Positions 1 through 64,000 of a stretch of DNA of 64,000 nt are shown in pieces (position 1 is the stretch's first letter; every line of letters begins with the position of its first letter). The translations under genes and the position numbers were made by a program. Under the pieces are notes generated by a model that was not told where the DNA came from, did not search any database, and saw only the letters and a list, made by a program, of their open reading frames with translations. The stretch is taken from assembly GCA_041581135.1 (NCBI GenBank), contig JBFGCM010000006.1, positions 4,482 to 68,481 of the forward strand, written 5' to 3'. Source of the stretch: Acidimicrobiia bacterium (GTDB lineage Bacteria > Actinomycetota > Acidimicrobiia > Spongiisociales > UBA5794).

Positions 1-206
1 ACCGGGGGGAGGGATCGTACACGCTGGACGGCAGGGCGCTGTCCATCGAGCTCGGGGGATCGTCGCTGGTCCGCTGCCGCGACGATTCGCTGGACGATCT
101 GTATCGCGGCTTTCTCGGAGAGGTCGCCGGCTACTCCTTGGTGAATGGGCAATTGGTGCTGGAGCTGAAGGATGATGCCGGGCGAATGATCTTCAACGAA
201 GGCTGA
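1..206 (+). CDS. META (HslJ-like, DUF306) domain protein, C-terminal fragment; 5' end lies outside the window
   Basis: Hand translation of the frame ending at TGA 204-206 gives ...YTLDGRALSIELGGSSLVRCRDDSLDDLYRGFLGEVAGYSLVNGQLVLELKDDAGRMIFNEG*. This pattern resembles the end of META domains. The fragment is too short for the ORF track. Confidence 0.3.
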   Translation, partial: RGEGSYTLDGRALSIELGGSSLVRCRDDSLDDLYRGFLGEVAGYSLVNGQLVLELKDDAGRMIFNEG

Positions 207-283
207 ATGTTCGTGGGATGGCATCCGATGCACCCCGCACGACCAGCTCCACCGCTCGGCGCGGACACGCCGATTGTGTGCCT

Positions 284-2035
284 CTACGTGGCTCCGGACT
301 CGGTCGCCTGGTCGGTGTCCACCACACCCACGTAGATGTCGTAGCCGTGGAGCGACCCTGGATCCCGGCGCCACGCTTCGGCCGCCAGCAGAGGGGACGA
401 CGGGGGCAGCTCGATGCTCACCGGATCGGGCGACAGGTTCATGGCGACGATGCAAGTCTCGTGCTCGGTGGCGCGTTCGAAGGCGAACACCACCTCGTCG
501 TTGCCGAGGGCGCGGTAGGACCCTTCCCGCAGAGCTGGATGTGAGCGCCGCAGCAGGATGAGGGTGCGGTAGAACTCGAGCAAGGAGTCCGGCTTGCCCT
601 CCTGATCGGCCACGTTCACCCCTTCCTCGTGGTTGGGATGCACCGGAAGCCAAGGTTCGACCCCGCGCCATGTGAATCCGGCGTTGGCGCCGGCATTCCA
701 CTGCATCGGGGTCCGGCACCTGTCCCGCGTGAACTGGATGGCCCGTCCTGCCGCTTCGTCCGGCTCCATGCCGAGGTACTGGATTGCGGCGCGGTAGTAC
801 CAGGGACCGATCGGATCGAGCAGCTCCTCCGGCCCGGAGAAGTCGGTGTAGTTCTCCATACCGATCTCTTCGCCGTAGTACAACGACGGTGTGCCGGGCA
901 GCAGCAGCACCAGTGCCGCTGCCACCCGCGCCATACCGGGATGCCCGCCCACGGTGGTCCGCACCCGCGACGTGTCGTGGTTTCCCATGGTGGTGCACGC
1001 CCAGCCGCCCGGTGGCAGCGCCGCAAGCCGCTCCGCCTGGTTCCGGCGGACGACCTCGGGTGTCAGCTCCCGGGCGTCTTTCAGCCCGAAGTTGAACACC
1101 AGGTGCAGCTCGTCGGTCCCGTCGCCCATGTAGGCGATGTCGTTGGTCTCGCCGATGAGCACTCGGTCGGGATACTCGTCGTTGACCCGGCGCAGCTCCT
1201 TCAGGACGTCGTGGACCTCAGGCAGGTCCACCTGGCCACCGAACATGCGCATCCACTTGGTGGCGCGACGCTCCTCCCACTCGCCGACGAACCGATCCTC
1301 GATGAGCGCCACGTGGGACATTCCGGCGTCGTGGTCGGTCAGGTCGGGGTCTTCGAAGATGGTGCCGATGGCGTCGAGGCGGAAGCCGTCAGCACCTCGG
1401 TCGTACCAGAACCGCACCGCGTTCCACATCGCCTCCCGCACCTCCGGGTTGTGCCAGTTGAGGTCGGGCTGCTCCTTCACGAAGAAGTGGTAGTACCACT
1501 CGCCGGTTGCTTCGTCGTATTCCCACGCAGGCCCGCCGAAGGTCGACTCCCAGTTGTTCGGGGGCAGCGGCTCGCCGCTGGCGCTCGCCTTGCCGGGATG
1601 CCACACGTACCAGTCCCGCTTGGGCGAGTCCTTGGAAGACCGGGACTCCAGGAACCATGGGTGCTGGTCGCTGGTGTGGTTCAGCACCAGGTCGAGCACC
1701 ACTCTGATGCCTCGCTCGTGGGCTCCGGCGAGGAAGCGGTCGAAGTCTTCGAGCGTTCCCAGCTCAGGATGGACGTCGTGGTAGTCCGCTACGTCGTACC
1801 CCCAGTCGGCATTGGGAGACGGGAAGTGAGGCGAGAGCCACACGGCGTCGACGCCCAGCCATTGGAGATAGTCGAGCTTGTCGATCATCCCTTCGAAGTC
1901 GCCGACGCCGTCCCCGTCCCCGTCGGCGAAGCTCCGCGGATAGATCTGATAGAACACGGCGCCCTGCCACCAGGGCCGTCCTGCGGTCGCGTGTGGTGAG
2001 GCCACGGCTGTCGAGGGTAGTGGCCCCGGGCGCAC
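284..2035 (-). CDS. GH13 alpha-glucosidase / oligo-1,6-glucosidase family
   Basis: 583-aa ORF. N-terminus WWQGAVFYQIYPRSFADGDGDGVGDFEGMIDKLDYLQWLGVDAVWLSP, plus GFRLDA, EVHD and NHD motifs typical of GH13 subfamily alpha-glucosidases. The exact start is uncertain. Confidence 0.85.
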   Translation of the reverse strand: MRPGPLPSTAVASPHATAGRPWWQGAVFYQIYPRSFADGDGDGVGDFEGMIDKLDYLQWLGVDAVWLSPHFPSPNADWGYDVADYHDVHPELGTLEDFDRFLAGAHERGIRVVLDLVLNHTSDQHPWFLESRSSKDSPKRDWYVWHPGKASASGEPLPPNNWESTFGGPAWEYDEATGEWYYHFFVKEQPDLNWHNPEVREAMWNAVRFWYDRGADGFRLDAIGTIFEDPDLTDHDAGMSHVALIEDRFVGEWEERRATKWMRMFGGQVDLPEVHDVLKELRRVNDEYPDRVLIGETNDIAYMGDGTDELHLVFNFGLKDARELTPEVVRRNQAERLAALPPGGWACTTMGNHDTSRVRTTVGGHPGMARVAAALVLLLPGTPSLYYGEEIGMENYTDFSGPEELLDPIGPWYYRAAIQYLGMEPDEAAGRAIQFTRDRCRTPMQWNAGANAGFTWRGVEPWLPVHPNHEEGVNVADQEGKPDSLLEFYRTLILLRRSHPALREGSYRALGNDEVVFAFERATEHETCIVAMNLSPDPVSIELPPSSPLLAAEAWRRDPGSLHGYDIYVGVVDTDQATESGAT

Positions 2036-2154
2036 CGGCCGCGGCGATCGCGATCGAGCCGGCGGGAGGTCCCCGGGTCGGCTTCAGTAGCTGCGTCGAC
2101 AATCCGATGTAGCTGGGGGATGTCTGGTAGGACCGTGCCTGCGTCGGCGAGATC

Positions 2155-3513
2155 GTGGAGCCGATCATCAAGAACGACAAACGCACCATCTTCGGGTGGG
2201 CGATGTACGACTGGGCCAACTCGGCGTATGCCACCACGATCGCCGGGGCGCTGCTGCCTGCGTACTTCGCAGATTCCATCGTGCCCGACGGGGGCTACGA
2301 GATCTTCGGCCGGGCCTTCGACGGTTCGACCCTGTGGGGCATCGTGGTGGGGTTCGGCGCGTTTGCGCTGTTCTTGCTGACGCCGGTGCTCGGCGCCATC
2401 GCCGACTTCTCGGCGTCGAAGAAGCGGTTCCTGACGGTGTTCGCCTATGGCGGTGCGGTCTTCACCGTGCTCTTGTTCTTCATGACCACCGGCGACGTGG
2501 CACTCACGCTGGGCCTGTTCCTGCTGGCCCAGATGGGATTCGTGGCCGCCAACGTGTTCTACGACGGCTTCCTGCCCGACATCACCACGGACGACACGAT
2601 CGACCGCGTCTCCTCCAAGGGGTTCGCCCTCGGATACGTCGGCGGCGGGCTCCAGTTGCTCCTGGCGGCGCTCATCGTGATGTCCCACGAGTCGCTGGGC
2701 ATGAGCCAGGAGCTGGCGGCCCGCATCGGCATCCTGACTGCCGGCGTGTGGTGGGCCGGGTTCTCCTGGCTCGCCTTTCGGCGGTTCGACGAGACCGGGA
2801 CCGCCCAGCCGTTGCCCGAGCGGTATCGGAGCATGCCACGCTCCAGCGCCTACGTCCGGCTCGGGTTCGATCGCACCGTGGCCACCGCCAAACGGCTCCG
2901 CCACTTCCCGCAACTGTTGCTGTTCCTGGTGGCCTACATGCTGTACAACGACGGCGTCCAAACGACCATCAACCTCACGTCGGTGTATGCCACCGACACG
3001 CTCGAGTTGGAGGCGGCCACGATCCTCCTGGCGTTCCTGCTGGTGCAGTTCGTCGCCTTCTTCGGGGCACTGCTCTTCGGGTGGATGGCAGACCGAGTCG
3101 GTACCAAAGGTGCGATCCTGGTATCGCTCGCGGTGTGGAACGTGGTTGCGGTGCTGGCCTTCCTGCTGCCCGTCGGTCAGGCCACTCCGTTCTTCGGAGT
3201 GGCGGTGCTGGTGGGCATCGTGCTCGGGGGCATCCAAGCACTGAGCCGCAGCCTCTACGGATCGATGATTCCCGAGGAGGCATCTGCCGAGTTCTACGGC
3301 TTCTTCTCGGTGTTCTCCAAGTTCTCGGCCATGTGGGGCCCGCTGATATTCGCGTTCGTGAACGAGGTCACCGGCTCGGCCCGGTGGGCCATCCTGTCGA
3401 TCATCGTGTTCTTCGTGCTGGGTGCCGTCCTGTTGTCCAGAGTCGATATCGCCGCCGCCCGTGCCTCTCGGCACCGCTGGACGTTCGAGGGGGCCGAGGT
3501 GGCGGGGAGATAG
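2155..3513 (+). CDS. MFS transporter, UMF1 (Atg22-like) family
   Basis: 452-aa polytopic ORF with a GTG start. N-terminus FGWAMYDWANSAYATTI is characteristic of the UMF1 family. Confidence 0.75.
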   Translation: MEPIIKNDKRTIFGWAMYDWANSAYATTIAGALLPAYFADSIVPDGGYEIFGRAFDGSTLWGIVVGFGAFALFLLTPVLGAIADFSASKKRFLTVFAYGGAVFTVLLFFMTTGDVALTLGLFLLAQMGFVAANVFYDGFLPDITTDDTIDRVSSKGFALGYVGGGLQLLLAALIVMSHESLGMSQELAARIGILTAGVWWAGFSWLAFRRFDETGTAQPLPERYRSMPRSSAYVRLGFDRTVATAKRLRHFPQLLLFLVAYMLYNDGVQTTINLTSVYATDTLELEAATILLAFLLVQFVAFFGALLFGWMADRVGTKGAILVSLAVWNVVAVLAFLLPVGQATPFFGVAVLVGIVLGGIQALSRSLYGSMIPEEASAEFYGFFSVFSKFSAMWGPLIFAFVNEVTGSARWAILSIIVFFVLGAVLLSRVDIAAARASRHRWTFEGAEVAGR

Positions 3514-3540
3514 CGTCCCCGGCTCGGTAGGGTCCTGGCG

Positions 3541-4788
3541 ATGCAACGCCTGGTTCTCGTGCTCTTGTTGGTGCTGACCGCGTGCGCCGGGACGGAGGAA
3601 CCGGCTGGTGACGGTCCGTCGACGTCACCGGACGCCACCGTGACGTTGGCTCCAACGACCACGTCCGCGGCGACCACGGCTCCTCCGGCGACCACGAGCC
3701 CGACGACGATGCCATCTACCACCACGCTCGGTCCGCCGGCCGAGCCTCCGCCGCTGCGGCTGGTCGAGATCGCCTCCGGGTTCGGCCAACCGGTGTTATT
3801 GACGTCCCCGCCGCGCGATCCCCGGCTCTTCGTCGTGGACCAGCCGGGCCGAATCTGGCTGCTTGCAGCCGACGCGCCGGAAGTGTTCCTCGACGTACGC
3901 GACTCGGTCACCTTTGGCGGTGAGCGGGGCCTGCTCGGCTTGGCCTTCCACCCGGAGTTCGCCACCAACGGCCGCTTCTTCGTCAACTACACCGACGGCG
4001 CCGGCGACACGAGGATCGTGGAGTTCGCGGTGTCGGCGGACGATCCCGACCGTGCCGACCCCGCCAGTGGTCGGGTCCTGCTGCAAGTCGACCAGCCGGC
4101 CGGGAACCACAACGGCGGCATGATCGCGTTCGGCCCCGACGGTCACTTGTGGGTGGGCATGGGCGACGGGGGAGCATCAGGCGACCGGTTCGGCAACGGG
4201 CAGAACGAGGCAACGCTGTTGGGATCGATGCTGCGGCTCGATGTCGACGGAGCCGATCCGTATGCCATCCCCGCCGGCAACGACTTCGTTGCGCCCGAGT
4301 CGTGGGCCATCGGATTGCGCAACCCGTGGCGGTTCTCCTTCGACGACGGCCTCCTCTATGTGGCCGATGTCGGTCAGAACGAGCTCGAAGAGGTCTCCGT
4401 GGTGGACACGACCGCCACTCGGCTCAACTTCGGCTGGCCGATCCAGGAGGCAACGAGCTGCTTTCGGCCCAGCTCGGGTTGCGACACGTCCGGCCTGGTC
4501 CAGCCGGTGATCGAGTATGGCCACGGCGGCCAGTGTTCGATCACGGGCGGCTACGTGTATCGGGGCGCAGCGATCCCGGAGTTGGAGGGCACCTACTTCT
4601 ACGGTGATTGGTGCGGTGGCTGGGTGCGGTCGTTCCGGTTCGCCGAGGGCACCGTCGCCGATGAGCGCGACTGGACCGAGCAATTGGGGAAGGTGCCGGA
4701 GCTGACTTCCTTCGGCGTCGACGCCAACGGGGAGATCTATGTGGTCAGCGGAAGCGGTGCCGTTTTCCGAATCGAGCGCGCCGACTGA
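3541..4788 (+). CDS. PQQ-dependent sugar (glucose/sorbosone) dehydrogenase-like lipoprotein
   Basis: Lipobox signal MQRLVLVLLLVLTACAG, a Thr/Pro-rich linker, then beta-propeller motifs (GLLGLAFHPEF, HNGGMIAFGPDGHLWVGMGDGG, RNPWRFSFD). Confidence 0.75.
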   Translation: MQRLVLVLLLVLTACAGTEEPAGDGPSTSPDATVTLAPTTTSAATTAPPATTSPTTMPSTTTLGPPAEPPPLRLVEIASGFGQPVLLTSPPRDPRLFVVDQPGRIWLLAADAPEVFLDVRDSVTFGGERGLLGLAFHPEFATNGRFFVNYTDGAGDTRIVEFAVSADDPDRADPASGRVLLQVDQPAGNHNGGMIAFGPDGHLWVGMGDGGASGDRFGNGQNEATLLGSMLRLDVDGADPYAIPAGNDFVAPESWAIGLRNPWRFSFDDGLLYVADVGQNELEEVSVVDTTATRLNFGWPIQEATSCFRPSSGCDTSGLVQPVIEYGHGGQCSITGGYVYRGAAIPELEGTYFYGDWCGGWVRSFRFAEGTVADERDWTEQLGKVPELTSFGVDANGEIYVVSGSGAVFRIERAD

Positions 4789-4789
4789 G

Positions 4790-5168
4790 GTGCCGTTCCC
4801 CCGCTGGCTCGCCACGTTCAACCGGTTCGTGACCAACCCGCTGATGCGACGCATCGCGGCCCGGCCGCCGTTCGGTGTCTTGGTGCATGTCGGTCGAACC
4901 AGCGGCAAGGAGTACTGCACGCCGCTGAAACGCGTTTCCGACCGACGACGGCTTCGTGTGTGCGCTCACCTACGGCTCGACGGCCGACGGGGTGAAGAAC
5001 ACCCAGGCCGCCGGCGGCGCCATGCTGGTCTACGACGACCATCCGATTCGGCTCACGGAGCCCGAGCTCATCGAGCGGTCCGGGGCCTGGCCGGCCATCC
5101 CTCGGTCCTTTCACCTGCCGCTTCGAGCACTCGGCGTGTCGGAGTATCTGTTCCTGCGCCGCTCGTGA
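4790..5168 (+). pseudogene. Nitroreductase-family deazaflavin-dependent oxidoreductase (DUF385-like) interrupted by a 1-nt frameshift near 4928
   Basis: The frame starting at GTG 4790 reads PFPRWLATFNRFVTNPLMRRIAARPPFGVLVHVGRTSGKEYCTPL and then drifts into Arg-rich nonsense. The homologous sequence continues one base later as NAFPTDDGFVCALTYGSTADGVKNTQAAGGAMLVYDD... to TGA 5166-5168. Removing one A from the run at 4928-4930 restores a protein of about 125 aa. Confidence 0.6.
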
Positions 5169-5203
5169 GGCTTGGTCATCCGACGGTCCCTATCCTCTCT
5201 CCC

Positions 5204-6985
5204 ATGGCTGACTACCGCGCCCCTCTGCGGGACATGAAGTTCGTTCTTCACCACGTCGCCGGCATCGATGAGCTGCTCGAGCTGGAGGCGTTCGCCCACG
5301 CCGAGCCCGACGTCGTTGCCGGAGCTCTGGAAGAAGCGGATCGCTTCTTCGCCGAGCAGGTGGCACCCACCAACCGGATCGGCGACACCGTGGGAAGCCG
5401 GCTCACCGAGCCGGGAGTGGTCGAAGCGCCCGACGAGTTCAAGCCGGTCTACGAGAAGTACGTGCATGCCGGATGGGGTGGGGTGCCGTTCCCGGCCGAG
5501 TACGGGGGTCACGGCTTCCCGTGGCTGGTCGGCATGGCGGTCCAGGAGATGTTCACGTCCGCCAACATGGCGTTCTCGCTGGTGCCGCTCCTGACGCAAG
5601 CCGGCATCCATGCCCTGCTCCTCCACGGTTCGGAGGAGCAGAAAGCCACCTATTTGGAGAAGATGATCACCGGGGAGTGGCCGGGCACCATGTGCCTCAC
5701 CGAACCCCACGCCGGTTCCGACGTCGGCGCGCTCAGCGCCAAGGCAGAACCGGGGCCGGACGGCACGTACCGGCTCACCGGCACCAAGATCTTCATCACG
5801 TGGGGTGAGCACGATCTCGCCGACAACATCATCCACCTGGTGCTGGCGCGGACGCCCGGCTCGCCGCCCGGAACGAAGGGCATCTCGCTGTTCATCGTTC
5901 CCAAGTTCCTGATCAACGCCGATGGCTCCCGTGGCGAGCGTAACGATGTGCATGTCGTGTCCATCGAGCACAAGCTCGGGATTCACGGTTCTCCGACGTG
6001 TGTGCTGTCGTTCGGCGAGAACGAGGGAGCGGTGGCCTACCTGGTCGGCGAAGAGCATCAGGGCATGCGGTACATGTTCACCATGATGAACAACGCTCGG
6101 CTCGGCGTGGGGCTCGAGGGCCTGGCGATCGCCGAACGCGCGTACCAGCAGGCGCTGACCTTCGCCCAGGAACGCCGCCAGGGCCGCGCCGTGGGCACTG
6201 CGCCCACGGAGAGCTCACTCATCATCGAGCACCCCGACGTTCGTCGCATGTTGATGACCATGAAGTCCCAGACCGAGGCCATGCGCTGTCTGGTGTATCT
6301 CAACGCGGCGCACATCGATCTCGCCGCCAATCATCCGGATGCAGAGGCACGTGCGTTCCACCAGGAGCGCGTCGATCTGTACACCCCGATCACGAAGGCA
6401 TGGTCGACCGATCTGGGAGTGGAGATCACCTCGTTGGGTATCCAGATCCACGGTGGCATGGGCTACGTCGAGGAGACCGGGGCGGCCCAGCACTGGCGGG
6501 ACGCCAGGATCGCGCCGATCTACGAAGGCACCAACGGCATCCAGGCGATCGACCTGGCGATGCGGAAACTCCCGATGCGAGAGGGGCGGGCCGTCGCCGA
6601 CCTGCTTGCCGAGATGCGAGCCCTCGACGAGGAGCTCTCCGCCCCGGAGTTGGCCGGCATGAGAGCGGCGTTGGCCGACGCGGTGGCAGCCCTCACTCAG
6701 GCGACGACCTGGCTCATCGCCTCGCGCAAGGAACCCAACGACGTGCTTGCCGGTGCCACGCCGTACCAGGAGATGTTCGGGATCGTGGTCGGCGGTTGGC
6801 TGATGGCACGGTCCGCCGTTGCCGCTTCGACCATGGCCGGAGACGACGACGGCTTCCACGCCGCCAAGGTCGACACCGCCCGCTTCTACTGCGAGCAGAT
6901 CCTGCCGCGGGCTCGTGGGCTGCTGCCTGCGGTGACGGCGGGCGCGCAGCCGTTGTACGCCATCGAGCCCAAGTGGTTGGGGTGA
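5204..6985 (+). CDS. Acyl-CoA dehydrogenase, long (FadE5-like) type with C-terminal extension
   Basis: The internal ATG at 5204 (MADYRAPLRDMKFVLHHV) lies in frame within the 748-aa track ORF. Acyl-CoA dehydrogenase motifs are present: TEPHAGSD, KIFITWGEHD, IHGGMGYVEETGAAQHWRDARIAPIYEGTNGIQ. The part upstream of 5204 belongs to the DUF385 pseudogene region. Confidence 0.85.
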   Translation: MADYRAPLRDMKFVLHHVAGIDELLELEAFAHAEPDVVAGALEEADRFFAEQVAPTNRIGDTVGSRLTEPGVVEAPDEFKPVYEKYVHAGWGGVPFPAEYGGHGFPWLVGMAVQEMFTSANMAFSLVPLLTQAGIHALLLHGSEEQKATYLEKMITGEWPGTMCLTEPHAGSDVGALSAKAEPGPDGTYRLTGTKIFITWGEHDLADNIIHLVLARTPGSPPGTKGISLFIVPKFLINADGSRGERNDVHVVSIEHKLGIHGSPTCVLSFGENEGAVAYLVGEEHQGMRYMFTMMNNARLGVGLEGLAIAERAYQQALTFAQERRQGRAVGTAPTESSLIIEHPDVRRMLMTMKSQTEAMRCLVYLNAAHIDLAANHPDAEARAFHQERVDLYTPITKAWSTDLGVEITSLGIQIHGGMGYVEETGAAQHWRDARIAPIYEGTNGIQAIDLAMRKLPMREGRAVADLLAEMRALDEELSAPELAGMRAALADAVAALTQATTWLIASRKEPNDVLAGATPYQEMFGIVVGGWLMARSAVAASTMAGDDDGFHAAKVDTARFYCEQILPRARGLLPAVTAGAQPLYAIEPKWLG

Positions 6986-7006
6986 ACCGCTGAGGCGAAA
7001 CCCGGG

Positions 7007-7034
7007 CTGACCCTTTGCGCCGGCTGAGGGTCAG
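7007..7034. terminator. Hairpin between convergent genes (possible bidirectional terminator)
   Basis: CTGACCCT (7007-7014) and AGGGTCAG (7027-7034) are perfect complements with a 12-nt loop. The hairpin lies between the acyl-CoA dehydrogenase stop (6985) and the GNAT stop (7031-7033). There is no U-tract. Confidence 0.35.
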
Positions 7035-7621
7035 TAGTCGTAGGTCTCGCCGTGAATCTCGATCCCGGCTCTCCACTCCGTGGTCGTCTCGTGGAGCGGC
7101 ATGAACAGCTCGACGTGGCCAAGCGTGGTGAAGCCCATCGACCGAAACGCCGCCAGCGCTCCGGCGTTGCGCGCCACGGGCCTGATGCTGATGGCACCCA
7201 GACCGCGTTGCTTCGCCTCGGCGACCACGGTGGCCACCAACTCCTTGCCGATGCCTCGCCGCCGATGCTCCGGATGGACGATCACCGGCTCGACCTCGGC
7301 CTCTTCCGAGTCGATCAAGAGGCCGGTGAGGCCGACGACGGCACCGCCGGATACGGCAACCCAGCTCGCTTGCCGCTTGGGATCGGCGAGGTAGCGATCG
7401 AAGTCCGCGCCGGGGTCGTCGCCGCCGATGTGGGGCGCGGCGTAGATCGTGCGGTGGTGGTCGGTGAGCGCCGCCCACAGCTCCCGGCAGGCGTCGTGGT
7501 CGCTGTCGCGGTAGGCCCGGATCTCGACGCCGGCCTGACCGGCTACGGGCGCTGCCACTGCCGTCCGCTTCCCAGGTCGATGGGATCGCCCGGCTCGTCG
7601 CCGAACCGCCACATCGTCCAC
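7031..7621 (-). CDS. GNAT family N-acetyltransferase
   Basis: Acetyl-CoA binding motif VHPEHRRRGIGKELV and the overall GNAT layout. The true start may be downstream of 7621, because the listed ORF overlaps the 3' end of the MBL gene by 79 nt. Confidence 0.7.
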   Translation of the reverse strand: MDDVAVRRRAGRSHRPGKRTAVAAPVAGQAGVEIRAYRDSDHDACRELWAALTDHHRTIYAAPHIGGDDPGADFDRYLADPKRQASWVAVSGGAVVGLTGLLIDSEEAEVEPVIVHPEHRRRGIGKELVATVVAEAKQRGLGAISIRPVARNAGALAAFRSMGFTTLGHVELFMPLHETTTEWRAGIEIHGETYDY

Positions 7622-8739
7622 TTCCCCTTGGACATCACGAGGGCGATGCTGCCGAGGGCAGTGCCTGCGTCGTCCGTGTCCGATGTGTAGAACATCCCCA
7701 GCTCCCAGTCCTTGCGGTGCTCCGCACCGGAGGTGGTCGTCGGGTCCATTGCCTCCCGGATGAGGTCTTGTGCCACGGTGTGCGGGAACTTGTAGCGGCC
7801 GGCACCGGCGACGCTGGACACCAGCATCAGCTGGGGCGAGATTCGTTCCACCAGCTCCAGGTTGACGCCGTGCTTGGAACCATGGTGCGACACCTTCAGG
7901 ATGTCTGCAGACACCAGGTCCTCACCGGTGGCGGCGTCGATGGCCTTGGCCGCCGCCGAGTCGGATGGGTGCAGCTCGGGGAAGTCTGTCATCACGAACG
8001 ACCACGAGAGCGTCTGGGCGTCGGCGCCCAGCAGGAGCGACATGGTGTTGGCCTCGTCCACCAGCTCCCGATCTTCTGTCCGCTGGATCACCCGGGCGGC
8101 GGGGAACTCGATGCGGACCGACACGGAGGCGTTGTTGGGGTCGACCCCATAGGTGTCGAAGCGGTTGCGCAGGTGGATCGACGGGCTCATCACCGTGACG
8201 GCAGCCGAACCGATCCAACGGCGGAACCCGCTGGTGGGCTGGGCGTACATGAGGTGCGGGTGCGCTTCGACCGCGTTCATGATCTTGTGGTACTTGGCCG
8301 AGGTGAAGTAGTAGCCGCTGTCCCAGAACTCGCTGATGCGATGCTTGTACCCGGTGAGGAGCTCGGGGATGCCGCCGACGTGGTCGGCGTGAGGATGGGT
8401 GGCGATGACCAGCGGAATCGAGCCGTCAGGTACCGGGTGCTCCTGGCCGGCCTCCGGGCCGTCGGCGGGAAGCAGCTTCTCGTCGACAAGGCGGTCGAGG
8501 AGTCGAGGCAGCTTCTTGGTCTTGCCGGCGTCCACGATGATCGCCTGGCGGCGCCGGTTCGGCGGGTTGTCCGGGTCGTCCGGCTCGTCCGGGTCGACAG
8601 GGGTCGCCGGGAGGAGGATCAGCTGGGCATCGGCGTCGCCGACGTTGCACAGGAAGTACACCATGTGGTCGGGGTCGATCGAGCCGAGGAAGTCACCGGC
8701 CGAGAGTCGCGAGGCGGGGACGGCGCCGGGTACTGCCAT
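7543..8739 (-). CDS. MBL-fold metallo-hydrolase (ComEC/Rec2-type beta-lactamase domain)
   Basis: ATG at 8739 (MAVPGAV...), which is residue 171 of the 568-aa track ORF. Contains HPHADHVGG (HxHxDH) and a later KVSHHGS motif. The N-terminal 170 aa of the track ORF are Arg/Gly-rich out-of-frame readthrough of the upstream gene. Confidence 0.75.
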   Translation of the reverse strand: MAVPGAVPASRLSAGDFLGSIDPDHMVYFLCNVGDADAQLILLPATPVDPDEPDDPDNPPNRRRQAIIVDAGKTKKLPRLLDRLVDEKLLPADGPEAGQEHPVPDGSIPLVIATHPHADHVGGIPELLTGYKHRISEFWDSGYYFTSAKYHKIMNAVEAHPHLMYAQPTSGFRRWIGSAAVTVMSPSIHLRNRFDTYGVDPNNASVSVRIEFPAARVIQRTEDRELVDEANTMSLLLGADAQTLSWSFVMTDFPELHPSDSAAAKAIDAATGEDLVSADILKVSHHGSKHGVNLELVERISPQLMLVSSVAGAGRYKFPHTVAQDLIREAMDPTTTSGAEHRKDWELGMFYTSDTDDAGTALGSIALVMSKGKWTMWRFGDEPGDPIDLGSGRQWQRP

Positions 8740-9308
8740 CAGATGCTCTGGGGAGGTGGGCTGAGAGGAAATGACTGGCGCGGTGCATCGGGCTCGGGCG
8801 GCTTGGCGAGCTCCAGCCGCTCGGCCTCCGCCGGGGTGACCCGGGGCGCGATGGCACCGTAGTGGGCGATCTTGGCGGCACGTCGGGCCGGTCGGCTGAC
8901 ATCGATCGGCTTCGCCGAGGCCAGGTCGTCCGGCCACTCGGGGCCGGGCACGTGGAACACGTCGCCCACCCGCAGCCGCCGCTCCGGGGCGATCTGGTCG
9001 GCCCGGGTTCTGGCGGCGTTGACGGCTGACTGGAACTCGTCCAGGTTCGCGTCGGTAGCCACCCGGGCCTCCCACTCTTCGTCGACGTCCGGGAACGAGA
9101 GCCGCCCGGCATGGTCCAGGTGCGGCCACGGGGCCGGATCCAGGCCGACGATCCCGGCGTCGATGTCGTCCACCACCACATAGAACGAATCCGCCGTGGG
9201 GTTGACCGGCGCCGTGGTGCCGTCTGTGAGCTCGATCTCGGGCTCCCACAGCTGATCCATCGGGGCGAACGAGTCCGCGGCCACCACTGGGCGCTGCTCT
9301 TGCTGCAT
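8739..9308 (-). CDS. Hypothetical acidic protein (189 aa), no recognisable domain
   Basis: In-frame ATG at 9308 (MQQEQRPVVAADSF...). Its stop TGA (8741-8739) shares one base with the ATG of the MBL gene, and its own ATG shares one base with the MscS stop (TGATG junctions). Confidence 0.55.
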   Translation of the reverse strand: MQQEQRPVVAADSFAPMDQLWEPEIELTDGTTAPVNPTADSFYVVVDDIDAGIVGLDPAPWPHLDHAGRLSFPDVDEEWEARVATDANLDEFQSAVNAARTRADQIAPERRLRVGDVFHVPGPEWPDDLASAKPIDVSRPARRAAKIAHYGAIAPRVTPAEAERLELAKPPEPDAPRQSFPLSPPPQSI

Positions 9309-10213
9309 CAGTCTCCTCTTTGGATCTGGAGTGGGTGGTGGATCACCATACGCGTCGTCGGATAGGCGAGCTCGACCGACGGCTCGGCGGCGATCTCTTT
9401 CAACAACGCCCGCCAGATCTCGTCGTTGGTCCCCCTCCGGCGCTGGGCGGACACCAGCAGCCGAGCGGTGAGCAGTACGCCGCTGTCTTTGACGTCGACG
9501 TAGACGATCGGCCGTAGCTCCGTGTACCGGATGAAGTACTTGCGCGACGCCTCCCTGATGCGGCGTTCCGCTCCCATCTCCTCGTCTGACATGGCGTGAG
9601 GCTCGAGCACCTTGCGCATGATCTCCTCGGCGCGCTCCCAGTCGCTCTCGAAGGTGAAGAGCACCGGCACCTCGTGCCACACGTAGGGGAAACCCTCCGT
9701 GAAGTTGGCCATGCTCTTGGTGAAGATGGCGCCGTTGGGAATGTGGATGATGCGGCCGGTGGACTGGTCGCCGCCCACCCAGTTGCGTATCTCCAGCATC
9801 GAGAAACGGAAGACCCGGAGGTCGATCACATCCCCCGCATGTCCGTCGATCTCGATGCGGTGGCCCACGCGGAACGGATGGCGCAGGAGGATGTACACCC
9901 AGCCGGCGAGGTTCTTGAGCACGTCGGACAGGGCGATGGCGATACCGGCGGACAGGAGGCCCAGGAAGGTGGCCACGTTGTCGAAGGCGTCGATCCAGAC
10001 CCATCCCAGCAAGAGCAGCAGGATGAACGTCGCCACGTAGATGATCGACTTCTGGGTGCGAAACAGGATCTCCGAGTCGTCGATGCGGCGGGCGGCGGCC
10101 CGGCGCACCACCAGCTGACCGGCGACCACCACCACCACCACGATGCCGGTGGCTACCAAGCGGGCGTGCGCGAGGTTCTCGATGTTCAGGAGATCCGAGA
10201 TCCACTCACCCAA
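9308..10213 (-). CDS. Mechanosensitive ion channel (MscS family) protein
   Basis: 301 aa. N-terminal TM helices followed by the MscS beta-domain signature PFRVGHRIEIDGHAGDVIDLRVFRFSMLEIRNW...GRIIHIPNG. Confidence 0.8.
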   Translation of the reverse strand: MGEWISDLLNIENLAHARLVATGIVVVVVVAGQLVVRRAAARRIDDSEILFRTQKSIIYVATFILLLLLGWVWIDAFDNVATFLGLLSAGIAIALSDVLKNLAGWVYILLRHPFRVGHRIEIDGHAGDVIDLRVFRFSMLEIRNWVGGDQSTGRIIHIPNGAIFTKSMANFTEGFPYVWHEVPVLFTFESDWERAEEIMRKVLEPHAMSDEEMGAERRIREASRKYFIRYTELRPIVYVDVKDSGVLLTARLLVSAQRRRGTNDEIWRALLKEIAAEPSVELAYPTTRMVIHHPLQIQRGD

Positions 10214-10272
10214 GGCCTCACCTCGCTGCCGCGTGCTCCCGCCAGGCTACCGCTGCGACGTAGCCTTCTGAG

Positions 10273-11598
10273 GTGAACGAACCGATGCCACTCGAAGCCG
10301 TGCATGGCCTCTTGGAGTCGTTCGGGCAGGCGGGTATACCGGTTTGGATCGCAGGGGGTTGGGGAGTGGATGCGGTGATCGGCCGGCAGTCGCGGTGGCA
10401 TGCCGATCTGGATGTCGCCCTCTCCGCTGAGGACCTCGAGCGGGCGCGGCGGATGCTGGCGGAGGCGGGTTTCACCATCGATGTGGACTGGCGTCCGACG
10501 CGGCTAGCGATGCGCCATCCCGATGGCAGAGAGATCGATCTGCACCCGGTGGAGTTCGACGGGGCAGGCAACGGGATCCAGCGGCTCCTCGACGGCGGCG
10601 TGGCGGAGTACCCGGCCGCCGACCTGGTGCGGGGGAGTCTCGGCGACCGCGAGGTCCGCTGCTTGTCGGCGCGGCTGCAGGCCACGTTTCACACCGGCTA
10701 TGCCCCCACCGTGGTGGATCACTTCGACATGCACCGTCTGGCCGGCGCCACCGGAGTCGACCTCGCTGCGGTCTACGCGCTCACCGGACAGAGTGCCGAC
10801 GGGATCGTCGAAGAGCTGGTGGCGGTGGACGGCGCCGAGCTGTGGACCGCCACCCGGGGCCGCGGTCGACCGGTCGTGCTCTGTCACGGCGGACCCGGCC
10901 TCTGGGACGATCAGGCCCCGGTCGCGGCGATGATCGACGACGTGGCCACCGTGCACCGCTTCGACCAGCGGGGATGCGGCCGCTCAACCGGATCGGATGG
11001 CATCACCGTTGCGAGTTCGGTGGACGATCTCGAGGCCTTGCGAACGCATTGGGGCCACGAGTCCTGGATCGTGGCGGGGCACTCATGGGGCGCCGGGTTG
11101 GTCGCGGCGTACACGGTGGCCCATCCCGATCGAGTCGACGCCCTCGTCTCCATCAGCGGCACCGGTTGCGCGTGGGCATGGCACGGGGAGTATCGCGAGG
11201 AGCGCGACCGGCGCTTGGGAGCGGACGCCGAGCGAGTGGCGAAGCTGCCTCGTCCCGCCCGCAGGCGCTTCGTGGTTGCCACCGACTTCGCCGGCCCTCC
11301 CCAGGTCGATGCCGCGCTCGACGGAGACTTCGACGTCCGCTACGACGTCAACGTCGCCCTCACCGCCGACTGGCGTCGCGTCGGGCCGGAGGTAGGCGAG
11401 CGCTTGCGAGGCCTGCCGGTTCCCGTCGTCGCCATCGCCGGGGCAAGTGATCCTCGCCCGGTCTGGGCTGCCACCGAGATCGCCGCGTCGGCCCGAGACG
11501 GCTGGTCGTTCGTGTTCCCCGATGTGGGGCACTTCCCCTGGCTGGAGCGACCCGAGCTGCTCCGCGACGCTCTGCGTGCCGTGACCGCCCGACTGTGA
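10273..11598 (+). CDS. Fusion protein: N-terminal nucleotidyltransferase (ANT(2'')/Lnu-like fold) plus C-terminal alpha/beta hydrolase (proline-iminopeptidase-like)
   Basis: N-terminal IPVWIAGGWGVDAVIGRQSRWHADLDVAL...GREIDLHPVEFD resembles the aminoglycoside-2''-adenylyltransferase / lincosamide NTase family. C-terminal VVLCHGGPGLWD...FDQRGCGRS...GHSWGAG is an alpha/beta-hydrolase nucleophile elbow. Confidence 0.65.
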   Translation: MNEPMPLEAVHGLLESFGQAGIPVWIAGGWGVDAVIGRQSRWHADLDVALSAEDLERARRMLAEAGFTIDVDWRPTRLAMRHPDGREIDLHPVEFDGAGNGIQRLLDGGVAEYPAADLVRGSLGDREVRCLSARLQATFHTGYAPTVVDHFDMHRLAGATGVDLAAVYALTGQSADGIVEELVAVDGAELWTATRGRGRPVVLCHGGPGLWDDQAPVAAMIDDVATVHRFDQRGCGRSTGSDGITVASSVDDLEALRTHWGHESWIVAGHSWGAGLVAAYTVAHPDRVDALVSISGTGCAWAWHGEYREERDRRLGADAERVAKLPRPARRRFVVATDFAGPPQVDAALDGDFDVRYDVNVALTADWRRVGPEVGERLRGLPVPVVAIAGASDPRPVWAATEIAASARDGWSFVFPDVGHFPWLERPELLRDALRAVTARL

Positions 11599-11676
11599 GA
11601 TCGGCGGAGCGTCGCCCGCCGGCCAGATGCCAGATCAGCGGCTTGTTCCGACCCCGCCGACCAACGAATTACACGC

Positions 11677-12660
11677 GTGTCACTTGGCCGGGCTACCATC
11701 TGGCCGATGGGCACACTCCACGTCGAGGGCTGGGCCCCTGATTATGGGACCCCGCTCGAGACCGATGACGCGTACGCTCCCGACGAGGGCAAAGTCGACG
11801 ACGCCGTCGAGGTGAGCGGGCCGTGGGAACCGATGGGCGGTCACGACGACGGTGTCGAGACTGTCGCCTTCGTCGACGGCGTGCGCCGCATCGACGCCAG
11901 GCTCACCATCGACGATCCGAGCGGCCCGATTCCGGGCCTCTGCGGGACCTACGGGGTCGGTGCCCTGTGCTGGCGCCGCCATCATCCCAGCGCCGAGGTC
12001 ACGGACGTACACATCGAGCGTCTGGCGGTGTTCACCCACGGTCGCAACGATCCCATTCCGGTCGCGGGCCCGCAGCTGGCATACCGCACCGAGGCCGTGG
12101 CCGACTTCGACCCGGCGCTGCTCATCCGCCATTTCCACGGTGCAATGCGGAAGGCGGAAGGACTCCTGGCCGAGCGGCTCGCCCAGGCCGGCACGTTCGT
12201 CGTCTCGGACGGCCCCATCAACGACCTGTCGGCGACCGAGAAGGTCGGGTACATCAAGACGCATCGAGTGCCGTACCTGCCCCCGGAGCGTATGGACATC
12301 ATCGCCCGCCTCACCCCCGGTACCCGCACGCCGTTGTTCGTCATTGGCGCCCAGTCCGCACAGTTCCCCCGCTACTCCTGGTACCTACGGCTGGCCACCC
12401 TGCCCGGCGGCCATTCCTGGACCGGCATCGTCCGCTGCGAGGCTTCCACCAAGCTCGGGCTCGAGGTGGCACAGCGCCTCGCCGATCGGTCGGCGGCGCT
12501 GCTGCCGATGGTGGCCTCCGAGGCCCACATCGATCCGCGGGCACCCCAGAACCTCGTTCCCATCGCCGCCCTGGAACGGGCGTTGCGGCGCCGCATGGGG
12601 GATGCGGCCTACATCCACCGTCAGCTACGGTCCGCCGTGATGCGGCAGGGAGCGGCGTGA
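11677..12660 (+). CDS. nurA: NurA-like nuclease (candidate partner of HerA)
   Basis: 327-aa ORF (GTG 11677; alternative ATG at 11707) immediately upstream of the HerA-like ATPase. It has a VAFVDGVRRID Asp-containing N-terminal motif and KVGYIKTHRVPYL, reminiscent of NurA. The call rests largely on size and gene context. Confidence 0.45.
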   Translation: MSLGRATIWPMGTLHVEGWAPDYGTPLETDDAYAPDEGKVDDAVEVSGPWEPMGGHDDGVETVAFVDGVRRIDARLTIDDPSGPIPGLCGTYGVGALCWRRHHPSAEVTDVHIERLAVFTHGRNDPIPVAGPQLAYRTEAVADFDPALLIRHFHGAMRKAEGLLAERLAQAGTFVVSDGPINDLSATEKVGYIKTHRVPYLPPERMDIIARLTPGTRTPLFVIGAQSAQFPRYSWYLRLATLPGGHSWTGIVRCEASTKLGLEVAQRLADRSAALLPMVASEAHIDPRAPQNLVPIAALERALRRRMGDAAYIHRQLRSAVMRQGAA

Positions 12661-12678
12661 TGCAGGAGACGGGCCCCC

Positions 12679-14394
12679 GTGGGTGACGGCGTCGGCCGTG
12701 TGCTCGGCACCCAACACACCTCGACCCGCGAGTTCCGGGTGGTGTTGGACGACGACGAGTACCTCCAGCTCGACGATCTCGTGGTGGTGCGCACCCAGGT
12801 GCCCAAGGAGGGCGAGGTGCGCACGTACGGTGTCGTCACCGAGGTCGAGGCCGTCTTCGAGGGTGCGCAGTACGAATCGGACACCCACCGTATCGCCGAG
12901 CTCGGCATCCTCCCTGCCGAGAAGGTGCGCTCGGCACGGGTCGCCGTCACCCGTCTGGATCCCGAGCTGTGGGTCTCCACCGACCCGGGAGAGGTCGTCG
13001 AGCGGGCCACCGGCGACGAACGCCTGAAGGCCCTCTACGCCGACGAGATGGATCGGCCGCTCCCGGTGGGCATCGGCCGCGACGGTGAGCCGGTGTACGT
13101 GGACCTCGACTTCTTCGACGGGCGCAAGGGCGGCCACATGTCCATCAGCGGCATCTCCGGCGTGGCCACCAAGACCTCGTTTGCGCTGTTCTTCCTCCGG
13201 CTGCTCACGGCCCGGCCCGACATCCTCGGACAGAGCGCCGCCAACCTGCGGATCCTGGTGTTCAACGTAAAAGGCGAGGACCTGCTCTGGCTGGACAAGC
13301 CGAATCAAGAGTTCAACGACGAAGCACGCGTCGCTTGGGGCAAACTCGGTGTCGAGCCGGCACCCTTCCCGTCCGTCGCCTTCTGGGCACCGCCGCGGCG
13401 CAGCAGTGGTGATGTGGTGCTGCCCGACACCGGTGGCAGGCAGGAGGGGGTGGAGGCGTTCACCTGGACGCCGCGTGAGTTCATCGACGAGGGCCTCCTG
13501 CGCTTCCTGTTCACCGACTCGGCGGACACCCGCAACCAGATCCCGTTCATCGAGGAGCGGGTGCGGTCACAATTGAAGCGGTTCGCCGTCGATGTGGCCG
13601 GCGAACCCGGGGCCGTGGTGCTGCGAGACCCGATCGAGGGCTTCAAGCCGGGTGATCAGGTGACACCGAGTCCCGGTGAACGGGTGATCCGCGATCTGCC
13701 GTCGATGGTGGCGGTGTTGGAGGAGTTCCTCGATCCCGAAGACGGGGACCCCGATCCGCGGTGGACCGGACGCGTCCAAGTGGGCACCATCTCCGCCTTC
13801 GTCCGCAGGCTCCACGCCGCCGCCCATCGCATCGGTCAACTGGTCCGGGCGGGCGCCAGCCGGCGCATCGACCGGGAGGCCGCCCAAGTCACCGTGGTGG
13901 GGATCCAGTCGCTCCACGACCTCGGCCAGCGGTTCGTGGTGGGCGCCCTGCTCGCAGACACGTTCGCCGAGAAAGAACAGACGGGCCAGCGGCTTCCGCT
14001 GTCGGTGATCGTGCTCGACGAGCTCAACAAGTACGCCCCGCGCGAGGGGCACAGTCCGCTCAAGGAGATGCTCATCGACATCGCGCAACGGGGCCGCTCG
14101 CTCGGTGTGCTGCTGGTGGGTGCCCAGCAGACCGCTTCCCGGGTGGCGCAGGAGGTCATGGAGAATGCCGCCATCAAAGTGGCGGGTCGCCTCGACGCCG
14201 CCGAGGCGGAGCGCTCGGAGTACGGCTGGATGCTTCCGTCCACCCGAGCTCGCGCCCGCCTGCTCAAACCGGGCACCATGGTCGTCAGCCAGCCTTCGTT
14301 GCCGGTGCCTCTGGTGACCGACTTCCCCTTCCCGCCATGGGCGACACGCAAGGAGGAGGTCGCCGAGGATGACGACCCCTTCGCCGACCTCTAG
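12679..14394 (+). CDS. herA: HerA-like (DUF87/FtsK-HerA superfamily) ATPase
   Basis: N-terminal HAS-barrel-like segment (GRVLGTQHTSTREFRVVLDD...LDDLVVVRT...GVVTEVEA), P-loop region SGISGVATKTS, Walker B VIVLDELNKYAP, and C-terminal RGRSLGVLLVGAQQTAS. GTG start preceded by AGGAG. Confidence 0.65.
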   Translation: MGDGVGRVLGTQHTSTREFRVVLDDDEYLQLDDLVVVRTQVPKEGEVRTYGVVTEVEAVFEGAQYESDTHRIAELGILPAEKVRSARVAVTRLDPELWVSTDPGEVVERATGDERLKALYADEMDRPLPVGIGRDGEPVYVDLDFFDGRKGGHMSISGISGVATKTSFALFFLRLLTARPDILGQSAANLRILVFNVKGEDLLWLDKPNQEFNDEARVAWGKLGVEPAPFPSVAFWAPPRRSSGDVVLPDTGGRQEGVEAFTWTPREFIDEGLLRFLFTDSADTRNQIPFIEERVRSQLKRFAVDVAGEPGAVVLRDPIEGFKPGDQVTPSPGERVIRDLPSMVAVLEEFLDPEDGDPDPRWTGRVQVGTISAFVRRLHAAAHRIGQLVRAGASRRIDREAAQVTVVGIQSLHDLGQRFVVGALLADTFAEKEQTGQRLPLSVIVLDELNKYAPREGHSPLKEMLIDIAQRGRSLGVLLVGAQQTASRVAQEVMENAAIKVAGRLDAAEAERSEYGWMLPSTRARARLLKPGTMVVSQPSLPVPLVTDFPFPPWATRKEEVAEDDDPFADL

Positions 14395-14406
14395 TCACAG
14401 TCGCTG

Positions 14407-15579
14407 ATGCGGGTGCTCCACACTTCCGACTGGCACGTGGGCAAGCGCATCGGGCGCTACGACCGGATGAGCGAGTACGAGCAGGTCATCTCGGAGGTGG
14501 TGTCCATCGCCGACACCGAGGATGCCGATCTCGTGCTGCACTCCGGTGACCTGTTCGATCGGCCAATGCCCCCGGTGGATGCGCTGGACGTGGCGTTGGA
14601 CGGCCTCGTGCGCCTCGCCGCCGGGGGGCGGCGTCCGGTGGTGGTGATCGCAGGCAACCACGACAGCCCGGGGCTGTTCGAGGCGCTGGCACCGTTCCTT
14701 CGTCCGCTCGGCATCCACTTGGTGGGTGAGGTGAAACCCCCTGACGCCGGTGGCGTCATCGAGCTGGAGACCCGAGCCGGTCGAGCCGTGGTGTCGTGCT
14801 TTCCCTTTCTCCGTGAGGGGCGCGTCGTCGACTTCATGGAGAGGACCGACGAGTGGTACAAGAGTTACGCCGATCGTCTGCGGCGCATCTCCGAGACGTA
14901 TGCCGCCTACGCAGCCGGCCTGGCCGCCGGCGACGGGGTCACGTTCCTCGTGGCGCACTTCCTGGTCGGCGGCGTCAAGGTGCACGGTCATGGCGCTCCT
15001 CGCGGCGAGCGGGAACTGCACATGGGCGAGGCCTACACGGCGACCGCAGAGGCGATCCCGCCGGGTCCCCAATATGTGGCCATGGGCCACATCCATGCGC
15101 CACAAGCGGTCCCGGGGGCCAGGGTCCCGGCCGAGTACGCCGGGTCGCTGCTCGAACTCGATTTCGGTGAGGCCGGCGAGACCAAACGTGTGGTCGTGGT
15201 CGACGTCGAGCCGGGCCTCCCGGCGACGCGCCGGGGCGTCGAACTCACCGGCGGTCGTCGTCTGGTCCGAGCGGCGGGGACCTGGGCCGATCTGCGAGCC
15301 CGCCCGGATCTCGCCGACGCGTATCTCGACCTGAAGGTGCACACGGAGGGGCCCGAGCCGGGTTTGGCGGACCAGGCTCGGGAGGCGTTCCCGTTCGTGG
15401 TGAAGGTGAGCGCCGACTACCCCCGGACCACGGTCGAACGTCCTTCCGGTCGAGCCGACCGCAGTCTCGACGAGCTCTACGCCGAGTACTACGAGACGGC
15501 CGAAGGGGTAGCCCCACCCGCCGATCTGATCGCAGCGTTCCACGACCTGCAGCAGGAGGTGGCGGATGCGACCGCTTGA
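14407..15579 (+). CDS. sbcD: Exonuclease SbcD / Mre11 family
   Basis: MRVLHTSDWHVGK (motif I), HSGDLFD (motif II), VVIAGNHDSPG (motif III), MGHIH. Confidence 0.9.
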   Translation: MRVLHTSDWHVGKRIGRYDRMSEYEQVISEVVSIADTEDADLVLHSGDLFDRPMPPVDALDVALDGLVRLAAGGRRPVVVIAGNHDSPGLFEALAPFLRPLGIHLVGEVKPPDAGGVIELETRAGRAVVSCFPFLREGRVVDFMERTDEWYKSYADRLRRISETYAAYAAGLAAGDGVTFLVAHFLVGGVKVHGHGAPRGERELHMGEAYTATAEAIPPGPQYVAMGHIHAPQAVPGARVPAEYAGSLLELDFGEAGETKRVVVVDVEPGLPATRRGVELTGGRRLVRAAGTWADLRARPDLADAYLDLKVHTEGPEPGLADQAREAFPFVVKVSADYPRTTVERPSGRADRSLDELYAEYYETAEGVAPPADLIAAFHDLQQEVADATA

Positions 15580-18067
15580 GCTGCGCCTGCGCAACTTCCG
15601 GTCGTACTTCGACCAGGAGACCGTGTTCGACTTCCGGGGGAGGCGGCTCGTCGGCATCGTCGGCCCCATCGGATCCGGCAAGAGCACCATCCTCGATGCC
15701 ATTGCGTTCGCGTTGTACGGACGTACCCCGACCGTGGCCAAGGGCACCAAGGCACTCATCCACCAGCGAGCCGACGCCGCGCACATCGCCCTCCGCTTCG
15801 AGGTGGACGGGCAGGTGTGGGAAGCCGTTCGGGTGCTGCGCGCCAAAGGGCAGAGCGCCCACGCCTTGTATCGCTTGGCCGATGACACAGCCGAGGCCCG
15901 GCAGCTGGAGAAGATCACGCTGGAGGCGGAGATGAACCAGCGCATTCGCCGGCTCCTCGGCATGGAGTTCGACGCCTTCGGGCGCTCGGTGATGCTGGCG
16001 CAAGGGCGGTTCGCAGAGTTCTTGATCGCGCCACCCCGCGACCGGGACAAGGTGCTCAAGGGCGTTTTCGGGCATGACCGGGTGGATGCCATGCGGGCCG
16101 TCGCCAAGGACCGGGTCCAGGCCTCTGCAGTGACCCTCGCCGCCCTCGACGAGCGTGCCCGCCATGTGCAGGCCGCGACCACACGCGCCGCCCAGCTCGC
16201 CACCGAACTCCGCTCCCTGGAGGAGCGGTTGGAGCAGCTCCGCAAGGCGGAGCCGGCCCTGCGCGACCTGGACGAGCGGGCGTCCGCACTCGGTCTCACC
16301 ATCGCCGAAGCGGAGAAGCTGCTCAGCGCCCTGGAGGGGCTCGGCACCAAATTGCCGAGCCCCGCCGACAGTGAAGCCGTCCTCGACGCAGCTGAGCAGG
16401 CGGCTGCGGTGGTCACCGATGCCGCAGCCTCGCTGGAGACTGCGCGTGCTCGGTTGGTCGAGGCGGCAGAGCGCGCGGCCTTGCTCGAACCGGTTCGGGC
16501 CGAAGTGGCGGAGGCCACCAAGATCGTGGCTGCGCTCGAGCCACGCCGTCAGGCGGCCGAGGAGGCGGCGCGGCGCCTCACCGCCGCCAAGGAGGCCCGG
16601 GTCACCACAGCCGACGCCGTGGCGCAGGCGGACACCGAGGTCCGTGCGAGCGAGGAGGCGGCCCAAGCGTTGGCCGCAGCCGAAGCGGACGCGGCGCAGG
16701 CGGCAGCCCGAGCCGAGGCAGCCTTCCACGAAGCTCAGCACGCCGACTTCGCGCGCGCCCTTCGGGGAGGGCTCCAGCCGGGAGACCCCTGTCCCGTCTG
16801 TGCCCAAGAGATCGCCCAGCTCCCGGCTGACGCAGGCGGGGATGTCGCCGCGGCCAAATCAGCCCTGGAGCGGGCGCGTGCCGCCCATCGAGAGGCGGGT
16901 ACCGCCCATGCCGCAGCTGTGGCGAGGTTGGAGCGGTCGGCTGCGGCGCTGGTGGCGGCGCGGGAGGCGGCGGCGACCGTGGCTGCGCAAGAAGAGAGCG
17001 CCAGCACGGCCGACGCGATGGCGGCGAAGGAGCTGCAGAGCCTCGAAGCTCGGGCCCGCGACGTCCTCGGCGAGGGCTCGCTGGAAGCAGCTCTCCGCCG
17101 GCGAGTTGAGCACATCGAGCAAACCGACGCAGCGGTGGTAGCCACTCAGAAAGAGGTCGATACTGCCGCTGATGACCTGCGCCGGGCAGAGCGCGCGGCA
17201 GCAGAGGCACAGAAGGCCCACAGTGCACTCCGTTTGGCGCTGGCCGGCGTCGCCACCCATCTCGACGTCGACGCCGGGTCCGATGACGACGCGCCTGCCG
17301 CCACCAGGCGATGGTTGGACGCAGTGCGGCGTAGCTGGAACGAAGCGAGCACCGCGGGGCGGCATACCTTCGAGCAGGCGACCAACGAACGAGCCGAGAC
17401 GATGGAGGAGCGAGCCGCGGTGGTCGCCCCGCTCGATTTGGAGGAGAGCTTCTCTGTCGATCTCCACCGAGCCGAAGCGGCGGTCGACCGCTTGGCCGCC
17501 GAGTTGGAACGGCTCCGGGCCGAGATCGAGGACGCCGCCGGCATCGGTGCCGAGCGGGAAGAGGTGGCCGCGACGAAAGCGCGCTACGAGCGGCTTGTGG
17601 CCGATCTCACCGACACCCGGTTTGTCAGGTTCCTCCTCGAGGAGCAGCGATTCGTGCTCGCGGATCTCGGTAGCGCCCACTTCGCAACGTTGTCGGCCGG
17701 CCGCTACCAGTTCACGGAGAGCTTCGAGGTGGTCGACCTCACGGCGGCGGATGCGGTGCGGAAGTCGGACTCCTTGTCGGGAGGAGAGACGTTCCTGGCC
17801 TCGTTGGCGTTGGCCATCGCCCTCGCCGAGATGGTGGCTCGGACCGGAGGGAGGCTGGACGCGTTCTTCCTGGACGAAGGCTTCGGCAGCCTCGATGCGG
17901 AGCATCTCGACCTGGCCATGGACGGCATCGAAGCACTGGTCGCCGGTGGCACCGACCGGTTCGTCGCGGTCGTGAGCCATGTGCCGGAGATGATGCATCG
18001 TCTGGAGGATCTCCTCGTGCTCGACCGGGATCCGACCACCGGCGACACGCGAGTGGTGCGCGCGTGA
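15566..18067 (+). CDS. sbcC: SbcC / Rad50 family ATPase with central CxxC zinc hook
   Basis: Walker A GPIGSGKSTILDAIAFALYG, long Ala/Glu-rich coiled coil, CPVC at residue about 409 (nt 16790-16801), signature SLSGGETFLASLALA, Walker B FFLDEGFGSLD. Overlaps sbcD by 14 nt. Confidence 0.9.
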   Translation: MRPLELRLRNFRSYFDQETVFDFRGRRLVGIVGPIGSGKSTILDAIAFALYGRTPTVAKGTKALIHQRADAAHIALRFEVDGQVWEAVRVLRAKGQSAHALYRLADDTAEARQLEKITLEAEMNQRIRRLLGMEFDAFGRSVMLAQGRFAEFLIAPPRDRDKVLKGVFGHDRVDAMRAVAKDRVQASAVTLAALDERARHVQAATTRAAQLATELRSLEERLEQLRKAEPALRDLDERASALGLTIAEAEKLLSALEGLGTKLPSPADSEAVLDAAEQAAAVVTDAAASLETARARLVEAAERAALLEPVRAEVAEATKIVAALEPRRQAAEEAARRLTAAKEARVTTADAVAQADTEVRASEEAAQALAAAEADAAQAAARAEAAFHEAQHADFARALRGGLQPGDPCPVCAQEIAQLPADAGGDVAAAKSALERARAAHREAGTAHAAAVARLERSAAALVAAREAAATVAAQEESASTADAMAAKELQSLEARARDVLGEGSLEAALRRRVEHIEQTDAAVVATQKEVDTAADDLRRAERAAAEAQKAHSALRLALAGVATHLDVDAGSDDDAPAATRRWLDAVRRSWNEASTAGRHTFEQATNERAETMEERAAVVAPLDLEESFSVDLHRAEAAVDRLAAELERLRAEIEDAAGIGAEREEVAATKARYERLVADLTDTRFVRFLLEEQRFVLADLGSAHFATLSAGRYQFTESFEVVDLTAADAVRKSDSLSGGETFLASLALAIALAEMVARTGGRLDAFFLDEGFGSLDAEHLDLAMDGIEALVAGGTDRFVAVVSHVPEMMHRLEDLLVLDRDPTTGDTRVVRA

Positions 18068-19203
18068 GCGGAGGCCCGCTCGACGGGTTGCGCGTCGTCG
18101 AAGTCGCCTCCCAGGGTCCGGGCCCCTTCTGCGCAATGTTGCTCGCCGACATGGGTGCCGAGGTGCTCCGGCTCGACCGGCTGGGTGCGCCTACCCATTC
18201 GAGCGAACCGTTGCTGCGGGGTCGGCCGGTCATCGGCATCGATCTCAAACAGCCGGCGGGGGCGCAGTTTGCAATGGAGGTGATCGAACGCGCCGACGTG
18301 CTCATCGAGGGTTTTCGTCCCGGGGTCATGGAACGGCTCGGGCTCGGCCCCGAGGCGTGTCTGGATCGGAACGCGTCGCTGATCTACGCCCGTGTGACGG
18401 GCTGGGGCCAAGACGGACCGATGGCACCCATGGCGGGTCACGATATCGACTACCTCGCCCTTGCCGGCGCGTTGTGGGCCGTCGGCGAAGCCGGGCGCCC
18501 GCCGCCACCGCCGCTCAACCTCGTCGCCGACTTCGGGGGAGGTGGCATGCTCCTCGCGTTCGGGATCACTGCAGCGCTCGTGGAGCGGGGCCGCAGCGGC
18601 AAGGGTCAGGTCATCGATGCGGCCATGGTGGATGGTGTCGCGCTGCTGACTGCGATGCTGCACGGCCATCGGGCGGCCGGGATCTGGGCGGACGCCCGTG
18701 AGGCGAACCTGCTCGACGGCGGGGCCCCCTTCTACCGCACGTATGAGACCGCCGACGGCGGGTACATGGCGGTCGGTGCGATCGAATCGAAGTTCTATGC
18801 CGAGTTCATCGGGCGTCTGGGCATCGAAGTCGATCCCGCAGAGCAGTACGATCGAGCGTCGTGGCCCGCCACGACTCGGCGCATCGCCGCACGGTTCCGC
18901 GAGCAGCCGCGGGCCGCATGGACCGAGCTGTACGCCGGAACGGATGCCTGCGTGGTGCCCGTGCTGGCACCGGGAGAAGCACCCGCCGATCCCCACCTCG
19001 GAAGCCGCGGCACGTTCATCACCGTCGACGGTGTGACCCAGCCGGCGCCGGCGCCGCGGTTCTCCCGGGCGGGTGGATCGGTGCAGCGGCGCGCCGCCCC
19101 GATCTCGGTGCTCGATCTCTGGGGCGCTGCAGAACAGGCGCAGGTCGCGGTGAGCGCTGGCGTGGTCGATCTCGGCGAGGTGACGGGGGAGCACCAGGCC
19201 TGA
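18064..19203 (+). CDS. CaiB/BaiF family III CoA-transferase (alpha-methylacyl-CoA racemase-like)
   Basis: LDGLRVVEVASQGPGPFCAMLLADMGAEVLRLDR and GHDIDYLALAGAL motifs. The GTG start overlaps the sbcC stop (GTGA). Confidence 0.8.
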   Translation: MSGGPLDGLRVVEVASQGPGPFCAMLLADMGAEVLRLDRLGAPTHSSEPLLRGRPVIGIDLKQPAGAQFAMEVIERADVLIEGFRPGVMERLGLGPEACLDRNASLIYARVTGWGQDGPMAPMAGHDIDYLALAGALWAVGEAGRPPPPPLNLVADFGGGGMLLAFGITAALVERGRSGKGQVIDAAMVDGVALLTAMLHGHRAAGIWADAREANLLDGGAPFYRTYETADGGYMAVGAIESKFYAEFIGRLGIEVDPAEQYDRASWPATTRRIAARFREQPRAAWTELYAGTDACVVPVLAPGEAPADPHLGSRGTFITVDGVTQPAPAPRFSRAGGSVQRRAAPISVLDLWGAAEQAQVAVSAGVVDLGEVTGEHQA

Positions 19204-19241
19204 CCCGGAGGTGTGCACCGGAGCTGCTTTTCCGCGCGACA

Positions 19242-19268
19242 AGGGGGCGGCCTTCCTAACCGCCCCCT
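19242..19268 (+). terminator. Stem-loop downstream of the CoA-transferase gene (candidate U-less terminator)
   Basis: AGGGGGCGG (19242-19250) and CCGCCCCCT (19260-19268) are perfect complements with a 9-nt loop, 39 nt after the stop. No U-tract. Confidence 0.35.
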
Positions 19269-19287
19269 CGTCGTCCAGGCAGCAATC

Positions 19288-19312
19288 GGGGACACCTTGC
19301 GGTGTCATCCCC
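19288..19312. other. GC-rich stem-loop
   Basis: GGGGACACC-TTGC-GGTGTC(at)CCCC. Confidence 0.3.
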
Positions 19313-19339
19313 CCATGTTGACTGCTCCCATTGCGGAGG

Positions 19340-19367
19340 CGACGAGGTCGCGCTCGCGACCTCGTCG
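19340..19367. other. 13-bp perfect inverted repeat
   Basis: CGACGAGGTCGCG (19340-19352), CT, CGCGACCTCGTCG (19355-19367). Confidence 0.4.
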
Positions 19368-19435
19368 TTGAGGCAGACAGACGACTTGCACTATCCAGCT
19401 CACATGCATTGTGCGTGGCCGCTCGGCAGCTGTCG

Positions 19436-19453
19436 TGAGTAGGTACCTACTCA
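19436..19453. promoter_or_regulatory. 18-bp perfect palindrome, candidate operator upstream of the LAL regulator gene
   Basis: TGAGTAGGT|ACCTACTCA lies in a locally AT-richer stretch, 66 bp upstream of ATG 19519. Confidence 0.4.
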
Positions 19454-19518
19454 TTCTGGGGCACGGACCTCAAACGTAGCTGGCAGAGCTTGCCTACCAT
19501 CATCGGCAGACCGCTCGG

Positions 19519-22167
19519 ATGGGTGGGAACCTGGTGCTGCGGAGCGACGAGACAACGAGCCACATCTCATGGGAGTGGCCTCTCATTGGACGCGCTGAGG
19601 AGTTGCGTCGGCTACACAGCGCGGTCGTCGGGCCCGGGTCCAGAGGCGTGGTCATCGTCGGGCCGGCCGGCGTCGGCAAGACTCGGATCGCTCGGGAGCT
19701 GGTCGACACCCTGGATCCTGGCTCGTTCCGGGTCGAAGGCATCGTGGGCACCGCATCGAGTGCGTCCATTCCGTTCGGGGCACTGGTGCCGCTGCTCCCT
19801 GCGGGAGGGGTCGACGGAGTGGGCCCGTTGCAGCTGCTCCAAGCCGCTCACGAGGCGCTCTCCCAGATCGGGGGCTCCAGGCGGCTCGTGCTGTTCGTCG
19901 ACGACGCCCACCTGCTAGACGACGGGTCGGCGACACTGCTGCACCAACTGGCGCAGTCGGAGTCGGCGACACTGGTACTCACCGTGCGGACGGGGGATGC
20001 GCTCCCGGATCCGATCACCGCGCTCTGGAAGGACGGTGCGGCGGATCGCATCGAGCTCACCTCGCTCAGCGGGGACGATTTCGACTCGCTCATCGAGTCG
20101 GCGCTCGGTGCACCGCTCGATCGGATCTCCCGTGCCGCGTTGTGGCGGCTGTGCCAGGGCAATCCTCTGCTGTTGCGGGAGATGTTGATGGGGGCCGCAG
20201 AGAGCGGCGCGCTCGAGAGGCTCGACCGCCGGTGGACCATACGCGGACAGCTGACGGGCTCTGGGAGGCTCAACGAGGTGGTCGAGAACCGGCTGCGCCG
20301 CCTCACCGCCGATCAGCGTGAGGCCCTCGAGGTGCTGGCCGTGGGTCAGCCGCTCGGGCACGACGTACTCGCCGGATTGGTGCCCGGATGCACCATCGAG
20401 GCCCTGGAGGCTGCCGATCTGGTCGTGTCAGAGCCGAGCGATCGCCGAACCACCCTCCGCATCGGACACCCTCTCTATGCCGAGACCCTCCGCAGCGTGA
20501 TCCCCAAGGCGAAGACGCGCCGCATTCAGCGGGACCTGGCGCGCCAGGTGGAGGCCGCCGGGGCCCGGCGCCGGGACGATCTGCTCCGCATCGCCCGCTG
20601 GCGCCTCGATGCGGGTTCCGCGCTGCCGCCTGACATCGGCGTTCGGGCGGCGCGCCGGGCGCTGGAGTCGCTGGACCACGAGCTTGCCGAGCGGCTGGCG
20701 AGGGAATCCGACACCGCCGAGGGATGCTACGAGGCCTGTCTGGTGCGAGGGGAGGCGTTGTTCCATCTGGGTCGTGGAGAGGAAGCCGAGGTCGCACTCG
20801 CCGAGGCGTACGCGCTGGCGACCGATGAAGAGGAGCGGGCTCGCGCTGCCGTACCCAGGGCCTTCAACCTGTTCTTGGCGCTCCAGCGTTGGCCCGAGGC
20901 GATCGAGTTCGGTCAGCAACTCTGTGAGCAGGCAGAGACGCCGGGATGGCGCAACGAGGCGAAGGCCGCATTGGCGGCGTTCTACCGCGTCAGCGGGCGG
21001 AGCGCCGAGGCCCTGACGATGGCCAACGAGGTGCTCGCGGCCGAGGCCAGTTGGGATCGGACGAGGGCACGAGCGCTCATGGTGGCGCAGGCATGTGAGA
21101 CGGCCCTCGGGCACTATCGAGCCGCGACCGAGTACGCCTCTCAGGCGGTGGAGTACGCCGGTCGGTTCCCGTCGCTCCGTCTCGACGAACTGGTGCTCGC
21201 TGCGGTGTACGCCTCCGGTATGGCGTTCGGTGGTGATCTGGTGAGTGGCGAGTCCCTGGCCCGGGAGGGCTACGAGCTGGCCGTCACCCGCCGCGCCCAC
21301 GAGGACATCGCCTACTGGGGTTTCGTGCTGGGTGAGATTCTCATCCTCCGCGGCTTGGTGGCCGACGCCTGTGCGGTGCTCGAGGAGACCGCGGCGGTGG
21401 TCCGCATCGCGGATCCGCTCGGACTCTCGGTGCCGGTGTTGAGCGAGGCCGCCCAGGCGGCCGTGCTGAGCGGTGAGTCCGACATGGCTGACGTGGTGCT
21501 CGAGGAGGCCCGGGCGCGCCGTGGTCCGGACGCGGCCGGCCGGGCCAGAGCGATGCGGCTGGCTTTGGCTGGGGATTGTCGGGCCGCCGCGTTGATCGCT
21601 GCGGAGACCGGGAGGCGGGTCGTGGCGCGTTCCGACGTCACGTGGGGGGTGTTCGCCCTCCACGATGCGGTCCGATTTGGGCATCCGGAGCTCGTCATCG
21701 ACGACCTCCGTTCCGCCACGGCAGGGGTCGATGGACCGCTGTTGCCTGCGCTGCTCGCACACGCAGAAGCGCTGCTGGTCGGCGATAGCATGCGTCTCGT
21801 CGACGTGTCGAACACGTTTGAAGCGACGGGAGCCAACCTCTACGCAGCAGAAGCGGCAGCGCATGCGGGCTCGCTGACCGACGACGCCCGGCTACAGAAG
21901 CAGCTGTGGACACGCGCCGAGCGGCTCTACGACCTGTGCGTGGGCTGTCTGCGCACGCCGCCGTTGGCACCGCTGGGAGCGCCCGGGGTGACGCCTCGTG
22001 AGCTGGAGGTCGCCCAGCTGGCCGCTGCGGGCCACACGAGCCGGGAGATCGCTGATCGCCTCTTCATCTCGGTGCGTACCGTCGACAATCATCTCGCCTC
22101 GGTGTACACCAAGCTCGGAGTGTCTGGTCGGCAGGAGCTGCGCTCGGTCTTCGGCCCCGTGGGGTGA
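19519..22167 (+). CDS. Large ATP-binding LuxR-family (LAL/MalT-like) transcriptional regulator
   Basis: N-terminal P-loop VVIVGPAGVGKTRIAREL, long helical/TPR-like middle, C-terminal LuxR HTH TPRELEVAQLAAAGHTSREIADRLFISVRTVDNHLASVYTKLGV. Confidence 0.85.
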   Translation: MGGNLVLRSDETTSHISWEWPLIGRAEELRRLHSAVVGPGSRGVVIVGPAGVGKTRIARELVDTLDPGSFRVEGIVGTASSASIPFGALVPLLPAGGVDGVGPLQLLQAAHEALSQIGGSRRLVLFVDDAHLLDDGSATLLHQLAQSESATLVLTVRTGDALPDPITALWKDGAADRIELTSLSGDDFDSLIESALGAPLDRISRAALWRLCQGNPLLLREMLMGAAESGALERLDRRWTIRGQLTGSGRLNEVVENRLRRLTADQREALEVLAVGQPLGHDVLAGLVPGCTIEALEAADLVVSEPSDRRTTLRIGHPLYAETLRSVIPKAKTRRIQRDLARQVEAAGARRRDDLLRIARWRLDAGSALPPDIGVRAARRALESLDHELAERLARESDTAEGCYEACLVRGEALFHLGRGEEAEVALAEAYALATDEEERARAAVPRAFNLFLALQRWPEAIEFGQQLCEQAETPGWRNEAKAALAAFYRVSGRSAEALTMANEVLAAEASWDRTRARALMVAQACETALGHYRAATEYASQAVEYAGRFPSLRLDELVLAAVYASGMAFGGDLVSGESLAREGYELAVTRRAHEDIAYWGFVLGEILILRGLVADACAVLEETAAVVRIADPLGLSVPVLSEAAQAAVLSGESDMADVVLEEARARRGPDAAGRARAMRLALAGDCRAAALIAAETGRRVVARSDVTWGVFALHDAVRFGHPELVIDDLRSATAGVDGPLLPALLAHAEALLVGDSMRLVDVSNTFEATGANLYAAEAAAHAGSLTDDARLQKQLWTRAERLYDLCVGCLRTPPLAPLGAPGVTPRELEVAQLAAAGHTSREIADRLFISVRTVDNHLASVYTKLGVSGRQELRSVFGPVG

Positions 22168-22243
22168 GCAGCCTCCCTGTGGGTAATATCCGGCCCACTG
22201 CGGGTGCTCCTGCCGAGGGGGCCGGTCGACATCGAGGAGTCCG

Positions 22244-23692
22244 ATGAGAGCAATCGTCGTTGGTGCCGGCGGTACCACGCGGGAACTCTTGCGCCGTTTG
22301 GGTGAGCGGTGGGACGTCGTCGTCATCGACGAGGACGAGGCAACGCTCGACCTGGCGGCAGGAATCCGGGCTTTCGAGCCCGTGGTCGGGGACGGTTCCA
22401 GCCACTTGGTGCTCAAGAGGGCGGGGCTGGAAGATGCCGACGCGTTGGTGGCGGCCAGCCACGACGACGACGTCAATCTCGAGGCGATCCGGTTGGCGCA
22501 AGAGACCGGCCTGCTGCGCATCGTGGGGGTCGCCGCACACCCGGAGCGAGCCGCCGAGTACCGCGCCCTCGACGTACCCGTGTTCTCACCGAACAGCTTG
22601 GCGTCTCGCAACGTGGAGGTGATCCTGGAACCGCGTCGGGTGGCGTCGACCGCCTTTGCCGAAGGCAAAGCGGAGGCGATCGAGTTCCACGTCTCGCCTG
22701 ATTCACCGGTTCGGGGCAAGGCCCTGCGTGACCTGCACTCCGAGAGCTGGGTGGTGGCGGCGGTGCTCCGGAACCATCGGCTCATCATTCCGCATGGTCA
22801 CACGCGACTGGAGACCGGTGACCGGGTGACGATCGTCGGATCGGCCGCCGACTTCTCCACCATCGTGTCGACGTTCACCTCCGGTGAGAGCCGGTTCCCA
22901 CTCAACTTCGGCCGTCGCGTGGCCGTCGCGCTGGAATCGGCTGACGATCTCGACGGAACGGTGGCGGAGGCGCTGAGCCTCGTGCGCAACAGCCAGGGGG
23001 AGAGCCTCTTGCTCGTGCACCGGGATCCGGGGTCCGTTCGTGACCCGGACTTGTCGGCGGAAGTCGTCGCACTGCTAGAAGAGGTCGAAGCCCGCGCCGA
23101 AGGCGTGGAAGTGGAGATGCGGCCGGCCACAACGTCGCCGTCGGCGGCGATCGCGCAGCTGGCCAAAGAGGAGAGCGTAGGGGTCGTGACGCTCCCGGCT
23201 CCCCAGGGTGGTGACGTCATCGGAAGATTCCGCACCGCCAAGCTCATTCGCGATTATGGCCAGCTCGGCGTGCCGCTCCTCGTGTCCCGTGGCACACATC
23301 CGTACACCTCGCTGCTGGTCCCGGCGCGTCGGACGGCCTCGGGGGAGGCCGCGGCGAGGGCGGCGATCGACATCGCCTATGCCTCCGGGGGAACGGTCCA
23401 CGGGGCGGCCGTGGTACCGCCGGCGTTCGTCTCGGGATCCCAGGATGTTGACGACGCACGCCGGGCCGTCGCCTGGCTTCGCGAGGAGGCTGCCGTCCAG
23501 GGCGTGTCGGTGCGGCGGGCACTGAAACGCGGCAACCCGGTGCGGGTGATTGAAGATCTCGCCGCCTCCGTCTCTCTTCTGGTGATCGCCATGCCCGATC
23601 CGGATGCCAGCCTCGTGGTGCGTCCAGGCATCGGCGGCCACCTCGTGCGTCGGGCGCCGTGTTCGGTGCTGTTGGTGCCGGCTCGCTCATGA
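22244..23692 (+). CDS. TrkA-N (RCK) / TrkA-C / universal-stress-protein domain fusion
   Basis: MRAIVVGAGGTTRELLRRL...VVVIDED Rossmann RCK-N; TrkA-C-like EFHVSPDSPVRGKALRDL...GDRVTIVG; C-terminal half with Usp-like repeats ending APCSVLLVP. Confidence 0.65.
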   Translation: MRAIVVGAGGTTRELLRRLGERWDVVVIDEDEATLDLAAGIRAFEPVVGDGSSHLVLKRAGLEDADALVAASHDDDVNLEAIRLAQETGLLRIVGVAAHPERAAEYRALDVPVFSPNSLASRNVEVILEPRRVASTAFAEGKAEAIEFHVSPDSPVRGKALRDLHSESWVVAAVLRNHRLIIPHGHTRLETGDRVTIVGSAADFSTIVSTFTSGESRFPLNFGRRVAVALESADDLDGTVAEALSLVRNSQGESLLLVHRDPGSVRDPDLSAEVVALLEEVEARAEGVEVEMRPATTSPSAAIAQLAKEESVGVVTLPAPQGGDVIGRFRTAKLIRDYGQLGVPLLVSRGTHPYTSLLVPARRTASGEAAARAAIDIAYASGGTVHGAAVVPPAFVSGSQDVDDARRAVAWLREEAAVQGVSVRRALKRGNPVRVIEDLAASVSLLVIAMPDPDASLVVRPGIGGHLVRRAPCSVLLVPARS

Positions 23693-23731
23693 GTGCGAAC
23701 CACCCGTTGTCGTCTGCTGCGGTGCCGGTAG

Positions 23732-23899
23732 GTGCCTGCTGACGCTCGCGACGAGGACGCACCGGCGGAGCGTGACGTGGAACGTGCCGCCCTCCTGGAG
23801 CGATTGCGCGAGTCGGTTGCAGCAGGCGAGTACGAGGTCGAGTCGTTGGACGTGGCCGACTCGATACTGCGGTTCTTCGCCAGGGAGATACCCTCCTAG
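23732..23899 (+). CDS. Small FlgM-like (anti-sigma-28 family C-terminal motif) protein, 40-55 aa
   Basis: Not in the ORF track (under 60 aa). Hand translation gives VPADARDEDAPAERDVERAALLERLRESVAAGEYEVESLDVADSILRFFAREIPS*. The LxxxIxxGxYxVDxxxVAxxxL pattern resembles the FlgM C-terminus. An alternative GTG at 23777 is preceded by GGAG. Confidence 0.3.
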   Translation: MPADARDEDAPAERDVERAALLERLRESVAAGEYEVESLDVADSILRFFAREIPS

Positions 23900-23902
23900 C
23901 TC

Positions 23903-24787
23903 ATGAGACAAGGGTTCCACGTCGGGCGCGGCTTTCTCATGGGCGCAGCCGATCTCGTCCCGGGTGTGTCGGGCGGAACCGTGGCGCTCGTCCTCGGCAT
24001 CTACGAACGGCTGGTGCACAACCTCCGATCCGGAGCCGCTGTGTTGGGCTCGGTGCTGAAGCGAGACAGGGCCGGCATCGAGCGCAACTGGGCCGAGATC
24101 GAGTGGGGGTTCATCCTGCCGCTGTTGGGCGGGATCCTGCTGGCCGTGATCTCCCTGGCCGGAGTCATCGCCTTCGTCCGGGACGACTTCCCGAGAGAGA
24201 CAGCCGGCTTCTTCCTTGGCCTCATCGCCGGGTCGATCGTGGTCGCATGGGGCCTGCTGGGCACCCGTGATTCGTTTCGCATCGCGATGCTGGTAGTCAG
24301 TGCTGTGATCACCTTCGTGTTACTGGGCGTGCAGTCGGGCACGGTCACCGGCCCCACCCTGCCGATGTTCGTGGCCGCCGGCGCCCTGGCGATCTGCGCC
24401 ATGATCCTGCCAGGCGTGTCCGGATCGTTTCTGCTGCTCATGGTGGGGATGTACGACCCCGTCATCGAAGCGGTGCGAGATCGTGATCTTGCCATCGTCG
24501 GCGCTGTGGCCGTTGGCGCCATAGGAGGTCTCGCGCTGTTTGCGCCGTTCCTCGATCGGATGCTGCGCCGTCACCACGACACCGTGCTGGCGATCCTCGT
24601 CGGCCTCATGGTCGGATCGCTTCGGGTGCTCTGGCCGTGGCCGAACGGCACCGAGAGCACGACGTTGGCGTGGCCGGAGAGCGGTACCGGGCTGTGGCCG
24701 ACCGTCTGGATCGTTCTCGGCTTCGTCGCCGTCGTCGGTGTCGCCGCCGTCAGCCGCCGGTCGCCCGCCCCCGTGGCCTCCTCGTGA
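23903..24787 (+). CDS. DUF368 family membrane protein (family linked to polyprenyl-phosphate recycling, PopT-like)
   Basis: [24 protein letters not shown] and a second [15 protein letters not shown] repeat are typical of DUF368. Polytopic. Confidence 0.75.
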
Positions 24788-25239
24788 GAGCAGTCGCACA
24801 GCGGGTGGCGTCCGCGTCGGTCACCGTGGGAGGCGAGATGGTCGGCAGCATCGACCACGGTCTACTGGTCCTTCTGGGAGTAGCACGAGGAGACACCGAA
24901 GCGGATGCCGCAGCGCTCGCCGCCAAACTGGTTGGGCTCCGTGTCTTCGCCGACGATCAGGCGAAGATGAACCGCTCGGTCGCCGACGTGGGTGGCGCGG
25001 TGCTGGTGGTCAGCCAGTTCACGCTGCTGGCGTCCGTCGCCAAGGGTCGGCGTCCTTCGTTCACCGACGCGGCCGATCCCGACGAAGCCGAGCGGCTGGT
25101 GCGCGAGTTCATGAACGAGATCGCCGCCGCCGGCGTGGTTGTCGCCGGGGGTCGCTTCGGGGCGTACATGCAGGTCGATCTGCGGAACGACGGGCCGGTG
25201 ACGCTCGTGCTGGAAGCGGTCAACGGCCAGGTGCGCTAG
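24784..25239 (+). CDS. dtd: D-aminoacyl-tRNA deacylase
   Basis: In-frame GTG at 24784 (residue 50 of the track ORF) overlaps the DUF368 stop (GTGA). Sequence [15 protein letters not shown]...GLLVLLGV...SQFTLLA...GRRPSF...[17 protein letters not shown] matches Dtd. Confidence 0.85.
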
Positions 25240-25880
25240 TCCTCGGTGGCGCCCGCCATGATGATGTCCTCGTACACCGAGGGGTGATCCTCGAGAATCA
25301 GGGGTATCCCGCGGCTCCATTCCACGGTGACGCCGGGGTTCGAGTGCATCGTGCCGTCGGGAAGCACGATGACGGGAGGATCGGTGATGTCGAGGCGTTC
25401 TGCCTCGGCCACATCCGCCATCACGGCATCACGGTGGGTATGTGCTTCGAGCGCAGCCATCAAGGCGGGTCCGTCCAGACCTTCGTTGTGGGCGACCTTG
25501 GCGATCTCGTCGATCTCAGAGATGTCATGGGAGTGCAGGAACACGGCGCGCCGAAGCGCCAGGTCGAACTGCTCGCCGGTCTCCTGGGAGAGTCCGTAGG
25601 CCCACTTCTGGGCCTCCCAGGCGACCACGGTGCTACGCGGCCACCGGCCGTCGAAGTGACTGAACATGGTGTGCTCGCGCTGAGCCAACGCCACGATCTC
25701 GGCTACCGCCTCTGGCTGGCTGCGTGCCTGCCCGCCTTCACTCAGCAGCTCGGTGGGAAGCGCCCGGAACTCCAAGTCGACCACGTCGGCACCGAGGTGG
25801 TTGCGCATGCGGTGAAGCCGGACGCACGCCACGTACGCCCAGGGGCAGGTCAGATCACTCCAGATGGTCACGCCCGGCAT
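25236..25880 (-). CDS. DsbA-family (FrnE/HCCA-isomerase-like) thioredoxin-fold protein
   Basis: N-terminal [12 protein letters not shown] at the position of the DsbA CPxC motif, here CPWA. Confidence 0.6.
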
Positions 25881-25887
25881 CGTGGCC

Positions 25888-28800
25888 TCAATCTACCGGT
25901 TCCGAGCGGGGCGGCGCTCCGCCTGGTCCTGCCCGGCCCGTCATGAACGACGTACCTGCTTGGCAGAACTGCACGAAGTCGCACTGCTCACAAGCGTTCG
26001 AGGGTGTCGGCTCGTAGCGCTCATCCCGGGCTGCGGCTACGAGGGCGGAGACGGCCGCGTCGGCTTCACGCATCCACTCGCCGTCCACGTCGTAGGACAC
26101 CTCCTCGATGTTCCCGCCCCCCAAGTAGACGAATGTGACGGTCAGCGCAGCGGGGAACCGAGCAGCGAGGCCGGCGTCCCTAACCGCCATCGCATACGCT
26201 TGGAGCTGGACGAGTTGGACCGGCTCGGTTGGTCGACGCCCAGACTTGAAATCGATGACCTCCCAGTGGTCGTCGTCGTGGACGTAGATCGCATCGATAC
26301 GCCCCCGTACCAGGGCACCATCGACCCGGAGCGAGAACGGGACCTCGACGAACGCAGGCCGCTGGTCGGCGAATCGGGACGAGGTGAACACCTCGTACGG
26401 ATCGTCGGTGCCGGCGGACTCGCCGAACACGATGTCGTACTCGACAGCGGCGGCCTCGTCGAGCGGGACGACGCCGCGATTGTGCATCTCGATGCGCCGG
26501 TGCACTTCGACACCGCGGCGCAGCCACGCCGCCGGTCGGCGGGGGAGCGGGTCCACCTCGCTCCAGTAGAACCGCTGCGGGCACGAGGCGTACGTGACCA
26601 GCCCGGTCACCGAGGTCTTGAAACCTGGATCGACCTGGGTGGCGTCCGGTGCGTCCGGGATGCCCTCGAGCGTCATCCGCAACTGCTTCACGGCTTCATC
26701 GTACGCACCCCCTCTGACGCCACCGGCGCGCCGGGGCCAGCCGGGATCGTCGGCCGTGGTCCTCAGCGCCGCCTGCCACCCCTCCGAGAACAACGGGTCG
26801 GGGGCTCCCTCGAGCCCCTCGATGCGCAGCAGGGTCGGTGGCGGTCCTGCGAGGTCGACGTGCCGCTCCACCACGGCTCCATCGTCGCTGGAGAGGATCT
26901 CGAACAGCTCGCTCTGTCGGCGCGGTTTCCCCGTGCTGTACCAGAACGCTCCTGTGCCGTAGAGGCGCGCCGCGGCCCGGGTGACGGCAACGTAGGCCGT
27001 GCGCCACTCTTGGTCCTGGTGACGGCGCCGGAGGTAGTCCCTGCGCTTCTTGCGCACCGTTGGGAGCTCCTCGTCGGCCCGGTCCAGGCGCAGGCGAAAG
27101 GGGAGCGCTTGCGCTCGTTCGATCGGGTCGTCGAGACGCCGGGAGTCTGCCGGGAAGATCCCGCTGCAGAGCGACGGGAGGAACACCGTGTCCCACTCGA
27201 GGCCTTTGGCTCGATGCACGGTGATCAACGCCACGGCCTCTTGTCCACCCACGCGGGCGGTGTCCAGTTGGTCGGCGGTGTCCTCGTCGGCGAGCAAGTC
27301 GAGGTACTCGAGGAACGCATCGAGCGAGGGGCGGCCTTCCAGCGGACTCCACGCCTCGGCCAGATCGAGGAATCGGTACAGATTGAGGCGGGCGGACAAG
27401 CGGGCGGCCTCGCCCATGCCGTCGATCTCGGTCCACACGCTCAACTCGTCCAGAATGCGCCGACACAGCTCGACGAGCGTGACGCCCTGGGCCGCCTCGA
27501 GGAGCCGTCGGTGGATACTGCGGAACTCACCGAGGCGCCCGTGAGCGGCCGCGGAGAGGCCCTCGACGGTCTCCAGCTCGTCGATCGCTTCGATCATGGC
27601 CCATCCGATGGTTGCGGCCTCTTCGTCGTTCGCCGTGCTCACCTTCGACCGCACCCACTCCGCCAGGGGCACCAAGTCGCCCAGGCCGAGCCGGAAGTGG
27701 GCACCGAGCAGGACCCGCACGAGCGCCGTCGTGTCTTCGGGCGTGCCGAGCACCCGGAGCCAGGCGTGAAGGTCGGCAACTTCGGGTACGAAGAGGAGGC
27801 CGCCGATGGACACCACGTCCACGGGAATCTCCTCCGCTTCTAGGGCGTCGCGGACGAGCGGAATCTGGCGGTTCTTGCGAAAGAGCACGCCGATGTCCGA
27901 GAAGGCGACGTCCTCCTCGTCGTGGAGGCGTCTGATCTCGGTGGCGATCCACGTCGCCTCTTCCACCGCGGTGCGGAACCAACCCACGTGCAGTGAGCCC
28001 GGCCCTGCTCCCGGAGCGGCCCGCAGCTCATCGATGGCGGCGGTGCCGCCGATGTGCTCACGTACCCGGTTGGCAACGTCGATGATTCGTTGCCCGGAGC
28101 GGCGGTTGGTGGTCAGAGGCAGTGTGGCCGCAGGCCGGCCGGCGGCATCGGTGAAGTGGTCGGGAAATCCGGCGAAGTTCTCCAGCGAGGCACCTCGCCA
28201 CTCATAGATGGTCTGGTCGGCGTCCCCGACGGCGGTCACGGGAAAGCCGTCACCGAAGAGTGCCTGCAACATGAGCCGCTGTGCCGCGTTGGTGTCCTGA
28301 TACTCGTCCAGCAGCACGACGCGGTATCGCTCGCGGATTCGTCTGGCGATATCAGGGTGTGCCGATACCAGCCGGTGGGCACGCACGATGAGGTCGCCGT
28401 AGTCGACGACACCCAGCCGGTCCTTGAGGGCCTCGTAGGAAACCAGTGCGGCCGCCAGCTCATGCCGCTTCGCCTCCACTCCGTTGCCAGGTTGCGAAGG
28501 CTCGCTCAGGAGGACCCTGGGAGATGTCAGATGGTCGGAGATCTGGGACATGAGCGTCGCCATCTCGGCGACCCGGTTCCCGGGCGCCGACACGTCGATG
28601 TGCTCGTACTGACCCGCAGCCAAGGCATCGCGCAGCAACTGTCTCGAATACCCGTGGGTGATGATCGGGGCGTTTCGTTCCACCCCGACGACTGCCCCGA
28701 ACTCCCGCAGCAAGCTGTGCGCGAACCCGTGGTAGGTGGTGACTTCGATCTCACGGCCTTCGGCCGTCAGGTGAGGGAGGTAGCGGCGCAGTCGATCCGC

Positions 28801-28995
28801 CAGCTCCTCGGCTGCCTTGTTGGTGAAGGTCACCCCGAGTGCCTGTTCCGGCTCGATCCCCTCACCCTCGATGAGGCCGGCGAGGCGCAGCGCCATCGTC
28901 GTGGTCTTCCCGGTTCCGGCGCCGGCGGCGATCCGCAGGGGCGCCAAGGGGTAGTCGATGATGGCTTGCTGTTCCGGCGAGGCCGTGATGATCAT
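25888..28995 (-). CDS. adnB: AdnB-type UvrD/PcrA-like helicase with C-terminal RecB-family nuclease
   Basis: ATG at 28995 (MIITASPEQQAIIDYP..., residue 69 of the track ORF). AGAGTGKTT Walker A, LLDEYQDTN, C-terminal nuclease with Cys cluster CEQCDFVQFC. ATGA overlap with adnA. Confidence 0.8.
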   Translation of the reverse strand: MIITASPEQQAIIDYPLAPLRIAAGAGTGKTTTMALRLAGLIEGEGIEPEQALGVTFTNKAAEELADRLRRYLPHLTAEGREIEVTTYHGFAHSLLREFGAVVGVERNAPIITHGYSRQLLRDALAAGQYEHIDVSAPGNRVAEMATLMSQISDHLTSPRVLLSEPSQPGNGVEAKRHELAAALVSYEALKDRLGVVDYGDLIVRAHRLVSAHPDIARRIRERYRVVLLDEYQDTNAAQRLMLQALFGDGFPVTAVGDADQTIYEWRGASLENFAGFPDHFTDAAGRPAATLPLTTNRRSGQRIIDVANRVREHIGGTAAIDELRAAPGAGPGSLHVGWFRTAVEEATWIATEIRRLHDEEDVAFSDIGVLFRKNRQIPLVRDALEAEEIPVDVVSIGGLLFVPEVADLHAWLRVLGTPEDTTALVRVLLGAHFRLGLGDLVPLAEWVRSKVSTANDEEAATIGWAMIEAIDELETVEGLSAAAHGRLGEFRSIHRRLLEAAQGVTLVELCRRILDELSVWTEIDGMGEAARLSARLNLYRFLDLAEAWSPLEGRPSLDAFLEYLDLLADEDTADQLDTARVGGQEAVALITVHRAKGLEWDTVFLPSLCSGIFPADSRRLDDPIERAQALPFRLRLDRADEELPTVRKKRRDYLRRRHQDQEWRTAYVAVTRAAARLYGTGAFWYSTGKPRRQSELFEILSSDDGAVVERHVDLAGPPPTLLRIEGLEGAPDPLFSEGWQAALRTTADDPGWPRRAGGVRGGAYDEAVKQLRMTLEGIPDAPDATQVDPGFKTSVTGLVTYASCPQRFYWSEVDPLPRRPAAWLRRGVEVHRRIEMHNRGVVPLDEAAAVEYDIVFGESAGTDDPYEVFTSSRFADQRPAFVEVPFSLRVDGALVRGRIDAIYVHDDDHWEVIDFKSGRRPTEPVQLVQLQAYAMAVRDAGLAARFPAALTVTFVYLGGGNIEEVSYDVDGEWMREADAAVSALVAAARDERYEPTPSNACEQCDFVQFCQAGTSFMTGRAGPGGAPPRSEPVD

Positions 28996-31985
28996 CCTTG
29001 GAACGCCTCCCGGCCCTCCGGCCAGGCCGGGCAGACGCCGCGCAGCCGACACCGCTCGCAGTGGTCGCCGGGTCGGGGCTCCCATCGTTCGGCGCGGATG
29101 CCCTCGGCGGCCGCCATGAGCCGTTCCGCGACCTCCGGCAGCTTGGCGACGTCGAAGGCCCGCACAGTCAGCGACTTGTAGTCCGCCACCGGGTACCACA
29201 GCTCAGCCCACGCCGGTGTGCCATCGAGCTCGTCGTCGACGGCGAGTGCGATGAGGTAGTAGCCGAGCTGCAGTGAGCTCGCCGCATCGGCGAGCGACAT
29301 CGGGTTCCGGGAAGACTTGTAGTCGATGATGCCGAGTGCGTCTCCAGCTCGTTCCACTCGATCGGCCCGACCGCTCCATACGACGCCACCGATCTCAGCG
29401 TCGAGTCGATGCTCGAGGCCGATCGGTTCCCCGGTGGACGGCCACTGCTCGTACAGCCGAGTGAGCGCCTGCACCGCGCGGCGCCGCCAAGCCTCTGCCC
29501 ACGGCGGCCCCCCGAAGGCGGCGGGGTCGAAGTGGTCCTCCAAGGCGTGCAGCGCCTCCTCGAGGGTGGCGTGGGGCCGCCTGTCGGCCATCGCCGCCCG
29601 TTCCGCCTGCTCGAGTACGTCGTGGACCAAGTTGCCGAACACGAGATGGACCGTGCGATCGTCACCCACGTGCAGCCGCCGCTCCAAGGCGTACCGCCGC
29701 GGGCAACGCTCGTAGGACTCGGCCTGGCTCGGCGACATCGAGAGGCCCGCCGGCACCAAGCCGGCGTCTGAACCCCGGGAGCGCACTCCGGCGATCGAAT
29801 CTGCCGGTCTGCCACCCCAGGATGCGGCATCGGCGAGTAGCTCGATGGCGGCCAGGCGCTGCGCCGTCGGTGCTCGATCGTCACGGACGATGCGGCGCAG
29901 CCACGCGTCGGCCTCCTCCGCTGTCGCCGGTTGGGTCCACGGCACTGGGGGTCGGGTGGCCCAGGCCATGGCGTCCACGCCGGCCACGAGGGGCAGGAAG
30001 CGGCTCGGTGCTGCCATCGACTCCTCGACCCCGGCCAGGGTCGTCGTCCACACCACCCGGCGGCGTGCCCGAGTCATGGCGGTATAGGCGAGGCGCATCT
30101 CCTCTTGAAGTCGGAACCGGCCGTAGGCCACCGCATCGCCGCCCAACGACGGCGACAGATGCCGCGATCCCAGCATCGACTCGCGGGGACGCAGGTCGGG
30201 GAAGACGCCTTCGGTGGCATCGGCGATGAAGACCACTTCGTACTCCAATCCCTTGGATTGGTGGAGGGTCGTCACCGTCAGCCGATCGGACTCCGGCCGC
30301 TGGTAGGACAGCAGCGGCCGAGCCTCGAACTCCTCCGATTCGGTGAGCGCCAGGTAGTCGGCCAGCGTGGCACGGGGATCCCGTTCGTTGAGCCTGCCGA
30401 GCACCTGGGCGAGGGATGCCAGCGCAGCCCGCTCGTCGCCGCGGCCGGCGTCGGTGACCACGGTGGAGAACTGCGGCAACGACGACCACAGATGCCAGAA
30501 GCCGTCGACCGCCGGCCACGTCGTGGCCCATTCCGGCGACTCGAGGAGCTCGGCGAGATCTGCGCCGTCCACCACGTGACGTCGAATGGTCTGAGGCCAT
30601 CCCGTGCCTTCGCGAAGCCGCTCGCGTTCGACCGCCCGCAGCGTTCCCAGCGCGGTCGTGAAGAGCGGGCCCAACAAGATGCGACGGACGGCTCGGGCCC
30701 GCTCCTCGCCGGGTTCGGTGGCGGCGATGACACAGTCGAGCACCAGCCGAACGGCGGGATGGTCGGCGAGTCTGGCGTCGGGAGGGTCGTGTGGGATGCC
30801 GCGCCGTGCCAGAGCTCGACTCAACACCGGCAGGAACCGTCGTTTGGAGCGCACGAAGACGCCCATGTCCGCATAGGCGATGTGCTGTTCCACGTGCAGA
30901 CGTTGCAGCTCGGCCGCGATCCACTCGGCCTCCTCGGATTGCTGCTGGAACCCGTAGGTCTCGACGATGCCATCACCGGGAGCCGGGGTCACCGCACCCG
31001 CAGCACCGGGCAGATCACCGCCCGCGGTGACCCGCACCGCGGCGTCCATGATGGCCTTGGGCACTCGAAACGATGTCGTGAGCACGAGGCGGGTCGCCGG
31101 CGCCCCGGAGCCGTCCGGAAAAGCCGCCGGGAAATCGGCGACGTTGTGCAACTCCGCACCGCGGAAGCTGTAGAGGGATTGGTAGGGGTCGGCCGCCACC
31201 GTGAGGTTTCGCGACGGCCGATAGAGGTGCTGCAGCAGCTCCGCCTGGGCGGTCGTGGTGTCTTGGTACTCGTCGACGAGCAGGTAGGAGTACTGGTTGC
31301 CGAGCTCGGCGACCACGTCGGCGTCGCCCAAGAGGCGGAGCGCCTCGGCGAGCAGCGTGCCGTAGTCGATGCGGCCGCGCTGCGGTAGCTCCTCGAGGTA
31401 GCGGCGGTAGAACGACGGCAAGCCCTTCCAGTCGGCCCGGTCGGCGGCTCTGGTCTCGAGGTCCTCCGGCGTGAGCAGCTGTTCCTGGCTGCGCAGGATG
31501 AAGTCCGTGACCTCGTCGGCGAAGGTGTGCGTGGTGAGGAGCGGCCGGAAGGGATGTGGCCAGTCGGTCGGATCTTCGCCGGTCAACAAGTCCCGGACGA
31601 GGGCGGCTTGCTCCGGCGCGGTGAGCAGGGTCGGCAGGCGCTCCCATCCGAAGACGCGGCCGCCGTACAACTCCAGCAGCCCGGAGGCCAGCGAGTGAAA
31701 GGTCGCAGTCGGGATCGAAGTGAATGAGCGGTCGAGGCGGGCTTCGATCCGGTTGCGCAGGTCGGCGACACCGCGGCGCGAGAAGCCGAGAATCAAGATC
31801 TGCTCCGGGGCGACGTCCCCCTCGTCCATCAGATGGACGGCGCGCCGTACCAGGAACTCGCTCTTGCCGGTGCCCGGGCCGCCCACGACGAGCTGCGTGC
31901 CGGCGACGCGTGTCACCGCCGTCGCCCAGTCCTCCGGGTCGACCTGCAGTTCGACGCCATCCGTCTGCTTCGTGCCCACCAGCAC
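28992..31985 (-). CDS. adnA: AdnA-type UvrD-like helicase with C-terminal RecB-family nuclease
   Basis: GGPGTGKSEF Walker A, LLVDEYQDTT, TLHQSKGLEYEVVF, C-terminal IIDYKS...CERCRLRGVCPAW. Upstream partner of adnB, as in the mycobacterial adnAB arrangement. Confidence 0.8.
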   Translation of the reverse strand: MLVGTKQTDGVELQVDPEDWATAVTRVAGTQLVVGGPGTGKSEFLVRRAVHLMDEGDVAPEQILILGFSRRGVADLRNRIEARLDRSFTSIPTATFHSLASGLLELYGGRVFGWERLPTLLTAPEQAALVRDLLTGEDPTDWPHPFRPLLTTHTFADEVTDFILRSQEQLLTPEDLETRAADRADWKGLPSFYRRYLEELPQRGRIDYGTLLAEALRLLGDADVVAELGNQYSYLLVDEYQDTTTAQAELLQHLYRPSRNLTVAADPYQSLYSFRGAELHNVADFPAAFPDGSGAPATRLVLTTSFRVPKAIMDAAVRVTAGGDLPGAAGAVTPAPGDGIVETYGFQQQSEEAEWIAAELQRLHVEQHIAYADMGVFVRSKRRFLPVLSRALARRGIPHDPPDARLADHPAVRLVLDCVIAATEPGEERARAVRRILLGPLFTTALGTLRAVERERLREGTGWPQTIRRHVVDGADLAELLESPEWATTWPAVDGFWHLWSSLPQFSTVVTDAGRGDERAALASLAQVLGRLNERDPRATLADYLALTESEEFEARPLLSYQRPESDRLTVTTLHQSKGLEYEVVFIADATEGVFPDLRPRESMLGSRHLSPSLGGDAVAYGRFRLQEEMRLAYTAMTRARRRVVWTTTLAGVEESMAAPSRFLPLVAGVDAMAWATRPPVPWTQPATAEEADAWLRRIVRDDRAPTAQRLAAIELLADAASWGGRPADSIAGVRSRGSDAGLVPAGLSMSPSQAESYERCPRRYALERRLHVGDDRTVHLVFGNLVHDVLEQAERAAMADRRPHATLEEALHALEDHFDPAAFGGPPWAEAWRRRAVQALTRLYEQWPSTGEPIGLEHRLDAEIGGVVWSGRADRVERAGDALGIIDYKSSRNPMSLADAASSLQLGYYLIALAVDDELDGTPAWAELWYPVADYKSLTVRAFDVAKLPEVAERLMAAAEGIRAERWEPRPGDHCERCRLRGVCPAWPEGREAFQG

Positions 31986-31999
31986 ACCCTATCGAGGGC

Positions 32000-32608
32000 C
32001 TATGACACGCCTCGTTCCCCGTCCGGGTCCCACTCGTAGTCGATCTGGCGGGCAGTGGCCGCGGCCAGGTCGCGACCCACGAGCCGATCGACCACATGCA
32101 GGGCCATCGCGATCCCCGAGGAGAGCCCGCCTGCCGTGATCACGTCGCCGGTGTCGACCCACTGCCGACCGGCGTCGCCGCCCGCTCCGACACGCTGCTC
32201 GAGTGCCGGTACGTCCTCCCAGTGGGTGGTGAAGGCACGCCCGTCGAGCATGCCGGCCTCGGCAAGCAGGAACGCACCGGTGCACACCGAGGTCGTCAGG
32301 GCACACGACCGTGACGCCCGTTCGATCGCAGCGATCAGCTCGGTCCGTGCCGCCACCTCGTCGATGGCGATGGCGCCGGGCACCACCAGGATGTCCACCG
32401 GCCCGAGGTCCCGAAACGTCGTGTCGGGGACCAGGCGGAGGCCGCCATACGCCGTCACCGGGTATGGCGTCAGCCCCACTGTGGTCATGGTGAAGGGAGG
32501 CGGCCGGCCTTGCCGCTCCGCCAGGCGAGAGGCCGTGAGGAACACCTCATACGGTCCGCCGACGTCCAGCAGATCCACGTCATCGAACACCACGATGGCC
32601 ACGCGCAC
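32000..32608 (-). CDS. DJ-1/PfpI family (class I glutamine amidotransferase-like) protein
   Basis: Probable GTG start at 32608 (VRVAIVVFDDVDLLDVGGPYEVF). Nucleophile elbow SVCTGAFLLAEAG, plus ITAGGLSSGIAMAL. Longer track starts would overlap the gdh promoter and coding region. Confidence 0.75.
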   Translation of the reverse strand: MRVAIVVFDDVDLLDVGGPYEVFLTASRLAERQGRPPPFTMTTVGLTPYPVTAYGGLRLVPDTTFRDLGPVDILVVPGAIAIDEVAARTELIAAIERASRSCALTTSVCTGAFLLAEAGMLDGRAFTTHWEDVPALEQRVGAGGDAGRQWVDTGDVITAGGLSSGIAMALHVVDRLVGRDLAAATARQIDYEWDPDGERGVS

Positions 32609-32723
32609 CTCACGGAGTCTCACGGCTGGAGTGGTCCGGAGCAAGCGCAGGTCGTCGCGTTTTGGCGGCGCGCTGGGTATCGTGTTCTGCGGCCAGGCTT
32701 TCTGGTCACCCGCAGCGACGGGA

Positions 32724-34013
32724 ATGGCGATGGCGTTCAGCATCAACGAGGGCAAGCTCCTCGAGTGGGAATCCCCGCTCTACCGGGAGGCGGTACGCCA
32801 GTTCGACCGGGTCGCAGAGCTGATGAACCTCGACCCCAACATCCACGAGCGGATGCGGACTCCACAGCGTGCGCTCTCGGTGGCGTTCCCGTTCCGTCGC
32901 GACGAGTACGCCGAGGTCGACACCGTGTTCGGGTACCGGGTCCAGCACCTCCTCACGATGGGCCCCACCAAGGGGGGCATCCGGTTCGCCGGGGACGTCA
33001 ACCTGGGCGAGGTGGCGGCGCTGGCCATGCTCATGACATGGAAGTGCGCCATCGTCGGTCTCCCGTTCGGTGGCGCCAAAGGTGGCGTGCGGGTCGAACC
33101 GGCCGGCCTGAGCCGAGCGGAGGTCCAGCGGGTGACCCGCCGGTACACCATGGAGATCATCAACTTCATCGGCCCCGACAAGGACATCCCGGCACCCGAT
33201 CTCGGCACCAACGAGCACGTCATGGCGTGGATCATGGACACGTACTCGACGCACGTCGGCCACACCGAACCGGCGGTCGTCACCGGCAAGCCTCCGGCAA
33301 TCGGCGGTTCGGTGGCTCGGCGCGAGGCGACCGGGAGGGGCTTGCTGAGCTTGCTGCCGCCGGCGGCGTCTCATGTCGGCCTCCAGATCGACGGCGCCCG
33401 AGTGGTGATCCAAGGATTCGGCAACGTCGGCCAGTACGCGGCCTTGGCGGCGGCCCAGATGGGATGCCGGGTGATTGCCGTTTCCGACGTCAGCGGCGCC
33501 CTCTACAACGACGCCGGATTGGACATCCCGGCACTGATGAAGTGGACCGACACCCACGGCACGATCGAGGGATATTCCGATGCCGACGTGCTGGAACCGT
33601 CGGAGCTCTTCGGCCTCGATTGCGAGGTGCTCGTGCCGGCCGCCGTCGGCGGGGTCATCACCAAGGCCAACGCCCCTGATGTGAAGGCGCGCATCATCCT
33701 CGAGGGCGCCAACGGACCGACCACTGCCGATGCCGACGTCGTCCTCAACGAGAAGGGCGTGTTCATGGTCCCCGACGTCCTCGGGAACGCGGGAGGGGTG
33801 ACCGTGTCCTACTTCGAGTGGGTGCAGGACCTGCAGAACTACTTCTGGTCGGAGTCCGAGATCGTCGCTCGGCTGCGGGAGATCATGAACCGGGCGTTCT
33901 CCGAGGTGCTCGACATCTCGCTCCGCGAGAAGGTGGACATGCGCACCGCCGCCTTGATCAAGGGCATCCGGCGCGTCACGGCCGCCAAGCTCGCTCGTGG
34001 TGTGTACCCCTGA
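32724..34013 (+). CDS. gdhA: Glutamate dehydrogenase (Glu/Leu/Phe/Val dehydrogenase family)
   Basis: ATG at 32724 (residue 224 of the 652-aa track ORF). Motifs GPTKGGIRF, PFGGAKGG, VIQGFGNVG, EGANGPTT. Confidence 0.9.
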   Translation: MAMAFSINEGKLLEWESPLYREAVRQFDRVAELMNLDPNIHERMRTPQRALSVAFPFRRDEYAEVDTVFGYRVQHLLTMGPTKGGIRFAGDVNLGEVAALAMLMTWKCAIVGLPFGGAKGGVRVEPAGLSRAEVQRVTRRYTMEIINFIGPDKDIPAPDLGTNEHVMAWIMDTYSTHVGHTEPAVVTGKPPAIGGSVARREATGRGLLSLLPPAASHVGLQIDGARVVIQGFGNVGQYAALAAAQMGCRVIAVSDVSGALYNDAGLDIPALMKWTDTHGTIEGYSDADVLEPSELFGLDCEVLVPAAVGGVITKANAPDVKARIILEGANGPTTADADVVLNEKGVFMVPDVLGNAGGVTVSYFEWVQDLQNYFWSESEIVARLREIMNRAFSEVLDISLREKVDMRTAALIKGIRRVTAAKLARGVYP

Positions 34014-34025
34014 ACCGAGGGGAAC

Positions 34026-34859
34026 TCAGCGAGCCGCCGTCCCGGCCAGGGCGGGTTCGTCCACCGGCTCCTCCTGCCAGGCCGGGCAGATCGCCTGGAA
34101 CGAGCACCAGTCACACAGACGGCTCACCCGAGCGGGGTAGTGGTCCCGTTCGATGGCACGGTTGATGGCATCCCACAGCGCCTGGACCTTCCGTTCGACG
34201 GCATCGAGCTGCGTATCGGTGACCGGGATCTCATAGACCGTCGGTCCGGTGAGGTACATGAGCTTGATCTTCGCCGGCGTGCGCCCGAGACGTTGCCGGA
34301 TGAGCAGCGCGTAGATCTTGAGGGCGAAGAACGCCGGCAGCGCATACCGCTCCGGCGGCGCCTTGCCGGACTTGTAGTCGGTGATGACGAGCCCGTCGGG
34401 CCCTTCTTCCATCCGATCCAGAATGCCCCGTAGGGTCATGTCGCCCAGCTCTTCGAGCATGTCGAGCTCGCGATCGATGGGGTCGAACGCCTGGGGGTCC
34501 TCGATGGCGAAGTAGTTGGCGAGGAGCGTCAGGCTCTCGATTCCCCACTCTCGCTCTTCGTCGACGGTTGCGAACAGCTCGTTGAACTCGAGTTCCTTGA
34601 GCTCCATCCAGGCCTCGCGGAACAGGTCATACAGGGCGTCGGGGGTGCGCTTGGGGGCAGGTAGGTCGAACAAGCGCTGGAGGGCGAGGTGGGCAGTCGT
34701 CCCCCGTGCCTGATAGACGCTGGTGGGTTCAGGTAGCTTGTCGATGGCCCGGAACTTGAAGAGCTGCGGGCACGTCTTGAAGTCACTCGCCCTGCTGGGC
34801 GAGAGCGTGGCGAGCTCCGTCACCTCATCTGCTTCGTCGCAAGCCTCTGATCCATGCAT
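34026..34859 (-). CDS. PD-(D/E)XK RecB-family / Cas4-like exonuclease with C-terminal Cys cluster
   Basis: ATG at 34859 (MHGSEACDEA...LSPSRASDFKTCPQLFKFR). Contains ITDYKSGK and C-terminal CDWCSFQAICPAW. Confidence 0.75.
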   Translation of the reverse strand: MHGSEACDEADEVTELATLSPSRASDFKTCPQLFKFRAIDKLPEPTSVYQARGTTAHLALQRLFDLPAPKRTPDALYDLFREAWMELKELEFNELFATVDEEREWGIESLTLLANYFAIEDPQAFDPIDRELDMLEELGDMTLRGILDRMEEGPDGLVITDYKSGKAPPERYALPAFFALKIYALLIRQRLGRTPAKIKLMYLTGPTVYEIPVTDTQLDAVERKVQALWDAINRAIERDHYPARVSRLCDWCSFQAICPAWQEEPVDEPALAGTAAR

Positions 34860-34916
34860 GAGCCGATCATACGTGACCACCCCGACAAAAACCACACGTG
34901 TGTAACTTTCGAGTGG

Positions 34917-34946
34917 TCGCGAAAACAAATACTGAGTCGCGAAAAC
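34917..34946 (+). promoter_or_regulatory. Two direct TCGCGAAAAC boxes 20 bp apart, upstream of the RNA-A promoter
   Basis: TCGCGAAAAC at 34917-34926 and 34937-34946. The second box starts 26 bp before the -35 element. The same layout is seen at 37953-37982. Confidence 0.55.
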
Positions 34947-34962
34947 GAAGTATGGCTTTGGG

Positions 34963-34991
34963 TTGACGGTGCCTGGTTCCGGACGTACCTT
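34963..34991 (+). promoter_or_regulatory. Sigma-70-type promoter of RNA-A (TTGACG, 17 nt, TACCTT)
   Basis: -35 TTGACG at 34963-34968 and -10 TACCTT at 34986-34991 (fits actinobacterial TANNNT). Both hexamers are identical at the paralogous locus. Confidence 0.6.
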
Positions 34992-34996
34992 TCCCA

Positions 34997-35272
34997 CGCT
35001 TCACCGGATCGCAAGATCTGGAGAAGTCGGGCCCGCCGGGTTTGTCCCCTCGGGGACCGGCCAAGAGGCTCTTCGGAGTCACTTGGTCGCCCGGTAGGCC
35101 CACGACCGAATGTGAGGGCTTCGGCCCATACGATCGGTTATCGGAGCGGGCGCAAGCCCGTTTCGAACCGCCTTCGGAAAACGGACCCGCAAGGGAAACC
35201 GGATCTGGAGGCAAAGAAGCCCCGAGAGGGCGGAGGCTCCGGCCAAAGCTTTCTCGGGGTTTCTCTTTGTTC
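34997..35272 (+). ncRNA. Candidate structured small RNA 'A' (about 275 nt), family unassigned
   Basis: Lies between the conserved promoter and a terminator-like hairpin. Carries a series of GNRA/UUCG-capped hairpins, e.g. CCGGATC-GCAA-GATCTGG, CCAAGaGGCTC-TTCG-GAGTCaCTTGG, GGGC-TTCG-GCCC, CGGGC-GCAA-GCCCG. Shares blocks GATCGGTT, TCGAACCG, CCCCGAGAGGGC and CTCGGGGTTTC with locus B. No convincing ORF. The 5' end is estimated, not mapped. Confidence 0.55.
35220..35271 (+). terminator. Intrinsic-terminator-like hairpin plus U-tract ending RNA-A
   Basis: CCCCGAGA (35220-35227) pairs with TCTCGGGG (35252-35259), followed by TTTCTCTTTGTT (35260-35271). Confidence 0.55.
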
Positions 35273-35588
35273 CCTTCTGGGGCCGCTCGAGCCACGGAAG
35301 CGCCAACCGGCTATTGAGGTGGGCGTGTCACGAAGACGGCAGTGTTGCGCGCTTCGAGACCGTGTAGGTGTCCCGCCGACTTGGCGCCCTCGAGTTGGTG
35401 GGCTTGGTGGTTCGGTGGCGATGGGGGGGCGTGGGCGCCGGCTCGTGGCCGTGGAGGCAACGGGACCGTCACGGGCACGGAGCCAGCCGACGGACGCGAC
35501 CGTTGGGGTAGCTTGAGATCCTCCAGTAGCGGGCAACGCCGGCCCTCCTCACTCAACCGGCAGTATCGCGATCGAGTCTGAGGATCAC

Positions 35589-36392
35589 ATGAGCTGTGTC
35601 ACACCAACAGACATCGAGGGTTTCGATTCCTATGAGCTCGGGTCGAGGGGCGACCGGCGTCGCGTCTACACCAGGGGTGGTCCTGATCGGCCGGCGGTCG
35701 TGCTGCTGCACGAGCTCCCGGGGATGGTCGAGGAGTGCATCGAGCTGGCACGACACCTGAGTGACCCTCATGACGGCCACGATGGATACCAGGTGCACAT
35801 GCCGCTGCTGTTTGGGACACCTGGTGAATCCGAGAATCCTCTCAACATGCTCCGGTACGGGTGGTGCATGCGCAAGGAGATCTACCTCTTCAAGGCAGGA
35901 GTGACGAGCCCGATCACTGCCTGGTTGGCCCGTCTAGTCCGGGAAGCGTCCACCCGTTCGGGATCCGAGCGGGTGGCAGTGATAGGGATGTGCCTGACCG
36001 GTGGCCTGGTATTCGGACTCCTCACCCAGACCAATGTCCGTGCCGTGGTCGCCAGCCAGCCGTCTGCTCCGTTTGGCGTGTTCTCGAGGAGCAAGAAGAA
36101 GAACGTGGGCCTGTCCGAGAAGGATCGCCGTGAGAACTTCGACTCGTCCACGCCGATCCTGGCGCTTCGGTATCGCGATGATTGGCGCTGCCCCCGGCTC
36201 AAGATGGAGGGTCTGGCTGAAGCCGCTGGGGTGTCGCTTCCCGAGCCGCCTGACAACGCCATCCAAGACGTGCAAGTGGGGAACATCCGGGTGATCGACA
36301 TTCCGGGGAGTGATCACGCGGTTCTCACGCTCGCACTCCACGATGACACCTACGCGAAGGTGCGGGAATTCCTCTGGGACCATTTGCAGTGA
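35589..36392 (+). CDS. Dienelactone hydrolase family protein
   Basis: 267 aa. PAVVLLHELPGM and the Cys nucleophile elbow VIGMCLTGG. GAGGA lies 6 nt upstream of the ATG. Confidence 0.7.
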   Translation: MSCVTPTDIEGFDSYELGSRGDRRRVYTRGGPDRPAVVLLHELPGMVEECIELARHLSDPHDGHDGYQVHMPLLFGTPGESENPLNMLRYGWCMRKEIYLFKAGVTSPITAWLARLVREASTRSGSERVAVIGMCLTGGLVFGLLTQTNVRAVVASQPSAPFGVFSRSKKKNVGLSEKDRRENFDSSTPILALRYRDDWRCPRLKMEGLAEAAGVSLPEPPDNAIQDVQVGNIRVIDIPGSDHAVLTLALHDDTYAKVREFLWDHLQ

Positions 36393-36547
36393 GCACCCGG
36401 TGAACAACACCAGAGCCCTCGTGGAAGCGCGGCGGCTGCCGCGCATCTGAAAGCGAGGCCCGTGGGGCCGATGCGATCTGGCATCTGGAAGGCACACCGA
36501 GGGCCGACCGATCTGAGTGAGAGGCTCCCACCCGATAGGCTGCGCCG

Positions 36548-37288
36548 ATGGACGTATACGGGCGGGTCAACATCCTCGACGGGCGGGCGGTCCGGCTTTC
36601 GCGCGGCGACGTGTCGACCGCCATCTCGTTGGAGGCCGATCCGGTCGCCCGGGCCCAAGGCTGGGTCGCCAAGGGTGTGCACCGGCTGCTGATCGTCGAC
36701 CTGGATGCCGCCGCCTTCGGGAACTACGCGAACCGGGATTTGATCGGGCGTCTCATCAGGGAGGTGGACGTGCCGGTCTTGGCCGCCGGTGGCATCCGGT
36801 CGGTGGCGGAGGCGGAGCGGATGCTGGCGGCGGGGGCGTGGCGGGTGGCCATGGGTACGGCTGCCATCATCGATCAGCACATGACCTGGGACCTGTGCCG
36901 CGATCATCCGGGTCGGATCGTCATCAGCCTCGACCTCAAACCGACCGAAGAGCTGGTCATCCGGGGCTGGAAAGAGGGCAGCGGCAAGTTCCTCGAGGAG
37001 GCGCTCATCGAGTTGTCCGCCGCCGGAGCGGCCGGGTACCTCATCACCGAAGCGGGACGGGACGCGCTCATGGAGCCGCCGAACCACAGCTTCCTCGAGA
37101 TGGCCCTGAGCTCGGCAAGCGGCGACGGCGAAGTGATCGCTGCGGGCGGGGTGCGCAACCTGGCCGATCTCGAGGCATTGCGCGCCATCGAGGTCGACGG
37201 TCGCAAGCTCGCCGGCGTCGTCGTCGGCCGCGAGGTCACCGAGGGTCGTTTCACCATCGAACAGGCCGTGGCCCTCATCCAGGGGTGA
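36548..37288 (+). CDS. HisA/PriA-like (beta/alpha)8-barrel paralog outside a his operon
   Basis: Aligns by eye along its whole length with HisA/PriA: ILDGRAVRL, LLIVDLDAAAFG, LAAGGIRS, MGTAAI, VISLDLK, RGWKEGSG, VIAAGGVRNLADL, GVVVGRE. The first catalytic Asp position reads Asn (GRVNIL). Confidence 0.65.
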   Translation: MDVYGRVNILDGRAVRLSRGDVSTAISLEADPVARAQGWVAKGVHRLLIVDLDAAAFGNYANRDLIGRLIREVDVPVLAAGGIRSVAEAERMLAAGAWRVAMGTAAIIDQHMTWDLCRDHPGRIVISLDLKPTEELVIRGWKEGSGKFLEEALIELSAAGAAGYLITEAGRDALMEPPNHSFLEMALSSASGDGEVIAAGGVRNLADLEALRAIEVDGRKLAGVVVGREVTEGRFTIEQAVALIQG

Positions 37289-37359
37289 TCGCGGCTTGTC
37301 GCGGCACCACGGGCATCTACGGTCTTGCCAAGGACGTATCTATCCGCCGAGTTGCGCCA

Positions 37360-37386
37360 GGCCTTGGTTCCGATTTCTCCAAGGCC
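37360..37386 (+). terminator. Stem-loop after the HisA-like gene
   Basis: GGCCTTGG (37360-37367) and CCAAGGCC (37379-37386) with an 11-nt loop. No clear U-tract. Confidence 0.3.
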
Positions 37387-37437
37387 CCTTCCTCGCTGAC
37401 CTCTAGCGTTGGGGGCAGGCGAGCAAAGGAGCACTCG

Positions 37438-37845
37438 GTGTCATCGACGGTCATTCCCACGTTCCGCTACAAGAACGCCAAGGCAGCGATCGACTTCCTC
37501 ACCCAGGCATTCGGCTTCACCGCGCAGGCCGTGCACGCAGAAGGGGAGACCGTCGTCCACGCACAACTGGTGCACGGCACCGGGATGATCATGCTCGGGA
37601 CAGACACTGAGGACGAGTGGGGCTCGAACGTGACGACCCCCGACGAGGCTTCCAGACCTGCCGGCGCCGTCTACGTGATCGTCCCCGACGTGCATGCTCA
37701 TGCTGCGGCGGCACGCGTTGCAGGGGCCGAGATCATCATGGAGCCCGAGGCCCAGGACTACGGGGGCCACAACTATGCCGCGAAGGATCCGGAGGGGTAC
37801 ATCTGGAGCTTCGGGGACTACGACCCCTGGGCCGATACCGCATGA
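37438..37845 (+). CDS. VOC (glyoxalase/bleomycin-resistance fold) family protein
   Basis: GTG at 37438 (residue 308 of the track ORF) preceded by AAAGGAG. Sequence VIPTFRYKNAKAAIDFLTQAFGF...YAAKDPEGYIWSFGDYDPW is typical of the VOC family. Confidence 0.75.
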   Translation: MSSTVIPTFRYKNAKAAIDFLTQAFGFTAQAVHAEGETVVHAQLVHGTGMIMLGTDTEDEWGSNVTTPDEASRPAGAVYVIVPDVHAHAAAARVAGAEIIMEPEAQDYGGHNYAAKDPEGYIWSFGDYDPWADTA

Positions 37846-37878
37846 GGCGGCGGGTGGGGCAGGCGAGAGCAGCGCCGA

Positions 37879-37897
37879 ACGGGTCCTTGGGACCCGT
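37879..37897 (+). terminator. Stem-loop after the VOC gene
   Basis: ACGGGTCC-TTG-GGACCCGT, 34 nt after the stop codon. No U-tract. Confidence 0.3.
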
Positions 37898-37952
37898 CGG
37901 GACCACCATGCTCGCGCCGCCGCGAGGCGTCACAAGACGTTCGATTCCTCAG

Positions 37953-37982
37953 TCGCGAAAGTTCTTCTTGAGTCGCGAAAAC
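37953..37982 (+). promoter_or_regulatory. Two direct TCGCGAAA boxes 20 bp apart, upstream of the RNA-B promoter
   Basis: TCGCGAAAGT at 37953-37962 and TCGCGAAAAC at 37973-37982. The second box starts 26 bp before the -35 element, as at locus A. Confidence 0.55.
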
Positions 37983-37998
37983 GAAATACGAATATGGC

Positions 37999-38028
37999 TT
38001 GACGCTGGCATCCGCGACCCGGTACCTT
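37999..38028 (+). promoter_or_regulatory. Sigma-70-type promoter of RNA-B (TTGACG, 18 nt, TACCTT)
   Basis: -35 TTGACG at 37999-38004 and -10 TACCTT at 38023-38028. Hexamers identical to locus A. Confidence 0.6.
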
Positions 38029-38034
38029 TCCGGA

Positions 38035-38421
38035 GTCGCTGGGAAGGGAAACCGCCCCAGCGGAACTCGAAGGCCCGAAAGGGTCGGCGGGGCTCGCCCG
38101 GCCCGCAAGGGGCGGGGAGTGGTCCCGGAACATGCCGCAGCCCGAAAGGGAGGCGGAGCGCCCCGAAAGGGGGCGGCCGGGGTGGCCCTTCGGGGAGACC
38201 TCGGGCGCAGAACGGATCGGTTGACCCCGGGCTTCGGCTCGAGGTCGGCACCTCGGAGACGGGCTTCGGCCCGAGCTGCGAGAGTCGAACCGGCCGCAAG
38301 GCTGGTTGGACGCTCCCGGAGGGATATCACCCGAGAGGGTGAGGGAACCAAAAGGGAATAGGGAACACCCCGAGAGGGCACGAGCTTCGGCAACCGGCTC
38401 CCTCGGGGTTTCCCGCGTCTT
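38035..38421 (+). ncRNA. Candidate structured small RNA 'B' (about 390 nt), paralog of RNA-A, family unassigned
   Basis: Dense run of tetraloop hairpins: CGCTGGG...CCCAGCG (38037-38061), three CCCGAAAGGG units, GACCCCGGGC-TTCG-GCTCGAGGTC, GGGC-TTCG-GCCC, AACCGGCC-GCAA-GGCTGGTT, TCACCC-GAGA-GGGTGA (38327-38342). Ends in the shared CCCCGAGAGGGC...CTCGGGGTTTC element. No downstream + strand gene to regulate. The 5' end is estimated. Confidence 0.55.
38368..38421 (+). terminator. Terminator-like hairpin ending RNA-B
   Basis: CCCCGAG (38368-38374) pairs with CTCGGGG (38402-38408), followed by TTTCCCGCGTCTT. The U-tract is weaker than at locus A. Confidence 0.4.
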
Positions 38422-38621
38422 GGGCCCGATGAGGCTCGACGTTTCAATCTTGGCCGACCGAGCGGGCCCGGCGCCGCCTCCCATTGAGCACCGGCATCCA
38501 TTTCAGGACACGAACGACACCGGACGAGTCGCCACGTTCGTCATCGACTCCCACGCCGGGCGATCCACCAGAGGTCCTCGGACGTCGGCGAACAAACCCT
38601 CTCAGCTGTGGGCGCTTCGGG

Positions 38622-39182
38622 CTAGGTCACGATGATTGGGAAGAATCCACGGTCGTAGGCGTCACCAACATCGTGGAAGTCGCCCCGAAAGACACATGAA
38701 TTACCGAAGTATGTCGTTGCGGGGACTCCAGCGGGGATCTCGATGGCAAGGGAGACGTTCTCAGTAGCGCCGGTCGTCACCGTCAGGCCTTCCACATCGG
38801 GCGGTCCTCCGGCGGGAGGGAATCGGGGATCGGCCGTTGAGAATGCCGCCCCGAGATCCGAGATCGGATTGGCCGGACCCACCCATGCCTGGACATGGAT
38901 TCGCGACCGGTCGAAGGGATCGGGATTGTGGATGCCGACGGTATACGAGATCGTGTCGCCGGCTGTCCGCACGCCGGTCCAGGACTGATACACGATCATC
39001 GGTGACTTGGCTCGGCCCATCTTTCGCATGAGCTCGTGGTCGTCGGGTGCACTGAAGGCGAGCCCCCTCCGTGCTGCCTTCTTGCGCTCCCGTTCGATCC
39101 GCGACCTGAGCTGCCTGAGCGGGTCCTTAGGCCGTGAACGCTGCCCTGCACCTCGCGAGGGTTTGGCGGGCTGCTTGGCCAT
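38622..39182 (-). CDS. Hypothetical protein (186 aa): basic N-terminus plus beta-rich C-terminal domain
   Basis: ATG at 39182 (MAKQPAKPSRGAGQRSRPKD..., residue 43 of the track ORF) preceded by AAGGAGG. No motif recognised. Confidence 0.55.
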   Translation of the reverse strand: MAKQPAKPSRGAGQRSRPKDPLRQLRSRIERERKKAARRGLAFSAPDDHELMRKMGRAKSPMIVYQSWTGVRTAGDTISYTVGIHNPDPFDRSRIHVQAWVGPANPISDLGAAFSTADPRFPPAGGPPDVEGLTVTTGATENVSLAIEIPAGVPATTYFGNSCVFRGDFHDVGDAYDRGFFPIIVT

Positions 39183-39346
39183 GGCAAACCTCCTTGCTGA
39201 ACCTCTGCGACCGTCACGGGACGACCGAGCCAAGCCTACGCCTCCACGCCATGGCGCCCACACCTCTCCGGCCGGCCCGAGTGCCGCCTCATCCGCCGAA
39301 TCCGCCACGGGCCCGGCGGGCCCGGCACTGCGGATAGGATGGCGCC

Positions 39347-39979
39347 ATGGCCTATTCCGCCGACTTGCTCAGCGACGACGAAGAGATCATCCGGGAGTTC
39401 CGACCTCACTGGAAGATGCTGGCGATCCCGTTCTTCTGGATCATCGTGGGCATCGCCATCATCATCGCCGCCTGGTCGGTGATCCCACCCGACGACAATG
39501 CGCTTGTCGACTGGATCATCACCGGCGTCGTCGTACTGCTGCTCATCCCGCTGGCGTTCTCGCCCGTCGTGGCGTGGTGGTTCACGCACTACATCCTCAC
39601 CAACGAGCGGTTGATCACCCGCTCCGGTGTCATCGCCCGCAGCGGCATCGAGATGCCGCTCGAGAACATCACCAACGTGCTGTTCAGCCAGAACGTGTTC
39701 GAGCGCGTCTTGCGGTTCGGTGACCTCCTCATCGAGTCGGCCGGTGAGACCGGACAGAGTCGCTTCGCCGACATCCCCGACCCCCAAGAGTTCCAGGCCT
39801 TGCTCTATCGGATCCGTGAGGCCCGCACCAATCTCCTCGCCGGCTTGGAGGCACCTGTATCCGCAGCCGACGCCGGTCCGGAGGAGCGCATCGCCAAGCT
39901 CGCCAAGCTGCGGGACGACGGAGCGATCACCCAGGAAGAGTTCGAGGAGAAGAAGGCCAAGCTCCTCGACGAGATCTGA
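39347..39979 (+). CDS. Membrane bacterial PH-domain (bPH_2/DUF304, YdbT-like) protein with C-terminal SHOCT motif
   Basis: DEEIIREFRPHW, two TM helices, ILTNERLITRSGVIARSGIEMPLENITNV...GDLLIES, and C-terminal KLAKLRDDGAITQEEFEEKKAKLL (SHOCT-like). Confidence 0.7.
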   Translation: MAYSADLLSDDEEIIREFRPHWKMLAIPFFWIIVGIAIIIAAWSVIPPDDNALVDWIITGVVVLLLIPLAFSPVVAWWFTHYILTNERLITRSGVIARSGIEMPLENITNVLFSQNVFERVLRFGDLLIESAGETGQSRFADIPDPQEFQALLYRIREARTNLLAGLEAPVSAADAGPEERIAKLAKLRDDGAITQEEFEEKKAKLLDEI

Positions 39980-40696
39980 TCAGGATCGGGCGATCAGGTA
40001 GAGGCCCTCCTGGAGGATGGGCCAACGACGAAACACGAATCGTTGGAGCCACGCCATGCGGCGTGGGGTGAAACCGGAACACGGCACGCATTCCTCCACC
40101 TGCCAGCCGGACTCGCTCACGACCTTGGCGAGCGTATACGGGGTGAACCAGAAGCGATGGTCGGAGTTGATGAGCTCCTTGCGGCGTAGCGCGGCGAGGA
40201 AGTTGTGGATCCGAAACGCGTTGGGAACCGTGATGACGATGCGGTCGGCGAGGTGCCCGAACTTGTCGTGCATGGCGCGAAGGAACGCCACGGGATCGTT
40301 GGTGTGCTCCAACACCTCGCCGAGCACGATGTAGTCGTAGTGCCTCGATTCGACAGCCGTCGGGGGGACGTCGCTGAAGAGATCGAAGGTGTACACGTCA
40401 TCGAGCCCCACGATGTCGCGCAGGTGGTCGACCGCTTCCTTCTCGTTGTCGAGGCCCACGGACTCGGCGGCGGCGGCGCGCAGGCGCCCGTGGAGCCAAG
40501 TTCCCTCGGCTCGTTTCTGTTCCAACAACGGCAGGTGGTCGGCGAAGCCGAAGTCGAGGATGCGCTTGTCCCGCACCAGATCTTCGAGCATCGCCACACG
40601 CAGCACCGGCTCGCGGGGCTTGTCCAGACTCAGGGCGTACGCGTTGGAGAACTCGTCGCCACGGAGGAAGCGCTGGTCGCGATCGTCGAACTTCAT
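39980..40696 (-). CDS. Class I SAM-dependent methyltransferase
   Basis: ATG at 40696 (MKFDDRDQ...). ILDFGFADH motif I-like and YDYIVLGEVLEHTNDP motif II/III. Confidence 0.65.
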   Translation of the reverse strand: MKFDDRDQRFLRGDEFSNAYALSLDKPREPVLRVAMLEDLVRDKRILDFGFADHLPLLEQKRAEGTWLHGRLRAAAAESVGLDNEKEAVDHLRDIVGLDDVYTFDLFSDVPPTAVESRHYDYIVLGEVLEHTNDPVAFLRAMHDKFGHLADRIVITVPNAFRIHNFLAALRRKELINSDHRFWFTPYTLAKVVSESGWQVEECVPCSGFTPRRMAWLQRFVFRRWPILQEGLYLIARS

Positions 40697-40847
40697 GAAC
40701 CTGGTCCCGGCCTGGGGGACTCCGGCCCCGGCGGGGGCGGAAGTGGGCGGCAAGCTACCACCGGCCCAGTATGGCGGCAAGATCCGGTTCATTGGTGTGC
40801 GGCCTGCATCACCGAGGGGTGTGGACTGCGGTTATGGAGCCGCAGTG

Positions 40848-42074
40848 TCACCGTGCGACGAACTTGGCCACCGCCTCCACGTGGAAGGTCTGGGGGAACA
40901 TGTCGACCGGCTGGACCCAGTCGAGAACGTAGCCGCCTTCGATCAAGAGCCGGCTGTCTCTGCTGAGGCTGGCCGGATCGCATGACACGTAGGCGATCGC
41001 CCGCAGCTCGGCTTCGAGGAGAACGCGCACGCCGTCCTGGCCCAGGCCGGCGCGCGGGGGATCGACGACGGCGACGTCCCATCCCCGGCCGACGTCCACC
41101 GATTCGAACGGCTGGTCGATGACGCTCACCCGGCGGAGGTGCATGGTGTTGTGGCGCAGGTCCTTCATCGCAACCGGTGACGACTCGACCGCGGTGACCG
41201 AGCCCGCAGCGAGGCCGACCGTGGCCGCGAACAGCCCGCCGCCGGCGTATCCGTCGAGCATGGACTCGTCCGATCTGACCTCCAGCGCCGCGTCGACCGT
41301 CCCCACGATCGCCTCGGCTCCCGCCGTGTTGTTCTGGAAGAAGGCACCGCCCGTGATGCGGAATCGCGCACCTGCGACCTCTTCGAACAGGTGGCCCCGG
41401 CCGACGACGACCTCGTTACGCGAGCCACGGCGGCGGACGACGCTGCACTGCCAGGCCTCGACGTGGGGCGGCGGCCGCCCGACGATCACGGCGAGGAGAT
41501 CTCCGGTGTGGATTCCGGCCCGAATGGTGATCCGGCTCAACCCGGAGAGATCACCGAGGCGATCGAACAGGTCCACGAGGGGTGCCGCCAGCACCACGCA
41601 CTCGGCGAGCTGCTCGGTGTCGTTGCTTTGGCGGCGGTGCAGTGCAGGCCTGCCGCCGTCCACCACGTAGTCCATCCGGTTCCGATAGTTGAACGGGGGT
41701 CCCGGAGCGATCATCTCTCGCACCGGTGGGTCCTCGATCCCGCCGAGGTGCGCCAGCTGTCCGGCAACAATCTGCTCCTTCCACACCAGCTGGGATTCGT
41801 AGTCGGCGTGCTGCCACTGGCAGCCTCCGCAGGTCGCGGCGTGAGCGCACCGTGGTTCGATCCTGGCGAGTGAGGGCTCCATTACCCGGTGTAACGCCGT
41901 CCTGGCGAACGATCCCTTGTCGACCTGCACCGACGCCAGGACGCGTTCGCCGGGAAGGGCGTCCGGTATGAAGTACACCTTGCCGTCGGCGCGCGCCACG
42001 GCGTCGCCCCCGTGCGCCATCGCAGTGGGTTCCAGCTCGATGAGGTCTGGCAGTGAGGTCATGCGCCGCACCAT
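40848..42074 (-). CDS. TRAM-domain RNA (uracil-5-)-methyltransferase, RlmD/RumA/TrmA family
   Basis: N-terminal TRAM-like GGDAVARADGKVYFIPDALPGERV, Cys cluster CAHAATCGGCQWQH, C-terminal VDPPRAGL and YVSCDPASLSRD. Confidence 0.8.
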   Translation of the reverse strand: MVRRMTSLPDLIELEPTAMAHGGDAVARADGKVYFIPDALPGERVLASVQVDKGSFARTALHRVMEPSLARIEPRCAHAATCGGCQWQHADYESQLVWKEQIVAGQLAHLGGIEDPPVREMIAPGPPFNYRNRMDYVVDGGRPALHRRQSNDTEQLAECVVLAAPLVDLFDRLGDLSGLSRITIRAGIHTGDLLAVIVGRPPPHVEAWQCSVVRRRGSRNEVVVGRGHLFEEVAGARFRITGGAFFQNNTAGAEAIVGTVDAALEVRSDESMLDGYAGGGLFAATVGLAAGSVTAVESSPVAMKDLRHNTMHLRRVSVIDQPFESVDVGRGWDVAVVDPPRAGLGQDGVRVLLEAELRAIAYVSCDPASLSRDSRLLIEGGYVLDWVQPVDMFPQTFHVEAVAKFVAR

Positions 42075-42263
42075 GATGGACTATTCCGCCGGTAGCGAGA
42101 GCATTCGGCGGGTCTGGGGGAGTGCGGCTAGCTTGTTCGGGCCACCCCCTACCAGCCCGAGGCACCTGATGGACATCCTCCCGTTGCGTGCGACGCCCGA
42201 TCTCGGCGAGTGCATCCGGCTCATTGGCGGTCGGTGGCCGGTCGATGCGGGCCGCCTCCTCTG

Positions 42264-42845
42264 ATGCTGGCCGAGCTGCTCGCCGTCGATGGAGTGGAGG
42301 AGCGGCTGGTCCTCCGCCCTCCTACCGGACCGTATGTCGTGGGGGTGATGGCGCTCCATGGCGGTCTGGAAGCCGAGACCGCCGAGATGGCGGCCGAAGT
42401 CGCCGATGCCGCGGGTGCCAGTCTCTACGCCGTCGTGCAACCCGATGACCATCGGTGGCACATACCGTCCGTCAACTACACGCCGACCGAGTCGGCCTGC
42501 TTGCGGAGGTTCCTCGGCACCGTGGACGTGGCCTTCTCCCTGCACGGGTTCGGGCGTCCCGGCCTCGAAGAGGCGGTGCTGCTCGGCGGAAGCAATCGGA
42601 TGGTGGCCGGTCACACCGCCGCCGCCCTCCGCCGGCACGGCGCGCGCGACCTGGTGGCCCGGTTGCGATCGATACCTCGGAAGCTGCGCGGTATGCATCC
42701 GCTGAACCCGGTCAACCTGACCCGCCTGGGCGGAGTGCAGGTGGAGCTCGGCCCGGACGCCCGCACCGGCGCGCCGCGCGACACCGTCGTCGGCGCCCTC
42801 GTGAGCGCACTGGCCTGGGCTAGTGTCGGCGGCCCGCCGAGCTAG
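42264..42845 (+). CDS. Poly-gamma-glutamate hydrolase-like (DUF867/UPF0714) protein
   Basis: ATG at 42264. Motifs ALHGGLEAETAEMA, AFSLHGF, LGGSN and GVQVELG fit the DUF867 Zn-hydrolase family. Confidence 0.6.
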   Translation: MLAELLAVDGVEERLVLRPPTGPYVVGVMALHGGLEAETAEMAAEVADAAGASLYAVVQPDDHRWHIPSVNYTPTESACLRRFLGTVDVAFSLHGFGRPGLEEAVLLGGSNRMVAGHTAAALRRHGARDLVARLRSIPRKLRGMHPLNPVNLTRLGGVQVELGPDARTGAPRDTVVGALVSALAWASVGGPPS

Positions 42846-42852
42846 AGGCACC

Positions 42853-43203
42853 GTGCGAGCGTTCCATGAGAACTGGTTTTGGGTGGCCGTGATCTCGTGC
42901 GGCTCCATCGGCCTCTGGGGCCTGTTTCTGGCGATACGCAAGACGACGCCGTCGGTGCGCTTCTACTGGGGCCGTGCCTTCGCCATCGTGGCGATGCTGG
43001 TTCAGGTCGGCGCCGGTCTCGTGCTCTACGGGCAAGGCATCCGTCCCGACGCCTTCCACGTCTTCTACGGTGTCGTCATCGTGGTGACCTTCAGCTTCGC
43101 CTACGTGTACCGATCGCAGATGGCCAAACGACCTGCCCTCGCCTACGGGTTGCTGTTGCTCTTCGTCATGGGATTGGGAATTCGCGCCTTCACGACGGTG
43201 TGA
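42853..43203 (+). CDS. Small integral membrane protein (about 116 aa, 4 predicted TM helices)
   Basis: In-frame Val codon at 42853, just after the upstream stop (42843-42845). The sequence is hydrophobic throughout. Confidence 0.5.
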   Translation: MRAFHENWFWVAVISCGSIGLWGLFLAIRKTTPSVRFYWGRAFAIVAMLVQVGAGLVLYGQGIRPDAFHVFYGVVIVVTFSFAYVYRSQMAKRPALAYGLLLLFVMGLGIRAFTTV

Positions 43204-43255
43204 GATCGGGGCGAGCCGGGCCGATTTAGTCTTGCTGCCGACGCAGGAGGGCGGC

Positions 43256-44041
43256 ATGAACGCAAACGGGCTACTGGGCGGCAAGCGATTGGTCGTGACC
43301 GGAGTACTCACCGACGACTCCATCGCCTGGCACACCGCCAGAGTGGCCCAGGAGGCCGGTGCCGAGGTGGTGCTCACCGGGTTCGGGCGCGGCATCCGAC
43401 TCACCGAGCGGTCGGCGAAGCGGCTTCCGATCGAACCTCCGGTGCTCGAGCTCGACATCAACGATCCCGCCCACATGGAGGCGCTGGTCGCCGACCTCGA
43501 CGAGCGATGGGGCCGGATCGATGGTGCGCTCCATTCGATCGGCTTCGCTCCCGAGGACGCCCTGGGCGGCAACTTCCTCAAGACGCCGGCCGAGAGCGCC
43601 AGCACGGCGTTCGTGACGTCTGCGTTCTCCTACAAGACGCTCGCCGTCGGTCTCCTGCCTCTGATGTCGGCCGGGGGCTCGCTGGTCACCCTCGACTTCG
43701 ACAACGCCCAGGCATGGCCGGCTTATGACTGGATGGGGGTGGCGAAGTCCGCTCTCCAGTCCATCACCCGCTATCTGGCGCGCGACCTGGGGCCGCACGG
43801 AATCCGGGTCAATGCCGTCTCAGCAGGTCCGCTCGCTACGGTCGCCGCCAAGTCGATCCCCGGCTTCGAGCGCTTCCAAGAGGTGTGGAATGATCGCTCG
43901 CCGCTGCCGTGGGACACGACCGACCCCGAGCCTGTGGCGCGCATGGTGTGCCTGCTGCTGTCCGACTGGACCCCGATGACCTCCGGCGAGGTGATCCACG
44001 TCGACGGCGGGTTCCACGCGATCGCAGCCGGGTCTGACTGA
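43256..44041 (+). CDS. fabI: NADH-dependent enoyl-ACP reductase (FabI/InhA type)
   Basis: ATG at 43256 preceded by AGGAGG. Motifs GKRLVVTGVLTDDSIAW, HSIGFAP, YDWMGVAKSALQS, IRVNAVSAGP. Confidence 0.85.
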   Translation: MNANGLLGGKRLVVTGVLTDDSIAWHTARVAQEAGAEVVLTGFGRGIRLTERSAKRLPIEPPVLELDINDPAHMEALVADLDERWGRIDGALHSIGFAPEDALGGNFLKTPAESASTAFVTSAFSYKTLAVGLLPLMSAGGSLVTLDFDNAQAWPAYDWMGVAKSALQSITRYLARDLGPHGIRVNAVSAGPLATVAAKSIPGFERFQEVWNDRSPLPWDTTDPEPVARMVCLLLSDWTPMTSGEVIHVDGGFHAIAAGSD

Positions 44042-44044
44042 CGC

Positions 44045-45898
44045 TCAGACGCCCGTCACCTGCGCTTGACGCTGGTACATCTGGGCTCGACGGGTGAGCG
44101 CCACCGTGAAGGTTGCACCACCGCCGAGCGTCGGCTCGAACCACACCCTGCCCCCCATCGCCTCGGTGAGACCACGTACGATGGAGAGCCCCAACCCCGT
44201 TCCGCCCTGGACTCTCGTCTCGGCGTGGTCGACCTGCGTGAAGCGATCGAACACATGGTCGTGGAGCTCGTACGGGATGCCGGGCCCGTGGTCGATGACG
44301 GCCAGCCACACCTCGGAACCGCTCGTGAGGGCGCTCAGCTCGATGGTGCCGGGACCCGAGTACTTCAGGGCATTGGTGATGAGATTCGTGAGGATGCGGC
44401 GCAGGTGCTCGGGATCCGACTCGAACTCGTCGAGGTCGGGAGCCACGTCGACCACCACCCGATGGGCGGCCTCCGGGATGCTGTGCACCACGTCGGTCAG
44501 GAAGGGGCGAGCGTCGATGTGCTGGCTCCGCACCGGCAGCGCCTGATTGTCGAGTCGGGACACGACCAACAAGTCCTCGATGAGCACGCGCAGGCGGTCG
44601 GCCTGCTTCTCCGCAGTGGCCAACAGCTCGAGAGCGTTGGGATGAGTTGGTGCCAACTCGGGTCGTGCCAGTGTCTTGAGGCTGCCGATGATCGACGTGA
44701 GCGGTGTGCGAAGTTCGTGGCTGACCACCGACACGAAATCGGTCTTCAGCTGGGCGAGCTCGGCCGCCTTGGCGCCGGCCTCCTGGACCGCCTCGTACCG
44801 TGACATCTGGTTGAGGACGAGCGCACTCGGGGCGGCCAGGGACGTGAGCGTGTCCAGGTCGCGTGGGTGGAATTCGTTCTCTTCCTTGTCTGCGACCAGC
44901 AGCACCCCGATCTGGCGCGACTCGACTTGGAGTGGAACGGCGGCGACGCTCTCGGCGTCGAGGTCCGAGAGCAGGGTGTCCCGGATGCCGGACTCGGCGA
45001 GATCGTTGCTCATTGCCGGTTCGCCGGAGATGTAGACCTGTTGGGCGATGCCCTTCTCGGTGAGCAGCAAGAGATAGCCCTCGGCCCGCAGGGTGTGGCC
45101 GGCCACCCAGATCGGCGACATGACCTCGAGCGCCTGCTCGTCCCGCCGGTAGAGCAGTACGAGCCCGATCTTCGCTCCGACCACGTCGACGACGCGACCG
45201 ACCAGCTCGGGTAGCACCTCACTGAGGTTGCTGCCGGCGCCGATGGTGCGCGAGACCGCGTACATCTGCTCGAGCTGGGCCTCCTCGAGTTTCAACTCCG
45301 CCTCACGCTCCTCGAGCTGGCGGAGTCGCGCCGCCGCCCCTACCAACAGGCGGCTGAGCCCGCGGCCGAGGACGATCGTCGCCAGACACGCCGCTGCCAG
45401 CGCGCCTGTGCGGAGGGCCAGCTCGCCTGAGGTGAGCATCGTTTCGTCCGCCATCGAAGCCAGCAGGTAGCCGCCCACGGCCACCATCGAGATCGCTGTC
45501 AGGTAGAACGGTCCCAGGAGCTGGGCTGCCGAGAACACCACCACCAACGCGAACAGCACCACGATGGGAGGCTCGGTGCGGAACTCTTGGCCGGCAACCA
45601 TGCCGATGACGCCGGCGGACGCCCAGACGACGAGCAGCGCGTCGCTGAGGGGGTGTTCGAGCAACCGACTCCAGGGCAGGAAGGTGAGGACCACCAGCAG
45701 TGTCGCCAGAAGGCTCACCGGAATCCACACGCGGCTGTCGTCGAGTCCGTAGGTCAGGTGGCCGCCAAGAGCGAGCACGGCAATGCCCGTCCACGACAGC
45801 AAGAGGCCGAGCCGCACCAGGTTCGTCCGGAAATCGACGAACTGGTGCCGGTCCGACGAGCGCTCATCCGCCGCCGAATAGCTGTCGGTTTCGGTCAT
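44045..45898 (-). CDS. Membrane sensor histidine kinase with GAF domain
   Basis: About 190-aa multi-TM N-terminus, a GAF-like middle, HisKA SHELRTPLTSIIGSL, HATPase N/G boxes (LTNLITNALKY, DHGPGIP, GTGLGLSIV). No adjacent response regulator. Confidence 0.8.
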   Translation of the reverse strand: MTETDSYSAADERSSDRHQFVDFRTNLVRLGLLLSWTGIAVLALGGHLTYGLDDSRVWIPVSLLATLLVVLTFLPWSRLLEHPLSDALLVVWASAGVIGMVAGQEFRTEPPIVVLFALVVVFSAAQLLGPFYLTAISMVAVGGYLLASMADETMLTSGELALRTGALAAACLATIVLGRGLSRLLVGAAARLRQLEEREAELKLEEAQLEQMYAVSRTIGAGSNLSEVLPELVGRVVDVVGAKIGLVLLYRRDEQALEVMSPIWVAGHTLRAEGYLLLLTEKGIAQQVYISGEPAMSNDLAESGIRDTLLSDLDAESVAAVPLQVESRQIGVLLVADKEENEFHPRDLDTLTSLAAPSALVLNQMSRYEAVQEAGAKAAELAQLKTDFVSVVSHELRTPLTSIIGSLKTLARPELAPTHPNALELLATAEKQADRLRVLIEDLLVVSRLDNQALPVRSQHIDARPFLTDVVHSIPEAAHRVVVDVAPDLDEFESDPEHLRRILTNLITNALKYSGPGTIELSALTSGSEVWLAVIDHGPGIPYELHDHVFDRFTQVDHAETRVQGGTGLGLSIVRGLTEAMGGRVWFEPTLGGGATFTVALTRRAQMYQRQAQVTGV

Positions 45899-45918
45899 GT
45901 GGGCGGTATTCTCCCGCT

Positions 45919-46935
45919 ATGTCCAGGGTCTTGGTCTTATTCGGCGGAAGGTCCGCCGAGCATGAGGTGTCTTGTGTCTCGTCCGTAGCCGTCGTGGCGG
46001 CGCTCCAGCAGGCCGGACACCGCGTCACTGCCGTCGGCCTCGATCGGTCCGGTGGATGGCATCTCGCCGACACCACCCGTTCTCCGTTGGTTGCCGATGG
46101 CCCGGAAGCCACCTTCGAGATCCCCTCCGGTGTGGTTCGCACCCCAGAGGAAATGGTGCCGTTCGACGTGGTGTTTCCCGTACTGCATGGTCCTTACGGT
46201 GAGGACGGCACCATACAAGGTGCGTTCGAGATGGCCGGCGTGCCGTTCGTCGGCTGCGGTGTGCTCGCCTCTGCCGTCGCCATGGACAAGGACGTCGCCA
46301 AGCGGCTATTCACCCAAGCCGGGCTCGCCACGGCCCGCTGGGAGGTGGCCCGTCACGACGACTTCACGAGCGATCCCGGTGGCACCGTGCGTCGCCTCGT
46401 CGCCGCGGTCGGTCTCCCCATGTTCATCAAGCCGGCGGCCTTGGGCTCGTCCGTGGGGGTGACCAAGGCCCTCATGGAAGCCGACGTCAAAGATGGCCTC
46501 GAGGTGGCGTTGGGACACGGCGCCAAGGTGATCGTCGAGGAGGCCGTGGTGGGTCGCGAGATCGAGGTCGCGGTGCTGGAGGGTCCCCGAGCCTCGGTAG
46601 CCGGCGAGATCAGCCTCGGTGCCGAGTGGTACGACTACGACGCCAAGTACGTCGACGAGACCAGCCGCTTCGTGGTTCCGGCCCGGCTCACCGAACCACA
46701 GATGGCGGAGGTGCGTCTCGCCGCCGAGCGGGCGTTCACGGCACTCGAGTGCACCGGTCTCGCCCGCGTCGACTTCTTCTTCGAGGAGAACGGGCGCGGC
46801 TTCCTCATCAACGAGGTCAACACCATGCCCGGCTTCACTCCCATATCTGGGTTTCCTGCCATGTGGGCGGCGTCAGGTATGAGCTACGAGGAGCTCTGCG
46901 ACGAGTTGGTGCGGCTGGCGCTGGCGCGTCAGTGA
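45919..46935 (+). CDS. ddl: D-alanine--D-alanine ligase
   Basis: ATG at 45919 (MSRVLVLFGGRSAEHEVS). Motifs PVLHGPYGEDGTIQG, FIKPAALGSSVG, NEVNTMPGFT. Confidence 0.9.
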   Translation: MSRVLVLFGGRSAEHEVSCVSSVAVVAALQQAGHRVTAVGLDRSGGWHLADTTRSPLVADGPEATFEIPSGVVRTPEEMVPFDVVFPVLHGPYGEDGTIQGAFEMAGVPFVGCGVLASAVAMDKDVAKRLFTQAGLATARWEVARHDDFTSDPGGTVRRLVAAVGLPMFIKPAALGSSVGVTKALMEADVKDGLEVALGHGAKVIVEEAVVGREIEVAVLEGPRASVAGEISLGAEWYDYDAKYVDETSRFVVPARLTEPQMAEVRLAAERAFTALECTGLARVDFFFEENGRGFLINEVNTMPGFTPISGFPAMWAASGMSYEELCDELVRLALARQ

Positions 46936-46951
46936 ACCGAGCGGCTTGCCG

Positions 46952-47185
46952 CTAGAGCTTCACCACCGGGCAGGTGAGTGTGCGCGTGATGCCTTCGATG
47001 GCCTGAATCCGCGCCACCACGAGCTGGCCGAGGGCGTCGACGTCCTCGGCTTCTGTCTGGACGATGGCGTCGTAAGGGCCGGTGACCGCGTGCGCCGACG
47101 TCACGCCGGAAATCGCGCCCACCTGCTGGGCGACGTCCGCGGCCTTGCCGACTTCGGTTTGGATCAGGATGAACGCCTGTACCAA
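46952..47185 (-). CDS. Lrp/AsnC ligand-binding-domain-only small protein
   Basis: 77 aa, TTG start preceded by AAAGGAGAG. FILIQTEVGKAADVAQQVGAISGVTSAHAVTGPYDAIV fits the AsnC_trans_reg domain. Confidence 0.7.
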   Translation of the reverse strand: MVQAFILIQTEVGKAADVAQQVGAISGVTSAHAVTGPYDAIVQTEAEDVDALGQLVVARIQAIEGITRTLTCPVVKL

Positions 47186-47197
47186 GCCCTCTCCTTT

Positions 47198-47222
47198 CGT
47201 AGGTGTCGAGATACTACCTACG
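47198..47222 (-). other. Inter-cistronic stem-loop CGTAGGT, 11 nt, ACCTACG
   Basis: Perfect 7-bp inverted repeat immediately upstream of the SD of the AsnC-like gene and downstream of the 70-aa gene. Confidence 0.35.
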
Positions 47223-47248
47223 TGCCGACGCCACGGCTCGGTGACGTA

Positions 47249-47461
47249 TCAGTAGCCGTCGACGCCGAGCCGAAGCCGGTGGGCGACCGGGGAGCCGTCT
47301 TCGTCCTTGACGTCGAAGATGATCCGTTGGCCCTGCCGCAGCGTGCGAAAGACGGAGTCGTTGAGGGAGCCGGGTGCCAGCAGGACCTCGCTGCGGTCGT
47401 CGTCGCGCACCACGATGCCAACGCCGGTGACGGGGTCGTAGACCTTCACGACTCCCTGCAT
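47249..47461 (-). CDS. Small cold-shock-domain-like protein (70 aa)
   Basis: GVVKVYDPVTGVGIVVRDDD...VLLAPGSL...LRQGQRIIFDV follows the CSD beta-barrel pattern but lacks a canonical RNP1 motif. Confidence 0.5.
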   Translation of the reverse strand: MQGVVKVYDPVTGVGIVVRDDDRSEVLLAPGSLNDSVFRTLRQGQRIIFDVKDEDGSPVAHRLRLGVDGY

Positions 47462-47464
47462 GTG

Positions 47465-47653
47465 TCAGACCTTCTCGATCTTGCCTGCTTTGATGCAGGA
47501 GGTGCACACCCTGATGCGCTTGGAATTGCTGCCATGGCGCACCCGCACGCGCTGGATGTTCGGCAGCCAGCGGCGGCTGGAGCGCTTGTGGGAGAAACTG
47601 ACTTGCTTGCCGACCCACGGCTCTTTGCCGCAGACCTCGCATCGGTATGCCAT
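47465..47653 (-). CDS. rpmB: 50S ribosomal protein L28
   Basis: The last 62 aa of the track ORF: MAYRCEVCGKEPWVGKQVSFSHKRSSRRWLPNIQRVRV... AGGAGG-like SD upstream. Confidence 0.9.
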   Translation of the reverse strand: MAYRCEVCGKEPWVGKQVSFSHKRSSRRWLPNIQRVRVRHGSNSKRIRVCTSCIKAGKIEKV

Positions 47654-47746
47654 GAGACCTCCTGAGGCGGCCGGCAGGATAGCAGCGGCCTGCCATACGG
47701 CGAGCCGAGATCCGAGCGACGTACCTCCGCGGCGAGGGCGGAGACG

Positions 47747-49909
47747 ATGAGAACGCTCGCCTATCTCGCCACGATTCCGACCAGCCGTGTAAAGGGCCTC
47801 GCCGGCAAGCGTGCCCAGAGCCTCGCCGAGGCGGGTATCACCTCGGTCGCCGATCTCATCCTGCACGCGCCTCGGCGATACCTGGACCGTTCGAGGCTCT
47901 TCGATCTCGGCGCGGCGCCGCTCGGGGAGGAGGTCACCGTCGGCGGCACGGTGAAATCGGTGTCGACCCGGCGCGCCCGTCGCAACCTCACCATCGTGCA
48001 GGCGGTCATCTACGACGGCACGTCCGTGCTGGAAGCCGTGTGGTTCAACCAGGCGTTCCGTGCCCGTCAGCTCAGCGAAGGGGCCGAGGTGGCGCTCTCG
48101 GGCAAGATCGACAGGTATCGGGGGAAGCTCCGCATGAGCTCGCCGGCGGTGGACGTGTTGAACACCCCGACGCAATCGCTCCTCACCGGGAGGGTGGTGC
48201 CCATCCATCCCGGTGTCGGCGGGATCTCACCCGGACACCTTCGGCGCGCCATCCACAACGCCGTGAGGCGCTCAGTTCCGCTGGCAGACCCGCTGCCCGC
48301 CGAATTGGTGGAACGGCTCGGGCTGGTCACTCGCAGCACGGCGATCAGCAACGTGCACTTCCCGGAGACCATCGAGGAGGCGGATGAGGCCCGAGAGCGT
48401 CTGGTGTTCGACGAGCTGTTCCGCCTCGAGGTGGCGCTGGCGCTGCGCAAGCACCGTCAGATCCAAGAGGCCGAGGGCGTCGCCCACGAGGTGGACGGTC
48501 CGCTCGTGGCCAAGTTCGTGGCGGCGCTCCCTTACGAGCTGACCGGCGCTCAGCGCAGGGCGATCGACGAGATCCAGCGCGACCTCGCCGTGCCGCATCC
48601 GATGCACCGGCTGCTCCAGGGCGAGGTCGGTTCCGGCAAGACGGTGGTTGCGGTCTCCGCGTTGCTCACGGGTATCCAAGGCGGCTACCAAGGAGCGGTC
48701 ATGGCCCCCACCGAGGTGCTCGCCGAGCAGCACTTCATGGGCATCACCGATCTCCTCGCGGAGGCAGGCATGGCGGCGGCACCGCTGGCAGCCGACGGCA
48801 CCGCGTCGCTCTTCGATGCCGGCGGCGGTGAAGCGACGGTGACGGTGGCGTTGCTCACCGGATCCTCGGCGCGGCTCACGTCCCGCCCCGACGCCTCTCG
48901 AGACGAGGTGGCCGGCGCCATCCACTCCGGTGCGGCCCACCTCGTGGTCGGAACCCATGCCCTCATCCAGGACGCCGTGTCGTTCCACCGGCTCGGCATC
49001 GCCGTCGTCGACGAGCAACACCGCTTCGGGGTGTTTCAGCGTGTCCAGTTACGAGAGAAGGGCACCGGCTACGACCCTGATCTGCTGATCATGACGGCGA
49101 CTCCCATCCCGCGGACGCTCTCCATGACTCTGTACGGCGATCTCGACGTGACGCTCCTCGACGAGATGCCGCCGGGACGCACTCCCGTCGAGACGCGGCA
49201 CGTGACCCGAGCTGAGCTCGATGCGGTGTACGACCTCATCCGCGACGAGGTCGCCGCCGGCCGTCAGGTGTTCGTCGTGTGCCCGCTCGTCGACGACAGC
49301 GAGAAGCTCCAAGCGGCGTCTGCGACGGCCGAGTACGAACGCCTTCAGGGCGTGTTGGCGGGGCTGCGTCTGGGACTGATCCATGGACAGCTGCGCCCTG
49401 CCGACAAGGAGGCGGTCATGGCGGCGTTTCGCAGCCGCGAGCTCGATGTGCTGGTAGCCACCACCGTCATCGAGGTCGGTATCGACATTCCGAATGCAAC
49501 GGTCATGGTCATCGAAGACGCCGATAGGTTTGGTCTCAGCCAGCTCCACCAGCTGCGCGGCAGGGTGGGACGAGGTGCCCATGCCGCGACGTGCGTCCTC
49601 GTCGCCGAGCCCACCACACCCGAGGGCGAGGCCCGCGTCGCTGCCATGGTCGCCACCACCGATGGGTTTCGCTTGGCCGAGGAGGACCTTCGTATCCGAG
49701 GTCAGGGCACCGTCTTCGGTGCACGGCAGGCGGGTATGGCGGACCTCCGCCTCGCCGACATCCTCCGGGATGCCGACGCCCTGGTCACGGCACGTAACGA
49801 GGCCTTCGGCCTGGTCGCAGCCGACCCCGACCTGTCGGCCCATCCCCAGATAAGGGAAGAGGTGCGAGCCTTGCTGGGAGAGGATGTCGAGTGGTTGTTC
49901 ATCTCGTGA
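47747..49909 (+). CDS. recG: ATP-dependent DNA helicase RecG
   Basis: 720 aa. Wedge domain, LQGEVGSGKTVVA, VVDEQHRFGV, TATPIPRTL, QLHQLRGRVGRG. Confidence 0.9.
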   Translation: MRTLAYLATIPTSRVKGLAGKRAQSLAEAGITSVADLILHAPRRYLDRSRLFDLGAAPLGEEVTVGGTVKSVSTRRARRNLTIVQAVIYDGTSVLEAVWFNQAFRARQLSEGAEVALSGKIDRYRGKLRMSSPAVDVLNTPTQSLLTGRVVPIHPGVGGISPGHLRRAIHNAVRRSVPLADPLPAELVERLGLVTRSTAISNVHFPETIEEADEARERLVFDELFRLEVALALRKHRQIQEAEGVAHEVDGPLVAKFVAALPYELTGAQRRAIDEIQRDLAVPHPMHRLLQGEVGSGKTVVAVSALLTGIQGGYQGAVMAPTEVLAEQHFMGITDLLAEAGMAAAPLAADGTASLFDAGGGEATVTVALLTGSSARLTSRPDASRDEVAGAIHSGAAHLVVGTHALIQDAVSFHRLGIAVVDEQHRFGVFQRVQLREKGTGYDPDLLIMTATPIPRTLSMTLYGDLDVTLLDEMPPGRTPVETRHVTRAELDAVYDLIRDEVAAGRQVFVVCPLVDDSEKLQAASATAEYERLQGVLAGLRLGLIHGQLRPADKEAVMAAFRSRELDVLVATTVIEVGIDIPNATVMVIEDADRFGLSQLHQLRGRVGRGAHAATCVLVAEPTTPEGEARVAAMVATTDGFRLAEEDLRIRGQGTVFGARQAGMADLRLADILRDADALVTARNEAFGLVAADPDLSAHPQIREEVRALLGEDVEWLFIS

Positions 49910-49949
49910 ATGGTGATCCGGTGCCCGGTCCCCCGGACCCTTCAGTGTC

Positions 49950-50498
49950 GTGCGGGTGATCGCCGGCACGGCTAAGGGCAGGCGCCTGGTCGGGCCGAGA
50001 GGGCGGGACACGCGCCCGTTCATGGACCGGGTCAAGGAGGCGCTCTTCTCGTCCCTGGGTCAGCGGGTGCGGCACGCACGCGTGCTCGATCTCTACGCCG
50101 GGAGCGGATCCCTCGGGTTGGAGGCGCTGAGCAGAGGGGCCGAGTCCGCCGTGTTCGTCGAGTGGGACGAGGCGGCCCTCGCCGCGCTCGAAGCCAACAT
50201 CGATGCGGTCGGGCTCGGAGGCCAGGTGGTTCGGTCTGATGTGATGGCGTATCTCGATGCTGCGTCGGAAAGGGAGGGCGACTATGACCTCGTGTTCGTT
50301 GACCCTCCCTACGACGCGCCGCTAGCGTCCGTGGAGGCGGTGCTCGCCGGCCTGGTCGGGATGCTCGGTGACGGGGCCAGAGTGGTCCTGCACCGTCGCG
50401 CCGGAGGCCCGGCGGCGGCGTTCCCCGCTGGGCTTCGGCTGGTCGATCGACGTCGATACGGCGACGCCGAGTTGTGGCTGTATGAGGAGTGCGAGTGA
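49950..50498 (+). CDS. rsmD: 16S rRNA (guanine966-N2)-methyltransferase RsmD
   Basis: MRVIAGTAKGRRL, LDLYAGSGSLGLEALSRGA, FVDPPY. Confidence 0.85.
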   Translation: MRVIAGTAKGRRLVGPRGRDTRPFMDRVKEALFSSLGQRVRHARVLDLYAGSGSLGLEALSRGAESAVFVEWDEAALAALEANIDAVGLGGQVVRSDVMAYLDAASEREGDYDLVFVDPPYDAPLASVEAVLAGLVGMLGDGARVVLHRRAGGPAAAFPAGLRLVDRRRYGDAELWLYEECE

Positions 50499-50971
50499 TA
50501 TCAGCCCTGGTTCCGGGGAGTTTCGATCCTCCCACCAACGGGCACATCGACGTGATCGCGCGATGTGCCAGCGTCTTCGGCAGGGTGCTGGTCGCCGTCG
50601 TCCAGAACCCGAGCAAGGACCCCTTGTTCTCTGCCGACGAGCGGGTCGCATTGCTCGAAGAGTCGTTGGAGGAATGGGACAACGTCGAGGTGGAGGCCTT
50701 CACGGGCCTCCTCGTGGATTTCGCAGCGGCTCGTGACATGTCAGTGATCGTCAAGGGACTGCGGGCGATGACGGATTTCGACTACGAGCTGCAGATGGCG
50801 CAGATGAACCGGCAATTGACGGGCATCACGACGCTCTTCGTGGCCACCAAGCCCGAGTACGGTTACCTGTCGTCGTCGCTGGTGAAGCAGGTGGCACGAT
50901 TGGGAGGGAGGGTCGCCGACATGCTGCCGATGAACGTGGCCAAGGCGCTGGACGAGAAGCTCGGCTCATGA
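50489..50971 (+). CDS. coaD: Phosphopantetheine adenylyltransferase
   Basis: PGSFDPPTNGHIDVI, VKGLRAMTDFDYELQMAQMN, SSSLVK. Confidence 0.9.
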   Translation: MRVISALVPGSFDPPTNGHIDVIARCASVFGRVLVAVVQNPSKDPLFSADERVALLEESLEEWDNVEVEAFTGLLVDFAAARDMSVIVKGLRAMTDFDYELQMAQMNRQLTGITTLFVATKPEYGYLSSSLVKQVARLGGRVADMLPMNVAKALDEKLGS

Positions 50972-51480
50972 CCGACGCGCCGCAAGGTCCGCCTCCGATC
51001 CCCGGTGAGTTTCTCGACATGTTCGAGGAGCTCATTCAGTACGTCGAGGAGGCTCGCACCATCCCACTGTCCAAGAACGTGGTGTTGGAGAAGGACGACC
51101 TCATCGCCCGGCTCGATCATCTCAAGCGCCTGCTTCCCGAGGAGCTGCGTGCAGCCCGCTGGATGGTGCGGCGACGCGAGGCCTACAAGGCCGAGAACGA
51201 AGAGAAGGCCAGGTCGATCCTCATGTCGGCCCGGCAGCGGGCGGACGAGATGGTGGCGGAGTCGTCCATCGTCAATGAAGCGGTCGAGGAGGCCAATCGG
51301 CTGGTCCGTAACGCCGAGGCCGAGGCGGCGCGGGTACGGCTCGAGGCCGAGGACCTCGCCGAGGCCCGCCTCAGCGAGGCAGAGACGATCCTCGGTGAGT
51401 TGCTCCAAGAGGTGCGCGACGCACGCGCCGAGTTGCACCGTCCACAGCCGGCTGCACCGGAACCACCGATCTCGCAATAG
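50968..51480 (+). CDS. Coiled-coil protein, possibly the SepIVA/Rv2927c-like DivIVA-related family
   Basis: 170 aa. FLDMFEELIQYVEEARTIPLSKNVVLEKDDL...LPEELRAARW followed by an Ala/Glu-rich coiled coil. It occupies the position between coaD and yceD. The family assignment is from memory of the mycobacterial homolog. Confidence 0.45.
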   Translation: MTDAPQGPPPIPGEFLDMFEELIQYVEEARTIPLSKNVVLEKDDLIARLDHLKRLLPEELRAARWMVRRREAYKAENEEKARSILMSARQRADEMVAESSIVNEAVEEANRLVRNAEAEAARVRLEAEDLAEARLSEAETILGELLQEVRDARAELHRPQPAAPEPPISQ

Positions 51481-51547
51481 CCTGGCTGGCCGGGTGCGGT
51501 CCGACACAGAGATCGGGTGCTACGGCGGAGCCCTAACATCGGCCCCC

Positions 51548-52066
51548 GTGGCCGACGACACTCCGTTCCGTGTTCCCGTGTCCGACCTCCTCCGCCGACC
51601 CGGATCGTCTCGGGTCGTCGTGGTGGATGCGCCGGCCGGCTTTCGTGTGCAGTTGTCGAGGATGGCTCCCGACTCGACCATCCGAGCCGAGCTCGAGCTG
51701 TCTTCGATGTCTGGCGGCATCTTCGCCCGCGGTCCGGTGACCTACCGAGTGGTCCACAGCTGCAGCCGATGCCTGACGGAGCGCACCGAGACCAACACGA
51801 TCCGCGTAGCCCAGTTGTTCGCAGACGACGATGCCGACGACATCGACTACCGCATCGAGGGTGAGGAGATCGATCTCGAACCGATGCTGCGCGACGAGAT
51901 CATTCTGGATTGGCCGATCTCACCGTCATGCGGGGACGCCTGCGAGGGACTTGGTTCTGAGGCGGAAAGCGACTTGAATGACACGTCTCTCCGGGAGGAA
52001 TCGCCATTTGCGGCTCTGCGCGACCTCCTGCCAGAGGCTCCGTCGACCGATCCGGTTGAGGACTGA
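51548..52066 (+). CDS. yceD: YceD family (DUF177) protein
   Basis: In-frame Val codon at 51548 (residue 182 of the track ORF). Motifs CSRCL...EIDLEPMLRDEIILDWPISPSCGDAC. Lies immediately upstream of rpmF, as is usual. Confidence 0.75.
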   Translation: MADDTPFRVPVSDLLRRPGSSRVVVVDAPAGFRVQLSRMAPDSTIRAELELSSMSGGIFARGPVTYRVVHSCSRCLTERTETNTIRVAQLFADDDADDIDYRIEGEEIDLEPMLRDEIILDWPISPSCGDACEGLGSEAESDLNDTSLREESPFAALRDLLPEAPSTDPVED

Positions 52067-52080
52067 GCGAAAGAGGACCC

Positions 52081-52257
52081 ATGGCGGTACCCAAGAAAAA
52101 GATGTCGCGTTCCCGCACCCGCCGCAGGCAGGCGCAATGGAAGGTGTCCGCACCGCGCACAACCAAGTGCCCGCAGTGCAGCGCGCCCAAACTTCCCCAT
52201 CGGGCGTGTGCCGAGTGTGGCACCTACAAGGGGCGTGAAGTCCTGCCAGAGGCGTAG
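52081..52257 (+). CDS. rpmF: 50S ribosomal protein L32
   Basis: Not in the track (58 aa). Hand translation: MAVPKKKMSRSRTRRRQAQWKVSAPRTTKCPQCSAPKLPHRACAECGTYKGREVLPEA*. Confidence 0.9.
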   Translation: MAVPKKKMSRSRTRRRQAQWKVSAPRTTKCPQCSAPKLPHRACAECGTYKGREVLPEA

Positions 52258-52266
52258 AGGCGCGCC

Positions 52267-53229
52267 GTGGCCCGCATCGCCCTCGATGCCATGGGCGGCG
52301 ACAAGGCGCCAGCCGAGACGGTCGCCGGTGCGATCGACGCCGCCGCCTCCGGGGCCGAGGTCGTGCTTGTCGGCGACGCTGACACGATCCGTCCGATGCT
52401 CGACGGCGCCGACATCGAGGTCGTGCATGCCGCAGAGGTCGTCGAGATGGGCGACGATCCGGCAACAGCGATCCGTGAGAAGAAGAACGCCTCCATCAAC
52501 GTCGCCGCCCGACTCGTGTCGTCCGGCCAGGCGTCGGGCATGGTGTCTGCCGGTTCGACCGGAGCGGCGCTCGCCGCGGCCGCATTCATCATCGGCCGGC
52601 TTCCCACCGTCGCCAGACCCGCCATCGGGTCGATCTTCCCGACGGGCCATGTGCTACTCGATGCGGGAGCGAACCTCGACGTCAAGCCGTCCCACCTGGC
52701 GCAATTCGCCGTCATGGGCTCGGTGCTCGCCGAGATCTATCTGCAGCGAGACGCGCCGCGGGTCGGCCTCCTGAACATCGGTGAGGAACGCGGCAAGGGA
52801 CGCCTACTGGAGAAGGAAGCGTTCGCCCTGCTCGAAGCGGCCCCGGTGAACTTCGTGGGGAATGCAGAAGGCCGTGACCTCGCCTCCAACGCCGTCGACG
52901 TGCTGGTGACCGACGGGTTCACCGGCAACGTGCTCTTGAAGGGCTCCGAGGGGATTGCTCGTGCGGTGGGCCGCATCATCGCCCAGCACCTCGCCGCCAT
53001 GCCGGCGTTGGCCGGCCACGTCGAGGCCATTCACCATGGCATGCAGGATGCCTTTCACACGCTCGATCCCGAGTCCTACGGCGGCGCACATCTCGTGGGC
53101 ACCCGCGGTGTGGTGGTGATCGCCCATGGGTCGTCCTCGCGGCGGGCCATCGCCAACGCCATCCGCATGGCGGCGGATGGCGCCGAGGCCGATCTGGTGG
53201 GGCGGATCGAAGCGGGGCTCGCGCCCTGA
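52267..53229 (+). CDS. plsX: Phosphate acyltransferase PlsX
   Basis: IALDAMGGDKAP, SAGSTGA, DGFTGNVLLK. Confidence 0.9.
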   Translation: MARIALDAMGGDKAPAETVAGAIDAAASGAEVVLVGDADTIRPMLDGADIEVVHAAEVVEMGDDPATAIREKKNASINVAARLVSSGQASGMVSAGSTGAALAAAAFIIGRLPTVARPAIGSIFPTGHVLLDAGANLDVKPSHLAQFAVMGSVLAEIYLQRDAPRVGLLNIGEERGKGRLLEKEAFALLEAAPVNFVGNAEGRDLASNAVDVLVTDGFTGNVLLKGSEGIARAVGRIIAQHLAAMPALAGHVEAIHHGMQDAFHTLDPESYGGAHLVGTRGVVVIAHGSSSRRAIANAIRMAADGAEADLVGRIEAGLAP

Positions 53230-53231
53230 TC

Positions 53232-53933
53232 GTGGAGGCGCTGCACACCCTCGAGTCGGCCGTGGGCCATGCGTTCGAGGATCCGTCGCTGCTGCGGTTG
53301 GCGGTCATCCATCGCTCGTATCTGGCCGAGCACGACGAGCCGGAGTCGTACGAGCGTTTGGAGTTCCTCGGTGATGCCGTGTTGCAGCTGTCGGTGACCG
53401 ACTACCTCTATCGGACGTTTCCCGACCTGCAGGAGGGGGAACTCGCCAAGGTCCGAGCCTCGGTGGTGAACGAGCGAGCACTCGCTCGGACCGCGCGGCG
53501 CTTCGGCGTCGACGATGCGTTGCTCCTCGGCAAGGGGGAAGAGCAGACCGGTGGCCGCACCAAGCCGTCGATCCTGGCGGACGCCATGGAGGCGATCCTC
53601 GGCGCCGTGTACCTCGACGGCGGCTTCGGAGTCGTCCGGGAGATCGTGATTCGCCATTGGTCGGAACTCATAGACGAGCGGGCGGTGACCCCCGGCCTCC
53701 GTGACTACAAGACCCGACTGCAGGAGACGCTTGCCCAGCGGTCGTTGCGGCCGGAGTACGACGTCACCGAGTCCGGGCCGGAGCACGCCAAGATCTTCGA
53801 GGCATCCGTGCACGCCAACGGGTTCTCGTTGGGGATCGGCGTGGGCACCTCCAAGAAGCGGGCCGAGCAGGAGGCCGCCCGTATCGCCTTCGAGAGCCTG
53901 GCGCGTCGCTTCGCCGACACGGACGATGCCTGA
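53232..53933 (+). CDS. rnc: Ribonuclease III
   Basis: YERLEFLGDAVL signature, ADAMEAILGAVYLDGG, C-terminal dsRBD (GPEHAKIF...GTSKKRAEQEAA). Confidence 0.9.
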   Translation: MEALHTLESAVGHAFEDPSLLRLAVIHRSYLAEHDEPESYERLEFLGDAVLQLSVTDYLYRTFPDLQEGELAKVRASVVNERALARTARRFGVDDALLLGKGEEQTGGRTKPSILADAMEAILGAVYLDGGFGVVREIVIRHWSELIDERAVTPGLRDYKTRLQETLAQRSLRPEYDVTESGPEHAKIFEASVHANGFSLGIGVGTSKKRAEQEAARIAFESLARRFADTDDA

Positions 53934-54756
53934 GCTTCCAGAGGTCGAGACCACCCGTCGCTGCGTCGAACCCGAGCTGCTGGGGGCGGTGATCACACGT
54001 GTCGAGGTCCGACGCGACCGCATGGTTCGGCGCCAGGCGCAACCGGCGGACTTCGAGCCGCGGCTGGTCGGCAGACGCGTGGTGGCGGTTGACCGGCACG
54101 GGAAGTTCTTGAAGGTGCGGCTCGACGACGACATGGTGTGGGTGACGCATCTGGGCATGTCCGGACGCGTGGCGATGGCTGATCGGGGCGATGACGAAGT
54201 ACCGCACACCAACGTGGTGGTGGGCTTGGACACGGGTCGCGAGTTTCGCCTCGTCGATCCGCGAACGTTCGGTTTCGTCGTGGCGTACACCCCCGATGAG
54301 CTGGTCGAGTCGCCTATGGGGCGCCTCGGACCGGATGCCTTCACTGCGCTGCCGGCGTCGCGTCAGCTCGCCGCCCGACTCGCCGGGCGCTCCGCACCAA
54401 TCAAGGCGTTGCTCCTCGACCAGTCCATCGTGGCCGGCATCGGCAACATCTATGCCGACGAGGCATTGCATCGGGCGAGCATCGCGCCGGAACGACCGGG
54501 AGGGTCGCTGGGCGTGGAGGAGATCAAGCGATTGCGCCGTGCTATTCGGGCCACGTTGGAGGCCGGTCTGCGCTGGGGCGGCACGAGCCTCGACGACCTG
54601 GCCTATCTGTTGCCGGACGGTCGTGCCGGCGAGTTCGTGGCACGATTGCGCGCGTACGGGAGGACGGGGGAGCCCTGCCGGCGGTGCGGAACCCCGATCG
54701 TCTCCACCGTGCTCCGCCAACGGAGCACGCACTGGTGTCCGCGCTGCCAGACTTGA
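53926..54756 (+). CDS. mutM: Formamidopyrimidine-DNA glycosylase
   Basis: ATG at 53926, MPELPEVETTRR. GIGNIYADEALH, and a C-terminal zinc finger CRRCGTPIV...HWCPRCQ. Overlaps the rnc stop by 8 nt. Confidence 0.9.
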   Translation: MPELPEVETTRRCVEPELLGAVITRVEVRRDRMVRRQAQPADFEPRLVGRRVVAVDRHGKFLKVRLDDDMVWVTHLGMSGRVAMADRGDDEVPHTNVVVGLDTGREFRLVDPRTFGFVVAYTPDELVESPMGRLGPDAFTALPASRQLAARLAGRSAPIKALLLDQSIVAGIGNIYADEALHRASIAPERPGGSLGVEEIKRLRRAIRATLEAGLRWGGTSLDDLAYLLPDGRAGEFVARLRAYGRTGEPCRRCGTPIVSTVLRQRSTHWCPRCQT

Positions 54757-54773
54757 GCGCCTGGAGGTGTCCT

Positions 54774-55073
54774 ATGGGACCGGACGAGCAGCCAACCCCA
54801 AGGACCGTCGCCGTCAGAGGCGTGGTGCGGGGCCGCGTGCAAGGTGTCGGATTCCGCTACTACGCCCATCGTGAGGCGCTGCGCCATGGGGTGGTGGGTT
54901 GGATCGCGAACCGCGCCGACGGCTCGGTGGAGTTCGTCGCCCAGGGCACGCCGCGCGCGCTGAGCGCGTTTCGCGCCTTCCTGGAGCGCGGGCCCTCCCA
55001 CGCCAACGTCGCAGGTCTCACGTGGGAGAGCCACGAGGTTGACGCCGGCTTGACCGGCTTTGCCGCGAGATAG
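54774..55073 (+). CDS. acyP: Acylphosphatase
   Basis: VRGRVQGVGFRYYA and GWIANRADGSVE motifs. ATG at residue 31 of the track ORF. Confidence 0.85.
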   Translation: MGPDEQPTPRTVAVRGVVRGRVQGVGFRYYAHREALRHGVVGWIANRADGSVEFVAQGTPRALSAFRAFLERGPSHANVAGLTWESHEVDAGLTGFAAR

Positions 55074-55161
55074 CCCCATCTGACGGCGCCAGGTCCGATG
55101 GAGCGCCGGCGGGCGGATGATTACATATTTGTAGTTCGGCCCGTGATAACCTGCGCCCGCT

Positions 55162-58100
55162 TTGTATCTGAAGACACTCTCCGTTGTCGGCTTCAAGTCG
55201 TTCGCGGACAGAACGCGCCTCGAGTTCGAGCCCGGTGTCAACGTGATCGTTGGCCCCAACGGGTCCGGAAAGTCCAACCTGCTCGATGCCCTCGCCTGGG
55301 TGATGGGGAGTCGTGCCACGCGCATGCTGCGCACCCAACAGATGGACGATGTGATCTTCGCCGGTACCGCGACGCGTCCGGCGTTGGGACGTGCCGAGGT
55401 CAAACTCACCTTCGACAACGCAGAGGGGATGCTCGACGTCGACCTGCCCGAGGTCCGGTTCACCCGCCGGCTGTACCGGGATGGGACGTCGGAGTACGAG
55501 CTCAACGGCACGTCGTGCCGGCTGTTGGATCTCCAAGAGCTCCTGTCCGACAGCGGCGTCGGGCGTCATCAGCATGTGCTCGTTGGCCAGGGTCAGATCG
55601 GTGACATCCTCAACTCGCGTCCGGACGAGCACCGCACGGTGATCGAAGAGGCGGCCGGCATCACCAAGCATCGCAGCCGGCGCGACCGCTCGGTCCGTCG
55701 TCTCGAACAGACCGCGGTCGACGTGACCCGTCTGGAGGACATTCTCGACCAGCAACGCCGGCGCATGCGTCCCCTGAAGCGCCAGGCCAAGGCGGCGGAG
55801 CGATACGACTCGGTCCGTGCCCAGGCCCGGGCCCTCCGACTCTGGCTCGGGGGTAAAGAGCTGACACGGCTCGTCACGCGGCTCGGCGAGGCGGAGCGGG
55901 AGAAGGCGGAGCTCTCCGCTGCGGTCCAGTACGACGAGCGCGCACTCGCCGAGATCGTGGCCTCCCTGGGGGGTTTGCGCTCCGCAGCCGGCGAGGTGGG
56001 TCGATCCCTGGAACGGGACACCGCTGCGGCGGCGCGGCTCGAGACGACCGCAGAACGGCTCAATCGCATCGGGCTGGTGAGCAGAGAGCGTCGACTGGCG
56101 CTCGAGAGTCGGATGGCCGGGGCCGATGATCGGCGTCGTGACCTCGCAGCGGAGCAGGAGGACCTCGCCGAGCAGATCGAAGAGACCCGCCGCGCCGAAG
56201 CCGCCGCCAGGTCCCTCGTCGAACGCACCGAAACGGCGCTCCTGGCACTGGAGGACGAGGAGCGTGCTCTCGCCGAACAGATCCAGCTTCCGGCCGAGTC
56301 GCTCGTCGCCACGCTGCGAGGTGACCTCCGTGCGTTGGAGACGGCCGCTGAGCGAGATCGCAGAGAGGCAGAAGGCATCCGCAAGCGCCGTGAGGTCGTG
56401 GTGGCGCGGCTCGAGGAGGAAGCCGCCGAACAATCGCGCATCACCGCTGACATCCAGACCATCGACATCGAGGTGGCCGACGCCCAGGACGAGTACCACC
56501 AATCGAGCGAGGGCCGGGAGCGGGCGCAGGCGGCGTGGGAACAAGCCGACGCGGTAGCCCGGGAGGCCGGACTCGACCACGCCAAGGCGGCGGCTCGCGT
56601 CGAGGCCATTCGCCACGCGCTGGACGGCCTGGGTGACCCGGAGGCACGGCGCCGCGCCGCAGAGGCCCAGGAGGTGGTCGGCACTCTCGTTTCCAGCCTC
56701 GATGTGCCCGAGGACGTAGCAGCTGCGGTCGACGCCGCTCTCGGGTGGTGGAGCGACGCGTATGTCACCTCGGGCAGTCATGGTCTCACCGACCTCGTCG
56801 CCACCCTCAAGTCCGAGGGATACGGCGGTGTGCGGCTCGTCTCCGAGGGATCGGACGCGCCAGGGGACGCCCCGGCGCACGCCGTGGCCGAGTCCTGGGG
56901 GGTGGAAGCCCTGATCGACCGGCTCGGGGGCGACGCCAACCGGCACCTGGCGCACGCCCTGGTGGGTGACGTGGTCCTCATCGAAGGTTGGTCGTCGGCA
57001 TGGTCCGTCGTGCAGCGTTCGCCCCACATCCGGGCAGTGACGCCTGAAGGCGATCTCGTCACGGCTCACGGGATCGTCCTCGCCGAAGCCGATGGTGCCG
57101 GACCGGCCGCACTGGAGGCCGCCGTCGTCATGCTCGAACAAGCCGATCGGGAGCTGGCCCGCGCCGCAAGTCGCCAGCTGTCGACCCGACGTGACTTCGA
57201 GGCAAGCCGCCAGGAAGAACGCGAACGCTTGGAGCGCCTCGAGGCTCTGGAGACGCGCCTGGCCGGCACTGCCGAAGCCATGGCGCTGCTGGGTCGGGCC
57301 CGGGCAGAAGGAGCTGCCGAGATCGAACGGCTCGATGATCGATTGCGCGGTCTCCAAGAAGCGGCCACGGTCCGGGACGAGCGTATTGCCGAGCTTCGGG
57401 CCCGCGTCGCCGAGTTCGAGGGCGAAGAGGCGGCCCGCCAGGAGGCATGGGAGGCCTTGAACCGCCGTCGCGAGGACGTGGCGCGACGTACGGATCAGGC
57501 ACGTCGCGAGCATCAGACGGCGGCCGGACAGCTGGCCGCAGCCGCCGAGCGCGCCAAGGTGCTCGAGTCTCGCTTGGGGACGACTGCCACCGAGCTGGCC
57601 GGGCTCGATGTCGCTCCCGTGGACCCGCACGAGATCGCCAGGCTTGCCGACATCGAAGAGCGCGCCCGCCGTGCCGTACACCATGTGCGCAGCCACGTGA
57701 CTTCGCTCCGGGGCCGGCAACGGGAGCTGCGGGAGCGTTCCGGCGCCGCAGACGAACGTCTCGAGGTGGCCTACGAGGAGCAACGCGATGTCGACGAGCG
57801 GCTGACTGCCGGCCGGACGAAGCTGTCCGCGCTGGCCATCGAACTCGCCGAACTGCGTGTGCGACGCGAGGCCGTCGCCGAGGCGTTGCGACGTGATGTC
57901 GATGCAGACGAAGACCAGGCCATGCAGGCGCCGATGCCCGAGCTGGAAGATGATGTCGATCCCGACGAGCGCCTCACGGCACTGGAGGCAGACCTGCGCC
58001 GCATGGGTGCGGTGAACCCACTCGCCGCCGCCGAGTACCGAGAGTTGGAGGAACAGGTCCTGCTGCTCGAGTCCCAGCTGGCCGACCTCGAAGAGAGCCG

Positions 58101-58608
58101 GCGGGATCTGCGCAAGGTCATCGCAACGCTCGACGAGGAGATGGCCAACCTGTTCGTGGCCGCCTTCGATGAGATCTCGGAGCTGTTCGCCGAGAACTTC
58201 GGTCTTGTCTTCCCCGGCGGAATCGGTCGATTGCGGCTCACGGAGCCCGACCAACCCCTCACGTCCGGTGTTGAGATCGAGGCGCAGCCGCACGGCAAGA
58301 AGGTCGGAAGGCTCAGCCTGCTCAGTGGCGGTGAGCGAGCGCTCGCCGCGCTCGCCTTTCTGTTCGCGGTGTTTCGAGCCCGGCCCAGCCCGTTCTACGT
58401 CCTCGACGAGGTTGAGGCGGCTCTTGACGACTCGAACTTGCGTCGCTTCCTCCGGCTCGTCGACACTCTGCGTACGTCTGCGCAGCTGGTCATCATCACC
58501 CACCAGCAGCAGACCATGGAAGCTGCCGATATCCTGTACGGGGTGACCATGGAGCCTGGCGAGTCATCGAAGGTCGTTTCCAAGCGATTGGCCCCTGCCA
58601 GGGCTTGA
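55162..58608 (+). CDS. smc: Chromosome segregation protein SMC
   Basis: TTG start. MYLKTLSVVGFKSFADRT, GPNGSGKSNLLDAL, long coiled coils with central hinge, LSGGERALAALAFLFA, YVLDEVEAALD. Confidence 0.95.
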   Translation: MYLKTLSVVGFKSFADRTRLEFEPGVNVIVGPNGSGKSNLLDALAWVMGSRATRMLRTQQMDDVIFAGTATRPALGRAEVKLTFDNAEGMLDVDLPEVRFTRRLYRDGTSEYELNGTSCRLLDLQELLSDSGVGRHQHVLVGQGQIGDILNSRPDEHRTVIEEAAGITKHRSRRDRSVRRLEQTAVDVTRLEDILDQQRRRMRPLKRQAKAAERYDSVRAQARALRLWLGGKELTRLVTRLGEAEREKAELSAAVQYDERALAEIVASLGGLRSAAGEVGRSLERDTAAAARLETTAERLNRIGLVSRERRLALESRMAGADDRRRDLAAEQEDLAEQIEETRRAEAAARSLVERTETALLALEDEERALAEQIQLPAESLVATLRGDLRALETAAERDRREAEGIRKRREVVVARLEEEAAEQSRITADIQTIDIEVADAQDEYHQSSEGRERAQAAWEQADAVAREAGLDHAKAAARVEAIRHALDGLGDPEARRRAAEAQEVVGTLVSSLDVPEDVAAAVDAALGWWSDAYVTSGSHGLTDLVATLKSEGYGGVRLVSEGSDAPGDAPAHAVAESWGVEALIDRLGGDANRHLAHALVGDVVLIEGWSSAWSVVQRSPHIRAVTPEGDLVTAHGIVLAEADGAGPAALEAAVVMLEQADRELARAASRQLSTRRDFEASRQEERERLERLEALETRLAGTAEAMALLGRARAEGAAEIERLDDRLRGLQEAATVRDERIAELRARVAEFEGEEAARQEAWEALNRRREDVARRTDQARREHQTAAGQLAAAAERAKVLESRLGTTATELAGLDVAPVDPHEIARLADIEERARRAVHHVRSHVTSLRGRQRELRERSGAADERLEVAYEEQRDVDERLTAGRTKLSALAIELAELRVRREAVAEALRRDVDADEDQAMQAPMPELEDDVDPDERLTALEADLRRMGAVNPLAAAEYRELEEQVLLLESQLADLEESRRDLRKVIATLDEEMANLFVAAFDEISELFAENFGLVFPGGIGRLRLTEPDQPLTSGVEIEAQPHGKKVGRLSLLSGGERALAALAFLFAVFRARPSPFYVLDEVEAALDDSNLRRFLRLVDTLRTSAQLVIITHQQQTMEAADILYGVTMEPGESSKVVSKRLAPARA

Positions 58609-59658
58609 GTGACCATCCAGCCTGAGGAGTTCGTCTTGGATCTCGTCGTCATCGCCCTGATCGTCGCCGCCGTACTGATGGTGACGGTGGTCGGCGTCGT
58701 CGCGACGCGTCGTCGTTCCACGCCGACCGACGTCGTCGCTCCGACCCGCGCCCCTGCACCCGCCCCTGCGGCTCCGAGTCGGCTGCGGGACCGTCTCGCC
58801 AAGAGTCGGCGGGCGCTGGGAGACCGCGTCGGGGCGCTGCTCAGCCGTGACTCGTTCGACTCGGAGTTCTGGTTGGAACTCGAGGAGAGCCTCATCGCGG
58901 TCGATGTCGGTGTGGCGGCGGCGTCGGACGTGGTGGCCAAGGTGAGAGCCGAGGGGCCCGTCGATGCCGAGGCGGCCCGGGCGGCGCTCGAGAGCCAGCT
59001 CGAGGCTCTGTTTGCAGGCAAGGACCGCTCGCTGCACCACACGACCTCTCCCTCCGTGGTGCTCATAGTGGGTGTCAACGGCACGGGGAAGACGACCTCC
59101 ATCGCCAAACTCGCAGCGAGGCTCCAGGCGGCCGGGCACTCGGTGGTTCTCGGGGCGGCCGATACGTTCCGAGCCGCGGCCGATGAGCAGCTGCGAACCT
59201 GGGCCGAACGGGTGGGCGTGCGTGTGGTCTCAGGAGTGAGTGGGGCCGACCCGGCATCGGTGGCGTTCGATGCGTTGGACCTGGCTCGCTCCGAAGGCGT
59301 GGACGTCGTCATCGTGGACACGGCGGGCCGCCTCCAGTCGAAGGCCAACCTCATGGACGAGCTCTCGAAGATCGCCCGCGTGTTGCGCCGCGAGGCGGGC
59401 GCCATCGACGAGGTGCTGCTCGTCCTCGACGGGACCACCGGGCAGAACGCGCTGTCCCAGGCCGCAGCGTTCACCGAAACAGTGGGCGTGTCCGGAGTGG
59501 TGCTGACCAAACTCGATGGAACCGCCAAGGGCGGGATCGCCGTCGCCGTGGAGCGGGAGCTCGACATTCCGGTGAAGTTCATCGGGGTCGGCGAGGGTCT
59601 CGACGACCTGCTCCCGTTCGATCCGCACGAGTTCATCGACGCCCTGTTGGGCGAGTGA
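58609..59658 (+). CDS. ftsY: Signal recognition particle receptor FtsY
   Basis: N-terminal TM/basic region. GVNGTGKTTSIAKLA, DTFRAAA, DTAGRL, TKLDGTAKGG. Confidence 0.9.
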   Translation: MTIQPEEFVLDLVVIALIVAAVLMVTVVGVVATRRRSTPTDVVAPTRAPAPAPAAPSRLRDRLAKSRRALGDRVGALLSRDSFDSEFWLELEESLIAVDVGVAAASDVVAKVRAEGPVDAEAARAALESQLEALFAGKDRSLHHTTSPSVVLIVGVNGTGKTTSIAKLAARLQAAGHSVVLGAADTFRAAADEQLRTWAERVGVRVVSGVSGADPASVAFDALDLARSEGVDVVIVDTAGRLQSKANLMDELSKIARVLRREAGAIDEVLLVLDGTTGQNALSQAAAFTETVGVSGVVLTKLDGTAKGGIAVAVERELDIPVKFIGVGEGLDDLLPFDPHEFIDALLGE

Positions 59659-60068
59659 TGACTCACCACGTGCCAGGCGACGCGGAGCTCATGGCTGCCG
59701 CGATGGAGGCGGCGCAGCGCGCCTACGCTCCCTATTCGCGGTTCCAGGTGGGTGCGGTGGTGGTGACAGAGGACGGCTCCGTGGTCTCGGGAGCGAACGT
59801 CGAGAATGCCGCCTACGCCTCGACGCTGTGTGCCGAGGCCGTTGCCATCGGTGCCGCCGTCGCCGCCGGCGCCCGCAACCTCGTGACGGTCGCCGTTGCC
59901 TGCCTCTCTGGTGAGCGCTGTTACCCGTGTGGCCAGTGCCGCCAGCGCATGCGGGAGTTCGGCGTGGAACGGGTCATCGTGCGTGATGGTGCCGGCGGCA
60001 CCCGCAGCCACTCCCTCGAGGAGCTCTTGCCAGAGGCCTTCGGTCCCGAAGACCTCGCTCGCGGCTAA
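59655..60068 (+). CDS. cdd: Cytidine deaminase
   Basis: AYAPYSRFQVGA, CAEAVAI (zinc-ligand/catalytic CAE motif), PCGQCRQ zinc ligands. ATGA overlap with ftsY. Confidence 0.85.
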   Translation: MMTHHVPGDAELMAAAMEAAQRAYAPYSRFQVGAVVVTEDGSVVSGANVENAAYASTLCAEAVAIGAAVAAGARNLVTVAVACLSGERCYPCGQCRQRMREFGVERVIVRDGAGGTRSHSLEELLPEAFGPEDLARG

Positions 60069-60457
60069 GGCGCCGGCTGGACGCTGAGACGTCCCTCCAT
60101 CCCTGACTCCAGATGGCCGGGAATGGAGCAGATGACCTGATAGTCGCCGGGCGGAGGCACGGCTAACTGCGCGCTGGCGGTCTCACCGACGGGGATGTTC
60201 ATCTCGAACAGCATGTCGCCGGCGGCAACGTCGTCCACCGAGGCCACCGCCACCCCGGCGTCGAGCACGACCCAGGTGTGCGGGGTGTTGCCGGCGTTGC
60301 TGACGTTCACCGTGACGGTGGTGCCGTCCACTGGCTGCCACAGGTCGCCGTCGAAGGTGAAATCCCGAGCGATGATGTCGAACTCGGTGGGCGGTGGCGC
60401 AGCTTCGCCGCTGCAACCGATGACGAGCACGAGCGCGGCCGCCCCGAGCCGCTTCAC
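60065..60457 (-). CDS. Cupredoxin (plastocyanin/azurin-like blue copper) lipoprotein
   Basis: Lipobox LVLVIGCSG. Type-1 Cu ligand pattern H (NTPHTW) ... C-x4-H-x4-M ([11 protein letters not shown]). GTG start overlaps the glgC stop (GTGA). Confidence 0.7.
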
Positions 60458-61689
60458 GTCGTGACGGTGGCGCCCTTACCGATCACCACGACACCGCCGT
60501 CGGTGACCGTGAACCGTTCTCGATCACGGTCGAGGTCCACTCCGATCTGGGCCCCTTCGGGGACATGCACGTTCTTGTCGATGATGGCGCGGCGTACCAC
60601 CGCACCTCTTCCGACGTCTACGCCGTCGAAGAGCACCGAGTTGGACACCTCGGCGTACGAGTGCAGGTGAACCCCTGGGCTCACGACCGACCCGCGCAGC
60701 GTGGCGCCTGAGATGATGGCGCCGGCGGACACCATCGAGTCGATGGCGACACCTCGGCGATCCGGCTCGTCGATGACGAATTTGGCCGGCGGCAGCGGGG
60801 GATGGTGCGTGTAGATGGGCCACTCGTCGTTGTAGAGGTCGAAGATCGGTTCCACCGCGATCAGGTCCATGCTGGCGTCGTAGTAGGCGTCGACACTCCC
60901 GACGTCGCGCCAGTAGCCCCGCTCGCGGTCGCTCTGGCCGGGCACCTGGTTCTGGCTGAAGTCGTAGACGAACCCCTCCTGGCGGGCGACCAGGGCCGGG
61001 ATGAGATCGCCCCCGATGTCGTTGCGCGAGTCGGGCTTCGTGGCGTCGACGCCCACCGCCTCGACGAGGAGCTTCCGGGAGAACACATAGTTGCCCATCG
61101 ACACGTACGCCATGGATGGGTCGTCGGGCAGGCTGGAGGGGTTCTTTGGCTTCTCGTGGAAGCCGAGGATCTGGCCCTTGGCATCGGCTTCGATGACGCC
61201 GAAGGCCGATGCCTGTTCCACCGGCACCCGCAGGCCGGCAACGGTGACGCCGGCGCCGGACTCGATGTGCGCCGCCACCATCTGGCGGGGATCCATCCGG
61301 TAGACGTTGTCGGCCCCGAAGACGATCACGTAGTCAGGGTCCTCATCACGAATGAGGTTGAGGTTCTGCCAGATGGCGTCGGCGGAGCCCGAGAACCAGT
61401 GCGGTCCCCGCCGCATCTGCGCCGGCACCGGCGAGACGTAGTTGCCGAGCAGGGTCGACATCCGCCAGGTGAGCGAGATGTGTCGGTCGAGGCTGTGGCT
61501 CTTGTACTGGGTGAGCACGGCGATGCGGCGATAGCCACCGTTGGTGAGGTTGGAGAGTACGAAGTCGATGATCCGGTAGATGCCGCCGAAGGGGACCGCG
61601 GGCTTGGCCCGGTCTGCCGTGAGCGGCATGAGCCGCTTGCCTTCGCCCCCGGCGAGCACCAGGGAGAGTATGTGGGGATGCGTTCGCAC
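60454..61689 (-). CDS. glgC: Glucose-1-phosphate adenylyltransferase
   Basis: [41 protein letters not shown], and a C-terminal left-handed beta-helix region. Confidence 0.9.
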
Positions 61690-61757
61690 GAGGGCAAGTT
61701 AGTCAGTTCCGGTAGGTGTGACTCAAGCCGTCGACGCAGCATGCCGATATCGCGTCG

Positions 61758-62027
61758 ATGGCCACATACCGAGAGCACATGGAGTGGGAGAGCTCCACGC
61801 GGCGCCTGATCGTCCTCGGACTCGGATGGGCGCTCGCCGCTATCGGGCTCGTGGTCATCGCGCTCGGACTGTTCACCGGCAACTCCTACATCGCCATTGC
61901 CGGCGTTGTCACCGCCGTGCTGGCGGCGTTGTTGGCGGTAGTGGTGCCCGAGCCCACGGCGGTCCCGCCCCAAGACAGGGCGGAGTCGGTCATCACCGAG
62001 CGGTCGCGCCGCCGGATGGCCGCCTAG
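61758..62027 (+). CDS. Small membrane protein (89 aa, 2 TM helices)
   Basis: Two hydrophobic helices ([23 protein letters not shown]; [19 protein letters not shown]). No known motif. Confidence 0.4.
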
Positions 62028-62974
62028 CCGCGAGCCTTCAGCGCCTCCACCAGCGCCGGGATGACCTTGTGCACGTCACCGACGATGCCGAGATCGGATA
62101 CCCCGAAGATCGGCGCCTCTGCGTCCTTGTTGATGGCGATGATGGTGCCTGAGTCCTTCATCCCCACCAGGTGCTGCATCGCGCCCGAGATGCCGCAGGC
62201 AACGTAGACGTTCGGCTTCACCGTCTTGCCGGTCTGGCCCACCTGCATGGCATACGGGACCCACCCGGCGTCGACGACGGCCCGGGTGGCCCCCACCGCG
62301 CCGCCGAGAAGCTCGGCGAGCTGGTCCAGCAGCGAGAAGTGCTCCGCAGCTCCGAGGCCGCGTCCCCCCGAGACCACGATGTCTGCCGCCTCGAGATCGG
62401 GACCCTCGCTGATCTCGGCATGGCGCTCGACGATGATGGCCGAGGACTCGGTGGCGGGGAGGTCCACCGTCACCACCTCCGGCGTGGCGGCATCCCCGGG
62501 CTCGGCGACGAACGCCTTCTGCCGTACAACGACGATCGCCGGCGCATCGGCCTTCACCTGGGTCACGACTCGGGTCGTGCCTCCGAGGATCTCATTGACC
62601 ACCGAGACGGTGCCCCCGTCGGTGCTCACGTCGACGGCATTCGACAGGACGGGCCGGTCGAGGCGAGCCGAGAGACGCCCGGCAACGTCGCGGTCGGTGG
62701 CCGCCAGGCCGAACAGGAGCAGATCGGGCGCATGTGCGGCCACCAGCTCGGCTAGGGCGGCGGCAACCGCCGCGGCGGGCAACTCGTCACCGGGTGCCAT
62801 GTGGAACACCCGCTGTGCGCCGTGGGCACCGAGCTGGGCGAAGGCGTCGTCCCCGCCTGGCCCCACGTAGATGGCGGCGACGTCACCGTCGAGGCTACGA
62901 GCTTTGGTGAGCATCTCCAGCGCAGAAGCGCTGGGGTGACCGTTCACTTCTTCGGCAAACACCCATGTGGACAT
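62024..62974 (-). CDS. etfA: Electron transfer flavoprotein alpha subunit
   Basis: C-terminal FAD-binding signature [28 protein letters not shown]. Confidence 0.9.
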
Positions 62975-62975
62975 C

Positions 62976-63752
62976 TCAAATCACCTTCGCTTGTTCGAGC
63001 AGCTCGACGATTCTGAGGTGACCCTCGCCGTCGTCCTCGATCACCTGACCCGCTTGACGCGACGCCACCGGGGAGACCTCGGTGATCTCCTGTCCGGCAC
63101 CGGAGAGCCCGACTGAGTCCGTGTCGATGCCGAGGTCGGCGCACGAGATCTGGTCCACGGGCTTCGACTTCGCCTGCATGATTCCTTTGAACGTCGGGTA
63201 GCGCGGCTCGACGACGCCAGCCGTGACAGAGATGAGCGCGGGCAGGCTCGCCTCCACGACGTCGTAGCCGGTTTCGGTCTGGCGCTCGATGCGCATCCTG
63301 CCGTCGATGTGCTCCACGTTGCGAGCGAAGGTCAGGGACGGGACGCCCAGCAGCTCGCTCAGCTGCTGGGGCACTACGCCGCTGTAGCCGTCCGTCGACT
63401 CGGTGCCGGCGATGACGAGGTCGAAGCCTTCCCGCTGGATGGCCGCAGCAAGCACCTTGGCGGTGGTCAACGCGTCGGAGCCGCGCAGTGCCTCGTCATC
63501 GATGATGACTGCCTTGGCGGCACCCATGGCGAGTGCTTGGCGGATTCCCTGAAGGCCGCCGGCGGGGCTCATGGAGAACAGCGTCACGCTGCCTTCCGTC
63601 GCCTCGGCGAGCTGAAGTCCCACCTCGACGCCGTAGCGGTCCGTGTCGTCGAGCACCTGCTCGGCGGGGCGGACGACGAGGTGCGTCTCCGGGTCGAGCG
63701 CATATGGCGTGGCAGGGTCGGGTATCTGCTTCACGCAGACGGCAATGTTCAT
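62976..63752 (-). CDS. etfB: Electron transfer flavoprotein beta subunit
   Basis: [12 protein letters not shown]..., [12 protein letters not shown]. Confidence 0.9.
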
Positions 63753-63811
63753 CGGTGCTTGGCTCCTCGTCTTGGCGTGCCGAGCGATTCTGGTCGAAGT
63801 TGATCACCCAC

Positions 63812-64000
63812 TCAAACTTCGGGCGCGGTCGAATGAGGCTGCTTCGTCGGGGCCGGCGCCACGGTCCATGCCGCGAGCCAGGTGGTGAACGGCACCGCGG
63901 CCACGAGGCCGATGCTGCCCACGAGGGTGCGGATGATCTCGGTGGCGATCACCTCGCTGTTCGCCGCCGTGCCGAGGGATTGGTCGGTGAGGATCAGAAG
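63812..64000 (-). CDS. YibE/F-like membrane protein, C-terminal fragment (5' end outside the window)
   Basis: Hand translation of the minus strand gives ...LTDQSLGTAANSEVIATEIIRTLVGSIGLVAAVPFTTWLAAWTVAPAPTKQPHSTAPEV* with stop at 63812-63814. The SIGLVxAVPxTT pattern recalls YibE/F. Confidence 0.35.
   Translation of the reverse strand, partial: LLILTDQSLGTAANSEVIATEIIRTLVGSIGLVAAVPFTTWLAAWTVAPAPTKQPHSTAPEV

What the first reader, a model, noticed from the sequence alone, without database searches (positions are those of the whole stretch)
34911..38421. Two paralogous stand-alone structured RNA loci bracket a three-gene cluster
Seen directly: the + strand segments 34917-34991 and 37953-38028 have the same architecture. 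TCGCGAAA(A/G)(C/T) occurs twice exactly 20 bp apart, then 26 bp to TTGACG, then 17 or 18 nt to TACCTT. The 16-mer GAGTCGCGAAAACGAA is identical in both. Both are followed by long non-coding stretches of stacked tetraloop hairpins. Both end in the same element, CCCCGAGAGGGC...CTCGGGGTTTC. Locus A sits upstream and locus B downstream of the dienelactone hydrolase / HisA-like / VOC genes (35589-37845), all on one strand. Inference: these are two copies of one RNA gene family, each driven by a strong and probably activator-dependent promoter. I do not recognise them as tmRNA, RNase P, SRP, 6S or any riboswitch class. Hypothesis only: the size class, strong promoter and stand-alone placement are what one sees for abundant regulatory RNAs such as 6S or the actinobacterial Ms1.
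Basis: partly seen in the sequence, partly recalled or inferred. Interest (0 to 1): 0.78.

Follow-up and report, generated by a model that had tools for sequence, protein, structure and literature searches.

The report
New structured RNA family in Acidimicrobiia
The two loci are real non-coding RNA genes from a previously undescribed family found across the Acidimicrobiia, and their special promoter module is shared only with a DNA-precursor gene (nrdJ) and a DNA-damage gene; what the RNAs do is still unknown.

Summary
Locus A (about 34998-35265) and locus B (about 38035-38414) each have two GTCGCGAAA boxes 20 bp apart, a -35/-10 promoter at fixed spacing, a non-coding body of short helices capped by UUCG or GNRA loops, and the same long terminator.

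No Rfam 15 family matches. The same gene architecture recurs in dozens of Acidimicrobiia genomes and metagenome contigs. It sits at one syntenic site, between a RecB-family PD-(D/E)XK nuclease gene and a bPH_2/SHOCT gene, usually as a tandem short-plus-long pair. In this window three genes have been inserted between the two units.

Covariation supports the fold of locus A's own orthologue group and of the short family. Bodies change fast by gain and loss of hairpins. The boxes, the 5' hairpin and the terminator sequence stay conserved.

The box module otherwise precedes only nrdJ and a LexA-box gene.

Best reading: stable, abundant trans-acting RNAs that are the main output of an unknown activator linked to DNA replication or damage. 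They probably bind or titrate a protein. The predicted folds do not support a 6S/Ms1-like role, but it is not excluded.

The parts
34916..34944 (+). Activator module of locus A: two GTCGCGAAA boxes (34916-34924 and 34936-34944), 20-bp period, centred about -78 and -58 from the predicted start
   Evidence: The consensus from 86 promoters is T-CGCGAAA-N13-T-CGCGAAAAC, with TTG starting 25 nt after the C of the second CGCGAAA.
34963..34991 (+). Core promoter of locus A: -35 TTGACG (34963-34968), 17-nt spacer, -10 TACCTT (34986-34991)
   Evidence: The same geometry is found in all family members. The start near 34996-34998 is inferred, not measured.
34998..35265 (+). RNA A, about 268 nt. It has a 5' hairpin P1 (34998-35027, GCAA loop), a three-way-junction domain (about 35029-35101), three further hairpins, and a terminator (35214-35264).
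   Evidence: MFE -169.8 kcal/mol, z = -10. The orthologue alignment A3 has 84 pairs, 27 with changes on both sides, against 15.3+-2.3 in shuffles (0 of 500). CM R1 hits 35136-35263 at 70 bits, E = 5e-18.
35220..35262 (+). Family terminator of A: CCCCGAGAGGGC ... CTCGGGG + UUU
   Evidence: The outer stem is conserved in sequence across the family.
37952..37980 (+). Activator module of locus B: GTCGCGAAA boxes at 37952-37960 and 37972-37980
37999..38028 (+). Core promoter of locus B: -35 TTGACG (37999-38004), 18-nt spacer, -10 TACCTT (38023-38028)
38035..38414 (+). RNA B, about 380 nt. It has a 5' hairpin P1 (38035-38062; outer stem, 2x2 purine internal loop, GAAA loop), an array of about 12 hairpins capped by GAAA, GCAA, UUCG or GAGA loops, a purine-rich GGGAA-repeat stretch (about 38344-38367), and a terminator (38368-38411).
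   Evidence: MFE -222.4 kcal/mol, z = -4.85, against z = -1.97 on the - strand. P1 and the terminator align and covary with related second units, but the body is lineage-specific. R1 hits 38280-38412 with E = 1e-7.
38409..38418 (+). Conserved tail TTTCCCGCGT after the B terminator. Its reverse complement resembles a box (ACGCGGGAAA).
   Evidence: 50 of 68 distinct family terminators are followed by TTTYYCGCGT. Locus A lacks it.
34026..34859 (-). Divergent flank gene that marks the syntenic site: a PD-(D/E)XK 'RecB-family exonuclease' (Cas4-like)
   Evidence: Pfam PDDEXK_1, E = 6e-34. It is conserved next to the RNA units in about 20 loci.
39347..39979 (+). Downstream flank gene that marks the syntenic site: a bPH_2 + SHOCT protein
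   Evidence: Pfam. It is found downstream of the long unit in 14 loci.
35589..37845 (+). Dienelactone hydrolase, HisA-like and VOC genes: a lineage-specific insertion between the two RNA units, not part of the RNA system
   Evidence: Pfam. These genes are absent between the units in all other loci.

Best explanation
Loci A and B are two independently transcribed, non-coding, very stable RNAs. They belong to a previously undescribed, modular RNA family that is found throughout the class Acidimicrobiia.

Each gene has four parts:
1. Two 9-bp direct repeats (GTCGCGAAA, 20-bp period), centred about -78 and -58. These positions fit an activator site rather than an UP element.
2. A near-consensus primary-sigma-type promoter.
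3. An RNA that opens with a bipartite GNRA-capped hairpin at its 5' end and continues with a lineage-specific number of short G+C helices. About 80% of the loops are UUCG or GNRA, and the linkers are 1-4 purines.
4. A long terminator hairpin that is conserved in sequence.

The minimal members (about 80-95 nt) are just the 5' hairpin plus the terminator. Longer members (up to about 750 nt) are expansions between these two handles.

Shown here: the gene architecture, conservation, covariation, synteny, non-coding nature and strand.

Inferred: the RNAs accumulate to high levels. They act in trans by binding or titrating a protein partner through their conserved handles and repeated hairpins, rather than by base pairing. 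They are the main output of an unidentified DNA-binding activator. The only other targets of that activator found here are nrdJ and a LexA-controlled gene, so the RNAs would be tied to DNA replication or damage status. The design logic resembles GacA-RsmX/Y/Z or AgrA-RNAIII.
For: Architecture and recurrence:
- Exact box-pair scans returned about 25 Acidimicrobiia genome loci and about 36 metagenome units with the same -35/-10 spacing, a hairpin body and the CCCCGAGAGGG terminator.
- In all, 86 distinct promoters have fixed geometry.

Synteny:
- The units lie between the PD-(D/E)XK nuclease gene and the bPH_2 gene in about 20 loci.

Structure:
- z = -10 for A and -4.9 for B on the + strand only.
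- Of 261 MFE hairpin loops in 29 units, 84 are UUCG, 47 GCAA, 36 GAAA and 19 GAGA.
- Linkers are 80% purine and mostly 1-4 nt.

Covariation:
- Short family: 24 of 45 pairs have changes on both sides, against 11.5+-2.1 in shuffles (0 of 500) and 2-11 in slid controls.
- Locus A orthologue group: 27 of 84 pairs, against 15.3+-2.3 (0 of 500) and at most 7 in slid controls.
- The 5' hairpin covaries in nearly all units.

Other points:
- Non-coding: GC by codon position is flat.
- Dosage dynamics: an exact tandem duplicate of a 483-nt unit in L071, and three units in L185.
- Regulon: the same box module precedes nrdJ (Pfam Ribonuc_red_2_N; loci). It also precedes a 265-aa gene whose promoter carries CGAAC-N4-GTTCG between -35 and -10.
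- Loops of 4 nt and linkers of 1-4 nt leave little single-stranded sequence for base pairing.
Against: - There are no expression data. Transcript ends and abundance are predictions from sequence.
- No partner protein and no activator have been identified.
- Bodies evolve so fast (B against L179, L025 and L136) that a sequence-specific binding role can reside only in the conserved handles.
The regulon may therefore be larger and less specific.
- A purine-rich stretch before the terminator could act as a base-pairing seed.
Confidence: 0.55

Rival explanations
1. Functional analogue of 6S or Ms1: the RNAs bind RNA polymerase (holoenzyme or core) and store or sequester it.
For: - They are stand-alone, probably abundant, highly structured RNAs of 150-600 nt with strong promoters.
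- They occur in Actinomycetota, where Ms1 replaces 6S.
- Ms1 evolves so fast that the Streptomyces and Mycobacterium copies share no detectable sequence similarity, and Rfam finds Ms1 only near Mycobacteria (PMC9130861). An Rfam miss is therefore weak evidence.
- Ms1 has extra 5' and 3' hairpins, as these RNAs do.
- In many long units the 5' end pairs just before the terminator, forming a closing stem.
Against: - There is no large central bubble. The longest internal unpaired run in MFE folds has a median of 4 nt (A 3, B 10, maximum 12) over 54 units.
- The fold is multi-branched, not a rod.
- Ms1 synteny (HAD-IB hydrolase plus oxidoreductase; PMC9130861) is not present.
- Minimal family members of 80-95 nt are far too short for a 6S/Ms1 fold.
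- The family has two to three units per genome with unrelated bodies.
Confidence: 0.15
2. Base-pairing sRNAs: the purine-rich single-stranded stretch just upstream of the terminator is a seed that pairs with pyrimidine-rich mRNA sites. Examples are the GGGAA repeats at 38344-38367 in B and GGAGGCAAAGAAG in A. The hairpins only stabilise the RNA.
For: - The minimal members look like classic sRNAs: 5' hairpin, short linker, terminator.
- An A/G-rich linker precedes almost every terminator.
- There is a weak PrrB/RsmZ-like hit over the B 3' region (20.8 bits, E = 0.08).
Against: - The linker is short and not conserved in sequence.
- GGAGG is not enriched (53 observed against about 64 expected).
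- The model does not explain why hundreds of nucleotides of hairpins are kept and covary.
Confidence: 0.12
3. Cis-acting leaders or attenuators: A regulates the dienelactone hydrolase operon and the long unit regulates bPH_2, through the conserved terminator. The alternative CCC-GAGA-GGG mini-hairpin could act as an antiterminator.
For: - All units point towards a downstream same-strand gene in most genomes.
- The CCCCGAGAGGG arm can form either a GAGA mini-hairpin or the terminator stem.
- The spacing to bPH_2 is short, about 60-100 nt.
Against: - B is followed by a convergent ORF, not a same-strand gene.
- The gene downstream of the first unit differs between genomes: another RNA unit, ferritin-like, MFS, Cu-binding or DLH.
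- bPH_2 genes carry their own TAnnnT-N7-ATG leaderless-type promoter after the terminator.
- The 12-bp terminator stem is far more stable than the mini-hairpin.
- There is no riboswitch match.
Confidence: 0.07
4. DNA-level or non-functional element: arrays of intergenic palindromes (REP- or MITE-like), or a highly transcribed insulator whose RNA product is irrelevant.
For: - Units are bracketed by box-like sequences in inverted orientation: boxes upstream and TTTYYCGCGT downstream.
- Units duplicate in tandem.
- Bodies turn over fast.
Against: - There is strong strand asymmetry of folding with G-U pairs.
- Compensatory changes preserve RNA pairs.
- The elements are not dispersed. There are only two in 64 kb, always at one syntenic site.
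- They are absent from viral contigs.
Confidence: 0.05
5. Protein-coding ORFs. Public gene calling places a 184-aa ORF on the minus strand across locus B.
For: Long ORFs overlap both loci. L001 carries a called 184-aa gene at 1473-2027 with no Pfam hit.
Against: - GC at codon positions 1, 2 and 3 is flat (about 0.6-0.7 each) in all overlapping ORFs. Neighbouring genes show GC2 of 0.39-0.48 and GC3 of 0.75-0.88.
- The bodies are not conserved as protein between relatives, and indels follow hairpin units.
Confidence: 0.01

Closest known systems
Ms1 RNA (MTS2823 / scr3559), the actinobacterial sRNA that binds RNAP core
   Same: - A stand-alone, G+C-rich, highly structured, probably abundant RNA of a few hundred nt in Actinomycetota.
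- Very fast sequence evolution with conserved gene neighbourhood.
- Hairpins at both ends.
   Different: - Ms1 has different synteny: HAD-IB hydrolase and oxidoreductase, against RecB-family nuclease and bPH_2 here.
- No central bubble is predicted here.
- This family has 1-3 units per genome.
- Its size range of 80-750 nt includes members too small for an Ms1 fold.
- A conserved box module and terminator sequence are not described for Ms1.
6S RNA (Rfam RF00013)
   Same: The size class of some members, a strong promoter, and (in many long units) a closing stem formed by the 5' end and the region before the terminator.
   Different: - No CM match even at E <= 10.
- The fold is branched and multi-hairpin, not a rod with a large open-promoter-like bubble.
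RsmX/Y/Z and CsrB/C sponge RNAs with the GacA upstream activating sequence
   Same: - The gene design: a conserved upstream activator site at about -60 to -80, several paralogous sRNA genes with unrelated bodies, a variable number of repeated hairpins, a strong conserved terminator, and copy-number variation.
- The activator's regulon consists mainly of the sRNA genes.
- There is a sub-threshold PrrB/RsmZ hit over the 3' part of B.
   Different: - The hairpin loops are UUCG or GNRA tetraloops, not GGA motifs.
- No CsrA partner is known in this class.
- The box sequence is unrelated to the GacA site.
- The hit is far below the gathering score (20.8 against 44 bits).
S. aureus RNAIII (agr P3, AgrA) and C. 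perfringens VR-RNA (VirR) (comparison from my own knowledge)
   Same: Two 9-bp direct repeats with a period of about 20-21 bp just upstream of the -35 drive a long multi-hairpin regulatory RNA, and the activator has very few other targets.
   Different: - RNAIII acts through C-rich loops that base-pair with mRNAs and also encodes a peptide. Here the loops are 4-nt tetraloops with no coding potential.
- The family of the activator is unknown.
Large 'ornate' bacterial RNAs of unknown or structural function (raiA, OLE, GOLLD, ROOL)
   Same: Densely structured and rich in GNRA loops, with function not deducible from sequence. Each is restricted to particular lineages.
   Different: - Those RNAs have conserved complex cores. 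Here only the two terminal handles are conserved, and the interior is a fast-evolving set of simple hairpins.
- No 11-nt tetraloop receptor motifs were found.
- No Rfam match.

Membership tests
6S RNA (RF00013) | Match to the family covariance model | tested here: not met
   No hit at gathering score in the window. None at E <= 10 in 34800-38700. None at E <= 0.1 in five related loci.
6S RNA (RF00013) | Long rod with a large central bubble that mimics an open promoter | tested here: not met
   MFE and consensus folds are branched. The longest internal unpaired run is 3 nt in A and 10 nt in B, with a median of 4 over 54 units. This is prediction only.
6S RNA (RF00013) | Binds the primary-sigma holoenzyme and templates pRNA | not testable with these tools
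   Needs co-immunoprecipitation and in vitro transcription.
Ms1 RNA | Conserved neighbourhood: HAD-IB hydrolase ('inhibition of morphological differentiation') and oxidoreductase (PMC9130861) | tested here: not met
   The flanks are a PD-(D/E)XK nuclease and bPH_2/SHOCT in the window and about 20 loci.
Ms1 RNA | Sequence or CM similarity to known Ms1 | tested here: inconclusive
   No Rfam hit at all, to any family, in the scans run. However, Rfam recovers Ms1 only near Mycobacteria, and Streptomyces Ms1 has no detectable similarity to M. smegmatis Ms1 (PMC9130861).
Ms1 RNA | Central bubble plus short hairpins at the 5' and 3' ends | tested here: inconclusive
   Terminal hairpins are present. 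No large bubble is predicted.
Ms1 RNA | Binds RNAP core lacking sigma | not testable with these tools
   Experimental.
CsrB/RsmZ sponge RNAs (clan CL00106) | CM match | tested here: not met
   The only hit is PrrB_RsmZ at 38267-38411, 20.8 bits against a gathering score of 44, E = 0.079.
CsrB/RsmZ sponge RNAs (clan CL00106) | Many GGA motifs presented in hairpin loops | tested here: not met
   About 80% of 261 predicted hairpin loops are UUCG or GNRA, and GGA loops number 2. GGA occurs mainly in short linkers.
CsrB/RsmZ sponge RNAs (clan CL00106) | A CsrA/RsmA partner encoded in the genome | not tested
   No whole genome was available. Taxon-restricted protein searches are not possible with these tools.
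The family defined here (CGCGAAA-box / CCCCGAGAGGG-terminator RNAs of Acidimicrobiia) | Two (G)TCGCGAAA boxes with a 20-bp period, TTG starting 25 nt after the C of the second CGCGAAA, and TAnnTT 17-18 nt after the -35 hexamer | tested here: met
   Both A and B. Consensus from 86 promoters.
The family defined here (CGCGAAA-box / CCCCGAGAGGG-terminator RNAs of Acidimicrobiia) | A 5' bipartite hairpin with a purine internal loop and GNRA cap, beginning within a few nt of the start | tested here: met
   A: 34998-35027 (GCAA loop; its interruptions are single-nt bulges rather than a 2x2 loop). B: 38035-38062 (2x2 loop, GAAA).
The family defined here (CGCGAAA-box / CCCCGAGAGGG-terminator RNAs of Acidimicrobiia) | Sequence-conserved terminator RMCCCCGAGAGGGY...(UUCG)...CUCGGGGUUU | tested here: met
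   35220-35262 and 38368-38411. R1 hits with E = 5e-18 and 1e-7.
The family defined here (CGCGAAA-box / CCCCGAGAGGG-terminator RNAs of Acidimicrobiia) | Location between the RecB-family PD-(D/E)XK nuclease gene and the bPH_2/SHOCT gene | tested here: met
   Met, but with four inserted ORFs in this window.
REP/MITE-like dispersed palindromes | Many dispersed copies per genome, with no strand-specific RNA constraints | tested here: not met
   Only two copies in 64 kb. One syntenic site. Strand-asymmetric folding and compensatory changes.

The most novel reading that the evidence does not exclude
The RNAs are the dedicated effectors of a still unknown transcription factor in Acidimicrobiia that responds to replication stress or DNA damage. 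The factor's regulon would be essentially these RNA genes plus nrdJ and an SOS gene. The RNAs themselves would be a new kind of hyper-stable 'handle-and-expansion' riboregulator. Two conserved terminal hairpins carry the function, such as sequestering RNAP, an RNase or a repair nuclease. The interior is a freely expandable array of tetraloop hairpins that sets stability or valency.
Probability: 0.25. Interest if true: 0.85.

Novelty: new variant of a known kind. Interest (0 to 1): 0.72.

Why it matters
- I found no described small or structured regulatory RNA for Acidimicrobiia in the searches run here. The class is abundant in oceans, sediments, soils and wastewater, and few members are cultured.
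- This family gives the class its first candidate major riboregulator. It comes with a covariance model, a diagnostic syntenic site and a defined promoter module.
- The shared boxes tie a non-coding RNA to ribonucleotide reductase and to an SOS gene. That makes a concrete question testable: is there an RNA arm of the actinobacterial response to replication stress or DNA damage, next to LexA and PafBC?
- The architecture is an unusual natural example of RNA built for stability. It has conserved end handles, an interior that grows and shrinks by whole tetraloop hairpins, and about 80% UUCG or GNRA loops.
- In practice, it also flags ORFs that are called across these loci in public MAG annotations and are probably false.

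Tried and rejected
- Rfam: gathering-score scan of the whole window, E-value scan of the region, and scans of related loci. Nothing was found except chance-level miRNA and RsmZ hits.
- Viral contigs: 0 matches to the terminator pattern and 3 probably random box matches, so a phage origin is dropped.
- Literature: searches for Acidimicrobiia sRNAs, 6S and ncRNA motifs, and for the box sequence itself, found nothing relevant.
- Ms1 membership: rejected on synteny.
- Anti-Shine-Dalgarno sponge: GGAGG is not enriched.
- GAAA/11-nt-receptor self-assembly: no receptor motifs.
- Coding potential: no codon periodicity.
- Structure downstream of A (35269-35588): unremarkable, z = -1.4.
- Identity of the box-binding factor: I compared the box from memory with the known actinobacterial motifs for LexA, PafBC/RecA-NDp, NrdR, GlnR, MtrA, PhoP, ClgR and DnaA. 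None fits. No regulator gene is consistently adjacent.
- Full-length alignment of B with its positional counterparts: only P1, a few hairpins and the terminator align.
- The 265-aa LexA-box gene has no Pfam or NCBIfam match.

Full report
**1. Observation**

- TCGCGAAAR occurs four times in the whole 64-kb window, as two pairs exactly 20 bp apart: 34917/34937 and 37953/37973. Shuffles give 0.9 on average.
- The 16-mer GAGTCGCGAAAACGAA is identical at 34934 and 37970.
- TTGACG begins 26 bp after the second box in both loci. TACCTT follows after 17 nt in A and 18 nt in B.
- Both loci end in CCCCGAGAGGGC...CTCGGGGTTT.
- Apart from promoter and terminator, the two bodies do not align convincingly.
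- Pfam confirms the three intervening genes as dienelactone hydrolase, His_biosynth and glyoxalase/VOC. The flanks are a PD-(D/E)XK nuclease (divergent, 34026-34859) and, further downstream, a bPH_2/SHOCT protein (39347-39979).

**2. RNA, not protein, and on the + strand**

- RNA A (34996-35268) folds at -169.8 kcal/mol, z = -10.0. Its complement folds at -123.1, z = -2.4.
- RNA B folds at -222.4, z = -4.9. Its complement folds at -186.6, z = -2.0.
- The 320 nt between A's terminator and the hydrolase gene are unremarkable (z = -1.4).
- All ORFs that overlap A or B have flat GC at the three codon positions (about 0.6-0.7). Neighbouring genes show GC2 of 0.39-0.48 and GC3 of 0.75-0.88.
- A and B are the only clusters in the window of hairpins with at least 4 bp capped by UUCG or GNRA, and only on the + strand.

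**3. Known families**

- No Rfam 15 family reaches its gathering score anywhere in the window.
- At E <= 10 the region gives only chance-level hits. The best is PrrB/RsmZ over 38267-38411, at 20.8 bits against a gathering score of 44.
- Twenty related loci give nothing but two tRNAs elsewhere.
- Five related loci give nothing at E <= 0.1.

**4. Relatives**

About 25 of them are Acidimicrobiia MAGs, or MAGs whose neighbouring proteins are clearly Acidimicrobiia. In these, the boxes are followed at the same distance by TTGnnn, 17-18 nt, TAnnTT, and then by hairpins with GNRA or UUCG loops.
- A metagenome scan with the boxes plus TTG gave 120 more loci. After removing low-GC chance matches, these hold about 36 further RNA units.
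- Altogether 86 distinct promoters share a rigid geometry: T-CGCGAAA-N13-T-CGCGAAAAC, with TTG starting 25 nt after the C of the second CGCGAAA.
- The terminator pattern is absent from IMG/VR viral contigs.

**5. Synteny and the meaning of 'bracketing'**

- tblastn with the window's proteins shows that the RNA units lie between the divergent PD-(D/E)XK 'RecB-family exonuclease' gene and the bPH_2/SHOCT gene in about 20 loci. Look-ups of nuclease homologues add more, sometimes with an MFS gene in between.
- The usual arrangement is a tandem pair. A short unit (about 145-180 nt) sits next to the nuclease gene and a long unit (about 250-600 nt) next to bPH_2. Each has its own boxes, promoter and terminator.
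- L071 carries an exact second copy of its 483-nt long unit. L185 has two near-identical short units plus a long one.
- In the window, the hydrolase, HisA-like and VOC genes lie between the two units, and a 228-aa ORF lies between B and bPH_2. No other locus has these insertions. The three-gene cluster is therefore an insertion into an RNA locus, not a functional partner.

**6. Anatomy of the family**

- Every unit starts within a few nucleotides of the predicted start with a bipartite hairpin: a covarying outer stem, a 2x2 or 3x3 purine internal loop (often tandem G·A), a short inner stem and a GNRA loop.
- Every unit ends with a long hairpin whose outer stem is conserved in sequence, RMCCCCGAGAGGGY...CUCGGGG.
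- In 50 of 68 distinct cases the hairpin is followed by UUUYYCGCGU. The reverse complement of this tail resembles a box.
- Between these handles lie from zero to more than fifteen short G+C helices. Of 261 predicted hairpin loops in 29 units, 84 are UUCG, 47 GCAA, 36 GAAA and 19 GAGA.
- Unpaired linkers are mostly 1-4 nt and 80% purine.
- The smallest members (79-93 nt) are essentially the 5' hairpin plus the terminator. The largest reach about 750 nt.
- In many long units the extreme 5' end pairs just before the terminator and closes the body.

**7. Covariation**

- Short family, ten short units (alignment A2): a consensus of four helices with 45 pairs, 24 of which change on both sides while keeping the pair. 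Column shuffles give 11.5+-2.1 (0 of 500 reach the observed value). Slid-partner controls give 2-11.
- A covariance model built from A2 (R1) finds the 3' 130-150 nt of almost every unit. This includes window 35136-35263 (70 bits, E = 5e-18) and 38280-38412 (33 bits, E = 1e-7). It finds nothing else of comparable score in the window: the only other hit (16.7 bits) is the reverse strand of A's own terminator.
- Locus A has a close orthologue in a Logan contig whose nuclease is 84% identical (L120). The RNAs are 85% identical, and 89 of 99 pairs are kept.
- Locus A also has more distant orthologues (L063, L250, L253, L255) that share its 5' hairpin, three-way-junction domain and terminator. In this six-sequence alignment (A3), 27 of 84 pairs show changes on both sides, against 15.3+-2.3 in shuffles (0 of 500) and at most 7 in slid controls.
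- Locus B shares its 5' hairpin, a few hairpins and its terminator with the positional counterparts L025, L136, L179, L133, L134, L192 and L174. Its interior is lineage-specific.
- Bodies therefore evolve by gain and loss of whole hairpins, while pairing is maintained within lineages.

**8. The promoter module and its other targets**

- The boxes are centred near -78 and -58. This is too far upstream for a classical UP element and typical of class-I activator sites (inference).
- Among all scan hits with promoter geometry, only two other target classes appear.
  - An extra promoter upstream of the class II ribonucleotide reductase gene nrdJ: L035, L048, L050, L077, L137, L163, L176, L190, L191, L220. 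The product is identified by Pfam Ribonuc_red_2_N, E = 1e-38.
  - The promoter of a conserved 265-aa protein of unknown family. Its -35/-10 spacer holds CGAAC-N4-GTTCG, the actinobacterial LexA box (motif from my own knowledge): L038, L130, L149, L152, L187, L193, L194, L234, L240.
- The divergent nuclease gene next to the RNA locus carries a leaderless promoter of the form TGTCR-N3-N8-TAnnnT-N5-7-ATG in the window (34866-34888) and in at least ten other loci. This matches the RecA-NDp motif through which PafBC activates DNA-damage genes. The motif is from my own knowledge (Gamulin 2004); its role is described in PMC6789036.
- The RNA genes thus sit in, and share regulatory DNA with, a replication and repair context. 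The scans were exact-match and truncated, so the regulon may be larger.

**9. How it most likely works**

- Shown: these are independent, non-coding, structured RNA genes with a conserved regulatory module.
- Inferred:
  - A 5' hairpin at the very start, a long terminator, almost complete pairing and hyper-stable loops predict a long-lived and therefore abundant RNA.
  - Four-nucleotide loops and 1-4-nt linkers leave little room for base-pairing seeds.
  - The parts conserved in sequence rather than only in structure are the two end handles, so that is where a partner would bind.
  - Tandem duplication and 1-3 units per genome suggest that dosage matters.
- The overall design is a dedicated activator site, several sRNA genes with unrelated bodies, repeated hairpins and a conserved terminator. 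This parallels GacA-RsmX/Y/Z and AgrA-RNAIII (my own knowledge).
- I therefore favour a trans-acting RNA that binds or titrates a protein, switched on by an activator linked to replication or damage. My confidence is about 0.9 that it is an RNA gene family, about 0.6 for the regulon link, and about 0.3 for titration as the mechanism.

**10. The 6S/Ms1 hypothesis**

- Against it:
  - Ms1 is defined by RNAP-core binding, a central bubble with extra terminal hairpins, and a neighbourhood of HAD-IB hydrolase and oxidoreductase (PMC9130861). The neighbourhood is different here.
  - No large bubble is predicted. The median longest internal loop is 4 nt (A 3, B 10).
  - Minimal members are far too small.
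- For it:
  - Ms1 evolves so fast that sequence and CM searches fail even between Streptomyces and Mycobacterium, so a functional analogy cannot be excluded by computation. I give it 0.15.
- Other rivals are scored in the report sections: a base-pairing sRNA that uses the purine-rich stretch before the terminator, cis-acting leaders, DNA-level palindromes, and coding ORFs.

**11. Novelty and limits**

- I found no description of this family in Rfam 15 or in the searchable literature.
- It is a new family of a known general kind, the stand-alone bacterial structured sRNA. It has an unusual handle-and-expansion architecture and a new promoter motif.
- Nothing here measures transcription. Start sites, ends, abundance, the activator and the partner are all predictions.

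Noticed in passing
window 34866-34888 (- strand), upstream of the nuclease ATG at 34859: TTGTCGGGG-TGGTCACG-TATGAT, then 6 nt, then ATG. This is a leaderless promoter matching the RecA-NDp (PafBC-type) DNA-damage motif tTGTCRgtg-N8-TAnnnT (motif from memory). The same layout precedes the orthologous nuclease gene in L120, the L010 group, L025, L056, L062, L063, L071, L092 and L095.
   Followed up: partly
window 34893-34902: A perfect 10-bp palindrome, CACACGTGTG (extended ...GTGTAAC), lies between the nuclease promoter and box 1. Similar ACAC-N-GTGT / GTTACA...TGTAAC elements overlap the proximal nrdJ promoters in L035, L048 and L077. It may be an NrdR-type operator.
   Followed up: no
L035, L048, L050, L077, L137, L163, L176, L190, L191, L220 (upstream of nrdJ): The same CGCGAAA box pair plus promoter drives a short hairpin transcript that reads into the nrdJ promoter region. 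That region also holds DnaA-box-like TGTGGATAA sequences and a conserved CUAGGGG...CCCCAxxAUCUAG 5'-UTR stem.
   Followed up: partly
L038, L130, L149, L152, L187, L193, L194, L234, L240: The box pair sits upstream of a promoter whose spacer is a LexA-type box (CGAAC-N4-GTTCG). The promoter drives a conserved 265-aa protein with an N-terminal coiled-coil-like region and a HSDGRCGRLGCGVYA motif. It has no Pfam or NCBIfam match. It may be an SOS-induced cell-cycle factor.
   Followed up: partly
window 38409-38418, and 50 of 68 family terminators in other loci: The terminator is followed by a conserved TTTYYCGCGT. Its reverse complement resembles the upstream box, so most units are bracketed by box-like elements in inverted orientation. 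This could reflect looping, a roadblock or a functional 3' tail. Locus A lacks it.
   Followed up: partly
window 37930-38484 (- strand), equal to L001 1473-2027: Public gene calling on the sister assembly GCA_041568835.1 places a 184-aa hypothetical protein across RNA B on the opposite strand. The codon-position GC is flat (0.63/0.69/0.69), so it is probably a false gene call.
   Followed up: yes
window 38622-39308 (- strand): This 228-aa ORF between RNA B and bPH_2 has no Pfam hit and only a weak coding signature (GC1/2/3 = 0.65/0.58/0.70). It is present in L001 but in no other related locus. It is either a recent insertion or not a real gene.
   Followed up: no
L120 (rc about 1745-1810), L250, L253, L255, L092, L071: just downstream of RNA units: Short tandem repeats often follow the units in several lineages. 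Examples are CCAGTCT x7, TCTGGCATCTGGTT x4, GTACCAAGT-type repeats and GGCCTT x3. The window has none.
   Followed up: no
L071 941-1501 and 1634-2194; L185 (rc 5667-6645): L071 has an exact tandem duplication of a whole 483-nt unit, including its promoter. L185 has two near-identical short units plus a long one. Copy number at this locus changes quickly.
   Followed up: partly
window 38300-38367: The 3' part of RNA B carries four GGGA-type repeats (GGAGGGAU, GAGGGAAC, AAGGGAAU, UAGGGAAC) in a partly unpaired stretch. This explains the sub-threshold PrrB/RsmZ hit.
   Followed up: partly
L235 (rc about 1242-1375): A lower-GC contig of unknown taxon has the same box pair and promoter, driving only a single hairpin-terminator transcript of about 50 nt. 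The promoter module may extend beyond the lineages sampled.
   Followed up: no

What the first reader, a model, noticed from the sequence alone, without database searches (positions are those of the whole stretch)
34997..35272. RNA-A: about 275 nt of serial GNRA/UUCG hairpins ending in a clean intrinsic terminator
Seen directly: CCGGATC-GCAA-GATCTGG; TCCC-CTCG-GGGA; GGCCAAGaGGCTC-TTCG-GAGTCaCTTGGTC (an 11-12 bp stem with a symmetric A/A internal loop); GGGC-TTCG-GCCC flanked by GACCG/CGGTT; CGGGC-GCAA-GCCCG; CCC-GCAA-GGG; then CCCCGAGA...TCTCGGGG followed by TTTCTCTTTGTT. Only arbitrary Arg/Gly/Pro-rich ORFs cross it. This density of stable tetraloop hairpins points to a folded functional RNA rather than a spacer.
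Basis: seen in the sequence. Interest (0 to 1): 0.6.

Follow-up and report, generated by a model that had tools for sequence, protein, structure and literature searches.

The report
New hairpin-array RNA gene, Acidimicrobiia
The flagged stretch is a real, free-standing gene for a highly folded non-coding RNA of about 270 bases, one member of an uncatalogued RNA family found across the Acidimicrobiia bacteria, whose members share one promoter design and one nearly invariant 3' hairpin and whose job is still unknown.

Summary
No Rfam 15 family matches.

RNA-A is a complete gene cassette:
- two TCGCGAAA boxes 20 bp apart;
- a TTGACG-N17-TACCTT promoter;
- a start at G34998;
- seven hairpins capped by four-base loops;
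- a terminator hairpin that is conserved in sequence.

RNA-B (38035-38414) has the same cassette. So do 40 further RNAs of 145-813 nt in about 29 loci, mostly labelled Acidimicrobiia. All 42 terminator modules have the two boxes upstream and a -10 element 40-42 nt after the second box.

Five homologues of RNA-A support 92 base pairs, 36 of them with compensatory changes (shuffles give 19.5 ± 2.8).

Metatranscriptome contigs cover only the RNAs, not the neighbouring genes. RNA-B is matched at 100% identity. RNA-A is matched by an 88% relative whose contig begins exactly at the predicted start.

Function is not shown. The best guess is a stable, abundant, trans-acting RNA that binds protein, with the invariant 3' hairpin as the docking site. 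The same boxes precede the class II ribonucleotide reductase gene in other genomes. It is not 6S/Ms1-like in shape, not Csr-like in motifs, and not a leader of the downstream hydrolase gene.

The parts
34917..34924 (+). Distal TCGCGAAA box, centred about -77.5 from the RNA-A start.
   Evidence: Exact repeat of the proximal box, 20 bp start to start. The same pair stands before RNA-B. It is present upstream of all 42 cassettes examined.
34937..34944 (+). Proximal TCGCGAAA box, centred about -57.5. Presumed activator site; this is an inference.
   Evidence: In all 42 cassettes a single TANNNT follows the end of this box by 40-42 nt.
34963..34991 (+). Promoter: TTGACG (-35, 34963-34968), a 17-nt spacer, TACCTT (-10, 34986-34991).
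   Evidence: Read directly in the sequence. Conserved in RNA-B (TTGACG-N18-TACCTT) and in the ortholog L122. The generic sigma-70 scan does not call it, because TACCTT matches only 3 of 6 positions of TATAAT.
34998..35268 (+). RNA-A transcript, about 265-275 nt. The start is G34998; the 3' end lies in the U-rich tail.
   Evidence: G34998 lies 7 nt after the -10 element. The longest metatranscriptome contig of a relative begins exactly there. Fold z = -8.3. No Rfam match.
34998..35026 (+). P1: 5' hairpin capped by GCAA (stem 35004-35010 / 35015-35021, extended by 34998-35002 / 35022-35026).
   Evidence: Helix 1 of A3: 10 pairs, 6 with compensatory change, 94% of cells paired. Most family members start with a GNRA-capped hairpin.
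35029..35101 (+). Three-way junction:
- P2: 35029-35040 / 35089-35101
- P2a: 35045-35056, CUCG loop
- P2b: 35059-35088, UUCG loop, with an A.A mismatch flanked by G-C pairs
   Evidence: Helices 2-4 of A3: 29 pairs, 12 with compensatory change. The A.A mismatch is kept in 4 of 5 homologues.
35104..35139 (+). P3: hairpin with a UUCG loop and an internal loop.
   Evidence: Helices 5-6 of A3. The A-U to G-C change at 35109/35134 is seen in L122.
35141..35166 (+). P4: hairpin with a GCAA loop. It is absent in two of the five homologues, so it is a dispensable module.
   Evidence: Helix 7 of A3: 100% paired where present, missing in L131 and in L062:7177-7412.
35169..35212 (+). P5: composite hairpin ending in CCC-GCAA-GGG.
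   Evidence: Helix 8 of A3, the least conserved (72% paired). The GCAA loop at 35189-35192 is replaced by UUCG in L122 and in a DNA contig of run X10, with the stem kept.
35214..35271 (+). 3' module: terminator hairpin 35220-35259 and its tail.
- lower stem CCCCGAG/CUCGGGG
- G.U wobble
- purine-rich 3x3 internal loop
- GGC-UCCG-GCC cap
- tail UUUCUCUUUGUU
   Evidence: The covariance model of the module scores 69.9 bits here and 56.1 bits at RNA-B, both of which were in the model's training alignment; the next-best hit in the window scores 15.5. Across 32 distinct modules:
- the lower stem is essentially invariant (one U-G among 32);
- the G.U wobble is present in 32 of 32;
- pair 18-38 covaries (C-G 16, U-A 7, U-G 7).
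37952..38414 (+). Paralogous cassette RNA-B:
- boxes at 37953 and 37973
- TTGACG 37999-38004
- TACCTT 38023-38028
- start about 38035
- terminator module 38362-38414
   Evidence: (z = -4.7). Metatranscriptome contigs 100% identical to the window lie on 38045-38343 and 38160-38363 only.

Best explanation
RNA-A is a stand-alone non-coding RNA gene of about 270 nt on the + strand (34998 to about 35268).

It is transcribed from its own housekeeping-type promoter (TTGACG-N17-TACCTT). Upstream are two TCGCGAAA boxes centred near -57.5 and -77.5, on the same face of the helix. That position is typical for an upstream activator. Transcription ends at an intrinsic terminator.

RNA-A belongs to an uncatalogued, class-wide Acidimicrobiia family of hairpin-array RNAs (145-813 nt, several per genome). 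The promoter boxes, a 5' GNRA hairpin and a 3' hairpin of about 50 nt are conserved in sequence. The body between them is a fast-evolving string of very stable UUCG- or GNRA-capped hairpins joined by purine-rich linkers.

The most likely mode of action is this:
- the RNA accumulates as a stable trans-acting molecule and works by binding protein;
- the invariant 3' hairpin (invariant G.U wobble, purine-rich internal loop) is the specific docking site;
- the hairpin array gives nuclease resistance and bulk, or many low-specificity binding sites;
- synthesis is co-controlled with RNA-B and, in other genomes, with the class II ribonucleotide reductase gene through the shared boxes.

Shown here: the gene anatomy, the conserved secondary structure, family membership, and expression as a discrete abundant RNA (directly for RNA-B, through a relative for RNA-A).

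Inferred: that the boxes bind an activator, that the 3' hairpin binds a protein, and any cellular role.

I put the gene-and-family part at about 0.9 and the protein-binding mechanism at about 0.3.
For: - Fold: z = -8.26 on the + strand against -3.49 on the - strand.
- Strand-specific 7- to 10-fold excess of c(UUCG)g and c(GNRA)g words.
- Cassette: all 42 terminator modules found in the held loci have the two boxes 150-820 nt upstream and a single TANNNT 40-42 nt after the proximal box.
- Ortholog at the same position, divergent from the RecB-like nuclease gene, in L122. Boxes, promoter, body and terminator are all conserved.
- Covariation: 36 of 92 pairs have compensatory changes, against 19.5 ± 2.8 in shuffles (0 of 500) and 4-10 with slid partners.
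- Loops swap between GCAA and UUCG while the stem is kept. RNAs at the same genomic position range from 266 to 636 nt. So the body is selected for hairpins, not for its sequence.
- The 3' module is conserved beyond what termination needs: an invariant lower stem and G.U wobble in 32 distinct copies, with covariation only at pairs 18-38 and 23-32. More than 16 different contigs in two sediment metagenomes match only this module.
- Expression: contigs confined to the RNAs in five metatranscriptome runs, and the 5' end of the longest contig coincides with the predicted start.
- The same two boxes stand upstream of nrdJ in L034, L047, L049 and L076.
- No recurring single-stranded motif in the bodies, no credible small ORF, no Pfam hit on the crossing ORFs.
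Against: - No binding protein, phenotype or target is known. The protein-handle idea rests only on sequence invariance.
- Part of the invariance of the 3' hairpin could come from termination efficiency or from processing.
- Expression of RNA-A itself is shown only through an 88%-identical relative in one study. RNA-A was not among the contigs of runs X22 and X23, which hold RNA-B, nor of X25 and X28-X30.
- Contigs carry no strand information, and they stop short of the terminator (probably an assembly break at a repeated module). So the 3' end is inferred, not observed.
- The covariation rests on five sequences.
The copy number in this genome and the full set of genes behind such boxes are therefore unknown.
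Confidence: 0.55

Rival explanations
1. A functional analogue of 6S or Ms1 RNA: an abundant RNA that binds RNA polymerase (holoenzyme or core) and tunes transcription with growth phase.
For: - Abundant, stable and structured, in a class of Actinomycetota for which I found no described 6S or Ms1 RNA; the Ms1 survey paper never mentions Acidimicrobiia.
- Several copies per genome, each with its own regulated promoter.
- Co-regulation with nrdJ would fit growth-linked control.
Against: - No match to any Rfam 15 model even at E up to 10, apart from noise.
- The conserved structure is a string of local hairpins and one three-way junction. It has no closing helix between the 5' and 3' ends and no central bubble.
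- Length at one genomic position varies from 266 to 636 nt, which fits poorly with a mimic of open promoter DNA.
- The Ms1 neighbourhood (HAD-IB hydrolase, oxidoreductase; PMC9130861) is not what flanks RNA-A.
Confidence: 0.12
2. A Csr/Rsm-type sponge: the array presents many copies of a short single-stranded motif that soaks up a translational regulator.
For: - The architecture resembles RsmX/Y/Z: a shared upstream activating sequence, a variable number of hairpins, an intrinsic terminator, several paralogues per genome.
- Purine-rich linkers: A 47%, G 30%.
Against: - The only words strongly enriched in the bodies are the tetraloops with their closing pairs: cUUCGg 87 against 7.9 expected, cGCAAg 39 against 3. 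CCGAGAGG is enriched too, but turns out to be ccc(GAGA)ggg hairpins.
- There is no GGA-in-loop or other recurring single-stranded motif.
- Loops are interchangeable between UUCG and GNRA.
Confidence: 0.1
3. A trans-acting small RNA that base-pairs with mRNAs through a single-stranded seed.
For: It is a stand-alone gene with a promoter and terminator, which is the commonest design for bacterial regulatory RNAs. The linkers hold SD-like GGAG and GGAGG words.
Against: - Only about 25-34% of the nucleotides are unpaired in the predicted folds.
- No sequence block in the body is conserved across the family outside the terminator.
- RNAs at the same position gain and lose whole hairpins.
- No target was sought, because the whole genome was unavailable.
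Confidence: 0.08
4. A cis-acting leader, attenuator or riboswitch that controls the downstream dienelactone hydrolase gene by conditional termination.
For: Same strand as the hydrolase gene. A terminator stands between promoter and gene. In other genomes a sister cassette sits directly upstream of a bPH_2-SHOCT gene.
Against: - 316 nt separate the terminator from the ATG.
- The ortholog L122 has a different gene, on the other strand, downstream.
- RNA-B faces a convergent gene.
- No competing anti-terminator pairing is conserved. The possible mini-hairpin CCC-GAGA-GGG is not supported: two natural variants (GAGG) break its GNRA loop but restore a G-C pair in the long hairpin.
Confidence: 0.03
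5. Not a functional unit: GC-rich spacer with hairpins by chance, or a decaying repeat.
For: High-GC intergenic DNA folds well in general; the minus strand also gives z = -3.5.
Against: Strand asymmetry of fold and of tetraloop words, covariation, a conserved cassette in 42 of 42 cases, and expression.
Confidence: 0.02

Closest known systems
RsmX/RsmY/RsmZ and CsrB/CsrC sponge RNAs of Gammaproteobacteria
   Same: Several paralogous stand-alone RNA genes per genome. Each has a conserved upstream activating sequence at a fixed distance from the promoter, a variable number of stem-loops and an intrinsic terminator. Length and hairpin number change quickly between relatives. (The Rsm/Csr features come from general knowledge, not from a test here.)
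   Different: There is no GGA or other single-stranded motif in the loops. The loops are structural UUCG or GNRA tetraloops and can be exchanged. The conserved element is the terminator hairpin itself. No sequence relation, and no Rfam hit.
Ms1 RNA (Mycobacterium MTS2823, Streptomyces scr3559) and 6S RNA
   Same: An abundant, stable, highly structured RNA of 200-300 nt in Actinomycetota, with its own promoter. The function of Ms1 was also found only after it was noticed for its abundance (PMC4191392, PMC9130861).
   Different: No rod with a central bubble and no pairing between the 5' and 3' ends. A different gene neighbourhood. No covariance-model match. Several size classes per genome.
Large and ornate orphan bacterial RNAs (raiA motif, OLE, ROOL, GOLLD)
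   Same: Found by structure and conservation, abundant, and of unknown function at discovery (raiA: PMC12968392, seen).
   Different: Those families have a conserved, intricate core fold. Here only the ends are conserved and the core is a modular, replaceable hairpin array. No 11-nt tetraloop receptor is present in any of the 42 RNAs.
Sibling small-RNA pairs (OmrA/OmrB, PrrF1/PrrF2, GlmY/GlmZ)
   Same: Paralogous RNA genes close together, with shared promoter elements and similar terminators. (From general knowledge.)
   Different: Those pairs share a seed or a protein-binding body. RNA-A and RNA-B share only the promoter, the 5' hairpin type and the terminator.

Membership tests
Acidimicrobiia hairpin-array RNA cassette (uncatalogued; defined here and in earlier notes of this scan) | Two (T/G)CGCGAAA boxes about 20 bp apart upstream of the promoter. 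| tested here: met
   Boxes at 34917 and 34937. Present in 42 of 42 cassettes.
Acidimicrobiia hairpin-array RNA cassette (uncatalogued; defined here and in earlier notes of this scan) | A TANNNT -10 element at a fixed 40-42 nt after the proximal box. | tested here: met
   TACCTT lies 41 nt after the box end in RNA-A, and 40-42 nt in all the others.
Acidimicrobiia hairpin-array RNA cassette (uncatalogued; defined here and in earlier notes of this scan) | The 3' module CCCCGAG-A-GGG ... c(UUCG)g-type cap ... CUYYCUCGGGG followed by a U-rich tail. | tested here: met
   69.9 bits with model R1 at 35214-35265, although RNA-A was in the training set. The regular-expression match was made independently.
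Acidimicrobiia hairpin-array RNA cassette (uncatalogued; defined here and in earlier notes of this scan) | A body made of serial hairpins capped by UNCG or GNRA tetraloops, about one per 35 nt. | tested here: met
   RNA-A has 7 hairpins in 271 nt. The family has 391 hairpins, 346 of them with tetraloops: 165 GNRA, 128 UNCG, 21 CUCG.
6S RNA / Ms1 RNA | A match to the family covariance model. | tested here: not met
   cmscan of 34800-35650 at E up to 10 lists only noise: two microRNA models, P33, RsmW at 14 bits, PhotoRC-I. Nothing reaches a gathering score in the window.
6S RNA / Ms1 RNA | An extended rod closed by pairing of the 5' and 3' ends, with a large central bubble. | tested here: not met
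   The minimum-energy and consensus structures are local hairpins plus one three-way junction. No pair spans the molecule.
6S RNA / Ms1 RNA | Binding to RNA polymerase. | not testable with these tools
   Needs co-immunoprecipitation.
Csr/Rsm sponge RNAs | Many GGA (ANGGA) motifs exposed in hairpin loops or linkers. | tested here: not met
   A word-enrichment analysis of 34 bodies finds only tetraloop words. 88% of loops are 4 nt long and of UNCG or GNRA type.
Csr/Rsm sponge RNAs | A CsrA/RsmA protein encoded in the genome. | not tested
Intrinsic (factor-independent) terminator | A GC-rich hairpin followed directly by a U-rich tract. | tested here: met
   Hairpin 35220-35259 with UUUCUCUUUGUU behind it. 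The generic scan missed it, because the apical loop plus internal loop exceed its limits.
Riboswitch or cis-regulatory leader | A conserved link to the same downstream gene. | tested here: not met
   The ortholog L122 has a different gene downstream, on the opposite strand. RNA-B faces a convergent gene.

The most novel reading that the evidence does not exclude
Acidimicrobiia possess a dedicated RNA regulon. One activator bound at the paired TCGCGAAA boxes switches on a set of very stable hairpin-array RNAs of different sizes. Each presents the same invariant 3' hairpin to one still unknown RNA-binding protein. The same boxes tie this set to DNA-precursor synthesis (class II ribonucleotide reductase). 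In this reading the RNAs form a new class of ribonucleoprotein regulator. The number of interchangeable tetraloop hairpins sets the capacity or lifetime, not the sequence specificity. They would have no relative among described RNA families.
Probability: 0.25. Interest if true: 0.8.

Novelty: new variant of a known kind. Interest (0 to 1): 0.62.

Why it matters
Acidimicrobiia are among the most abundant Actinomycetota in marine sediments, soils and sponges. Almost none are cultured, and I found no regulatory RNA of the class described in the literature searches made here.

This family is conserved across the class and present in several copies per genome. It is abundant enough to assemble from small metatranscriptomes in which the neighbouring genes do not assemble.

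Its design is unusual. The ends are invariant (promoter boxes and a sequence-conserved terminator hairpin), while the body gains and loses hairpins and swaps UUCG for GNRA loops. That gives a natural experiment on what such RNAs are selected for.

It also gives two concrete handles for finding partners: the DNA box for the transcription factor and the 3' hairpin for a protein. The link to the nrdJ promoter suggests a tie to replication or growth control that can be tested.

Tried and rejected
The copy number in this genome and the full set of genes behind such boxes could not be determined.
It returned only three chance matches in unrelated coding DNA, partly because that loop is exchanged in relatives.
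- Synteny through the nuclease protein gave only one close ortholog with the same arrangement (L122). In more distant relatives other genes lie upstream of the nuclease in the same orientation (an MFS transporter, sometimes with DapB, or other ORFs). The RNA then lies beyond them, or it overlaps a dubious ORF call directly upstream of the nuclease.
- A scan of viral contigs for the terminator module gave one chance hit with no boxes.
- Literature searches for the box, the module and Acidimicrobiia non-coding RNA found nothing relevant.
- Bistable-terminator idea: the 5' strand CCCCGAGAGGG could fold alone as ccc(GAGA)ggg. Rejected as the selected fold, because the two natural GAGG variants destroy the GNRA loop but create a G-C pair in the long hairpin.
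- Repeated CCGAGAGG protein-site idea: in the bodies this word is simply a GAGA-capped hairpin.
- Canonical 11-nt GAAA receptor: absent from all 42 RNAs.
- Small ORFs in RNA-A: none with a start codon, a ribosome-binding site and useful length.
- The histidine kinase in the conserved neighbourhood (44048-45898) has no adjacent response regulator, so it gives no candidate for the box-binding factor.
- RNA runs X25 and X28-X30 hold no RNA-A contig.
Full report
**1. The observation**

It holds six hairpins capped by GCAA, CUCG or UUCG, then a long hairpin CCCCGAG...CUCGGGG followed by UUUCUCUUUGUU.

As RNA, the + strand folds to -170.6 kcal/mol over 286 nt, with z = -8.26 against dinucleotide shuffles. 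The - strand reaches only z = -3.49.

The words c(UUCG)g and c(GNRA)g occur 7 times in the 271 nt on the + strand and never on the - strand. The rest of the window has 3.5 and 2.6 per kb. A stretch of 271 nt with six or more such words exists only here and in RNA-B.

The ORFs that cross the stretch match no Pfam family. No start codon inside the RNA has both a ribosome-binding site and a useful frame.

**2. Anatomy**

A repeat search showed that 34916-34971 recurs at 37952-38007. Both copies hold two GTCGCGAAA boxes exactly 20 bp apart. These are followed by TTGACG, 17 or 18 nt, and TACCTT.

For RNA-A:
- the -35 element is 34963-34968;
- the -10 element is 34986-34991;
- the expected start is G34998.

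Both RNAs end in nearly the same hairpin, CCCCGAGAGGGC...CUCGGGGUUUC. RNA-B (38035-38414) also folds well, with z = -4.7. The bodies of A and B do not align.

Rfam 15 has no match at gathering scores in the whole window. At E up to 10 in 34800-35650 it lists only noise.

The flanking genes are:
- a RecB-like PD-(D/E)XK nuclease on the - strand (real start ATG 34859);
- a dienelactone hydrolase-like gene at 35589 on the + strand;
- glutamate dehydrogenase further upstream.

**3. A class-wide cassette**

I scanned one genome per prokaryote species for GTCGCGAAA-N11-GTCGCGAAA.

About 25 of them had the same layout as RNA-A. Nearly all of those whose record titles I saw were labelled Acidimicrobiia, Acidimicrobiales or Acidimicrobiaceae. 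The layout is boxes, a -35 element of CTTGCC or TTGACG type, a TACYTT -10 element, a hairpin-rich stretch, and the same terminator hairpin. Rfam found only two tRNAs in 19 of these loci.

Including the loci fetched later, 42 terminator modules are now held. Every one has the paired boxes 150-820 nt upstream and a single TANNNT 40-42 nt after the proximal box.

Predicted RNA lengths run from 145 to 813 nt. Many loci carry two to three cassettes in tandem.

In 40 distinct RNAs, the minimum-energy folds hold 391 hairpins:
- 346 have four-base loops;
- of those, 165 are GNRA, 128 UNCG and 21 CUCG;
- the unpaired linkers are 47% A and 30% G.

The only words strongly over-represented in the bodies are the tetraloops with their closing pairs (cUUCGg 87 against 7.9 expected, cGCAAg 39 against 3). 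CCGAGAGG is over-represented too, but it turns out to be ccc(GAGA)ggg hairpins.

**4. The 3' module**

I aligned 32 distinct modules:
- the seven-pair lower stem CCCCGAG/CUCGGGG is invariant, apart from one U-G;
- a G.U wobble is present in 32 of 32;
- pair 18-38 covaries (C-G 16, U-A 7, U-G 7);
- the cap stem covaries (G-C 28, A-U 4);
- between them lies a 3x3 internal loop made mostly of G.A, A.G and A.A oppositions.

A covariance model of the module finds only RNA-A (69.9 bits) and RNA-B (56.1 bits) in the 64 kb; both are training sequences. The next hit scores 15.5 bits.

In two sediment metagenomes, more than 16 different contigs match RNA-A only over 35218-35265. So many other RNAs in those communities carry the same module.

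Conservation of this kind, at the sequence level inside a helix, is more than termination needs. It suggests specific recognition.

In 22 of 36 cassettes the tail continues as UUUYYCGCGU. RNA-A and the other cassettes that sit next to the nuclease gene lack the CGCG.

**5. Orthologues and conserved structure of RNA-A**

The nuclease protein has thousands of homologues.

The closest one, at 84% identity (locus L122), has an RNA-A ortholog at the same place, divergent from the nuclease gene. The whole control region is conserved.

Within the RNA:
- the outer pair of P3 changes from A-U to G-C;
- the GCAA loop at 35189-35192 becomes UUCG with the stem kept;
- the same loop swap is seen in a DNA contig of run X10.

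In more distant relatives the RNA divergent from the nuclease, or from the operon that contains it, measures 236-262 nt (L062, L127, L131) or 477-636 nt (L129, L132, L134, and L055 by promoter similarity). The body therefore grows and shrinks by whole hairpins.

I aligned five homologues that can be aligned: the window, L122, L131, L127 and L062:7177-7412. RNAalifold predicts 92 pairs, 36 of them with compensatory changes.

Counting those pairs on the alignment:
- 89.0% of cells pair, against 78.6% in shuffles;
- 36 pairs have double changes, against 19.5 ± 2.8 in shuffles (0 of 500 reach it);
- sliding the partners by 1-3 columns gives 4-10.

The conserved architecture is:
- P1, a 5' GNRA hairpin;
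- a three-way junction (P2, P2a, P2b, the last with a conserved A.A mismatch);
- P3;
- an optional P4;
- a variable P5;
- the terminator.

There is no helix between the 5' and 3' ends.

**6. Expression**

Three marine-sediment metatranscriptome runs hold short contigs (196-225 nt, word depth 8-20) of an 88%-identical relative. The contigs lie on 34998-35223 and nowhere else in 34700-35700. The longest begins exactly at 34998, the predicted start.

They stop where the shared terminator module begins. That is the expected place for an assembly break at a repeat, so the 3' end is inferred rather than observed.

Two aquatic metatranscriptome runs hold contigs 100% identical to RNA-B (38045-38343 and 38160-38363). 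They hold nothing else on 33500-39500.

RNA-A itself was not among the contigs of those two runs, nor of four others. Contigs show presence only. They carry no strand information.

**7. Context and regulation**

An all-against-all comparison of ORFs from the cassette-bearing loci shows a conserved neighbourhood:
- the RecB-like nuclease, in 25 of 29 loci;
- a bPH_2-SHOCT membrane protein, in 19;
- UvrD-like helicase-nucleases, in 18.

One cassette usually lies directly upstream of the bPH_2-SHOCT gene. In the window that gene is at 39344-39973, and RNA-B is the cassette on its side. RNA-A is the cassette on the nuclease side.

The paired boxes also stand upstream of the class II ribonucleotide reductase gene in L034, L047/L049 and L076 (Pfam PF08471 and PF02867 confirmed on the L076 product). 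There they lie ahead of a second promoter.

The boxes are centred at about -57.5 and -77.5 from the RNA-A start. That is on one face of the helix and upstream of the -35 element, where activators that contact RNA polymerase commonly sit. The activator role is an inference from position and not a test.

**8. How it most likely works**

Three points are shown: a discrete, abundant, conserved, highly structured RNA; a shared control element; and a sequence-invariant 3' hairpin.

The body tolerates loss and gain of hairpins and the exchange of UUCG for GNRA loops. So the body is selected for stable hairpins rather than for a sequence or a precise three-dimensional fold. No canonical tetraloop receptor is present in any member.

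I therefore favour a stable trans-acting RNA whose specific contact is the 3' hairpin, with a protein partner. The array would give resistance to nucleases, bulk, or multivalent contacts of low specificity. I put this mechanism at about 0.3, and the gene-and-family part at about 0.9.

The rivals and my probabilities:
- An RNA polymerase-binding analogue of 6S or Ms1 (0.12). The fold is wrong, no model matches, and the neighbourhood differs.
- A Csr-like sponge (0.10). There is no recurring single-stranded motif.
- A base-pairing small RNA (0.08). There is no conserved seed.
- A leader of the hydrolase gene (0.03). The downstream gene differs in the ortholog.
- Chance (0.02).

**9. Comparison with what is known, and novelty**

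In gene design, the closest analogues are the Rsm/Csr RNA sets: a shared upstream activating sequence, variable hairpin arrays and several paralogues.

In lifestyle, the closest is Ms1/6S: an abundant stable RNA of Actinomycetota.

Membership in either family fails on the defining features that could be tested.

The held literature gave nothing on these boxes, this module, or Acidimicrobiia non-coding RNAs.

Earlier notes of this scan describe the same family in other Acidimicrobiia genomes. I treated them as leads. The cassette, the terminator conservation, the covariation and the expression evidence were re-derived here independently.

I rate it a new variant of a known kind: a new RNA family with an unusual design of invariant ends and a replaceable body, function unknown.

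**Limits**

- The single metagenome scan was wasted on a pattern that hit only chance matches.
- The covariation rests on five sequences.

Noticed in passing
window 34866-34888 (- strand), ATG at 34859: The RecB-like nuclease gene appears to have a promoter TTGTCGGGG-N8-TATGAT. It ends 7 nt before its ATG, which would make the mRNA leaderless. From memory, this resembles the RecA-independent DNA-damage promoter of Actinobacteria (tTGTCRgtg-N8-TAnnnT, PafBC regulon). That is a lead recalled from memory, not a test.
   Followed up: no
window 34893-34902; also L122, and the nrdJ promoters of L034 and L047/L049: A perfect 10-bp palindrome, CACACGTGTG, lies between the nuclease promoter and the RNA-A boxes. 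It is conserved as CACACGCGTG in the ortholog. A near-identical ACACGTGTGT or ACACGCGTGT sits in the spacer of the second promoter in front of the class II ribonucleotide reductase gene in other Acidimicrobiia. It may be a second shared operator for an unknown repressor.
   Followed up: partly
L034, L047, L049, L076 (class II ribonucleotide reductase loci): The same paired TCGCGAAA boxes, with a promoter, stand upstream of nrdJ. They drive a short GNRA-capped hairpin ahead of a second promoter that carries NrdR-like boxes. This ties the RNA family's control element to DNA-precursor synthesis.
   Followed up: partly
window 34917-34944 relative to the nuclease start at 34859: Seen from the divergent nuclease gene, the two boxes are centred at about -61.5 and -81.5. 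One bound factor could therefore serve both promoters in this genome. In other genomes the RNA diverges from other genes, so this may be coincidence.
   Followed up: no
window 38035-38414 and 39344-39973: RNA-B is the positional counterpart of the cassette that lies directly upstream of the bPH_2-SHOCT membrane-protein gene in most Acidimicrobiia loci. Here a 186-aa gene on the opposite strand has been placed between them.
   Followed up: partly
tails of 36 cassettes (for example L009, L090, window 38408-38420): In 22 of 36 cassettes the U tract continues as YYCGCGU. Read on the other strand, this is ACGCGRRAAA, which resembles a TCGCGAAA box with one extra base. RNA-A and the other cassettes on the nuclease side lack it. 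Its meaning is unknown.
   Followed up: partly
L129:3-773 and L130:1-684: Gene callers placed a 227-256 aa ORF with no Pfam hit on record on the strand opposite a 477-nt RNA cassette. It is probably a false protein call caused by the open GC-rich frame.
   Followed up: no
window 44048-45898 (- strand): A GAF-domain histidine kinase with no adjacent response regulator recurs in the same neighbourhood in 8 cassette-bearing loci.
   Followed up: partly
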